43,290 bases of DNA from an uncultured bacterium (GTDB taxonomy: Bacteria; Patescibacteriota; Minisyncoccia; Phycocordibacterales; UBA9973): contig CAISUD010000039.1 in the NCBI GenBank assembly GCA_903888625.1, positions 1 to 43,290 of the forward strand, in the 5' to 3' direction. Below, piece after piece: positions 1 to 43,290 of this stretch. The notes beneath the pieces are model-generated. The model saw only the letters and a program-made list of their open reading frames with translations, ran no database searches and was not told the DNA's origin. How positions within the stretch are numbered: the stretch's first letter is position 1; each line of letters begins with the position of its first letter. A program made the position numbers and the translations under genes.

Positions 1-116
1 CAGGAGTTAGCACACCGCTTCCAAGCAATCCGTTGGGGCAGTCATTCATGCCGGTGAGGCAATGTTGGCCATATTGCGCGGACAGATAATTAAACAGTTC
101 TACCGTGGCCGGATTA

Positions 117-128
117 TTAGCTAGTTAG
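117..128. other. Probable artificial six-frame stop linker / contig junction (TTAGCTAGTTAG)
   Basis: The 12-mer has stops in all three frames on both strands. Bases 1-116 are visibly more GC-rich than the rest, and a minus-strand ORF starting at 166 stops here after 13 codons. Confidence 0.55.
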
Positions 129-205
129 TGTTCGGTTTCGGGGGTGGCTGTAGTTTCCAGATTCATGTATTTATTATACTACATATTTTATGCTATGCTA
201 GTTTT

Positions 206-1123
206 ATGCAAAAACCAAAGGTAATCGTCATATTGGGTCAAACGGCTACTGGAAAGAGTGATTTGGCTGTTAAAATTGCCCTTCGACTACGCTCAGGACA
301 AGCTCAAAAATATGGTGGTGAGGTCATTTCTGCTGATTCTAGACAAGTATATAGAGGGCTTGATTTGGGTACCGGTAAAATTACCAAAAAAGAAATGAAG
401 GGCGTTCCTCATTACTTACTTGATATCGCCAATCCGAAAAAACAATTCACCGCTTTTGAATATCAAAAAAAAGCAATCTACGCCATGGCTGAGATTATAA
501 AAAGATGCAAAGTCCCGATAATTTGCGGAGGCACAGGTTTTTACATTGACGCAGTTGTGAATGGAACAATTTTCCCAGAAGTCCCACCAAGTTTAAAATT
601 AAGAAAAAGTTTAGCAAAAAAAACAAAAGAAGAACTTTTTGAAATATTAAAAAAATTAGACAAAAATCGAGCGAGAGATATTAAAAATAAAAATGAACAA
701 AATAATAAAGTCCGGCTTATTCGCGCTATCGAAATTGCAAAAACTCTTGGCAAGGTTCCACCCCATAGGTCTTGCCTATGTGGTAATTATAAATTTGTAA
801 AAATTGGTTTATATTTGCCAGACGAAATTTTAAAACAAAAAATTGAAAAAAGATTACTATCGAGAATTAAAAAGGGAATGCTGGCTGAAATAAAAAATCT
901 ACATAAAAATGGACTTTCTTGGAAACGAATGGAAGAACTTGGTTTAGAATATCGCTATATTTCGCAATATTTACAAAATCAAATAACTAAACAAGAGATG
1001 TTGAAAAAATTGAATTCAGAAATTTTCAAATACGCTAAGCGTCAAATGACTTGGTTTAAACGTGACAAGGAAATAAAATGGTTTGATGTCTCTAAAAAAA
1101 TAAATCTAGCAAAAATTATTTAA
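206..1123 (+). CDS. miaA: tRNA dimethylallyltransferase
   Basis: P-loop GQTATGKS, ISADSRQVYRGLDLGTGK, GGTGFY, YAKRQMTWF. Start moved from 128 to ATG 206 (MQKPKVIVILG), which follows TGCTATGCT + 6 nt. Confidence 0.95.
   Translation: MQKPKVIVILGQTATGKSDLAVKIALRLRSGQAQKYGGEVISADSRQVYRGLDLGTGKITKKEMKGVPHYLLDIANPKKQFTAFEYQKKAIYAMAEIIKRCKVPIICGGTGFYIDAVVNGTIFPEVPPSLKLRKSLAKKTKEELFEILKKLDKNRARDIKNKNEQNNKVRLIRAIEIAKTLGKVPPHRSCLCGNYKFVKIGLYLPDEILKQKIEKRLLSRIKKGMLAEIKNLHKNGLSWKRMEELGLEYRYISQYLQNQITKQEMLKKLNSEIFKYAKRQMTWFKRDKEIKWFDVSKKINLAKII
278..303 (+). repeat. REP-like element inside miaA (GCCCTTCGACTACGCTCAGGACAAGC; encodes LRLRSGQA)
   Basis: GC-rich patch in an AT-rich gene; 18/22 identity to the hairpin at 15789-15810 read on the minus strand. 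Confidence 0.65.
760..784. repeat. RAYT-type palindrome inside miaA (CATAGG-TCTTG-CCTATG; encodes HRSCLC)
   Basis: Same TAGG-TCTTG-CCTA core as the palindrome at 29473-29501 flanking the transposase. Confidence 0.8.
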
Positions 1124-1647
1124 TCGTCTCCCCCCACGTCATCACCACTAGTTGCCGGCGGAGTTACCGTGTTAGTTTTTTGAGTATTTTGTTGTAAAGT
1201 AGTTTTTGGAATTGATTGGTCAAAATTACCTATATAATATTGTGCGAGTAAACTATCTGCATACGATGAGTGCCCTCTACCTCGTCCACCTTTTGTATCG
1301 TAAGCTGAGGTTGCCTCTTTACCACAATAATTGGTAATCGTCCCTACCCCTCCTGGATGGCTATTTATGAAAGAAGTTAAATTATAAACTTTATTATTTA
1401 TCAAAAGCCAGCAATCTGCAACAGAATTGTGTTTACTAATTTCTGTCATATTTAATACTTGTGAACTAGAACCTGCACTTTTAACTGGGTTATTTTTATT
1501 GCCAGAAATAGGAGAAGAAAAAGAATTATTTACACCAGCAGGTAAGGTAATTTGATTCTTACTTTGGTAAAACAATAAGCCGGCTACTAAAATAGCTACA
1601 ATGATTGCAAAAAATATAAATAAAAATATAGCAATTGTTTTTTTCAT
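1120..1647 (-). CDS. Membrane-anchored cytochrome b5-like heme-binding protein
   Basis: N-terminal TM helix; HNSVADCWLLINNKVYNLT...HPGG and a second His in GHSSYA, typical of the cytochrome b5 fold. Confidence 0.85.
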   Translation of the reverse strand: MKKTIAIFLFIFFAIIVAILVAGLLFYQSKNQITLPAGVNNSFSSPISGNKNNPVKSAGSSSQVLNMTEISKHNSVADCWLLINNKVYNLTSFINSHPGGVGTITNYCGKEATSAYDTKGGRGRGHSSYADSLLAQYYIGNFDQSIPKTTLQQNTQKTNTVTPPATSGDDVGGDD

Positions 1648-1648
1648 A

Positions 1649-2941
1649 TTAATAAGTAAATTCTTCAGAATGGATACTTTTGTCAGGGATACCCCTAGCT
1701 AATAATAATGACCTTACACTTTTCATCATACCACTAGGACCACAAATAAAGAAATCTTTCTTTAAAATATCTCCACTCCAATGTTCTATAGTATTGATAT
1801 TAAGCCTACCATTTACATCGGAATAAACAGGAATTAATTTAAAATTATTGTTCTCAAAAGATATTTTTTTGAATTCATCGTAATAAATTACTTCATTTTT
1901 ATTATTAACACAATAATATAAATCAATCTTGTAATTTTTTTCTCGCAACGATTTAGCCATACTCAGAAATGGAGTAATTCCAATTCCACCTGCAATCCAA
2001 ACTTGATTTTTATTAGAAGAATTTAAATATGAAAAAATACCAAAAGGACCTTCGATCTTGACCTTAGCACCGACTTTAAGATTTTGCAATTTTTTAGTAT
2101 AGGTGCCAAGTGACTTAACAATGATAGCTAGCTTAGTATCACGCTCGGCTGAACTGATTGAAAAGGGATGAATCTCTCGTCCAACACCACCTCTCCTAAA
2201 ACTAATAAAAATAAATTGTCCAGCAGAAAATTTTAATTTTTCATTTTTAGCAGACATCACAATTTCTACAACTTCTTCATTTAATCTATGAACAACTGAA
2301 ACAATATAATTGAATTTATAAATAAAAATATTTCCAAATAGTGTTCGATATGAAAATGCTAAAATTGTTACGAACACTAAAAATGCCATATAAATTTTAA
2401 GTGGCAAATATAAAGACACATCACTTGGAATTAAAAAGGTATGTAAAATACCAAAAAATAAAACTATCCCTAGAAATTTATGAGTAATTTTCCAGGTCTT
2501 GTAAGGAAATTTTATAAAGAAGGTAAAAATTAAGAGTAAAATTAAAAACAAAAGGGCAATTGTCCCAAAAGCGACAGCTCCCCCACTTGTCATCGGTAAT
2601 AAAAACATCGCCGCACTATACAATGATAATTTAATATATTTCAAAACTAAAACAATTGGGTGGACTAACAAAAAAAGTAAAGCAAGGCCTCCTAAAAAAT
2701 GGTGCCAAAAATAAATTTTATTTAAACCACCGAAATATTTTTCTAAAAATTTAAATCGTCCAGATAAAATAATTGTAACTAAAAGTAAATTCATTCCTAC
2801 TAAACCAGAAATTTCTCCTAAGCTTGTAGTCGTTGTATTAAAATCAAAAAATCTTTCAACCAATGGCATTCGTAAATACCATAAAAAAATTGAAAAAATA
2901 ACTAAAAGAAAAATAATTGTAACACCTAAATATTTCTTCAT
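1649..2941 (-). CDS. Ferric reductase-like transmembrane oxidoreductase with FAD and NAD(P)H-binding domains
   Basis: Multi-TM N-terminus with His pairs (WHH..VHP, THK..LHT); HPFSISS, IEGPFG, IAGGIGITPF, ICGP, terminal HSEEF. Confidence 0.85.
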   Translation of the reverse strand: MKKYLGVTIIFLLVIFSIFLWYLRMPLVERFFDFNTTTTSLGEISGLVGMNLLLVTIILSGRFKFLEKYFGGLNKIYFWHHFLGGLALLFLLVHPIVLVLKYIKLSLYSAAMFLLPMTSGGAVAFGTIALLFLILLLIFTFFIKFPYKTWKITHKFLGIVLFFGILHTFLIPSDVSLYLPLKIYMAFLVFVTILAFSYRTLFGNIFIYKFNYIVSVVHRLNEEVVEIVMSAKNEKLKFSAGQFIFISFRRGGVGREIHPFSISSAERDTKLAIIVKSLGTYTKKLQNLKVGAKVKIEGPFGIFSYLNSSNKNQVWIAGGIGITPFLSMAKSLREKNYKIDLYYCVNNKNEVIYYDEFKKISFENNNFKLIPVYSDVNGRLNINTIEHWSGDILKKDFFICGPSGMMKSVRSLLLARGIPDKSIHSEEFTY

Positions 2942-2961
2942 ATCTAAATACTATAACATAT

Positions 2962-3633
2962 TTAATCTATGATAAAAGGATTAAAATTGGTCCCTATATC
3001 ATAATAGTCTTCATGCTCTTTTTTTTTTAGAAAACTGACTACTCTATAAGTAAGTGGGGTAAATAAAACTTCTACGCAAGTTTTAAAAATATAATTTGAG
3101 ATTATTAAAGTGATCAATAATGAATTTGGAAAAACTCCAAAAAAGGCTATTAAAATAAAAAGAATACTATCTATAAATTCTCCAATAATCGTCGAGCCAA
3201 TAGTTCGCGTCCAAAGCATTTTACCCTTTGTCCAGATTTTCATCTTGGCTAAAATAAATGAATTAGAAAATTCTCCACAAGTATAAGCAATCAAACTTGC
3301 TATCACAATCCGAGGAGTTAGCCCCAGGATTGCATCATAAGCAGATTGATTATTCCAGCCTGGGGCGCCTGGCAATTTACCGACAATAATAAAAATTAAA
3401 GACATCATTAAGGCCGAAAAAAATCCTAGCCAAATAACATGCCGAGATTTTTTATAACCATATACTTCAGTTAAGATATCTCCAAAAATATAACTCAAAG
3501 GAAAAAGCAAGGTTCCACCGTCAAAAGTAAACCATTTAAAATCAACAATTTTGCTAGAAGCTACATTGGAAATGAGTAATACTGAAACAAAAAACACACT
3601 AATGCTCCCTAAATATTTGTAACTTTTTTGCAT
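2962..3633 (-). CDS. yhhQ: Queuosine precursor transporter (YhhQ/VUT family)
   Basis: SNVASSK, GGTLLFPLSYIFGDILTEVYG, RIVIASLIAY, RTIGSTIIGEFIDS motifs; polytopic membrane protein. Confidence 0.85.
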   Translation of the reverse strand: MQKSYKYLGSISVFFVSVLLISNVASSKIVDFKWFTFDGGTLLFPLSYIFGDILTEVYGYKKSRHVIWLGFFSALMMSLIFIIVGKLPGAPGWNNQSAYDAILGLTPRIVIASLIAYTCGEFSNSFILAKMKIWTKGKMLWTRTIGSTIIGEFIDSILFILIAFFGVFPNSLLITLIISNYIFKTCVEVLFTPLTYRVVSFLKKKEHEDYYDIGTNFNPFIID

Positions 3634-3649
3634 TTTTTTATTTTAACAT

Positions 3650-3675
3650 AAACCACTCGCTTGCACGAGTGGTTT
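3650..3675. terminator. Intrinsic terminator-like hairpin
   Basis: AAACCACTCG-CTTGCA-CGAGTGGTTT, just past the stop of the 3718-5118 gene. Confidence 0.65.
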
Positions 3676-3717
3676 TTTATTTTCTTATTTAATTTTTAGG
3701 TGATTATTTTTTAAAAT

Positions 3718-5118
3718 TTAATTATCACCCTTCCCATTATTGTTGTTATGATTCCCATTTACTTGATGATTACCTACGGTTCCACCATGACTGTTATCAT
3801 TATTGGTTGTAGAACTATTTCCAGAATTATCATTCCCATTCTGATTATTGTTGCCTACAGTTGAATTTGAATCTTCACTCGTAGTGCTAGTACTACTACC
3901 ACCGCCTTGATTGCCAGAGGTGAAATTTCCATTGTCATCATTATTTCCTATTGCTTCGCTTCCTTCATTCTCATTTTGATCATCTCCTTTACCAATATTT
4001 TGTCCAGTGCCAACATATACTCTTGCAACTGCGACAACTGTGGTGCTTCCACTAGTTGAAACTGCAACTATGTAAGCTGTACCATTAGCAACACCAGTTA
4101 CAAGTCCCGAGCTACTAACTGTAGCAGTTGTAGAATTGGTTGAATAAAACATTGTTGTAGCGCCAGTAAAGCTTGCTCCGTTTTGATCCATTGGACTTGC
4201 TGTCAATTGAGTTGTTCCTGCAATTGCAATTTGATTCGTTGCTGGAGTTAATGTTAGGCTAGTCAACATTGCAGTTGAAGTTGTTGTTGGATATATTGTT
4301 GTCGGATCACCTGTTAGATTTGTGTTTTCAGCTGTTACTACCGTGCTATCTGCAAGTTTAACAGTAGCTACGACTCTCGTAGCTGGCATACTTTGACCAT
4401 ATTGTGTTTCTCGTACATTTGTCCAATATCCATCGGTAGCATAATTAAATGTTCCAGAAACATCAAACGGAGAAGAAATGTCTGCTCCAGTTAAAGTTGC
4501 TCCAACTTTTGAGGTTGCTGTATTGGTCTGCAAAAGAGTTGTACCTGAATATAATTGCACAACAACAGATTGAACTCCAGCAAAAGTTGCATTAGTCAAA
4601 CCGAATCCAGCTGTATATCCTTTCAAGATACCTAGACCTGTATCGTAGTTTACTACACCGAAATCTTGAGCGGCTAGGCTTTCAGAAGTACTTGTTATTG
4701 CAGTTGCTTTACCGCTAGTAGTATGCCATTCAAATGGTGCTGTGCCACTCATCGTGCCATCTGCTGCGATTGTTCCGACTAAGGTTGCTGAGTACCCAGA
4801 ATTATATGGCCCAGTATATGTTGTGGTCAAAGTAATATTGTCTCCAGTGACTTGACCAGTGATAGTTTCTGGAGTTTGCCCAGTTGCTGTATATGGCATA
4901 CTGCCTGCAGGATATCCTCCTGTCCCGACGAATGTTCCATCAGTATTTTGACTTGTAATTACCAAATCATGCGAATAGATTCCTGATGCCATCCATTGAT
5001 ATGTCCCCACTGCATTCCAGTTTGGTAGTGCTGCTGCTCGGGCTGGCAAGGCTAAACCTACACTCAAAGGTATGATTAGTAACACCAACAAAGCTAATTT
5101 CATAATATTTTTTTTCAT
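3718..5118 (-). CDS. Secreted/surface T/G/S-rich protein with Ig-like (Big_2-type) domain and N/G/D-rich tail
   Basis: Signal peptide (…PARA-A); LTSLTLTP…TQLTA…STNSTTATVSSSGLVTGVANGTAYIVA matches the Big_2 pattern; low-complexity C-terminus. Confidence 0.7.
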   Translation of the reverse strand: MKKNIMKLALLVLLIIPLSVGLALPARAAALPNWNAVGTYQWMASGIYSHDLVITSQNTDGTFVGTGGYPAGSMPYTATGQTPETITGQVTGDNITLTTTYTGPYNSGYSATLVGTIAADGTMSGTAPFEWHTTSGKATAITSTSESLAAQDFGVVNYDTGLGILKGYTAGFGLTNATFAGVQSVVVQLYSGTTLLQTNTATSKVGATLTGADISSPFDVSGTFNYATDGYWTNVRETQYGQSMPATRVVATVKLADSTVVTAENTNLTGDPTTIYPTTTSTAMLTSLTLTPATNQIAIAGTTQLTASPMDQNGASFTGATTMFYSTNSTTATVSSSGLVTGVANGTAYIVAVSTSGSTTVVAVARVYVGTGQNIGKGDDQNENEGSEAIGNNDDNGNFTSGNQGGGSSTSTTSEDSNSTVGNNNQNGNDNSGNSSTTNNDNSHGGTVGNHQVNGNHNNNNGKGDN

Positions 5119-5333
5119 GTTTTTTATGATTAAAATTATAATAATTTTGTGTTAGCTAGTAATTCTCATAGATATTTCATTTTTTCGACTAGGAAAATAA
5201 AACAAAAATGAGAGTAGGTATATTAAGTCTTCGTAGGACTGGCACAAACAACTTAATATATAAGTAACTTCACTGTATACCATAAAGGTTAAAATTAGAT
5301 TAAAATATATATAAAAAAAGCCACAAGATATAG

Positions 5334-5753
5334 CTATGAAACTATATCTTGTGGCGAAATTTCTTTTGCTAATTTTTCGGCATTTTTTAATGAACCAAAA
5401 TGCCTAACAAATGTGCTATAACCAGCACATTTTATTCCATTATTTTTTATTATTCTTGCGAAATTACTTTCCGCAGGAATAATGCCAATTTTTTCTTTTA
5501 TCAGAACTATCTGTTCTAATAAAATTTTATCTGAGGTGGTTCTTCTTCCACCTGTGTTAACTTCTTCCTCCATTCCAGCAAACTTCAAAGCTTTTAGGAA
5601 AGAGCCACCACCCAACCTGTTGGCTATGGTTACAGAGCAGGCACATATGCCTTTTTGGGACTCGGAGTCTATCCCATTCCAGCATGGATTTTTTTTATAT
5701 TTTTTTTTATACTCGACAAGTTGTTGTACGAGTTGTTCGTTTGTGTACCTCAT
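5334..5753 (-). CDS. Protein of two homing-endonuclease-associated (HNH-repeat-like) units, no nuclease domain
   Basis: Two repeats: YTNEQLVQQL…NP…RLGGGSFLKALKFAG and SDKILLEQI…IP…YSTFVRHFGSLKNA. Confidence 0.6.
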   Translation of the reverse strand: MRYTNEQLVQQLVEYKKKYKKNPCWNGIDSESQKGICACSVTIANRLGGGSFLKALKFAGMEEEVNTGGRRTTSDKILLEQIVLIKEKIGIIPAESNFARIIKNNGIKCAGYSTFVRHFGSLKNAEKLAKEISPQDIVS

Positions 5754-5769
5754 TGTCTTTGGTTTTTAA

Positions 5770-5863
5770 ATTGGTTACCAGAAAAGACATAAACATAAAT
5801 CTGCTCTGGTAACCAATAAAACCTTTTGTCAAAAGACTATCATTCAGATATGACAATAACATA
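5770..5863 (-). promoter_or_regulatory. Structured 5' leader, copy A (small hairpin, boxA-like motif, long hairpin)
   Basis: 37-nt motif at 5827-5863 recurs at 7127-7163; 13-bp stem ATTGGTTACCAGA/TCTGGTAACCAAT at 5770-5817. Confidence 0.55.
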
Positions 5864-5938
5864 CTATAACAAAAAAATCAAGCCTAAAAATTTTGCTTAT
5901 AAATTCGAAATATTGATAAGTATAACAAATCATAATAT

Positions 5939-5970
5939 AAAAAAATAGCTGATAAAAATCTTATCAGCTA
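5939..5970 (-). terminator. Intrinsic terminator
   Basis: TAGCTGATAA/TTATCAGCTA 10-bp stem followed by a T7 run on the minus strand, 16 nt after the stop at 5987. Confidence 0.75.
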
Positions 5971-5986
5971 AATGAGTAGTTTTATT

Positions 5987-6502
5987 TTAAGGAATACTCT
6001 TTCCCTGGTATAGGGGGTTGTGTAATGGTTTTTTGTTCCATTTGATGACACCCCTTTCAATAGCTTTGTGCCCCTCTTTTTTATAACGCACTGGAAATAA
6101 TAAATATCTATATCCAAGTGGTTTTCTTACCTCAGTGATATTATTTATTAGCCCAATAAGTCGTGCATTCAAATAATAATTTAAGGTCTGAAAAGCTGGA
6201 TCACAATAACCAGGTTGCGGATTAGTAGTAGGATACAATCTAACTATGTCCACAAGAGATAAGTTAGTATTTACTTCAACTAATTTGAAACTATCTGTTT
6301 GTGCGATTACCTTATTAGGTAAAAAATTCATAACAGTTAGTCCACTTTCCACCGCTCCGTATGCAAACACTCTTATAAAAGATTGTGCATATGAGTCTAA
6401 AGAAAGTTCATTTGGTAAAAATTGGTCTCCACTATAAAGGTAACCTTTGAAAGCCATCAAAAAATAAACAACGTAAAGAAAAAATATAATTTTCTTTTTC
6501 AT
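5987..6502 (-). CDS. Hypothetical exported protein
   Basis: Open frame; MKKKIIFF… signal-like N-terminus (start placed at 6502); no family recognised. Confidence 0.6.
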   Translation of the reverse strand: MKKKIIFFLYVVYFLMAFKGYLYSGDQFLPNELSLDSYAQSFIRVFAYGAVESGLTVMNFLPNKVIAQTDSFKLVEVNTNLSLVDIVRLYPTTNPQPGYCDPAFQTLNYYLNARLIGLINNITEVRKPLGYRYLLFPVRYKKEGHKAIERGVIKWNKKPLHNPLYQGKSIP

Positions 6503-6528
6503 AAAATATAAATTTAGTGTCATTATAA

Positions 6529-7041
6529 TTATTCTTGTATCACGTCATACCAAATCATGACGTATCCCTGGTCCAGGAATTCCTGTGCAGGAATTTTTAT
6601 GCTTCTACCTGAAATTTTATTTTTCAGGGTAAAGTAATTTGTCGTATCGGTTAAGACACCTGGGTCAGCTACGAAGTCAGAAAAATTATGATCTGCTTTG
6701 GCTTTTAGAACATACCCCGCGTATGTATTTTCTGTAATTAAACACATATATGCTGCCTTTTCCCCGCCAGCAAAATATATATTCCCAGAATCGTGCTGGG
6801 TAAAAACTATTTCATAATAGTTTGAGTTTTTACACCCCAACTTTATAAAATATTGACCTGCCCAACAAACCACGTTGCTGGAATCAATATTGTTTATTGC
6901 GATAACCGACGTATCTGCCAAATTGTACTTCAATCTGAATGGCAATACTTGAGTTGTTGGTTGGTCCTCAATCATGTTATTTTTTTGACAAGAGACCATT
7001 AAGATTACGATTGCAATTACTGCAATAATTGATTTTTTCAT
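6529..7041 (-). CDS. Hypothetical lipoprotein
   Basis: MKKSIIAVIAIVILMVS-CQK signal peptide with lipobox Cys. Confidence 0.7.
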   Translation of the reverse strand: MKKSIIAVIAIVILMVSCQKNNMIEDQPTTQVLPFRLKYNLADTSVIAINNIDSSNVVCWAGQYFIKLGCKNSNYYEIVFTQHDSGNIYFAGGEKAAYMCLITENTYAGYVLKAKADHNFSDFVADPGVLTDTTNYFTLKNKISGRSIKIPAQEFLDQGYVMIWYDVIQE

Positions 7042-7060
7042 AGTTATTCTAGTTTTAATT

Positions 7061-7163
7061 TATAAATAGGTTCCTCAAATCCCTTTAAAGAAACTTGAAG
7101 AACCTATCTATATAACCAAAAACACATGTCAAAGAAACTATCATTTGCTATGACAATAACATA
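7061..7163 (-). promoter_or_regulatory. Structured 5' leader, copy B
   Basis: Second copy of the 37-nt motif at 7127-7163, plus a long hairpin at 7061-7112 whose plus-strand A/C mismatches become G-U pairs on the minus strand. Confidence 0.55.
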
Positions 7164-7185
7164 ATTAAATCTATTTGTAAACTAG

Positions 7186-7256
7186 CGGGCGATGAGGGAA
7201 TCGAACCCCCGCCAAAGGTTTTGGAGACCTTCGTTCTACCACTAAACTAATCGCCC
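7186..7256 (-). tRNA. tRNA-Trp (CCA)
   Basis: Cloverleaf: acceptor GGGCGAT/ATCGCCC, D-arm with TGGTA, anticodon arm AAGGT-CTCCAAA-ACCTT, T-loop TTCGATT, discriminator G. It is followed by CTA, not CCA. Confidence 0.95.
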
Positions 7257-7257
7257 A

Positions 7258-7386
7258 TATTCCGACCCGAAGATCGGAATAATGAAACGTGGAATTAAAA
7301 ATTAACACGTTTCCAAAGATTTATCTCGAAGGATAAACCAATAAAAAGAACATGCAGTAAACATTTACTGCACGAGTATTATATCA
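7258..7386 (-). promoter_or_regulatory. Extended -10 promoter (TGATATAAT, 7378-7386) and four-hairpin leader ahead of tRNA-Trp
   Basis: Hairpins at 7353-7372, 7318-7339, 7284-7313 and 7258-7281; the last has a cUUCGg tetraloop on the minus strand. Confidence 0.55.
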
Positions 7387-7416
7387 TAAAAAAGTTAGTT
7401 TAAAAAATTTAAAGAA

Positions 7417-7575
7417 TTATTTTTTAACTTCTTTATGCTTGGTGATTTTCTTACACCATTTGCAATACTTTTTGAGCTCGATTTTTTTAGTAACGAGTTT
7501 TTTATTTTTACTTGACCAGTAGTTTATCCTTTTGCAGGTACCGCAAGCAAGTTTTATAAGTCTATCTTGTGACAT
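7417..7575 (-). CDS. rpmG: 50S ribosomal protein L33, zinc-binding form (not in ORF track)
   Basis: Manual translation: MSQDRLIKLACGTCKRINYWSSKNKKLVTKKIELKKYCKWCKKITKHKEVKK (52 aa, two CxxC, ELKKYC…HKE motif). Confidence 0.95.
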   Translation of the reverse strand: MSQDRLIKLACGTCKRINYWSSKNKKLVTKKIELKKYCKWCKKITKHKEVKK

Positions 7576-7629
7576 AATGCTAGGATACTATAAAACAGCT
7601 AAAATTGCAAGAAATGCTATAATTTTATT

Positions 7630-7770
7630 ATGGATAATGATAAAGAAAATCTAGATGAAAATCGAACAAATAATCAAAATAACACTAGTGCAAGTAACAA
7701 TAAAAATGAAGGCACTGGAGATTATGATGATCAAGATGAAAAGAAAGATGAAGACAATGATGAAAATTAA
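7630..7770 (+). CDS. Small acidic D/E/N-rich protein (46 aa, not in ORF track)
   Basis: MDNDKENLDENRTNNQNNTSASNNKNEGTGDYDDQDEKKDEDNDEN; preceded by TGCTATAAT + 6 nt, like many real genes here; fills the intergenic gap. Confidence 0.55.
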   Translation: MDNDKENLDENRTNNQNNTSASNNKNEGTGDYDDQDEKKDEDNDEN

Positions 7771-7776
7771 GCTCTT

Positions 7777-8907
7777 CTATTTCACAACCCTCGGTAGAAG
7801 CGGGTTGATTTTAGTTACAACTTCGTAGTTAATCGTATTTTGTTTTTTGGCTAATTCTTCGGCTGTTATTTCGCGGTTACCTTGCTTGCCGAGCAAGACA
7901 ACTTCATCTTCTATTTTTACCTTTTTCAAATGGCTCACATCAACCACAAACATATTCATCGCAACTCTGCCGAGAACTTTGCATTTAGTACCTGAAATTA
8001 AAACTTCGCCATTATTCGATAATCCCCTACTAAAACCATCCGCATAACCTTGTGGGATTAAAGCAATTTTAGTTTCTTTTTTTGTAATAAAAGTAAGCCC
8101 ATAACCAATACTATAATTTTTAGGCAATGTCTTTATTTGAGCAATATGGGTTTTCCAAGTCAGCACAGGTTTGAGGTTGATATTTTTTGCAAATTTATTT
8201 TCCAAATGTTTTGATGGCCATAAACCATAAAGTCCAATACCAAGTCGGACGATATTGTTTTTACCGACAGGCTCGTAGACCATAGCACCAGCAGTAGAAG
8301 AAATATGAGTTTGTAAATTTTTAAAACCAAAATCTCTGGACATTTTCAAAATATCTTGATATTTTTTTATTTGTTTTTCGGCATGTGAAAAATCTGCTGT
8401 GTCTTCAATATTTGCAAAATGCGCATAGATTCCAGTAAGTTTAATATTTTTTGTTTTCACAATTAAATTAAAAACCTTCGGCAATTCATTTTCCAAAAAA
8501 CCTTCTCTACCCAAATATGCATCGAAGGCTAAATGAATTTCTTGAACTTTGTTCAAACTCCCCGCGATAGCAGAAATATTTAATAATTGCTCTTTTGAAA
8601 AAACAGTCAAAATACATCCAATTTTTATGGCTTTTTCTAGATCATCCTTAGCAACGTAACCAAAAACGAGAATTGGTTTCTTAGTAACTTTTTTTATTCT
8701 TACCAATTCTTCTATACTGTTTACCTGAAAATAATCAACGTAAGGTGATAAAATTTTTACAACCTCTGTATCACCATGCCCATAAGCATTCCCTTTCACC
8801 ACCGCTGAAATCAAAGTTTTCTTATCTAAATAATTTCTAAACTCTCTGACATTATGAATCAAATTTTTTTCCGAGATTTCTAAATATGAAAGAGGTAGAT
8901 TATGCAT
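7777..8907 (-). CDS. alr: Alanine racemase
   Basis: AVVKGNAYGHG (PLP Lys), VRLGIGLYG, IGYG, GYADG, GRVAMN, TINYEV. Confidence 0.95.
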   Translation of the reverse strand: MHNLPLSYLEISEKNLIHNVREFRNYLDKKTLISAVVKGNAYGHGDTEVVKILSPYVDYFQVNSIEELVRIKKVTKKPILVFGYVAKDDLEKAIKIGCILTVFSKEQLLNISAIAGSLNKVQEIHLAFDAYLGREGFLENELPKVFNLIVKTKNIKLTGIYAHFANIEDTADFSHAEKQIKKYQDILKMSRDFGFKNLQTHISSTAGAMVYEPVGKNNIVRLGIGLYGLWPSKHLENKFAKNINLKPVLTWKTHIAQIKTLPKNYSIGYGLTFITKKETKIALIPQGYADGFSRGLSNNGEVLISGTKCKVLGRVAMNMFVVDVSHLKKVKIEDEVVLLGKQGNREITAEELAKKQNTINYEVVTKINPLLPRVVK

Positions 8908-8908
8908 A

Positions 8909-9877
8909 TTATTTAACAGTAACTTTTAGTTTATTCTCTCTATTGTACCTTTCAATAGCAAATTGAATCAAATTATCGAGAAGTTTGGGCAATGGTAACC
9001 CACTTGCCTCCCACATTTTTGGATACATACTAATAGCCGTAAATCCTGGAATTGTATTTAGTTCAATCACCAAGATATCTCCATTTTTTTTGAGGAAAAA
9101 ATCTACACGTCCCATTCCTTCACATTCAAGAACCTTAAAAACTTTGACCGCCATGACCTTGATCTTGTTTATTGTATTTTTTGGAATAATAGCAGGAATT
9201 TGAGCAATAGATTCGCTATCTATATATTTTGAGTCATAAGAATAAAAATCAGCATTAGGAATTATTTCTCCAGGAATAGCCGCAACAGGGTTTTCATTGC
9301 CGAGCACAGAGCATTCTATCTCTCGTCCAATAATATTTTCTTCAATTACAATTTTTGTATCATATAAAAAAGCATCTTTTACTCCGGCAGTGAATTCTTT
9401 TTCATTTCTAGCTTTATGAATGCCGACAGAAGAACCAAGGTTGGCTGGTTTTATAAAAACTATTTTCCCTAAAGTTTTTGCAATTTTTGTATAAGAAATT
9501 TTGTCGCCCTTACGGAAAGTCAAGTATTTTGCAATTGGAATTCCAGCCTCGTGTAAGAGTCTTTTCATAACATCTTTGTCCATACTGACAGCTGAACCTA
9601 AAACAGATGGCCCGACAAATGGCACTCCAATTATTTTAAACAAGCCTTGCATTGAGCCATCTTCTCCAAACGGACCGTGTAAAACTGGGAAAACAACATC
9701 GCATTGTTTGATTTTATTAATATCAAAGACACCATCGTGGCTTATTTTTATTGGAGTTATTTGATATTTATTTGGATCAAGTGCCTTGATAACATTTTGA
9801 GCGGACTCGATAGAGACCTCATGCTCGGCAGATTTTCCACCAAAAAGTACACAAATTTTTAGCTTTTTCTTTACCAT
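8909..9877 (-). CDS. ddl: D-alanine--D-alanine ligase
   Basis: GGKSAEHEVS, LHGPFGEDG, KPANLGSSVG, FYSYDSKY, ELNTIPGFT. Confidence 0.95.
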   Translation of the reverse strand: MVKKKLKICVLFGGKSAEHEVSIESAQNVIKALDPNKYQITPIKISHDGVFDINKIKQCDVVFPVLHGPFGEDGSMQGLFKIIGVPFVGPSVLGSAVSMDKDVMKRLLHEAGIPIAKYLTFRKGDKISYTKIAKTLGKIVFIKPANLGSSVGIHKARNEKEFTAGVKDAFLYDTKIVIEENIIGREIECSVLGNENPVAAIPGEIIPNADFYSYDSKYIDSESIAQIPAIIPKNTINKIKVMAVKVFKVLECEGMGRVDFFLKKNGDILVIELNTIPGFTAISMYPKMWEASGLPLPKLLDNLIQFAIERYNRENKLKVTVK

Positions 9878-9941
9878 TTTTTGAGTATAACATTTTTAAT
9901 TTTAAATATAAATACCCATTAACTCTTACCTAGTAGTAATA

Positions 9942-9977
9942 TTCTACCAACTTTGACGACCGTCAAATTTAGTAGAA
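9942..9977. repeat. Imperfect REP-like palindrome
   Basis: TTCTACCAACTTTGACG-AC-CGTCAAATTTAGTAGAA, two mismatched pairs. Confidence 0.6.
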
Positions 9978-10013
9978 CTTTTTTAAAATACACATTTACG
10001 CTATAGCTGATAT

Positions 10014-10038
10014 ATGTTCAAAGTCGAACTTTGAACAT
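10014..10038. repeat. REP-like palindrome ATGTTCAAAG-TCGAA-CTTTGAACAT, copy 1
   Basis: Perfect 10-bp stem; identical 25-mer at 42717-42741. Confidence 0.8.
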
Positions 10039-11750
10039 TAATACACTTCCTGCTGATAGCATTTTTCACAATAAAGTATTTCTGGTCTATCAGTGGTGTA
10101 AGTTGTTTGAAATTTATTAACACAACCTTTATGCATACAAGACCTTTCGTAAAGTCTAATTGGGTTCCTAAATCTTAATCCTTGATAATGGCGACAATTC
10201 GGACAATATCTAGGCAATGGTAATTTTCTATCTTTATAAAACTGTAATTCGTACGACATAATTTTATAGGCACTTGAACATTGAAAATGTTGATCTCCAT
10301 CATTTGGACAAGCAATTACTTCGTCTAAAATTTTATCAGAAACATCTTTAATGCTATCCGGTAAATCCTTAGATTTGATTGTAATATTATAATTCCTAAG
10401 AGCTCGATCATCCCATGGATATCCCATTTGAAGAACTTCCTCTTTAGAGGAAGGCAAAAAATCATTGGCTGTGCTTAAATTATAAGCAAATGGACTCATG
10501 TTTGGAGGATAAAATTCGCCATATTTATAAATTCTTCCATTTTCATCTATATATGGCATTTCATTCATATGTTTTTTTATTTTTTCCACTATTTCAAAAT
10601 ATTCTTCTTTTTTATATTGTTTATTAAAAATACAATACTCTGCATTCGTGAGCCCAACACAAGCAAAACAATTATTACAATTTCGACAGATAATAGAATA
10701 CTCACATTCTCTAGATCCCAAGCTTATATAACAAAACGATTGTTTATAAGTATTCAAACTGGCAGCAGTAGACTCATAAATCAATTCTCCTGAAGCGATG
10801 CCCGTATCATCATAACAATCTTTACAACCCTCCAATATTCTAGAACAATTAAATATATTTTCAGAACGCTGAACATCAAAAGAACACCTGACATCTTTTG
10901 AGTTTTTTATATAATCTCCGATTGAATTTTGAGAATTATAAATTTGAGCGTAACGATGAATGGCTTTTCTTTCTACTATTTTATCAAAAATTTCTTCTGC
11001 TTTTTTAAAACCGGAATAAGTATCGAGTCGTAAATTTAAAATTTCTTTTTCATAATTCTCTTTCGAGAGTTTTTTATTTTTAAAAAAATATTGCTGATTT
11101 CGCAAACCATGAGATAAACAGCAATTCTGGCAATTTACACAATCGAAAAGAAAATAAGAATCAATGCACTTACTAGATTCAATCACAAAATGACAATTGT
11201 AATTCATGTCAGAGCTTATGTTATAAGAAGAATTTTCCAATTTTTGTACAGCATAACAATCTAAAACATTTTTAGATTTATCGATCAATTCTGAATAAAG
11301 AACATTCTCACATTCAGTAATAGAAAATGATAAATAACAATCTTTATTATCTATACTATAATTAGTATAATCAGATCTAATCATATTACCAGCTTGATAA
11401 GTATAAAGAAAAGGAGATTCTATTATCAACTCCCTCATCTGCTCAAAAAACGGCCTGGAAAAATCATAATCGCAACCCTGTAGAAATGGGTTTCTTTTGT
11501 CACTATTCCAACATTCAGTACAATAAACAACTTTTGTTTTTTCTTCCCTATACATTGAAACTAAATTCTTTCCACATATACCACAAATTCTCTTAAATAA
11601 AGACCTAAAATTACGCCAAAGCATACGTCGAACCAGCCGACATTCTGGACACCAAGAGGGCGGTGGAACTTTTATTTTTTCGTAAAAATTAAAATCTTCC
11701 ACTTCTATGGTGAAATCTTTTTTACAGTTTTGACAAGTTTTTGTTTCCAT
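10038..11750 (-). CDS. Cys-rich multi-zinc-ribbon protein of unknown function, paralog 1
   Basis: METKTCQNCK…KIKVPPPSWCPECR N-terminus, many CxxC/CxxCxxC, C-terminal RPEILYCEKCYQQEVY; clearly paralogous to 36593 and 40975. Start moved to METK (11750). Confidence 0.85.
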   Translation of the reverse strand: METKTCQNCKKDFTIEVEDFNFYEKIKVPPPSWCPECRLVRRMLWRNFRSLFKRICGICGKNLVSMYREEKTKVVYCTECWNSDKRNPFLQGCDYDFSRPFFEQMRELIIESPFLYTYQAGNMIRSDYTNYSIDNKDCYLSFSITECENVLYSELIDKSKNVLDCYAVQKLENSSYNISSDMNYNCHFVIESSKCIDSYFLFDCVNCQNCCLSHGLRNQQYFFKNKKLSKENYEKEILNLRLDTYSGFKKAEEIFDKIVERKAIHRYAQIYNSQNSIGDYIKNSKDVRCSFDVQRSENIFNCSRILEGCKDCYDDTGIASGELIYESTAASLNTYKQSFCYISLGSRECEYSIICRNCNNCFACVGLTNAEYCIFNKQYKKEEYFEIVEKIKKHMNEMPYIDENGRIYKYGEFYPPNMSPFAYNLSTANDFLPSSKEEVLQMGYPWDDRALRNYNITIKSKDLPDSIKDVSDKILDEVIACPNDGDQHFQCSSAYKIMSYELQFYKDRKLPLPRYCPNCRHYQGLRFRNPIRLYERSCMHKGCVNKFQTTYTTDRPEILYCEKCYQQEVY

Positions 11751-11758
11751 ATATTTAT

Positions 11759-11794
11759 ATGCTACAAACTCAGCCATGGCAGAATTTGTAGCAT
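11759..11794. repeat. Imperfect REP-like palindrome
   Basis: ATGCTACAAA-CTCAGCCATGGCAGAA-TTTGTAGCAT; 10-bp outer stem with a palindromic GCCATGGC centre. Confidence 0.7.
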
Positions 11795-11806
11795 CTCAAT
11801 ATCATT

Positions 11807-12364
11807 TTATTCTTCTAAAGCTTCTTCCATTTCTTCTTCCATTTTGACACTAACTTCGTTTAAATTTTGATTTGTTTCATTATATTCCGGCAATTCTTGT
11901 ACGCTCTTTACCCCCAAATATGAGAGTAATTCAAAGGTCGGTTTGTAGATATAGCGTCGATTATCCTTTGGATCAGTTGTCTTTTCTACTAACCCTCGGA
12001 TAGAGAGCATTCGAAGAGTAAAACTTGAATTAACCCCTCGAATATAGTCAATTTCAGCCCGAGTCACTCCATTTTTATACAAAACTACCGACAAAGTTTC
12101 TAAACTTGCTTTCGAAAGCTCTTTGTTCAATTCTTCTTTTTGTAAATTCTCTATCATTCCTGAAAATTCTGGATTCGTGCCCAAAGTAATTTCATCTTGT
12201 TTTTCCAAAAGCACGACGCCTCTTTCATTTAAATTACTTTTTAATTCTAAAATTGCTGTTGTGATTTCTTCTTTTGAAACTTTCAAGATTTCTTCCAATT
12301 TTTTGTAGGATACTGGCTCACCTTTGAAAAATAATATTGCCTCAATTTTTTTTGATAAATCCAT
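11807..12364 (-). CDS. scpB: Segregation and condensation protein B
   Basis: IEAILFFKGEP, LSKASLETLSVVLY..GVTRAEIDYIRGVNS, GLVE, ELP. Confidence 0.93.
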   Translation of the reverse strand: MDLSKKIEAILFFKGEPVSYKKLEEILKVSKEEITTAILELKSNLNERGVVLLEKQDEITLGTNPEFSGMIENLQKEELNKELSKASLETLSVVLYKNGVTRAEIDYIRGVNSSFTLRMLSIRGLVEKTTDPKDNRRYIYKPTFELLSYLGVKSVQELPEYNETNQNLNEVSVKMEEEMEEALEE

Positions 12365-12369
12365 ATATT

Positions 12370-13116
12370 CTAATTCGTAGTTGTTAATTCATAATTATTA
12401 ATTTGCTTTTCAAGTATAATATCTTCAAAATTTTGATTCTGAATTGCATTTAAAATCCCATTTCGAATTAATTCTAACATAGCAAGAAATGAAACAATTA
12501 CAACTACCCGCTCTTCACGAGTGACAGCCTTGCCACTAAACTCTTTAAAATTCATTTTTAAAGAATTTTCAATTCGATCTGTTAATTTTTCAATCATTTC
12601 TTCGATACTTATTACTTTTTTTACTGCAACTTCAGGCATAAAAACTTTTTTAGGCATTCGTCCCAATAGATCGGTCACAAAGGTCATCATACTATTTGTA
12701 GTAATCTGCTCGTCAGGTAAAAAGACTAAATAATCATTCTTTCTTTCTCCGCTTGGAAATATTACTTTCTGACCAAAATTATTTTTTATATTTCCTGCTA
12801 GTCTTGTATAAAGTTCATACAATTTCAAGCGATCTTCTAAGTTTTTGATATCACCTTCTTCTTCGTCAGTCAAATTCAAATTCGGTAGTAAGGATTTTGA
12901 TTTTATTAAAATAAGAGTAGCCGCTACTACTAGAAAACTAGTGATCTCGCTCGGGCTTAAATTCTCTAAAGAATTCACGTATTTTAAATAATCTTCAGTA
13001 ACTTGAGCAAGTGAAATCTCATTAATAAAAAGCTTTTTTTCTTCAACTAAATTTAAAAGTAAACCAAATGGTCCTTCAAAATTCCCTGTCTTGATTTTAT
13101 ATATCTCTGTTTCCAC
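12370..13116 (-). CDS. scpA: Segregation and condensation protein A (kleisin)
   Basis: FEGPFGLLLNLV, FLVVAATLILIKSKSLLP, VSFLAMLEL; GTG start. Confidence 0.93.
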   Translation of the reverse strand: METEIYKIKTGNFEGPFGLLLNLVEEKKLFINEISLAQVTEDYLKYVNSLENLSPSEITSFLVVAATLILIKSKSLLPNLNLTDEEEGDIKNLEDRLKLYELYTRLAGNIKNNFGQKVIFPSGERKNDYLVFLPDEQITTNSMMTFVTDLLGRMPKKVFMPEVAVKKVISIEEMIEKLTDRIENSLKMNFKEFSGKAVTREERVVVIVSFLAMLELIRNGILNAIQNQNFEDIILEKQINNYELTTTN

Positions 13117-13161
13117 TGTTATATTATATACTTTTTTTAATTTTTCGCATCAAATTTTTAA

Positions 13162-14637
13162 TTACAAATCTAGGTCTAAAATTTCATCGATTCGAATTTT
13201 TTTCACAAAATCTGGCACGTGAGAAACCAGGATGAGAGCCCCTTTATATTTGTTTATCGCCTCAGCAATTATCGGTAAATGTCGAAAATTAATATGATTT
13301 GTTGGCTCATCTAAAATAAGTAACCCTGGACGTTCAAGTACTAGTCTAGCGAAGGCTACCAGGCCTTTTTGACCCTCAGAGAGGCTACCTATCTTTGTAC
13401 GGATGAATTCACTAGTAATCAAAAAAGAGGCTGCAACTGCCCTCATTTTCTCTTCATCTAAAGTCGCACCACCAGAGACGATAGCACTCGCCAACGATTG
13501 ATAAACTGTATCTTCAAAATTTAAGGTAGAAAAATCCTGTCGATAATAACCTACACGGATACCATCCAAAATTTTCGTCCCTGGATCAATTTTTTTGGCA
13601 ATTTTTTCAAGTAAGGTACTTTTACCAATACCATTTGGTCCACTCAAAAGTAAATGCTGATTTTTTTTCAATTTAATATTTGCTTTGTGTTTTACTATTT
13701 TACCAGTCTTAGCATTCATCGTGGTAAAAGAATTTATAACAACAATATCCCCATTAATATCTTCTTGAACTGGAATTGTAAATGCTTTAATAGTTTTATC
13801 CTCTTTTCTGACATCAACCATATTTTCCTCCAATTCTTCTGCTTTTTCTCGCATCCGTCTAGCTACCAAACGAAGTCCACCACCTTTATGAGCAAAGACA
13901 TTGGCTTGATCTTTTTTAGTTTGAATTTCTTTGGCCAACTGTGCATTCTTCATATTTTCTTTTTCAACTCGAGCCATAATTTCTCTTAAAACATTTTTGT
14001 AGTTGCCAGTGTATTGTTCAACTTGACGAGTATAAATATCCAAATACAAAACGCCATCAGAAAATGCATTCAAAAATTCTGCATCGTGCGAAATGACGAT
14101 GACTGTCTTTTTATATTTAATTAAAAAATCTGTTAGATGCGAAATACCTGCATGGTCTAAATTATTTGTCGGCTCATCTAGTAAAAGTAGATCGGGGTCT
14201 AAGATAAGTGCACTAGCTAAAAGAATTCGAGCTAGTTGACCACCAGAAAAACTTTCCAAAATTCTGTCGTGCAATTTTGTATGCCCTTTTAAATTCACTA
14301 CTTCTAACACATCGTCTATTCGTGGATCAATATCATAAATTTTTTTTGAAAATTGTTTTTCAAAAAATTCACGGACAGAAAGTTTTAAATCTTCTCTTTC
14401 CATGACTTGTTTAGCCATTGCAATACTAATATTATTTTTCACAATTGTACCTGATTCTGGTCTTAAGGCACCTATAATCAAACCAAAAATAGTACTTTTA
14501 CCAGCACCATTTTGTCCCATAATCGTTATTTTTGAACCCCGCCTGATAGGAAAACTCACATTATCTAGTATGGGTTTATTTATTCCATATTCAAATGAAA
14601 CAGAATCAAATCTGAGAATAGTCTCGTTTTTGGACAT
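13162..14637 (-). CDS. ABC-F family ATP-binding protein
   Basis: Two ABC domains (GQNGAGKST/SGGQ/LLLDEPTNNLD; GPNGIGKST/LSEGQK/LDEPTNH), coiled linker, no TM segments. Confidence 0.9.
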   Translation of the reverse strand: MSKNETILRFDSVSFEYGINKPILDNVSFPIRRGSKITIMGQNGAGKSTIFGLIIGALRPESGTIVKNNISIAMAKQVMEREDLKLSVREFFEKQFSKKIYDIDPRIDDVLEVVNLKGHTKLHDRILESFSGGQLARILLASALILDPDLLLLDEPTNNLDHAGISHLTDFLIKYKKTVIVISHDAEFLNAFSDGVLYLDIYTRQVEQYTGNYKNVLREIMARVEKENMKNAQLAKEIQTKKDQANVFAHKGGGLRLVARRMREKAEELEENMVDVRKEDKTIKAFTIPVQEDINGDIVVINSFTTMNAKTGKIVKHKANIKLKKNQHLLLSGPNGIGKSTLLEKIAKKIDPGTKILDGIRVGYYRQDFSTLNFEDTVYQSLASAIVSGGATLDEEKMRAVAASFLITSEFIRTKIGSLSEGQKGLVAFARLVLERPGLLILDEPTNHINFRHLPIIAEAINKYKGALILVSHVPDFVKKIRIDEILDLDL

Positions 14638-14638
14638 A

Positions 14639-16054
14639 TTATTTATGTTCTTCGATGAATTTATACAGAAGTGAAACCGGTGTACCTAACGCTCCAGAAG
14701 CCAAATACTCTCCAGACATTGATGTCATCCTCGGTGCTATATCTATATGTGCCCATTTATAATCTCCTATAAATTGCTTTAAGAAAATAGCACCATATGT
14801 AGCCCCGCCATAACGAGAATCTTTATTGTGAACATTCGTAAAATCACCAAATGCCCCTTTTATTTCATTTTCATATTCTTCCCACATTGGTAATCGCCAC
14901 ACATAATCTCCAGTTTTATCACCAATTTCTTCCATTTTTTTGCAAAGTTCATCGTCATCAGTAAAAATTGCCGACATTCTTTCACCCAGTGCCACAACAG
15001 CTGCCCCTGTTAAGGTAGCTACATCAATTACAACTTCTGGTTTATATTTTTCTGCATAAGTAAGAGCATCCGCTAAAATCACTCGCCCTTCAGCATCAGT
15101 ATTTAAAATTTCAATTGTTTGACCAGACATTGAACGCACAATATCTCCAGGACGATAACTTTTGCCTGAAACAAAATTTTCAACCGAAGGGATAAGCCCA
15201 ATAACATTTACTTTCAATTTGTTTTTTGCTACGAGTGCAATAGTATGGATTACCGAAGCGCCTCCTGACATATCCATATTCATTCCAAGTAAAGCGGAAG
15301 ATGGTTTCAAATTCATTCCACCTGAATCGAAGGTCACCCCTTTGCCGACAAGAACAATCGGTTTTTGATTTTTCAGGCCATTTTTATATTCCATAATAAT
15401 AAATTTAGACTCTTCATCTGATCCACGACCGACAGTTAGTATCGCTTCCATTTTTAACTTCTTCATTTCTTTTTCACCAAGAACTGAAACTTTTACCGGT
15501 AAACCTTTCATTGCTTCTTTAGCTTTTTGGGCTAGAATAGTTGGCGTCATATCAGCGCCGGGTGTATTCGATAAATCCCTCGTTTTATTTACTTCTATTC
15601 CGATACTCTGACCTTTTAAAATAGATTTTTCAACTTTACCCAAAGCATTGCTTTGGGGAAGAATTATAAAAACCTCTTTCAGTGGAGATAAATCTTCTTT
15701 TGATTTTGTCTTATAAATATTAAATTCGTAATTGGCTAGTTCAAGTTGCGTGCCAATAATTTCAGAGAGTTCCTCGTCTGAAATTATTGCCCTCTGCATA
15801 GTCGAAGGGCGTATCAATTTAATTAGTTCTTCAGCATCAAAACAAATTTTTTCTACTTTGTGTTGTTTTGCTAATCTGACCATTTTTCGAACAAGCAAAA
15901 AAAACTTTCGTAAAGTCATTTTTTCATCTTTTTTTAGATACAAAGTCTTTACTCCATTTTCTGATACAATTTCGTCGTTTATTTTAGCATCAATTTTAAC
16001 CAAAAGTGTGTCTTTTTTTAGCTCATTAATATTCTTTTTAAATGTTATTTTCAT
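14639..16054 (-). CDS. pepA: Leucyl aminopeptidase (M17)
   Basis: LVGKGVTFDSGG, DMSGGA, NTDAEGRVILADAL, ATLTGA, WAHIDIA; start placed at MKITF (16054). Confidence 0.93.
   Translation of the reverse strand: MKITFKKNINELKKDTLLVKIDAKINDEIVSENGVKTLYLKKDEKMTLRKFFLLVRKMVRLAKQHKVEKICFDAEELIKLIRPSTMQRAIISDEELSEIIGTQLELANYEFNIYKTKSKEDLSPLKEVFIILPQSNALGKVEKSILKGQSIGIEVNKTRDLSNTPGADMTPTILAQKAKEAMKGLPVKVSVLGEKEMKKLKMEAILTVGRGSDEESKFIIMEYKNGLKNQKPIVLVGKGVTFDSGGMNLKPSSALLGMNMDMSGGASVIHTIALVAKNKLKVNVIGLIPSVENFVSGKSYRPGDIVRSMSGQTIEILNTDAEGRVILADALTYAEKYKPEVVIDVATLTGAAVVALGERMSAIFTDDDELCKKMEEIGDKTGDYVWRLPMWEEYENEIKGAFGDFTNVHNKDSRYGGATYGAIFLKQFIGDYKWAHIDIAPRMTSMSGEYLASGALGTPVSLLYKFIEEHK
15639..15657. repeat. 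Perfect palindrome inside pepA (CCCAAAGCA-T-TGCTTTGGG; encodes PQSNALG)
   Basis: 9-bp inverted repeat in the linker before the catalytic domain. Confidence 0.5.
15789..15810 (-). repeat. REP-like hairpin inside pepA (GCCCTTCGACTATGCAGAGGGC; encodes RPSTMQRA)
   Basis: GCCCT/AGGGC stem; 18/22 identical to miaA 278-299. Confidence 0.65.
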
Positions 16055-16090
16055 CTTCCTATTATACACTAAAAATGCTATAATGGAAGG

Positions 16091-16672
16091 ATGAAAACGA
16101 TAAATAATCGAACAACAAAATATGAAATAGACGATGTTTTTTTGAATAGATATTCCCCAAGGGCATTATCGGGCGAAGCTATAAATCAGGAAGAGTTAAT
16201 GACCCTTTTTGAATCGGCCCGTTTTGCACCATCTGCCTTTAATTCTCAACCTTGGAGATTTATTTATGGCATGAAAGATACACCTGCTTTTGAAAAAATG
16301 TTTTCGTTTCTTACTGATGGAAATAAAATTTGGTGTAAAAATGCTTCTGTATTGGTGGTGACAATTTCAAAGAAAAATTTTGATAATGGTAAACCTTCTA
16401 TCACCCATTCTTTTGATACGGGCTCGGCTTGGGAAAATCTTGCCTTGCAAGCTGTCAGTATGAAATTAATTGCTCACGGCATGAGTGGTTTTGATTTTGA
16501 AAAAGCTAAAATTGATTTAAAAATACCTGAAGATTACAATGTCGAAATGATGATAGCCATAGGCAAAAAAGGTAAAATTGAAGACCTGCCAGAAAAAATG
16601 CAAGCCGGTGAAATTCCAAACGACAGAAAGCCGTTAGAAGAAATAATTTTCGAAGGTGAATTTAAAAACTAA
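16091..16672 (+). CDS. Nitroreductase family protein
   Basis: NRYSPRA, ARFAPSAFNSQPWRF, FDTGSAWENLALQA, HGMSGFD. Confidence 0.92.
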   Translation: MKTINNRTTKYEIDDVFLNRYSPRALSGEAINQEELMTLFESARFAPSAFNSQPWRFIYGMKDTPAFEKMFSFLTDGNKIWCKNASVLVVTISKKNFDNGKPSITHSFDTGSAWENLALQAVSMKLIAHGMSGFDFEKAKIDLKIPEDYNVEMMIAIGKKGKIEDLPEKMQAGEIPNDRKPLEEIIFEGEFKN

Positions 16673-16687
16673 ATTTATGTGATTAAC

Positions 16688-18106
16688 TTAAAATTCCGCA
16701 TTTTTGGGAGTCCTTGGAAATGGGACGACATCTCGAATATTTTGCATTCCAGAAAGATACATCAAGGCTCTCTCAAAACCCAAACCAAAACCAGCATGAG
16801 GTACTCCGCCATATTTGCGTAAATCCAAATACCACCAATAATTTTCTTTTGGCAAATTCAATTCCGCTATTCTTTTCTCAAGAATTTCTAATCGCTCTTC
16901 ACGCTGACTTCCACCAATGATCTCTCCTACTCCCGGCATCAGCAAATCCATGGCTGCGACAGTCCTCTCATCATCATTCTGACGCATATAAAAAGCTTTG
17001 ATTTCTTTAGGATAATCAGTCACAAATAGAGGACCATTTACGACTTCATCAGTTAAATATCTTTCATGTTCCGTCTGAAGATCAATACCCCACTTCACAG
17101 GGTACTCAAATTTTTTACCAGATTTTTCTAATATTTCTACCGCTTCGGTATAAGTTAAATGCTTAAATTTCGCATCTTTAACTTTATTCAAACGTTCAAG
17201 TAAGCCATTATCAATAAATTTGTTGAAAAATTCCATTTCTTCTGGTAATTCGCGCAAAACATAATTTATCAAATACTTCATCATTTCTTCGGCCAGCGCC
17301 ATGTCTTCCGATAGGCCTGCAAAAGTAATTTCTGGTTCAATCATCCAAAATTCTGAAGCATGGCGAGCTGTATGACTATTCTCAGCGCGAAAAGTTGGAC
17401 CAAAAGTATAAACTCGGTTAAATGCCATGGCCATACATTCTGCTTCTAGTTGTCCGCTGACTGTTAATCCCGCTTTTTTACCAAAAAAATCTTCGGTATA
17501 ATTAATCTCTCCTTTATCATCAAGCTTCAAATTTTTTAAATCTAAAGTTGTAACATTAAACATTTCTCCAGCACCTTCGGCGTCAGAAGTAGAAATGATT
17601 GGAGTATGTACATAAACAAAACCTTTTTCTTGAAAAAATTTATGAACAGCAAAAGAGAGAACTGACCGAAGTCTAAAAACTGCTTGAAAGGTATTACTGC
17701 GTGGACGCAAGTGGGCTATAGTGCGCAAAAATTCAAAACTATGCCCCTTTTTCTGTAAAGGATAATCTCCATCTGAAGAGGCAATTTCTAGAATTTCAAT
17801 AGCCTTTAATTCAAAAAGTTGACCTTTGGCAGGAGATTCTTGCAATAATCCTTTTACCATAACTCCAGTGTATATAGGTAATTTTTCAATTAGCTCAAAT
17901 CCGTCCGATGTGATTTCACTATTCCTAGAAAATTTTGTAGCTTTATCAAAAACTAATTGCAAACTACGGAAAAAACTTCCGTCAGTAATTTCCAAAAAAC
18001 CAATTCCACCCGAAGAGCGAACTGTTTTTACCCAACCATTAACCTCAATCTCTTTCCCAAGATATTCTTTTTCATTTCTATATAATTCTTTTATTTCTAT
18101 TACCAT
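16688..18106 (-). CDS. asnS: Asparagine--tRNA ligase
   Basis: [56 protein letters not shown]. Confidence 0.96.
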
Positions 18107-18123
18107 TTTTCTTTTAAATAAAT

Positions 18124-19464
18124 TTACTCGGATAATCTTTTATCGATACGGTTTACATCGCGAGGGAAAAGTGTCGCTTCTTTTACGTTTTTAAGTCCTA
18201 AAAACTTTTGAGTTAAACGCTCCAAACCCATAGCCAACCCCCCATGTGGAGGCATGCCATACTTAAAGGCTTGCAAATAAAAATCAAATTTTAGAGGATC
18301 AAGACCTTTCCATTTCATTTTTTCAATAAGTTCGTCGTATCTATGTTCTCTTTGATTACCAGAGAGAAGTTCTACCCCTCTAAATAATAAATCATAACAT
18401 TTAGTCGTGCCTTCATCATTTTCATCATCCATCGTATAAAATGGTCTCTTTTTTCTAGGGAAATTTGTGATAAAAATAAAATCAGAATTAAATTCTTTTT
18501 TGGCATACTCACAAATCCAGCGTTCATGTTCTGGTTGTAAATCTGGCTCGGTAGTGCAATCAATTCCTGTTTCTTTAGAAATTAATTTCTGTGCTAGGGA
18601 GAGTTTCATAAATGGAATTATTTCTCCTGGAGGGATAATTGGGAATTCTGCACCCAATATCTTAAATTCTTCTTTGCAATTATTTTTTAAATATTCTGTC
18701 ATGTATCGTAAAAGATCGGTCTCTAATTTCATAACATCTTTGGGACCATCAATAAAACTCATTTCTAAATCAAGTGATGTATATTCATTTAAATGTCGAG
18801 TTGTGGAATGTTTTTCTGCTCTAAACACATTTGTAATCGTAAAAACTCGTTCAAATACACCTACCATCATTTGCTTATAGAGCTGTGGACTAGTTGCCAA
18901 ATTCGCCATTTGATCATAAAAATATTCAAACTTAAAAACTTCGGTGCCACCTTCAGCATCGCCACCAACAATTAAAGGAGCTCGAAATTCTATAAATCCT
19001 TCATTTTTCAAAAACTCTCGATAAGAATAAAGTATTGCATCTTGAACCTTAAAAATTGCTCGTTCTCTTTCACGACGAAGTGTAAGAGGACGATAATCAA
19101 GTAAAGTATCTAGATTTAATTCTGCATCTGATGCAAATGGTAGTTCTTGAGCTCTACTCAATGCCTCTATAGCTGTGACTTCAAGCTCTATATCACCATT
19201 TGGAACTCCAGCTTTAATATTTCTTTCGGAACGTTTATTAACTTTCCCTGTAACTTTCAAAACCCATTCTGGACGAATTGTTTTGGCTACTTCAATAGCT
19301 TCAGCATGATTTGGCAAAACAACGCATTGCACTTTACCTGTCATATCTCGCATATCAAAAAAAACCATTTTCCCTTGATCACGACGGACATCGACAGAAC
19401 CAGCAATGATGATTTCACTAGTAATATTATCCTTTAAATCCTTAATAAATATCCTATTTTGCAT
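18124..19464 (-). CDS. aspS: Aspartate--tRNA ligase, short archaeal-type form, possibly non-discriminating
   Basis: 446 aa without the GAD insert; [50 protein letters not shown]. Confidence 0.88.
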
Positions 19465-19492
19465 CTAATAAATATATCACAAAATTGGCAAT

Positions 19493-19526
19493 AAAAAAAG
19501 GGATTATAAAAAAAAATAATCCCTTT
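19493..19526 (-). terminator. Intrinsic terminator after prs
   Basis: AAAGGGATTA/TAATCCCTTT stem with T-run on the minus strand. Confidence 0.65.
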
Positions 19527-19548
19527 AAAGACTTCCTTCATTTATAGG

Positions 19549-20562
19549 TTATAGTAAATCAATTACCGATTCTCCGTTATGTAAATTATCTATAACCTTT
19601 GCAAAGAGTGAGGCAACTGATATTACTTCAAGATTTTTAATATTTTGAATTTTCTCTTGAGTAATTATACAAGAATCAGTAACCCAGATACCGTCAAATT
19701 TTGCTTCGTTTAAATTATTTATTGCCTTACCATTAAGCAATGCATGCGTAGCAATGATATAAATATTTTTTGCTCCACTTTTTCGTAATTCATTTGCAGA
19801 ATTTTTTGCAGTCCCGCATGTGTCAAGCATGTCTTCTACAATAATTACATCATAGCCCGAGACATCTCCAATAATGTTACTAATCTCAGAATGATTAGTT
19901 TTTGCAGGGTCATGATATTTATTAATCATCACTATTTGATTTGGAATTTTTAATCTTGTTGCAACATTTCTTGCTTCTGTAACACCACCAGAATCTGCAG
20001 CGACAATCTTTGTTTTTGATAAATCAATAATTCCACTTTTTACTTTTGATTCAATATAATTTACTAATAACTTATCAGTTAATATATTAATCATTTGAAT
20101 CATCGGAAAAACAGTAAGACTACTTACATTGTGCAATTTCATTACAACTAGTCTGTCAGCACCCATTGATTTTAAAACTTTACCAACATGATGAACCAAC
20201 ACTGGTTCTCTGTAATTGCTTGGTTTATCTTGTCTGGCATCGGGCATACATGGAATTATCACAGTAATTCTATTAGCTGAAGCCTGTTTAAGAGCATCAA
20301 CAAAATAGTAAAGTTTTACTAAATCCAAGGCTCTTTCTTCAGGACTACCATATCTTATTTGTGCAAAAACATAAATATCAGCATCCCTTTCTGTTGTTTC
20401 ATTATAGAAAAGGAAACTACCATCAGCAAAAGATTTAAATTTTGTTTGTTTTGAATTTGTTTTTAGTTCATCAATAATAAGAAGAGCTAATGATTGCCCT
20501 TCAGAAGGTGACGTTATTCCATAGAAGGAAAACGGGTACGGATTAATAGCTTTTTGTATCAT
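19549..20562 (-). CDS. prs: Ribose-phosphate pyrophosphokinase (divergent)
   Basis: FADG, ASANRITVIIP..ARQDK, LH, AADSGGV, IIVEDMLDTCGT, ATHALL, VTDS. Confidence 0.88.
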   Translation of the reverse strand: MIQKAINPYPFSFYGITSPSEGQSLALLIIDELKTNSKQTKFKSFADGSFLFYNETTERDADIYVFAQIRYGSPEERALDLVKLYYFVDALKQASANRITVIIPCMPDARQDKPSNYREPVLVHHVGKVLKSMGADRLVVMKLHNVSSLTVFPMIQMINILTDKLLVNYIESKVKSGIIDLSKTKIVAADSGGVTEARNVATRLKIPNQIVMINKYHDPAKTNHSEISNIIGDVSGYDVIIVEDMLDTCGTAKNSANELRKSGAKNIYIIATHALLNGKAINNLNEAKFDGIWVTDSCIITQEKIQNIKNLEVISVASLFAKVIDNLHNGESVIDLL

Positions 20563-20611
20563 ATAAATATTGTTTAATGGTTAATATTACAAAGAAATTA
20601 TATTTTTATTC

Positions 20612-20640
20612 ATAATACAAAAAACTATAGATACTGTCAA
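20612..20640 (-). promoter_or_regulatory. Sigma70-type promoter for prs
   Basis: TTGACA-17 nt-TATTAT on the minus strand. Confidence 0.7.
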
Positions 20641-20657
20641 CTTTTTTAGTTTTGATC

Positions 20658-21752
20658 CTAAATATTTAAATCTTTAATAAATTTGTGTAAAATATTATAA
20701 AATATCTCCATTTCATTAATATCTATCCACTCATTATCGGCGTGAATGTTTGCACAATTGATTTTTGTAATAATTGCTGGAATCCCCTTTTCTGAAAAGA
20801 ATCTCGCATCAGAAGCACCCTCTGATTTATTAAAAATAATTTTATTGCCAATTTCTTTTGAAGCAATGTTCACATATTTTTTTAAAAATATATTATTTTT
20901 TATTTGGGTGAACGGAAAACCCTCATTCACTATTTCAAAATTACTATTTGTTATTTTTTTAATTTTATCTAAAATTTTTGCCCTCTCATTAATTTTTATA
21001 TAACGAATATCTAGACACATTTCTGCATAATTAGGAACAGAATTTATATTTTTACCACCTATAATATTTCCTAAATTAAGAGAATTTCTCCATTCTTTAT
21101 TTTTAATTGGTGGTATAGTTTTTTGAATTTCATTATAATATTTTATCAATTCTGTAATGGCATTCTCTCCAAGCCAGGGTCTAGAACCATGAGCCGAAAT
21201 ACCGTGAGCTTTTATTTTAAGGTGTAAAATACCTTTTTGATTTAAAATAATTTCAGACAAATTTTTACCTCCATCCGGAACAATTACAAATTTGGATATA
21301 TATTTTTTTTCTCTAAGTAAAAATGCAACTCCATTTTTCCCTCCTACTTCCTCGTCAGTAGTAAGCATTAACCCGACAGAAGGTCTGTCTTTTTTATTGG
21401 CTAAATCTTTTAATACCTTCATCATTACAGCTACCCCACCCTTCATATCACCACTGCCTCTACCGTAAAGTTTTGAACCTAATATTTTTGGAGAAAAACC
21501 ATCTTTTTTATCAGGAACAACATCTAAATGCCCATTAAGAAAAAGCTTTGGATTTTTTTCATTTTTTAGATTTACAACAATCGAATATATTCCATTTTCC
21601 TTAAACTCCTTAATAAAAACGTCCTCTTTTGAAAAATATTTTTTTACAAAAGCAATTACATCTTTTCTAGCTTTTTCATTGTCTTTTGTCGAAGGAATTT
21701 TCATCAATCCTATGCTTGTTTTTATTATTTCATTTTTATCATTCAACTTCAT
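20658..21752 (-). CDS. M20 family metallopeptidase/amidohydrolase (DapE/ArgE-like)
   Basis: NGHLDVVP, GRGSGDMKGG, TTDEEVGG, AHGSRPWLGENA, GASDARFF, IHADNE; start placed at MKLNDK (21752). Confidence 0.9.
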   Translation of the reverse strand: MKLNDKNEIIKTSIGLMKIPSTKDNEKARKDVIAFVKKYFSKEDVFIKEFKENGIYSIVVNLKNEKNPKLFLNGHLDVVPDKKDGFSPKILGSKLYGRGSGDMKGGVAVMMKVLKDLANKKDRPSVGLMLTTDEEVGGKNGVAFLLREKKYISKFVIVPDGGKNLSEIILNQKGILHLKIKAHGISAHGSRPWLGENAITELIKYYNEIQKTIPPIKNKEWRNSLNLGNIIGGKNINSVPNYAEMCLDIRYIKINERAKILDKIKKITNSNFEIVNEGFPFTQIKNNIFLKKYVNIASKEIGNKIIFNKSEGASDARFFSEKGIPAIITKINCANIHADNEWIDINEMEIFYNILHKFIKDLNI

Positions 21753-21819
21753 ATAATGATTATACATAAAAAAGGAGATAAGTATAATACTTATCTCCAA
21801 AATATTTATTAGGAATAAC

Positions 21820-22773
21820 CTAAACTAAGAGTGGTCCAGAAATTCCATCAGAGGCCCCATGCACTTTTAAGCATGGTCTCCAGTTCCAAAGTCCTCCAGC
21901 AAAAATCCACTTTCGATTTTGAATATCATAACCGAAGTAAATTCTCCAGATAGTAAAACCTTCCTTCCCATTTATTTCTTCCCTTCCTGGGAATATAAAT
22001 GGTTGTAGAATAAATTGTCTATCTGTATCTAAAAGAGAATTAGAAATTTTAGTTCTAGTATAGATACCAGAAGTATTTTTCTTTCTCTCCGCTGGATGCC
22101 ACAGAAAAACATTATCACACTTACTTCCTTTTAAAGGCTTAATAACAAATGGTTCATCCCATGGAAGTTTATCATGATTGCCAATTTTTTTGGCTAAATT
22201 CATTTCAACCAAATAATTCTTGTCTCCATGACTAGTGACAGGAGCTAAGGCTTTCTCTTCGAGTTTAGCAAGATCAACATTTTTGATATCAAGTTCACTT
22301 CCTCGAACCCACATACATTCAGAAAAATTATTTTCACAATTATTCTGTTCTAGCCACCCCCAATTCATAGCCTCAGAAAAAATACGAGTATCTTCGGCTG
22401 CGTCTTGTCTTGAATCAAGCACCACTGCACTTATTGGTAAATGATTTTCCCAAATCGAACCAATTGATTTAAGCTTTGGAAAAATATTTAATAAAATACT
22501 AAATCCAGCTGGTCTTGCTTCAATCTCGTAAACTTTATTTATAGGATATTCTCCTACAACAAATGGAGCTAAATCAACTCTGCAGAAAATTGTTGGTACT
22601 CCAAAATTTCTAACTGCCGAAATAGGAACTAAATCTTTTTTCCGTAAACTTACTTCCACTCTAGCCCAATTAGTTACAAGTTTAACTAATTCATTTTTCT
22701 GTTTCTCTTCGAGAAACCTTGTTTCCCCAATTTGAACTGGCCAGTTGCCAATTTGAATTTGTGTTGTTTCCAT
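21820..22773 (-). CDS. Circularly permuted ATP-grasp-like ligase (glutathionylspermidine-synthase-type motif order)
   Basis: CRVD and YEIEARP lie N-terminal to VIKPLKGSKCDNV and ILQPFI, the permuted ATP-grasp motif order. Confidence 0.6.
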   Translation of the reverse strand: METTQIQIGNWPVQIGETRFLEEKQKNELVKLVTNWARVEVSLRKKDLVPISAVRNFGVPTIFCRVDLAPFVVGEYPINKVYEIEARPAGFSILLNIFPKLKSIGSIWENHLPISAVVLDSRQDAAEDTRIFSEAMNWGWLEQNNCENNFSECMWVRGSELDIKNVDLAKLEEKALAPVTSHGDKNYLVEMNLAKKIGNHDKLPWDEPFVIKPLKGSKCDNVFLWHPAERKKNTSGIYTRTKISNSLLDTDRQFILQPFIFPGREEINGKEGFTIWRIYFGYDIQNRKWIFAGGLWNWRPCLKVHGASDGISGPLLV

Positions 22774-23012
22774 CTCTTATATATTCCAGCACCCGCATAA
22801 GCAAGTCTTCCGATCCTTTAGTCGTTTTATACTGGTTTTTTTAAAGAACAATTTACCAACTTTTGTAATTAAAAGCTGGTTCATATGTTCCTAATAGTTT
22901 ACAAGCACACAAATCAGCCTAAAATATTTTTTAGTTCTAAAAAAGTGCCAATAATAATTTAATTTTAATTTAATATTTTTCATATTTGTAAATAATCAAT
23001 TTGCATAAAAAT

Positions 23013-23037
23013 AAAAAAACTCTGTTTTGACAGAGCC
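23013..23037 (-). terminator. Conditional (attenuator) terminator
   Basis: Minus strand GGCTCTGT-CAAA-ACAGAG followed by T7; its 5' arm can instead pair with GAGCC in the leader ORF. Confidence 0.6.
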
Positions 23038-23073
23038 GGTGTGCTTTTCTTTGTAATTTAATAAGAATCTAAA

Positions 23074-23145
23074 CTAAAATACAAAAGCTCCTGGCTCATT
23101 AGTAAACCAGTTAAAATAATATACTCTTGTAATATTTCTTATCAT
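23074..23145 (-). CDS. Putative leader peptide MIRNITRVYYFNWFTNEPGAFVF (23 aa)
   Basis: TTGCTT-16-TATAAT promoter ending 6 nt before the ATG; aromatic cluster YYFNWF; overlaps the antiterminator arm. Confidence 0.55.
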   Translation of the reverse strand: MIRNITRVYYFNWFTNEPGAFVF

Positions 23146-23194
23146 TTATTTATTATAACGTATAAACCTTTTTAAGCAAGCAAACTGTGGAAAA

Positions 23195-24202
23195 CTAAAA
23201 ATAATCAATTTTGATAGCTTTCTTTACTTCTTGCATTGTTTTTTTGGCTTCTTTGCGAGCCTCCTTTGTCCCTTTTTCTAAAATTCTCATCACCGCTTTT
23301 GGATTCTTGGCCAACTCGGCTCTCTTTTCTCGAATCGGAGCAATAACTTTTTCTAAAACTTCTATCAATCTTTTTTTTATAACGACATCTCCCAATCCTC
23401 CTTTTTCATATTGTTTTTTAAGTAGAGAAACTTCTTCCTTTTTATTATCAAAAATATCTAAATAAGTAAATACAACATTCCCTTCAACTTTGCCAGGATC
23501 TTGTACATGAATATGCTTTGGGTCAGTATACATATTCATAACTTTTTTTGAAATAATTTCATAACTGTCTGAAAGATAAATTCCATTACCTAAAGACTTA
23601 CTCATTTTTGAATTTCCGTCGATCCCTACCAAGCGTGGAGTATTCCCAACTAAATGTTTTATTCGATCAAAAGTTTGTCCGTAAATGCGATTAAAATCAT
23701 CGACAATTTCGTTAGCTTGTTCAATAACTGGCAGTTGATCTTCACCAACTGGAATTAAATTACTTTTACAAAATAAAATATCGGCAGCTTGTGAAATTGG
23801 ATAAGTTAAAAATCCCACTGGTACATTCTCCTCGTAACCTTTGTCTTTCATTTCACTTTTGACTGTTGGATTTCTTTTTAAACGAGCCAAGGTTACTAGA
23901 TTCAAAAATAAAACTGTCAGCTCGGCAATTTCTGGAACTTCAGATTGAATAAACATCGTAGTTTTTTTCGGATTAATTCCACAAGCGAGATTATCCAAGG
24001 CAACTTCCAAAACATTTTCTCGAACTTTTTCTGGATTTTCGGCATTGTCCGTCAACGCCTGAATATCTGCCACCATATAAAAAGCCTTGTCGGCTTCATC
24101 TTGTAATTTTAATCTATTTTCAATAGAACCCACAAAATGCCCCAAATGTAATCTGCCAGTTGGCCTATCTCCCGTCAATACAATTTTTCTTTTATTTTCC
24201 AT
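23195..24202 (-). CDS. trpS: Tryptophan--tRNA ligase
   Basis: TGDRPTGRLHLGH, YPISQAADI, PVGEDQ, KMSKS. Confidence 0.96.
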   Translation of the reverse strand: MENKRKIVLTGDRPTGRLHLGHFVGSIENRLKLQDEADKAFYMVADIQALTDNAENPEKVRENVLEVALDNLACGINPKKTTMFIQSEVPEIAELTVLFLNLVTLARLKRNPTVKSEMKDKGYEENVPVGFLTYPISQAADILFCKSNLIPVGEDQLPVIEQANEIVDDFNRIYGQTFDRIKHLVGNTPRLVGIDGNSKMSKSLGNGIYLSDSYEIISKKVMNMYTDPKHIHVQDPGKVEGNVVFTYLDIFDNKKEEVSLLKKQYEKGGLGDVVIKKRLIEVLEKVIAPIREKRAELAKNPKAVMRILEKGTKEARKEAKKTMQEVKKAIKIDYF

Positions 24203-24244
24203 ATATTTATTATAACATATTTTTTATTGTGAAATAATACATTC

Positions 24245-24279
24245 ACCTCACCCCAACCCTCTCCTTATTAAGGAGAGGG
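24245..24279 (+). repeat. REP-like element ACCTCACCCCAA-CCCTCTCCTTA-T-TAAGGAGAGGG
   Basis: Perfect 11-bp stem with a 5' tail; related copy at 40942-40973. Confidence 0.75.
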
Positions 24280-24354
24280 CGAATTCACATTTTAGTAACA
24301 GGTTTGATAACTTTTTAGATTTTGACATTTTTTTGAGTATGCTAGAATAGCATC

Positions 24355-25746
24355 ATGGTAAAACCTAGAAAAAATGAAATACGAATTCCCCCTCAAAGCC
24401 TAGACTCTGAAAAAGCCGTGCTTGGGTCTATTATGCTTCGCAAGGAAGCTATGCACGAGATAGAAGATGTAGTAAATCCAGATTCTTTCTATGCCGAAAA
24501 ACACAAAATGATTTTCCAAGCGATGCTTGATCTTTCCTTAAAAAATGAACCGATTGACATGCTTTCACTTTCGACTAAACTCGGAGAAAAAAAATTATTG
24601 GAAGCTGTCGGTGGCAACCAATACCTAGCAGAAATTGTAAACGTCGTGCCATCTTCTACGAATGTCAAACACTATGGAGAAATTGTGCAAAAAAAATATC
24701 TTTTGCGTAGTTTGATAGATGCCGCTGACTTCGTTTCCGAACTGGCTTTTGAAGAAGGCGACGACCATGTGGATGATATTTTAGATTTGGCCGAGAAAAA
24801 AATGTTTAGTGTCGTCTCTTCCCCAAAAAATCAAAAATATGTAAGCTTAAAAAATGAATTACCAGAAGCTTATGAAAGATTAAATAAACTGCATGAGACC
24901 AAAGGAATGTTGCGTGGCTTGCCAACTGGTTTTAAGGATTTAGATGCTCTACTTTCTGGACTTCAAAATCAAGACTTAATTATTCTCGCGGCTAGACCAA
25001 GTATGGGTAAAACTGCTCTCGCCCTCGACATTGCCCGTCAGACTGCCACCTTGCACGACAAATCTGTTTTGATTTTCTCGCTCGAAATGTCTTCACAACA
25101 ATTAGTCGATAGAATGCTCTCCGCTCAATCACGGGTAAATGCTTGGAATTTGCGAACTGGTAATTTATCTTCCGATCGAGATTTTTCAAATTTACGCGAC
25201 TCGCTCGATAAACTCGCTAAAGCCAAAATGTATATCGATGATCAAGCTGGAAATTCAATTGTTCGAATGAAATCTTTATCTCGAAGGATTAAAGCTGAAA
25301 AAGGATTAGACTTGATTGTCGTCGACTATTTGCAATTAATGACGACTTCCAAAAATTACGATTCGATGGTCAACCAAGTCACAGAAATTTCAAGATCCTT
25401 GAAGAGTTTAGCCAAAGAATTAGACGTGCCAGTACTTGCCCTGTCACAGCTTTCTCGTGCTGTTGAATCTCGAGGTGGCAAACCAAGACTTTCAGATTTG
25501 CGAGACTCAGGTTCTATCGAACAAGACGCGGATGTGGTGATGTTTATTCATCGTGAAGACAGAGGCAAAGATGAATCTGAAAAAACAAATATTGCTGAAA
25601 TTTTGATTGAAAAACACCGTAATGGTCCAGTCGGAAAAGTTGAATTATATTTCGATGAAAAAACTACTACTTTTCTTACCCTCGAAAAAAGTAATATCAG
25701 TGAATTTTCTGCAACCAAAATTTCAAACGATTTAGATGAATTTTAA
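24355..25746 (+). CDS. dnaB: Replicative DNA helicase
   Basis: PPQSLDSEKAVLG, AARPSMGKT, FSLEMS, VDYLQL, LSDLRDSGSIEQDAD, KHRNGP. Confidence 0.97.
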   Translation: MVKPRKNEIRIPPQSLDSEKAVLGSIMLRKEAMHEIEDVVNPDSFYAEKHKMIFQAMLDLSLKNEPIDMLSLSTKLGEKKLLEAVGGNQYLAEIVNVVPSSTNVKHYGEIVQKKYLLRSLIDAADFVSELAFEEGDDHVDDILDLAEKKMFSVVSSPKNQKYVSLKNELPEAYERLNKLHETKGMLRGLPTGFKDLDALLSGLQNQDLIILAARPSMGKTALALDIARQTATLHDKSVLIFSLEMSSQQLVDRMLSAQSRVNAWNLRTGNLSSDRDFSNLRDSLDKLAKAKMYIDDQAGNSIVRMKSLSRRIKAEKGLDLIVVDYLQLMTTSKNYDSMVNQVTEISRSLKSLAKELDVPVLALSQLSRAVESRGGKPRLSDLRDSGSIEQDADVVMFIHREDRGKDESEKTNIAEILIEKHRNGPVGKVELYFDEKTTTFLTLEKSNISEFSATKISNDLDEF

Positions 25747-25751
25747 AATGG

Positions 25752-25870
25752 ATCCCGTACGAAATCGCGAACGCATAGAAATTAATTAAATTATGATTAT
25801 CAAAATGTATATTATTATTAATAAAATAAAGGACGAAGCGTAAGCGTACGCGTCCTATTTCGTACGGGAT
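25752..25870. mobile_element. 119-bp MITE-like element with 14-bp terminal inverted repeats
   Basis: ATCCCGTACGAAAT (25752-25765) and ATTTCGTACGGGAT (25857-25870); AT-rich interior; internal AGGACG/CGTCCT hairpin. Confidence 0.65.
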
Positions 25871-26504
25871 GGATACTATCGAAAAACTAACTGAAATATT
25901 CAAAGATTTCCCTGGAATTGGCGAACGCCAGGCTAAACGTTTCGTATATTTTTTGATGTCTAGAAACCCAGCTTATATTGAAAATATATTACTTTTAGTC
26001 AAAGATTTAAAAAAAGAAATTTCTCAATGTAATGAATGCTTTCGTTTTTTCATCGTTAGGCAAGGCCTCACGACAAAAGTGTGTGACATTTGTTCTAATC
26101 CAAATGTTGGTACCTCAACATTGATGATTATTGAAAAAGATTCTGATTTGGAAAGTGTCCATAAAAGTAATTTATATCATGGAAAATATTTTATTTTAGG
26201 AGGCCTAGTGCCAATCGTAGAAAAAAATACTAATTCAAGAATTAGAATTAAGGAACTTTTAGAAAAAATAAAAAAATCACAAACCACTGAGGCAAGACCT
26301 CAGGGGTTAAATGAAATTATTTTAGCTTTTTCCCTTTCGCCCCAAGGCGACCATACTGATTTTTATATTCGTAGCCAGATTAAAGATTTATGTGTTTCAC
26401 TAAATATTAAAATTTCTTCGCTAGGCCGAGGCCTATCCACTGGCACCGAACTAGAATATTCTGACAACGATACTCTCAAAAACGCCCTCAAAAATAGGCA
26501 ATAA
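25869..26504 (+). CDS. recR: Recombination mediator RecR
   Basis: FPGIGERQAKR HhH, CxxC…CxxC finger, YHGKYFILGG, Toprim EIILA, GRGLSTGTELEYSD. Confidence 0.95.
   Translation: MDTIEKLTEIFKDFPGIGERQAKRFVYFLMSRNPAYIENILLLVKDLKKEISQCNECFRFFIVRQGLTTKVCDICSNPNVGTSTLMIIEKDSDLESVHKSNLYHGKYFILGGLVPIVEKNTNSRIRIKELLEKIKKSQTTEARPQGLNEIILAFSLSPQGDHTDFYIRSQIKDLCVSLNIKISSLGRGLSTGTELEYSDNDTLKNALKNRQ
26053..26073. repeat. RAYT-type palindrome inside the recR zinc finger (TCGTTAGG-CAAGG-CCTCACGA; encodes VRQGLT)
   Basis: AGG-CAAGR-CCT core; 7/8 stem pairs. Confidence 0.7.
26282..26308. repeat. RAYT-type palindrome inside the recR Toprim domain (AACCACTGAGG-CAAGA-CCTCAGGGGTT; encodes TTEARPQG)
   Basis: Exact AGGCAAGACCT core; 10/11 stem pairs. 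Confidence 0.8.
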
Positions 26505-26581
26505 AAAAACTCCTTTATTTCTAAAGAAGTTTTGTAATGACTATCACATGAATCAACCAATCAAACATTCTGGAATGCTGT

Positions 26582-27139
26582 TCACGATATTTTTTTCTTT
26601 TTAGGCATAATACTATATACAAGGATTGCAAAAAAGATAATAATATATACTATGATTTCCGTACCAAATATAAAACCATCAAAAGAATATACCGGCTTGC
26701 CAATTATAAGAACAAAATTGTCTCCAACAATTTTAAACGTTCTTGTAATATCACCAGTATAACCAAAAAAAACGGTCCAATTATAGATATCCAAACTAGA
26801 CACCTTGACAGAATCATTCCGTGCAAGTTTACCAAGCACAGAAGTATCTACTACAACATCTTCTGCATATTTTTTTATGCTATCAGAAATTTTAAACCTT
26901 TTTTGTAAATACATCATTACAATAGACCCCCCTCCAAAGATTGAATCGTATAAACAATCTGTTGTCCTAGTTGTTATCGGCATATTCATTTCTTCTACAA
27001 CATTATAAAGAAGTAAGGTTTTAAAATCCTTTGCTATAATAATTTTTTTACTACAACGTTTTCCGTCTGTAGTCATAGCTGTGCATTTTACCCCCATACT
27101 GAGTACAGAAAGTAAAACAATAATAATTATTTTTTTCAT
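26582..27139 (-). CDS. Hypothetical exported, C-terminally anchored protein
   Basis: Signal-like N-terminus, C-terminal TM plus KKKK; own TTGACA-16-TAGTAT promoter (27185-27212). Confidence 0.65.
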   Translation of the reverse strand: MKKIIIIVLLSVLSMGVKCTAMTTDGKRCSKKIIIAKDFKTLLLYNVVEEMNMPITTRTTDCLYDSIFGGGSIVMMYLQKRFKISDSIKKYAEDVVVDTSVLGKLARNDSVKVSSLDIYNWTVFFGYTGDITRTFKIVGDNFVLIIGKPVYSFDGFIFGTEIIVYIIIFFAILVYSIMPKKKKIS

Positions 27140-27213
27140 TTATCAAGATTTTTTTTATTTTACGATGAATGTTTATTTAAACAAATACTACTACTTTACA
27201 TAATTTTGTCAAC

Positions 27214-27244
27214 AAAAAAATCCCCTAATTTCTAGAGGATTTTT
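27214..27244 (-). terminator. Intrinsic terminator after rplU
   Basis: AAAATCCTCTAG…TTAGGGGATTTTTTT on the minus strand, overlapping the rplU stop. Confidence 0.6.
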
Positions 27245-27560
27245 ATTTGATAGAAAGAATTTTTACTTTGAAGAATGGCTGACGATGACCGTTACGACGA
27301 AGGTAACGAGACTTTTGTTTATATTTAACAACCAAAACCTTGCGAGTGCGGCCAATTTGCACAAGTTCTGCTTCAACTTTTGCACCTGAGATAATAGGTG
27401 TACCGATAGTAGTGTCCTTGCCATCATCTACGAGTAAAACTTGGTCAAAAATAAGCTTGTCTCCAACCTTGTATTCGCCCTTTATTTTCTCAATAGAAAC
27501 AAGGTCTCCTTTCGAGACTTTGTATTGTTTCCCGCCTGTTTTTATAACTGCAAATTCCAT
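27243..27560 (-). CDS. rplU: 50S ribosomal protein L21
   Basis: FAVIKTGGKQYKV, IGTP, GHRQPF. Confidence 0.97.
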   Translation of the reverse strand: MEFAVIKTGGKQYKVSKGDLVSIEKIKGEYKVGDKLIFDQVLLVDDGKDTTIGTPIISGAKVEAELVQIGRTRKVLVVKYKQKSRYLRRNGHRQPFFKVKILSIK

Positions 27561-27616
27561 ATAGACTATATTATATTAAATATTGTAAAAATGCAAGTTT
27601 TTGCTATAATCTCTTT

Positions 27617-29008
27617 ATGGCTATACAATTTTACAATACTCTCACTCGCAAAAAAGAAGAATTTACTCCTATAACCCCAGGTGAAGTCAAAATGTATTCT
27701 TGCGGGCCAACGGTCTACAACTATGCCCACATTGGCAATTTGCGGGCTTATGTTTTTACTGATATTCTGCGTAAAAGTTTAAAATACAATGGTTACAAAG
27801 TAACTCAGATAATGAATATTACCGACATTGGGCATCTTTCAAGTGACGCAGATTCCGGTGATGACAAAATGACCAAAGGGCTAATTCGTGAAGGCAAAGA
27901 ATTGAATTTAAAAAATATGCGAGAGCTAGCGGAATTTTATACTGAAAAATTCAAGGATGATTTAAAATCATTAAATATTGAATTACCAGACGGAATGTAT
28001 TTTGCAAGTGACTATGTACAAGAAGATATTGATTTAATCAAAAAGTTAGAAGATAAAAACTTTACATACAAAACAAGCGATGGAATTTATTTTGATACAG
28101 CAAAAATGCCAGACTATGGAATCCTCTGGGGTGGAAAAAGAATTCACGACGAAAAAGAAACTCGCATTGAAAAAAATATTGAGAAAAAAAACCCAGAAGA
28201 TTTTGCTCTTTGGAAATTCAATGATCAATTAGGATTTCCATCATCTTGGGGTATGGGCTTCCCTGGTTGGCATATCGAATGTTCTGCTATGGGTATTAAA
28301 TTTCTTGGAGAGCAATTTGATATTCATACAGGTGGCATAGAACATATTGATGTTCACCATACTAATGAAATTGCTCAATCAGAATGTGCTACTGGCAAAA
28401 AACCCTTTGTTAGATATTGGATGCACAATGAATGGATTTTATTTGGTAATAAAAAAATAGCCAAAGCTGATGGTACTTTTCTGAAATCAAGTGATTTAAA
28501 AGAAAAAAATATTAATCCAATTGCTTATAGGTTTTTTCTATTAATGGCAAATTATGGTAGTAAAATGAATTTCAATTGGGAAGCCTTGGAAGGAGCGGAA
28601 ACAGCCTTAAATAGGCTTTATAGGCTTTATAATGACCTTGGAAACACTATTGGAAGCGTCGATAAAGATTACCAGGAAAGGTTCAAAAACTTCATCAGCG
28701 ACGACTTAGACACTCCCAAAGCCCTTGCCCTCCTTTGGGATCTAATCAAAGACGAGAACGTTCCTAAAGCCGACAAAAAGGCTACAATTTTAGATTTTGA
28801 TAAAGTACTGGGTTTAAATTTTGAACACCAATCAGAAATTATTAAAAATGAAATAATTCCAAAAGAAATACAAAAATTAGCCGAAGAACGAAAAGAAGCC
28901 AGAAAAAATAAAGATTATAAAAAATCCGACGAACTTCGAAATGAAATCTCAAAACTAGGTTACGAAATCAAAGACAGCTCCGACGGATATAAAATAAATA
29001 AAATTTAA
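27617..29008 (+). CDS. cysS: Cysteine--tRNA ligase
   Basis: YSCGPTVY..AHIGN, NITD, DFALWK, PGWHIECSAM, DIHTGG, HHTNEIAQSE, DDLDTP. Confidence 0.96.
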   Translation: MAIQFYNTLTRKKEEFTPITPGEVKMYSCGPTVYNYAHIGNLRAYVFTDILRKSLKYNGYKVTQIMNITDIGHLSSDADSGDDKMTKGLIREGKELNLKNMRELAEFYTEKFKDDLKSLNIELPDGMYFASDYVQEDIDLIKKLEDKNFTYKTSDGIYFDTAKMPDYGILWGGKRIHDEKETRIEKNIEKKNPEDFALWKFNDQLGFPSSWGMGFPGWHIECSAMGIKFLGEQFDIHTGGIEHIDVHHTNEIAQSECATGKKPFVRYWMHNEWILFGNKKIAKADGTFLKSSDLKEKNINPIAYRFFLLMANYGSKMNFNWEALEGAETALNRLYRLYNDLGNTIGSVDKDYQERFKNFISDDLDTPKALALLWDLIKDENVPKADKKATILDFDKVLGLNFEHQSEIIKNEIIPKEIQKLAEERKEARKNKDYKKSDELRNEISKLGYEIKDSSDGYKINKI

Positions 29009-29010
29009 AT

Positions 29011-29041
29011 AAAAAAAAGTCGGCATATTTGTCGACTTTTT
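29011..29041. terminator. Bidirectional terminator
   Basis: A8-GTCGGCA-TATT-TGTCGAC-T5 between convergent genes. Confidence 0.75.
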
Positions 29042-29058
29042 GTTTACTGTTAACTAAT

Positions 29059-29310
29059 CTAAATACCCTGGCCAAGTGGATGTTTTACAACTTTTACTCT
29101 TTCATCGTGATTACCGGCGATAACAGAGTATTTATCTTTACTTGTCACAATATGGAAGGTACTCTTTGTTTTTTTACATTTCATAATTCTTGTACCCTCA
29201 ATGCAATCGTAAAAAGTAACATTGAATTTACAACAACACGGACAACCGTATTGTATAAAATCATTCGGCCTAATTGCTACTGTTGATTTAGATTTAATTT
29301 TTGTTTTCAT
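29059..29310 (-). CDS. Small basic Cys-containing hypothetical protein
   Basis: MKTKIK… start; GCPCCCK…C…C; upstream TTGACA-16-TATATT (29436-29463) and downstream terminator. Confidence 0.55.
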   Translation of the reverse strand: MKTKIKSKSTVAIRPNDFIQYGCPCCCKFNVTFYDCIEGTRIMKCKKTKSTFHIVTSKDKYSVIAGNHDERVKVVKHPLGQGI

Positions 29311-29472
29311 AAAAAATATTATATAGTTAGACATTTTATTGATTTGCAAAAACTTAAAAACCAAAAATGATTTTCAAGATTTCACAAACCAAAATCTAAA
29401 CTTTTTCAAGGATCGGTATCTGGAGATTTAATATTAATATATCATTTTAATTAATTCTGTCAACTATTTTAT

Positions 29473-29501
29473 AAAACGACTAGGTCTTGCCTAGTCGTTT
29501 T
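29473..29501. repeat. Left REP-like palindrome of the transposase
   Basis: AAAACGACTAGG-TCTTG-CCTAGTCGTTTT, perfect 12-bp stem. Confidence 0.9.
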
Positions 29502-29521
29502 TTTTGATATATAATTGATAT

Positions 29522-30187
29522 ATGTCTATCAGAAAAATAAATTTAGTTGGAGGTGAATATTATCATATTTATAATCGTGGTAATAGCAAGCAGAAAATTT
29601 TTCACGATAATGAAGATTATTTTCGCTTTATGAGTCTTTTATACTCTTGCAATTCTATAAATAGTTTTAGAATTTTTGGTCTGAACAAAGACGAAAGTCC
29701 ATATGATTTTGACAGAGATAAACAAATTGTCTCTATTGGATCTTTTTGTTTAATGCCTAATCATTTTCATATTCTTATTACCCAATTAGAGGAAAAAGGT
29801 ATCAGTAAATTTATGCAAAAATTAAGCACAGCTTATTCTATGTATTATAATAAAAAATACATAAGAACCGGTGGATTGTTTGAAGGAAAATTTAAATCCG
29901 AACACGCAAAAAATGATCGTTATTTAAAATATTTATTTTCATATATTCATTTAAATCCAATAAAACTTTTTCAAAAAGATTGGAAAGAAATAGGAATAAA
30001 AAATAAAAAAGAAGCTCTGGCCTATTTAGAAAAATATAAATATTCTAGTTATCAAGATTTTTTGGATATAAAAAGAATTCAAAATAAAATATTAAATATA
30101 GAATCTTTTCCAAAATATTTTTCAAACAAAGAATCATTTATAAAAGAAATCTTTGAGTGGTTGGGTTATAACAACAAAAATGACTAG
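29522..30187 (+). mobile_element. REP-associated tyrosine transposase (RAYT/TnpA-REP; HUH Y1, IS200/IS605 superfamily)
   Basis: YYHIYNRG, CLMPNHFH (HUH), GGLFEGKF, YIHLNP (catalytic Tyr), YSSY; flanked by inverted palindromes. Confidence 0.9.
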
Positions 30188-30205
30188 GCAAGACCTAGTC
30201 ATTTT
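30177..30205. repeat. Right REP-like palindrome of the transposase (contains its stop codon)
   Basis: AAAATGACTAGG-CAAGA-CCTAGTCATTTT; inverted relative to the left copy, with one compensatory pair change. Confidence 0.9.
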
Positions 30206-30206
30206 A

Positions 30207-31145
30207 TTAATCCCAATTAAAGTTGTTGCCATGGTGGCCCCAGAGAGCTGTTTCAGCAAATTTCACTTTATCTAGTTTTAAAAATTCTCGAATACCACTT
30301 GGAGATAAGTCATAACCCTCCACTTGTTCTTCTTTGCTATCGACGACGGCTACTGCCATCACTGGTTCACTTTTGCCAATGGCATAAGCTAATTTCACAA
30401 AAATTTCGTTTGCATTATTTTTTTTCAACAAACCAACAGCTATTTTTCTTGCCATATAGGCACCACTCCTATCAACTTTAGTATAATCTTTTCCAGAAAA
30501 AGAACCGCCACCGATTGGAATCTCTGGTCCATAATTATCTATCACTAATTTTCTGCCTGAAAGACCAGTGTCAGAATCAAAACCACCTTGGGTCCATTCT
30601 CCGGCTGGATTAATTAAATACTCATCAGCTATAATTATGCTTTTTACTAATGGCAATAAATCCACATTTTTGGAATTTTGAAAACTGACTACTACTGTTT
30701 TTATTTTTTCATCTTCCAAAGTCACTTGCACTTTGCCATCGTAAGGATATTTTTCATAAACTTTTTGACAAAGGTCTCGAGCTAAATCGTATTCTCTCGG
30801 CATCATATTTTCTGTCTCGTTCGTCGCATAACCTTTCATTATTCCTTGATCCCCCGCTCCACCAGTATCCACTCCTTTTGCAATTTCAGAACTTTGTTTT
30901 ACTAAGTTTATTTTTATTTCAAAATTATTTCCAACTATTTTTTTAATTAAAGATTCAATATCTGGGCTAGCGTTACTCGTCACTTCACCATTCACATTTA
31001 TCAAACCATGCCCTCCCATCACTTCTACTGCCACTCGGCTATCTTTATCCAACTCTAAAAATGCATCTAAAATAGAATCGGCAATAAAATCACACATTTT
31101 GTCTGGATGTTTTGGACTCACAAACTCAGCTGTTTTGATACTCAT
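30207..31145 (-). CDS. metK: S-adenosylmethionine synthetase (compact)
   Basis: EFVSPKHPDKMCD, GAGDQG, DGKVQV, INPAG, DTGLSGRK, GGGSFSGKDYTKVDRSGAY. Confidence 0.95.
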   Translation of the reverse strand: MSIKTAEFVSPKHPDKMCDFIADSILDAFLELDKDSRVAVEVMGGHGLINVNGEVTSNASPDIESLIKKIVGNNFEIKINLVKQSSEIAKGVDTGGAGDQGIMKGYATNETENMMPREYDLARDLCQKVYEKYPYDGKVQVTLEDEKIKTVVVSFQNSKNVDLLPLVKSIIIADEYLINPAGEWTQGGFDSDTGLSGRKLVIDNYGPEIPIGGGSFSGKDYTKVDRSGAYMARKIAVGLLKKNNANEIFVKLAYAIGKSEPVMAVAVVDSKEEQVEGYDLSPSGIREFLKLDKVKFAETALWGHHGNNFNWD

Positions 31146-31178
31146 AATGTTTTAAAATTAATAATAATATATTTTAGA

Positions 31179-32228
31179 CTATAACGGTTCTTGTTCAGTA
31201 ATGCAATGAATTGCTCCCCCCCCATAAATTAAATCTGTAGCGTTTATACCTACAACTTCTCTATCTGGAAAACACGATTTAATAATGCCTAATGCCACCT
31301 CGTCATTTTGGTCATTAAAAACAGAAACGAGCACTACTTGATTCGCAATATAAAAATTCGTATAGGAAGCTGGAGCTTGCTTGCCATGAAAATCTTTTTC
31401 ACCCTCGTCGTACTTCATATGGGGCATGGGTAATTTTATAATATCAAATGCATTGCCGTTTTGATCTTTTGAGTTCTGTAAAATTTCATAATTTTCATTT
31501 AATCTTTTATAGTTTTCATTATTTATATCATCTTCATAGGCACACAAAATTTTATTAGGGCCCACGAAACGAGCAACTTCATCGACATGCCCATCAGTAT
31601 GATCATTGACTAAGCCATTTTCTAACCAAATAATATTCGTTGCCCCCAAATATTCTTTTAAAATATCGTTGTTATCTTTTCCAGATTTTTCTAGATTTCT
31701 ATTTTTTAATAAACATTCTTTCGTTGTTAAGATTGCCCCTATCCCATTTGAATCTATGGCTCCTCCCTCAAGCACCATTTCACTTCGAAACATTTCTAGT
31801 TTTATCTTGTCTTTCAAAGTCAAAAAAATATCATTATCTGGCAATAATTCACTAAATTTTCCACCATAACCATCGTAATTAAATTTTACCCAAGAAAGTT
31901 CATTGTCTTTTTTTACAAAAATTGGTCCATAGTCGCGCATCCAAACATCCACGTATTTTGCTTGAAAAAATATAATCTTTGCTAAATCTATCCCTCGCTC
32001 TTTCATTAGTATTTTTATTTTATATTCTTCATTTTCATTTAATACTAGTAATTTAACAACTTCATTTTTGTGTAAATTAAAAATTATTTCTAAATATATT
32101 TTTTTTATATTCTCAATTCTATCACCAAAATAATCTGCATCGTTTGGCCACGCAAGCCAAGTAGCCTGATGCTCCTCCCATTCAGCTGGCATTAGAAAAT
32201 TATTTTTATTTTGTATTTCTTCTAGCAT
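31179..32228 (-). CDS. aguA: Agmatine deiminase
   Basis: MPAEWE..ATWLAWP, WMRDYGP, LEGGAI, DHTDGHVD, ASYTNFY, GGGAIHCIT; start placed at MLEE (32228). Confidence 0.9.
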   Translation of the reverse strand: MLEEIQNKNNFLMPAEWEEHQATWLAWPNDADYFGDRIENIKKIYLEIIFNLHKNEVVKLLVLNENEEYKIKILMKERGIDLAKIIFFQAKYVDVWMRDYGPIFVKKDNELSWVKFNYDGYGGKFSELLPDNDIFLTLKDKIKLEMFRSEMVLEGGAIDSNGIGAILTTKECLLKNRNLEKSGKDNNDILKEYLGATNIIWLENGLVNDHTDGHVDEVARFVGPNKILCAYEDDINNENYKRLNENYEILQNSKDQNGNAFDIIKLPMPHMKYDEGEKDFHGKQAPASYTNFYIANQVVLVSVFNDQNDEVALGIIKSCFPDREVVGINATDLIYGGGAIHCITEQEPL

Positions 32229-33084
32229 TATTTTTAGAAATATTTTGATAGGTATCTGCCCGACGATTTCGCATAAAACCCCATTCTTCTTCAATTATTT
32301 TGTTTAAAGATAAATCAATTTTAGCTATGACTATTTCATCCTTATCTTTCTTGCCCCGTTTGATAATTTTGCCAAAAGCGTCACAAATAAATGACTGCCC
32401 CCAGAATTTTAATTTGTCTTCAACCCCTATGCGATTCACAGCCACAGTATATAAACTATTAGCTATAGAATGACTTCGCATCATCGTCTCCCAAGCTTCG
32501 TGCCAATCGCCTTCTTGTTCTTTCACTCCGACAATATTACCGATAGCAGTTGGATAAAAAACTATTTCAGCTCCAAGCATTTTTACTGCTCGAGCTGCTT
32601 CCGGAAACCATTGATCATAACAAATAAGTACAGCAAAAGTGGCGTACTTTGTTTTGAAAATTTTATAACCAGTATCTCCTTCAGCAAAATAATTTTTCTC
32701 ATAAAAAAGTGGGTCTTGCGGAATATGAATTTTTCGATAGGTTGGTAGAAGTTTTCCATCTACATCAATAACTACGGCTGAATTGTGATATTTCCCATAT
32801 TTGTCTTTTTCATAAATTGGCACGATAATGACAACTTTATTCTCTTTGGCAATTTTTGAAAAAACTTTAGTGGATTCTCCAGGAATACTTTCAATATAAT
32901 TATCTTTGACTACATTTTTGTATTGAGGAAAATATGTGGTCTTATAAAGCTCCTGCAAGCAAATAATCTCGGCACCCCTAGCAATAGCGTCTTTAACTAA
33001 TAAAACGGTCTTATTTAAATTTTTATTTAAATCGCTAGATACTGCACTTTGTATCCCTGCGACAGTTACAAATTTATTTTTCAT
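32206..33084 (-). CDS. aguB: N-carbamoylputrescine amidase-like carbon-nitrogen hydrolase
   Basis: Nitrilase E-K-C triad (LQEL, YRKIHIP..P.FYEK.YF, ICYDQWFPEAAR), YPTAIG; adjacent to agmatine deiminase. Confidence 0.85.
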   Translation of the reverse strand: MKNKFVTVAGIQSAVSSDLNKNLNKTVLLVKDAIARGAEIICLQELYKTTYFPQYKNVVKDNYIESIPGESTKVFSKIAKENKVVIIVPIYEKDKYGKYHNSAVVIDVDGKLLPTYRKIHIPQDPLFYEKNYFAEGDTGYKIFKTKYATFAVLICYDQWFPEAARAVKMLGAEIVFYPTAIGNIVGVKEQEGDWHEAWETMMRSHSIANSLYTVAVNRIGVEDKLKFWGQSFICDAFGKIIKRGKKDKDEIVIAKIDLSLNKIIEEEWGFMRNRRADTYQNISKNNARRNTK

Positions 33085-33087
33085 TCT

Positions 33088-33687
33088 TTAACTATAGCAT
33101 TTTTTAATAAAAAATCTAGAAATTCTTTTACGGTAAATAAATGAAATCTCAAAAAGATTTGCTATTATTAGATATATTGAAAAAGCATAAATAGAAAAAT
33201 GCCAATCTTTAATTATTAATAAAGCAAAAATATTATTAATAATTCCTCCTAAATATCCAAAACTATTTTCTGTTTCTGGAAATTTATATGTTTTAATAAA
33301 AGTTGGAAAGTATGCAAGTAAGTCACTCACAATCACAAAGATGATTGAAATTACTAAATTATTAGTAATAATATAAAGGATTAAAGATAAAATTGAAAGT
33401 AAACCACAAATTATGTCAAAAGCATTTATTTTCCAAAATACATTCTTACGAAACAAAGAAACTATTATTACAAGCAATGGACCAAAACCTGCCATAAAAA
33501 TACCAAAGGATGTAAAACCGGCTCCTGCTTTTATTGCTAAAAAAGTCCCAATAAGCGGAGCCAGCATCCAGATAAACCAAGAAATTAAATTTGGCCTAAC
33601 TACACCATAAATAATACTTTTAATATACCAAAGAGAACATAAAAAAGTTACAGTAACTCCAATAAAAATTATTTTTTCAGGCAACAT
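33088..33687 (-). CDS. Hypothetical polytopic membrane protein
   Basis: About 6-7 hydrophobic segments; internal two-fold motifs PNLISW / PETENS. Confidence 0.7.
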   Translation of the reverse strand: MLPEKIIFIGVTVTFLCSLWYIKSIIYGVVRPNLISWFIWMLAPLIGTFLAIKAGAGFTSFGIFMAGFGPLLVIIVSLFRKNVFWKINAFDIICGLLSILSLILYIITNNLVISIIFVIVSDLLAYFPTFIKTYKFPETENSFGYLGGIINNIFALLIIKDWHFSIYAFSIYLIIANLFEISFIYRKRISRFFIKKCYS

Positions 33688-33690
33688 ATC

Positions 33691-34248
33691 TTATTTTTTC
33701 TTTAATCCTTCTAAATAATTTAATTTATCTATGTCATCTGGAGACATTGAATTTCCATATTCATCTGGTGCTTTTACTACCTGTTTTACAACATCTATAT
33801 ATTTTTCTTCACTCCATTCCTTCGGATAAAAAGAACAATTTCTTGGTATAATAGAAAACCCCTTTTCAGTCTTTAAAAAAATTATTTCATACCCTCCATG
33901 TTTTCCTCCAAGTTGTTCTAATTTATTCGCATGAGCATTTTCATGTGCTAAAATATCATTTACGTTTTCTTTTTTAATATTAAGTGACTCTAAGGCAATC
34001 TTAAAATCAAACAATGTATCGAAATGGGCACTTGAATTTTCTATTATCTTTTCAAATTTTTTAATTTCACTTTTGTAATAATTAGTCATCTTTTCCCCTA
34101 ATTGTTCTTCGTCAATTTTTTTACTATATTGGAAAATTTTATCTTGTAGAGACTTATATAAATCAACAGAAAACGCATATATTTTCGCTTTTTCTATTTT
34201 TCCCAAAATTTTTTCTTTTGAATTATTTGAAAAATTTATATCCTCCAT
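33691..34248 (-). CDS. Hypothetical protein with HExxH motif
   Basis: ILAHENAHA; downstream SPDD. Metallopeptidase activity is inference only. Confidence 0.55.
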   Translation of the reverse strand: MEDINFSNNSKEKILGKIEKAKIYAFSVDLYKSLQDKIFQYSKKIDEEQLGEKMTNYYKSEIKKFEKIIENSSAHFDTLFDFKIALESLNIKKENVNDILAHENAHANKLEQLGGKHGGYEIIFLKTEKGFSIIPRNCSFYPKEWSEEKYIDVVKQVVKAPDEYGNSMSPDDIDKLNYLEGLKKK

Positions 34249-34254
34249 ATATTT

Positions 34255-34908
34255 TTACAACCCTTCTTTTTTTAATTCTTCTAAAAGTTCGCGGGCTTTT
34301 TTGGAAAGCTTTGATGGAGTTTTAATATTAATTTTAATATACAAATCCCCTGCTTTGCCATCTTTTATTTGTTCCCCTTGTCCAGAAACTTTCAAAGTTT
34401 GTCCATCTTTGATGCCCGCAGGAATTTTGATGGTTAAATCTTTGTGTCCGCTAATTGCGATTTTTTTATCAGCACCCAAAATTGCATCAGTTAAAGAAAT
34501 TCCAATTTCAGTTTGCATATCACGCCCACGAGGATTCCTCTGATAAAAACCACCTCTACCTCCGGCAAAAAAATCACTGAAAATATCATTCAAATTACCA
34601 AAATCAAATTCCACTCCATTGCCACCACCTTGAAAACCAGAAAAGTCAAAACCCCCAAATCCGCCTGGTTGGTACCCACCCTGCCCACCTGTCATGTTTT
34701 CATATCCAGAGCCAAATTGGTCGTATTTTGCTCGTTTAGCGTCATCTGACAGCACTTGATAAGCCTCGTTTACCTCTTTAAATTTGGCCTCATCTCCACC
34801 TTTTTTGTCAGGGTGATATTTCTGCGCCAGCTTATAAAAAGCCTTTTTGACTTCATCTTTTGACGCACCTTTATTTACACCTAATATGTTGTAATAATCT
34901 TTACTCAT
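34255..34908 (-). CDS. dnaJ: DnaJ-class chaperone, short form lacking zinc fingers
   Basis: J domain with HPD, G/F-rich region with DIF, single C-terminal domain; no CxxCxGxG. Confidence 0.88.
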   Translation of the reverse strand: MSKDYYNILGVNKGASKDEVKKAFYKLAQKYHPDKKGGDEAKFKEVNEAYQVLSDDAKRAKYDQFGSGYENMTGGQGGYQPGGFGGFDFSGFQGGGNGVEFDFGNLNDIFSDFFAGGRGGFYQRNPRGRDMQTEIGISLTDAILGADKKIAISGHKDLTIKIPAGIKDGQTLKVSGQGEQIKDGKAGDLYIKINIKTPSKLSKKARELLEELKKEGL

Positions 34909-34946
34909 TTTTAATTTATAATTCGTAATTAATAATTACTAATTGA

Positions 34947-36491
34947 TTATATCATTGGCTCCGCTTCACCATCATCTTTCTCATTTATTTCTTCCGTTTC
35001 TTCTTGCCCAGTAGAATCATCTTCTTCATTATTTTTATAATTTTCTTCAGTGATTTCCTTTTTTTCTTTTTCTTTTTCTTTTCTTTTTGTCTTACCTTCA
35101 ATAATTGCTTTTTCTTCGGCGCTTCGGATGATAGTAGCTTCTTCCTCAGCAATCAATTTATTTGCATCATCTTTTGGAATTGTGTATTTATCGTGAGAGG
35201 CTTTAATAATTTCTTCACGATTCGATTTATGTGTTGGTGGTAATATTCGCAAGGTCTCGGCAGAAAAAGGATCATAAGATTCTCCATCAATGGTCATCTT
35301 CACGTAAATTTCCCCAACGGCAAGGTTGATCATATCCTTCACGTCGAATACTGGAGCAAATTCTGGTTTCATTTTTACGGCATCTTCTCCACCAATACGG
35401 AAAGTGATGACGCTACCACAGTTACCGAGCACAGCCTGGTGAACTTTTGGTAAAATTTGTCCGACATATTGATGGGCCATAGTTAGGTTTAAGGCATACT
35501 TTCTGGCTTCCGATAAAATATTTTCAAAAGTTTGAGTCACCACGTTTTGGAACTCGTCGACATATAGATAAAAATCTTTACGGTCTTTTTCTGGAATACC
35601 TGCTCTTTCCATTCCAGCTTGTTTAATTTTAGTTAAGAAAATAGAACCTAGAAATGAAGAATTTTCTTCACCGAGACGTCCTTTGGAAAGATTAATCAGA
35701 ATAATTTTTTCCTCATTCATCAATTTACTGATATCAATTTTATTTTGCTTCTGTCCGAAAATATTTCGAAGTAATGGATCAGACAAAAATTGTCCGAGTT
35801 TATTGACGAGTGGAATGATAGCATCAGTGTCGAATTTTTCGGACCAGTCGGCGAATTCGATAGCGAAGAATCTTTTTACCATATCATCCTTAATATATTC
35901 CACAACCTTCTGACGATAATTTCTATCGGTCAACATTGAAATCATTCCACGCATTGTCGCATGGGGATAGTCGAGCAGTGCCAAACAAGTAAAACGGAAA
36001 ACGTGTTCGAGTCTGGGTGTCCAATTGGCACCGAATTGCTTTTGAAAAACTTCAATCAAACCTTGAGTCAATTGAAATTTAAACATTGGATCGACATTGG
36101 CGAGTGGGTTGAAAGATGCAGGGAAATTTATATCTGTCGGGTCGATGATGCAAACATCCTCTATCCTTTCTTTTGGGATATAATCTAATATTGCATCGAT
36201 GACATCTCCGTGCGGGTCGATCAAGCAAAGCCCGTGATTGTAAGTGACATCTTGTCGGATAAAAAGTTCCAATAATTTTGTTTTTCCAACTCCTGATTTT
36301 CCGATAATATATAAATGCCTTCGGCGGTCTACCCGCTTGATTCCGAAAATAAATTTCTTTTCTTCCAAAGCTGCCACGTAATTTGTCCGCCCAAAAAAAG
36401 ACACTTCTTCAGGTTTAACTTTACCAAAAACCGGCAATTCTGGTGGTGGTGGCGCATATTTAATTATTTGAACTCGATTTGGTTTCGGCAT
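34947..36491 (-). CDS. TrwB/TraD/HerA-like P-loop ATPase (type IV coupling-protein-like), paralog B
   Basis: HLYIIGKSGVGKT (Walker A), IDPHGD, LYVDEFQN (Walker B), LSEARKY..AHQY; charged tail; no TM anchor seen. Confidence 0.85.
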   Translation of the reverse strand: MPKPNRVQIIKYAPPPPELPVFGKVKPEEVSFFGRTNYVAALEEKKFIFGIKRVDRRRHLYIIGKSGVGKTKLLELFIRQDVTYNHGLCLIDPHGDVIDAILDYIPKERIEDVCIIDPTDINFPASFNPLANVDPMFKFQLTQGLIEVFQKQFGANWTPRLEHVFRFTCLALLDYPHATMRGMISMLTDRNYRQKVVEYIKDDMVKRFFAIEFADWSEKFDTDAIIPLVNKLGQFLSDPLLRNIFGQKQNKIDISKLMNEEKIILINLSKGRLGEENSSFLGSIFLTKIKQAGMERAGIPEKDRKDFYLYVDEFQNVVTQTFENILSEARKYALNLTMAHQYVGQILPKVHQAVLGNCGSVITFRIGGEDAVKMKPEFAPVFDVKDMINLAVGEIYVKMTIDGESYDPFSAETLRILPPTHKSNREEIIKASHDKYTIPKDDANKLIAEEEATIIRSAEEKAIIEGKTKRKEKEKEKKEITEENYKNNEEDDSTGQEETEEINEKDDGEAEPMI

Positions 36492-36549
36492 TTCTTTATA
36501 TCTATATATTACTATTTTAGCATAAATTTAGCCTAAATTCAAAGAATTT

Positions 36550-36591
36550 CCACCTCCCCCAACTAAAGTTGGGTACTCTAGAAGAGGAGAA
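36550..36591 (+). repeat. Decayed REP-like element
   Basis: CCACCTCC-CCCAACT-AA-AGTTGGG-TACTCT…AGAGGAGAA, directly after the stop of paralog 2. Confidence 0.5.
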
Positions 36592-36592
36592 T

Positions 36593-38332
36593 CTAGTACA
36601 CCTCCTGCTGATAACACTTTTTACAATAAACTGTTTCAGGTCGTTCCGGAGAATATGGAGTTTCAAATTCTTCTTCACATTTTCCTTTATGCATATGATT
36701 AGTATTTTCACACATGCAAGTTCTATGCCACAATCTCCAAGGTAACGCTCTTTTTAATCTTGTAAAATAACGACAATTTGGGCAAATTCTTGGTAACGGT
36801 AAATTCGTTCGTTTATAAAATTGTAACTCAACTGGAATGATACGAAAAGCTCTGGTACATTGATGCGAGCATTTTCCTTCATGTTCACAAGCAATTGTTT
36901 CACCTAAAATTTTATCACTCACGTCTTTAATATTATCTGGGATATCGCTAGATTTTAAAGTAACATTATAACTTCTATCTAAATCATCTTGCCATTTAAA
37001 ATTCTTGGATAAAATTTCTTCTTTTGATAAAGGAAATTGCTCATATGCCATCGTTTCATTATAAGCAAAAGGAGAAATTTCTGCTGGAAAAAATTCACCA
37101 AATTTATATTTACAATTATTTTTGTCAACATACGGAATTTCTTCCATTTGTTTAATAATTTTCGGTAATAATTTTTCATACTCTTCTTTATTGTACTGTT
37201 TGTTCAAAATGCAATATTCTTTATTCCTTAATCCAATGCAACCAAAGGAATTTTTTACATCAATGCAACCTTCGCAATAATATGATTGAACAGCATTAAA
37301 TGTTCTAGCACAAAAAGCTATTTCATAATTCCCTCTTCCACTACAAATTGATTCATACATTCTTTCTCCACGCCCAGAATCGAGCATATCGTAAGAATCA
37401 TTTAATGCATTAACAGAATATGTCACATATTTTAAATTCTCGGATTTCCAAATATAAAATGAGGAAACGCAATTTTTTGAATTTTCTATAATATCACCTG
37501 TGCAATTTATTGCATTTACTAATCTTGCAAAACTTACTATGCTATTTCCCATCAATTTTTGATATTCTTCTTCTAAAATTTTTAGAGAGCGATAGGATGT
37601 TAAATTTTCATTCTCAAGCATTTTTTCATATTCATCTTTACTAAGTTTTTTATTACGAAAAACATAATTTTGATTTCTTTGATTTGAAGACATGAAACAA
37701 TTTTGACAATTGACACAATTAAAAAGAAACTGCGAATCAATACAAAGATCTGATCTAGTTAAATATAAACAGTTATAATTGTGGTTTGAATCGACAACTT
37801 CATAGCAAAGTTCATCTTCTCTAAAACTTAAAGAATCAAAACACATTCTATTGTCTCTATTTACAAAAACAGAATAATAAACATCTTCAGATTTTGCAAC
37901 ATTGTGTGATAAATATATGTTTTTACTTGCATAGGTATAATTGGCATACTCACATCCACCACTATTATTACCAGATTGCTCTAGCGAGAGTAGCGGAATA
38001 TTTCTGCGAAGTTGTTCATATTGAGTAAAAAAATCTAAAGAAAAATTATAATCGTTTCCATAAGCAAGAGAATTAAATTTATCAGAAAAGTAACAATCAA
38101 AACACCAAACTTTGTATGGGGAATTTGATCTAAAAATAGAAATTATCTTTTTATTGCAATTGTCACATTTTCTATTGTATAGATTGCGAACATTAAATGT
38201 TATCATTCGCCTTATTAATCTACACTCAGGGCACCAAGTCGGTGGTGGGACTTTGATTTTTTCGTAGAAGTTAAAATCTTCTTGTTCAACTACAAACTTA
38301 CTTTTACAATTTTGACATGTTTTTGTTTCCAT
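36593..38332 (-). CDS. Cys-rich multi-zinc-ribbon protein of unknown function, paralog 2
   Basis: METKTCQNCK…KIKVPPPTWCPECR, many CxxC, ends PERPETVYCKKCYQQEVY. Start moved to METK (38332). Confidence 0.85.
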   Translation of the reverse strand: METKTCQNCKSKFVVEQEDFNFYEKIKVPPPTWCPECRLIRRMITFNVRNLYNRKCDNCNKKIISIFRSNSPYKVWCFDCYFSDKFNSLAYGNDYNFSLDFFTQYEQLRRNIPLLSLEQSGNNSGGCEYANYTYASKNIYLSHNVAKSEDVYYSVFVNRDNRMCFDSLSFREDELCYEVVDSNHNYNCLYLTRSDLCIDSQFLFNCVNCQNCFMSSNQRNQNYVFRNKKLSKDEYEKMLENENLTSYRSLKILEEEYQKLMGNSIVSFARLVNAINCTGDIIENSKNCVSSFYIWKSENLKYVTYSVNALNDSYDMLDSGRGERMYESICSGRGNYEIAFCARTFNAVQSYYCEGCIDVKNSFGCIGLRNKEYCILNKQYNKEEYEKLLPKIIKQMEEIPYVDKNNCKYKFGEFFPAEISPFAYNETMAYEQFPLSKEEILSKNFKWQDDLDRSYNVTLKSSDIPDNIKDVSDKILGETIACEHEGKCSHQCTRAFRIIPVELQFYKRTNLPLPRICPNCRYFTRLKRALPWRLWHRTCMCENTNHMHKGKCEEEFETPYSPERPETVYCKKCYQQEVY

Positions 38333-38347
38333 ATTTTTTACAACCTG

Positions 38348-38377
38348 CCCCGTAGAAAGCTTTGCTTTTCTTCGGGG
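38348..38377. repeat. Imperfect REP-like palindrome
   Basis: CCCCGTAGAAAGC-TTT-GCTTTTCTTCGGGG, 15 nt upstream of paralog 2. Confidence 0.65.
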
Positions 38378-38412
38378 TTTTGACATTCTCGCGTTTCACT
38401 TTTCATCATATA

Positions 38413-38655
38413 TTACAGATGTTCGTCCATCCATTTGAACAGCTTAGTTTCTAGTTTCAAATATTTTTGCCAGATTTTTTTCGGCATTTTTTCTAAATCT
38501 GGAAGCCAACCTTCACCAACAAAAACCTGATAAAAAAAAGCAATTACAATGCACACAATCACAAGCGGAATGCACCACAAAAAAACTGTAAAACCAAAAT
38601 GATAAATAATGAATACCGAGATTATTATTAAAAGAATTGGACCAATCGCATGCAT
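38413..38655 (-). CDS. Small two-TM membrane protein
   Basis: 80 aa, two hydrophobic segments, co-oriented 16 nt after the ATPase stop. Confidence 0.6.
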   Translation of the reverse strand: MHAIGPILLIIISVFIIYHFGFTVFLWCIPLVIVCIVIAFFYQVFVGEGWLPDLEKMPKKIWQKYLKLETKLFKWMDEHL

Positions 38656-38671
38656 ATTTTATAAAATTAAT

Positions 38672-40894
38672 TTATTCTAAAATTTTTCGCAAAATATCTT
38701 CTGGAACTTCCCTAACCTTTCCAGAAGGAGAAATCGTCGGATTTGAATTTGAAACGGGTGTTGGGTTTGAAACTGGTGTAGGAATTGGTTCAGAAACATA
38801 TTTTTCTATTGGTGGAATTTGGGGTTCAATAATTTCTTGTTTTACTGGTATTTCTGGTTCTGGTATCTTGGGAACAAAACTTGTAGTAGTATTGTTTTCT
38901 GAAATTAAATCTTTCAATTTATTCATATCATCTCGATTGGCAGATTTATCAGGCAAACGAGAAACAGGACTTGAATTAGAAACTCGTAAATCATTCAAGG
39001 AAATTGGAGCAGGTCCAGCATTTTTTACTTCTCCCTCTCCTAAAGTTTTATTTAAAATATCACGTAAAGCCAAATTTTCTCCCATTACTTTTGGCTTTTG
39101 AACAGGCTTCTGAAAAGGTTTATTGGGTTGATTATTAAATACTTTCTTTGGGCCGACGTAATTTCCAGATTGATTAAAATTATTTTTATTTGGAGTAAAA
39201 ACCCTGTCTTTCCCGAACGATGGAGTAAGAACTTTTTTAATTTTTGAAAAAACATTAGGCTTTGAGTGGATATCCCTTTCACTTCGATCTGGATATCTTT
39301 CATTTTCTTCTTTTGTTTCACCTTGAGCCGAATTCCCTTTATTTTCAAATTCAATACCTAAATCAGACAACGGTTTAAAAAACTTTGTTTCATCATATTT
39401 TATTTGATTAAGTGAACCCCTGATTGGTTTTAATTCCCCTGTTTTCATTTTAGCAATACAATCTTTACAATAGACTGGTCTGCCAGCTTCGGGTTTGAAA
39501 GGTACAGTCGTTTCTTTTTTACAAATCGAACAAACTGCAGGAAATTTTTCTACATCTCCAACTTCATCGTTTCCCAAAGACATTCCACTCCAATCATTAA
39601 TTTCTTTTTCAACCACAACTTTTGATTTACAATATAAAGAGCGAGACATTTTAATAACTTCTTGCTCAACTTTTTGTGGATCAACATTTTGGGTCATCGG
39701 AGGTAAAGTTCTCGCAGAAAATGGACGAGAAGTGACACCATCGATCATTAAACGAAGATACACTTTATAGTTTGGCAAATTCACAATATCTTGCGGGGTA
39801 AATTCTGGTTCAAATTCTTTTTCTAAGAAGTCTGCGTCGTCAGCCCCAACTCGAAAGACAATCATCGTCCCGACATTACCGAAAACTGCATCTCGCACCA
39901 TTGAGCCATTTTCGGTGACCAACTGAGCTGTATATTGGTGAGCAATCGTTAAATTTAAACGATATTTTCGAGCCTCAGACAAAATTCCGGCAAAAGCGTT
40001 CGTCACAAAATTTTGGAATTCGTCGACATAAAGATAAAAATCTTTACGATCATCTTCTGGAATACGGACACGTTCCATGGCAGCTAATTGAATTTTAGTA
40101 ATAATCATTCCACCAAGTAAAGCAGAATTGTCTTCACCAATACGTCCTTTAGAAACATTCACCAAAAATATTTTCCCTTCATTCATAATATCAAAAACAT
40201 TGATGGTACTGATAGATTGACCAACCACATTTCGAATTAAAGACGAAGACAAAAATTGTCCGACTTTGTTTTGAATCGGTGCGATCGCCTCATTTCGAAA
40301 TTTTTCTTGCCACTGCTCATATTCATGAATCCAAAAAGCCTTAATGACTGGGTCTTTCAAGTTAGCAATAATTTTCTGACGGTAATCTTTGTCTACCAGC
40401 ATTCGAGGTATTCCAAGTAAGGTCGTGCCTGGTGTATCGAGTAATGCCAAAATCGCATTGTTTAAAATATATTCCATTCGAGCACTCCAAGCATTCGCCC
40501 AAATTTTTGTGAAAATTCCCATCAGTCCGGAAGCGACTAGATGTTTGTATTTAGGATCAATTAATTCTAGGACGTTAAAACCAATATGAAAATCAGTATC
40601 AGCTGGATTAAAATAAATTACATCTTTCATTCGATGTGGAGGAATCATTTGCAAAATTCCTTCAACTAATTCTCCGTGCGGATCGACGACACAAACACCT
40701 TCGCTATTATTTATATTTTGAACGATCATATTGGAAAGAAGTACAGATTTACCAGTACCAGATTTTCCAAGGACATATACGTGTTGGCGTCTGTCTTTAC
40801 GTTTAATACCAAAAAGCTGGTTTTTATCCCGAAAAGTAGTCTGCCCGATATAGGTTAAATCCTTATTTCTTGGTATATCTATTGGTTCGATCAT
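38672..40894 (-). CDS. TrwB/TraD/HerA-like ATPase with CxxC-x17-CxxC domain and P-rich tail, paralog A
   Basis: HVYVLGKSGTGKS, VDPHGE, LYVDEFQN, LSEARKY..AHQY; CSICKKETTVPFKPEAGRPVYCKDC. Confidence 0.87.
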   Translation of the reverse strand: MIEPIDIPRNKDLTYIGQTTFRDKNQLFGIKRKDRRQHVYVLGKSGTGKSVLLSNMIVQNINNSEGVCVVDPHGELVEGILQMIPPHRMKDVIYFNPADTDFHIGFNVLELIDPKYKHLVASGLMGIFTKIWANAWSARMEYILNNAILALLDTPGTTLLGIPRMLVDKDYRQKIIANLKDPVIKAFWIHEYEQWQEKFRNEAIAPIQNKVGQFLSSSLIRNVVGQSISTINVFDIMNEGKIFLVNVSKGRIGEDNSALLGGMIITKIQLAAMERVRIPEDDRKDFYLYVDEFQNFVTNAFAGILSEARKYRLNLTIAHQYTAQLVTENGSMVRDAVFGNVGTMIVFRVGADDADFLEKEFEPEFTPQDIVNLPNYKVYLRLMIDGVTSRPFSARTLPPMTQNVDPQKVEQEVIKMSRSLYCKSKVVVEKEINDWSGMSLGNDEVGDVEKFPAVCSICKKETTVPFKPEAGRPVYCKDCIAKMKTGELKPIRGSLNQIKYDETKFFKPLSDLGIEFENKGNSAQGETKEENERYPDRSERDIHSKPNVFSKIKKVLTPSFGKDRVFTPNKNNFNQSGNYVGPKKVFNNQPNKPFQKPVQKPKVMGENLALRDILNKTLGEGEVKNAGPAPISLNDLRVSNSSPVSRLPDKSANRDDMNKLKDLISENNTTTSFVPKIPEPEIPVKQEIIEPQIPPIEKYVSEPIPTPVSNPTPVSNSNPTISPSGKVREVPEDILRKILE

Positions 40895-40941
40895 ATATAG
40901 CTATTATACAATAAAATGAAATTTTTTGAAACAAATAAAGA

Positions 40942-40973
40942 ACCTCACCCTGCCCTCTCCTGGAATGAGAGGG
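40942..40973 (+). repeat. REP-like element ACCTCACCCTG-CCCTCTC-CTGGAAT-GAGAGGG
   Basis: Same tail-plus-stem design as 24245-24279; abuts the stop of paralog 3. Confidence 0.7.
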
Positions 40974-40974
40974 T

Positions 40975-42678
40975 TTAATACACCTCCTGCTGATAACATT
41001 TTTCACAATAAATAATCTCCGGGCGTTCGGGGGCATATGGAGTTTTGACTTCAATATTGCACTTGGCACAATTTCTATCATAGAGTCCAATTGGGTTTAG
41101 TCTAGAGAACCTTTTATTTTCTCGGCACTTGGGACACTCATGCGGAAGTGGTAAATTCATTTTTCGTAAAAGATCAAATTCTCCTTTTACTATTTTATAG
41201 GCTCTGGAGCAATTAATACAACTTATTGTTTCAGCAAGAATTTTTTCATCAGTGTCTTTAATTTTTTCTGGTAAATCATCTGACTTAATAGAAATGGAAA
41301 AAGTTTGATTCTCTGTTTCATCCCAAAGATACCCTTCATTAATTGCTTGCTCTTTTGTTTTTGGAAAAAACCGCATAGCATTAGACTTATTATATGAAAA
41401 CTTACTAAATTCAGGTGGAAAAAATTCTCCATAAAAATATTTATTTCCAACATTATCAACGTATGGGGTTACTTTCATATTTTCAATAATTTTCTCTTTT
41501 AATTCTTCATATTCCTCTTTTGTATATTGTTTATTCAAAATACAATAACTTTTTCGTTTTAAATTTACACAACCAAAATTGTTTTTCCCGGCAATATTCC
41601 AAAAACAATACTGTAAATTTAAACTATCAGGCCAACATTCATTAGAAAACGAAACATCACTAGAGTTTTCTCCAATAGAAATCGATTCATAGATAAGACT
41701 TGTGTTATTCCCCCAGCCTGAATAATCCATACAATCTTTTGCTGGTTTTACTGTTATAAATTGGCACCATTTACAATCCTCAGCACCATTACTAATATAC
41801 ATTTCTTTAGAATTTTTTGATTCGTAGACATATTCACCACTGACATTTTTGTTTAGAGAATGGCCATGGTAAGCTCGATACGGTTTTGTTAGCCAAAATT
41901 CCTGTGTTTTATTTTTTAATTCATTTAAACTTTTCCGAGATTCTAGATTCAATTCTTTTAATTTTATTTCATAATCTTCTTTGAAATATTTAACATTAAA
42001 AATGCAATTCGAGGCTCCACTTAAATTTACACAACCAACACAATTTATACAACCATAACAATTACGAGAAAACCACACATCGACACAATCATCACATTCT
42101 TCTGAAAAATACATATTGTAACACCTCGCAAAACCAATTGATTCGTAACATAATTCAGAAGTATACCCTCGCAAACAATCAACACTATATTTTAAAGTAT
42201 TTAATAAAGAAGAATAATAAACATTATCACAAAAATCAGCCCAGAATATCATAAAACAATCTTTGCACCAAGCCAAACCGTTAGTATATTCACAATTTTT
42301 AATACTTGTATATAAGCTCGTTAAGGCTGGAAATGGGGTTTTAGAATTTAACTCTTTAACTTGGTCAAGAAATGGACGACTGGGGTCATAATCCATAGCA
42401 TATTCTGTTCCATCCCAATCATCTGCCCACCAACATGGCTGACAATACACAGTCATCTTTTGCTCCTTTGAAAACATAGATAAAGTTCTTTTTTTACATT
42501 TATCACAATTCCGCCAAAATAAATTCCAATTGTTCAAAAATGAAAAACGTCTAATCACCCTACATTCCGGACACCAAGTCGGCGGTGGGACTTTTATTTT
42601 TTCGTAAAATCCAAAATCATCTGGCTCTATCACAAAGTCAGATTTGCAGTTTTGACAAACCTTCGTTTCTCTATCCAT
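40975..42678 (-). CDS. Cys-rich multi-zinc-ribbon protein of unknown function, paralog 3
   Basis: ETKVCQNCK…KIKVPPPTWCPECR; ends CAKC-x17-CEKC YQQEVY. Confidence 0.85.
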   Translation of the reverse strand: MDRETKVCQNCKSDFVIEPDDFGFYEKIKVPPPTWCPECRVIRRFSFLNNWNLFWRNCDKCKKRTLSMFSKEQKMTVYCQPCWWADDWDGTEYAMDYDPSRPFLDQVKELNSKTPFPALTSLYTSIKNCEYTNGLAWCKDCFMIFWADFCDNVYYSSLLNTLKYSVDCLRGYTSELCYESIGFARCYNMYFSEECDDCVDVWFSRNCYGCINCVGCVNLSGASNCIFNVKYFKEDYEIKLKELNLESRKSLNELKNKTQEFWLTKPYRAYHGHSLNKNVSGEYVYESKNSKEMYISNGAEDCKWCQFITVKPAKDCMDYSGWGNNTSLIYESISIGENSSDVSFSNECWPDSLNLQYCFWNIAGKNNFGCVNLKRKSYCILNKQYTKEEYEELKEKIIENMKVTPYVDNVGNKYFYGEFFPPEFSKFSYNKSNAMRFFPKTKEQAINEGYLWDETENQTFSISIKSDDLPEKIKDTDEKILAETISCINCSRAYKIVKGEFDLLRKMNLPLPHECPKCRENKRFSRLNPIGLYDRNCAKCNIEVKTPYAPERPEIIYCEKCYQQEVY

Positions 42679-42710
42679 ACCAATATAATATGCTTTTTAT
42701 CCAAAAAAAT

Positions 42711-42747
42711 CAAAAAATGTTCAAAGTCGAACTTTGAACATTTTTTG
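42711..42747. repeat. REP-like palindrome, copy 2; likely also the dnaK terminator
   Basis: CAAAAAATGTTCAAAG-TCGAA-CTTTGAACATTTTTTG, 16-bp stem; core identical to 10014-10038. Confidence 0.8.
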
Positions 42748-42768
42748 TAGCCAGGGCTTTAGGTACAA

Positions 42769-43290
42769 TTATTGTTTTGGTTTATCGTCTTCTGGCTTCG
42801 TTTCATCTTTCACTTCTGCTTCTTTGACTTCAGGGTCTTGTTCTTCTGGAGTCGAAGTTGGAGGAGTTTCAGCACCTGCCTTATTCATTGCCTCACCAAT
42901 TTTAGACATTTCAGCTGAAAGTTCTTCGGTGGCTTTTTTAATAGCCTCCATATCGGTACTATCTTTCAAACCACGAAGTGCGGTGATTTTTGCATTCACA
43001 CTATCTTTCAATTCGCTCGGAATTTTTGCTTCATTTTCTTTCAAAGCTTTTTCCGCTGTATAAGAAATCATTTCCGCAGTATTTTTCACGTCCACAATTT
43101 CTTTTTTCTTTTTATCTTCTTCAGCATGCACTTCAGCATCGGCTTGCATTTTTTTAATATCTTCATCTTTCAAACCAGAACTTGCTTCGATTTTAATTGA
43201 TTGAGCTTTGCCTGAAGCTTTATCCATCGCTTTAACATTCAAGATACCATTCACATCCACATCAAAAGTCACTTCAACTTGTGGCATACC
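42769..43290 (-). CDS. dnaK: Chaperone DnaK, C-terminal part (runs off the window)
   Basis: GMPQVEVTFDVDVNGILNVKA, SSGLKDEDIKKM..DAE..AEED, acidic tail. Confidence 0.96.
   Translation of the reverse strand, partial: GMPQVEVTFDVDVNGILNVKAMDKASGKAQSIKIEASSGLKDEDIKKMQADAEVHAEEDKKKKEIVDVKNTAEMISYTAEKALKENEAKIPSELKDSVNAKITALRGLKDSTDMEAIKKATEELSAEMSKIGEAMNKAGAETPPTSTPEEQDPEVKEAEVKDETKPEDDKPKQ

Follow-up and report, generated by a model that had tools for sequence, protein, structure and literature searches.

The stretch of DNA analyzed here (43,290 nucleotides, hereafter the window) very probably carries a REPtron, namely a RAYT-type Y1/HUH gene bracketed by its cognate REPs, set within a genome-wide REP/REPIN population of a Nomurabacteria-type (Patescibacteria) bacterium. 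The evidence lies in the anatomy of the locus, the enrichment of a hairpin core throughout the genome, the association of that core with RAYT genes, the insertion of hairpins relative to orthologous genes and the covariation of their stems. Most REP/RAYT systems on record are from Proteobacteria, Cyanobacteria, and Bacteroidetes, and their repeats are regarded as extragenic, an intragenic copy being exceptional. The window is contig C39 of the source genome (G000), a 903,631-base assembly in 64 contigs with 33% G+C.

RESULTS

A RAYT-like Gene between Inverted Hairpins

The gene at 29522-30187 (plus strand) is an intact open reading frame of 221 amino acids that we assign, from Pfam, its motifs and its fold, as a RAYT-like Y1/HUH tyrosine nuclease/transposase. 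The product matches Pfam Y1_Tnp (PF01797) with 38.5 bits (E value 1.5e-9), above the gathering cut-off of 23, and the NCBIfam REP_Tyr_transpos equivalog NF047646 with 40.2 bits, under the cut-off of 80. Its HUH motif (N80, H81, F82, H83) and the motif Y141-x-H-L-N145 are invariant in an alignment across 23 relatives; the class 2 Y motif, Y-x-x-x-N-P, takes the form YIHLNP and is accompanied by NHFH and by a pair of serines at 175-176. In an AF2 model (mean pLDDT 84.8) Tyr-141 lies within a helix formed by residues 132-144. PDB sequence searches with the protein, and also with the 23-sequence profile, gave chance-level matches only. In a Foldseek search of the PDB the best match of the model was 4ER8, a structure of E. 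coli TnpA-REP in complex with a REP hairpin (E value 1.3e-4), followed by the TnpA proteins of IS608 and ISDra2, with a probability of 1.00 and TM scores (target) of 0.55-0.64 for the top matches.

The left hairpin (29473-29501, plus strand) combines a 12-bp stem with a 5-nt TCTTG loop and is followed by a T run (-12 kcal/mol, z -7.5), and the right hairpin (30177-30205, plus strand) is an inverted copy with the loop CAAGA (-11.2 kcal/mol, z -8.8). The two are 29 nt each and are mutual reverse complements save for one compensated pair, C-G versus T-A, and the TAG stop codon of the RAYT gene (30185-30187) falls within the 5' arm of the right one. The preliminary description of this DNA had reported the intact gene between inverted 29-nt palindromes, the compensated pair and the stop codon inside the hairpin, along with three more hairpins in coding genes of the window; all of this is present, including the five hairpins at their positions. 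As single-stranded DNA the five fold with -5.5 to -12 kcal/mol (z -3.5 to -8.8), and for each of them 0 of 200 shuffles folds as well. The accompanying claim that the outer stems differ and yet stay paired holds as to the pairing, except for one mismatched stem pair in the miaA copy and in both recR copies.

The flanking hairpins may also have roles in transcription. By pattern match both look like terminators, the right one for the following minus-strand gene; read on the minus strand, it stands directly after the stop of the gene read as metK. A promoter-like TTGCCT-17-TATAAT sequence (29487-29515, plus strand; 10 of 12 matches in a consensus scan) overlaps the left hairpin, whose loop plus 3' arm form the first hexamer, and a -35 box for the RAYT gene is probably provided by this hairpin. 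A TATAAT-like box occurs at the equivalent place in many of the related RAYT loci, and among 80 further RAYT loci the distance from core to ATG is 29-31 nt for 52 of 75 upstream cores.

The order recR ... cysS / metK is conserved in ten related contigs, and a RAYT gene lies between cysS and metK in none of the ten. In six of these contigs cysS and metK are 10-21 nt apart, versus 1.2 kb in the window, and the 1.2-kb insert is mostly missing in the syntenic relatives. No tnpB was seen beside the RAYT gene, and an Rfam scan of the window returned tRNA only. The interval between cysS and the RAYT unit also holds a small ORF with a C-x-C-C-C cluster (29059-29310, minus strand), a promoter-like site lies at 29463-29436 (minus strand; 11 of 12 matches in a consensus scan), and a terminator-like hairpin follows cysS (29014-29041).

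Three RAYT paralogs are encoded in the source genome (100, 68, and 51% identity), and to judge from their sequences they are diverged paralogs, not IS-like copies. All three have the core on their flanks, with a different stem for each. The most divergent of them (C23:9150-9800) carries its own hairpin in frame just ahead of the HUH motif.

The Hairpin Core across the Genome and among Relatives

The invariant part of the hairpin consists of the 5-nt loop and three closing pairs, and the commonest inner stem has GCT adjoining AGG. Within the window the core occurs six times when up to one mismatch is allowed, whereas 100 shuffles average 0.31 and none of them reaches six; four of the occurrences are exact, and the one at 26058 is the common CAAGG loop variant. 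The sixth, a near-core AGGCACGACCT with one mismatch (40420-40430, minus strand) inside the long ORF 38672-40894, may be due to chance. Over the 903,631 bases of the assembly AGGCAAGRCCT and its complement (core AGG-YCTTG-CCT) have 50 exact occurrences, against 0.23 expected from base composition, so that the predicted enrichment extends genome-wide and the system is wider than first noted.

When cores no more than 30 nt apart were merged, the source genome yielded 40 units. Ten of these are head-to-head doublets by the exact core, that is, two inverted REPs with a short spacer (examples lie in gatA, ligA, murD, tsaD, pheT, and the RNase R gene), and most units are solo hairpins or doublets distant from any RAYT. 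We placed 15 of the 40 units inside ORFs of 80 amino acids or more, 7 across an ORF end and 18 in intergenic DNA. Because the ORF map used for this placement covers 89% of the genome, the units are strongly enriched in the small intergenic fraction, and still more than one-third are intragenic. NCBIfam identified the host genes as those for MiaA, RecR, LigA, MurD, TsaD, PheT, RNase R, RecJ, GatC, a PriA-like protein, and an rRNA methyltransferase-like protein; GatA was identified by reading and through its orthologs, RecR carries two core hairpins, and one RAYT paralog is itself a host. The presence of the hairpins on the flanks of all three paralogs and their dispersal as 40 units bear out the earlier proposal that they are the cognate repeats of the RAYT-like gene.

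Other repeats are present in the source genome. One is GC-rich, ~78 nt long, with internal hairpins, and reads in frame as ...NHHPALKGTPPPQGGE...; it has five copies (C13:14668, C45:20284, C45:39886, C56:16730, and C41:27425), four of them within ORFs (those of LigA and RNase R and two further long ones), and its peptide (NHHPALKGTPPPQGGE) also matches many congener ORFs. Further GC-rich 11-mers are 200- to 500-fold over-represented, among them CCCCTCTCCAG (20 copies), AAGGAGAGGGG (27), and AACCTCACCCC (26), and by their sequences point to further repeat families.

The association of core and gene is seen well beyond the source genome. Among 30 RAYT loci of the genus, the window's own included, the 9-nt core is found upstream in 29 and downstream in 29, with 24 of the downstream cores inverted and five in the same orientation; the lone exception, L037, has a variant loop. 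The 80 further RAYT loci (62-83% identical), mostly from Candidatus Nomurabacteria and other Paceibacteria, have the core on both sides in 70 cases. Across a set of 121 congener genomes that includes one unpublished genome (G075), the core motif is present in 102 (a reversed control pattern occurs 0-3 times per genome) and a RAYT homolog in 91, with up to 15 RAYT matches in genomes of 0.6-1 Mb. The count of cores and that of RAYT matches are correlated (Spearman 0.71), and five or more cores are found in 59 of the 91 RAYT-positive versus 2 of the 30 RAYT-negative genomes; both figures come from relatives that are not independent of one another. More distant RAYT paralogs from two congeners (30-54% identity) have different hairpins with different loops at their flanks; these match on both sides in 9 of 12, and an internal hairpin copy is found in 3 of these 12 and in 2 of the 80 close ones. 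One congener genome, G012 (99% complete), matches neither the RAYT protein nor Pfam Y1_Tnp despite 32 cores, and it carries an in-frame core doublet at recR site 2; its hairpins may be orphans, a repeat population still present after loss of the enzyme.

In-frame Hairpins within Core Proteins

The preliminary description had found the core three more times in the window, each time in frame within a coding gene, and all three copies do lie inside open frames. The miaA copy (760-784, plus strand; MiaA by NCBIfam) encodes about PHRSCLCG. In recR the first copy (site 1, 26053-26073, plus strand) is a degenerate hairpin with a CAAGG loop at residues 62-68, in the zinc-finger loop, and the second (site 2, 26282-26308, plus strand) encodes residues about 138-147, with the peptide TTEARPQG. 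In an AF2 model of RecR (pLDDT 85.4) both hairpin peptides lie in coil, in blocks of lowered pLDDT, that of site 2 between a helix (127-139) and a strand (149-153). With 15 of the 40 units inside ORFs, in-frame translation within core proteins extends from the window to the genome.

To what extent the hairpins are insertions differs from site to site. In codon alignments with the closest orthologs from four to five congeners, five sites show a net gain, of 10 codons in tsaD and in murD, 6 to 8 in gatA, 5 to 7 at recR site 2, and 4 in gatC, in keeping with the earlier claim. The claim of simple insertion lacks support at miaA (net 0 to +1 codons) and recR site 1 (net +1 to +2), where the hairpin adds 0-2 codons; the loops are of about equal length in relatives, some of which have other palindromes there. 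For pheT and ligA relatives vary too much in the region for a net length figure. At the remaining sites the net gain usually falls 9-15 nt short of the palindrome length, which would require that target codons were lost or that the site already held an older element.

For recR we collected 110 loci, of which two were dropped as short or masked, leaving 108 RecR orthologs. Site 2 measures 11 residues in 36 and 13 residues in 30 of the 108, with a maximum of 30 residues, and the recR genes of L110/L111 consist of the 13-residue baseline plus exactly nine codons, which are the 27-nt hairpin. This hairpin is identical in the source genome and in L110/L111, genes that are 68% identical in DNA. The core is found in 13 of the 108 recR genes and is lacking from 95. 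Its carriers are scattered over the recR tree and require nine changes, at least five of them forced by well-supported branches; this was a quick tree with both variable sites masked and many open forks, so that the number of independent gains is a lower bound. A core hairpin also occupies the site-1 loop in the ortholog L121, and core doublets occur in recR of other species.

The same protein loops can hold palindromes of other families, with other loops of their own and again in frame. These were seen in gatA (L068), in miaA (L062, L064, and L065), in the ligA loop (L081 and L084), at recR site 2 (L010, L112, L165, and L173), and at recR site 1 (L117/L133/L153). A metagenome scan for empty-site alleles returned no RecR above 79% identity. 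In four public runs from one study, possibly of the source sample, the contigs over 25800-30400 have the occupied form only, as far as contigs, which drop rare variants, can represent it; over recR and the RAYT unit they show no differences, and no insertion or deletion at the hairpins. Joints in these contigs have short sides or come from other organisms.

Origin and Design of the Stems

It had been suggested that the stems are copied from the target sequence, and the distribution of the stems speaks against this. The miaA stem matches the RAYT-flanking hairpins of two other species (L054 and L056; G022 and G121), with 2 of 16 arm positions differing. The stem of recR site 2 recurs in source genome contigs C61 (1 of 16 positions differs), C19, and C23, and in four other recR genes, with 0 of 16 differing in L110, and the stem that flanks the RAYT gene of the window is also found beside RAYT genes of G072 and G068. 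The two stems that flank a given RAYT gene match, and they differ from those of other RAYT genes. Only the stem of recR site 1 is without a close relative among 137 hairpins, with 7 of 16 arm positions differing. Nor did ortholog alignment reveal an arm already present at the target, since neither arm is visible in the empty recR sites.

Covariation was measured on 148 of 213 distinct hairpins, picked by the core alone. Stem pairs 8-12 are paired in 82-98% of these, with four to six pair types each, and 504 cells are changed on both sides versus 243 in shuffles. The covariation score is 0.454 versus 0.166 in shuffles, none of 500 reaching the observed value, and falls to 0.12-0.17 when the partners are slid. 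Because the stems are shared between loci and species and covary, we regard them as family traits that drift by compensated changes and not as copies of the target. The 8 nt adjoining the stem at each end, compared in 93 hairpins, contain no conserved base, no target motif, and no 5' GT[AG]G foot.

Tandem duplications of half a hairpin (an arm plus part of the loop) were seen in 14 of the 137 hairpins, 13 of them beside RAYT genes (L032-L060 and L130). Their borders fall at core position 3, 5-6, or 8, at the stem-loop junction or in the loop. A single cleavage point was considered from these borders and rejected, as they share no common point, and slippage therefore explains the duplications as well as enzymatic cutting would.

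DISCUSSION

From the sequences we infer that the RAYT binds, cleaves, and mobilizes the hairpins. In single-stranded DNA the enzyme would recognize the hairpin by its invariant loop and the AGG/CCT pairs that close it, and would cut and rejoin the DNA there, with the result that solo hairpins and head-to-head doublets are copied to new places. Because ~89% of this small genome is ORF, many copies would land in genes, and those that survive would be the ones that are in frame, free of stops, and situated in length-variable surface loops of proteins, where they would persist as short translated peptides of about 4-15 residues. The stems would be inherited from hairpin sub-families that co-evolve with the RAYT paralogs and would not be made from the target. 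Copy number is modest, at 40 units.

Three other explanations have to be weighed against this one. The hairpins might serve mainly as host cis-elements (terminators, promoter parts, or selected DNA structures), with a domesticated RAYT and with coding copies that are old and conserved. The terminator-like flanks, the -35-like hexamer in the left hairpin at its fixed 29-31 nt from the ATG, the divergence of the RAYT paralogs, which are not IS-like copies, and the identity of the recR site-2 hairpin between the source genome and L110 in genes of only 68% identity would all fit. However, most orthologs have no coding copy, as with the 95 coreless recR genes, and the carriers are scattered on the quick recR tree with its nine changes, at least five of them forced by well-supported branches. 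Moreover, loops that hold one palindrome family in one species hold another family elsewhere, which fits repeated invasion better than one conserved element, and we consider the cis-element explanation quite unlikely. That hairpin, gene, and hairpin together form an autonomous IS200-like insertion sequence, the solo hairpins being left-over ends or MITE-like and not REPs served in trans, is very unlikely in our estimation. In its favor, none of the ten syntenic relatives has the unit between cysS and metK, genus genomes of 0.6-1 Mb have up to 15 RAYT matches, and the protein shares the fold family of the IS200/IS605 TnpA proteins (IS608 and ISDra2), in which hairpins likewise stand near both ends of the gene, in a subterminal position. 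Against this, the three copies in the source genome share only 51-68% identity, so there are no near-identical multi-copy elements in it, most units are solo or doublet and far from any RAYT, and Y-x-x-x-N-P is the class 2 (RAYT) signature and not the Y-x-x-x-Q of IS200, as compared with Table 1 of PMC6006769.

The last explanation, for which we see hardly any likelihood, is that the hairpins are built on site, a short fixed core being added and the neighboring target copied into the second arm. A net codon gain below palindrome length at several sites and the solitary stem of recR site 1 speak for it, and the gatC 3' arm resembles the orthologous sequence at six of nine positions. That match is weak, however, and falls in A/T-rich DNA, and recR orthologs show no trace of the arms at their empty sites. 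The remaining evidence also goes against on-site building, since the miaA stem is that of the RAYT flanks of L054 and L056 within 2 of 16 positions, the recR site-2 stem is that of L110 (0 of 16) and of contig C61 of the source genome (1 of 16), and the stems agree between left and right of each RAYT gene and differ between genes.

Within the preferred reading of a RAYT and its cognate REPs, a more specific variant is conceivable, if unlikely. The enzyme of this RAYT clade may read, and perhaps nick, the invariant loop, in the manner of a rolling-circle Rep at origins, and not a foot tag, and the hairpins may home to a few permissive protein loops, which would then be the main habitat of REPINs in genomes that have hardly any intergenic DNA, the hairpins being kept there at the DNA level. 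Hints in this direction are the identical 27-nt recR hairpin in lineages split by well-supported branches, the same loops held by different palindrome families in different species, and the half-hairpin duplications (14 of 137 hairpins) bordered in or at the loop.

Like the REPtrons of E. coli (YafM, 4ER8), Pseudomonas, and Stenotrophomonas, the system comprises a Y1/HUH gene between inverted hairpins that are dispersed genome-wide, diverged paralogs each with its own hairpin type, and a fold closest to 4ER8. It departs from them in that a constant loop and three closing pairs take the place of the 5' GT[AG]G foot, the protein scores under the NCBIfam RAYT cut-off, and the host is of a Patescibacteria lineage with a 0.9-Mb genome. 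Rickettsia palindromic elements are in-frame palindromic insertions in coding genes, and the hairpins described here are alike in behavior, being inserted in frame in proteins. As with the REPINs of Bertels and Rainey, 10 of the 40 units are two inverted REPs with a short spacer, and doublets also occur in recR of other species; unlike REPINs, the doublets are very short (about 34-47 nt) and often intragenic.

In the canonical REP the hairpin foot bears a 5' GT[AG]G tetranucleotide, according to PMC6006769, which also records in-frame REPs inside tnpA-REP genes (Quentin et al., 2018). Intragenic REPs, often as doublets, often in replication and repair genes, and at the same site in related species, are described by Di Nocera et al. 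(2013; PMC3733652). The in-frame palindromes and doublets found here, in hosts such as LigA, RecJ, RecR, the PriA-like protein, and others, resemble those intragenic REPs; they differ in belonging to another repeat family and another enzyme clade, and the intragenic share (15 of 40) is far larger. Judged by motifs only, our protein is like TnpA-Y1 subclass 2.1 (Bertels group 1, 'TIRYT'), which Table 1 of PMC6006769 characterizes by NH[YF]H, Y[IV]HLNP, an SS-containing C-terminal tail, and ~238 amino acids, and which it resembles in motifs, SS tail, and length. That subclass is reported in PMC6006769 to be without REPs or to have long terminal inverted repeats instead, whereas clear REP hairpins flank the gene here.

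Searches of the literature on Patescibacteria, Parcubacteria, Nomurabacteria, or CPR in combination with REP, RAYT, IS200, or palindromes, taken outside the supplements of PMC6006769 and PMC3733652, returned no paper on such a system. REP/RAYT elements as selfish DNA, intragenic REPs included, were already known; the novelty lies in the host clade, the design of the hairpin (a conserved loop with no GTAG foot), and the high intragenic share, in a system that is real and well supported. In an ultra-small genome that is ~89% ORF, more than one-third of the units are translated within essential proteins of replication, repair, and translation, which makes this a case of selfish DNA shaping protein length variation in streamlined genomes. 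The repeated occupation of the same protein loops across the genus amounts to a natural map of where the loops of core proteins tolerate insertion. Finally, the hairpin design, with its fixed loop, its free but paired stem, and the lack of a GTAG foot, offers a simple and testable recognition code for a RAYT clade that resembles a subclass reported to be REP-less.
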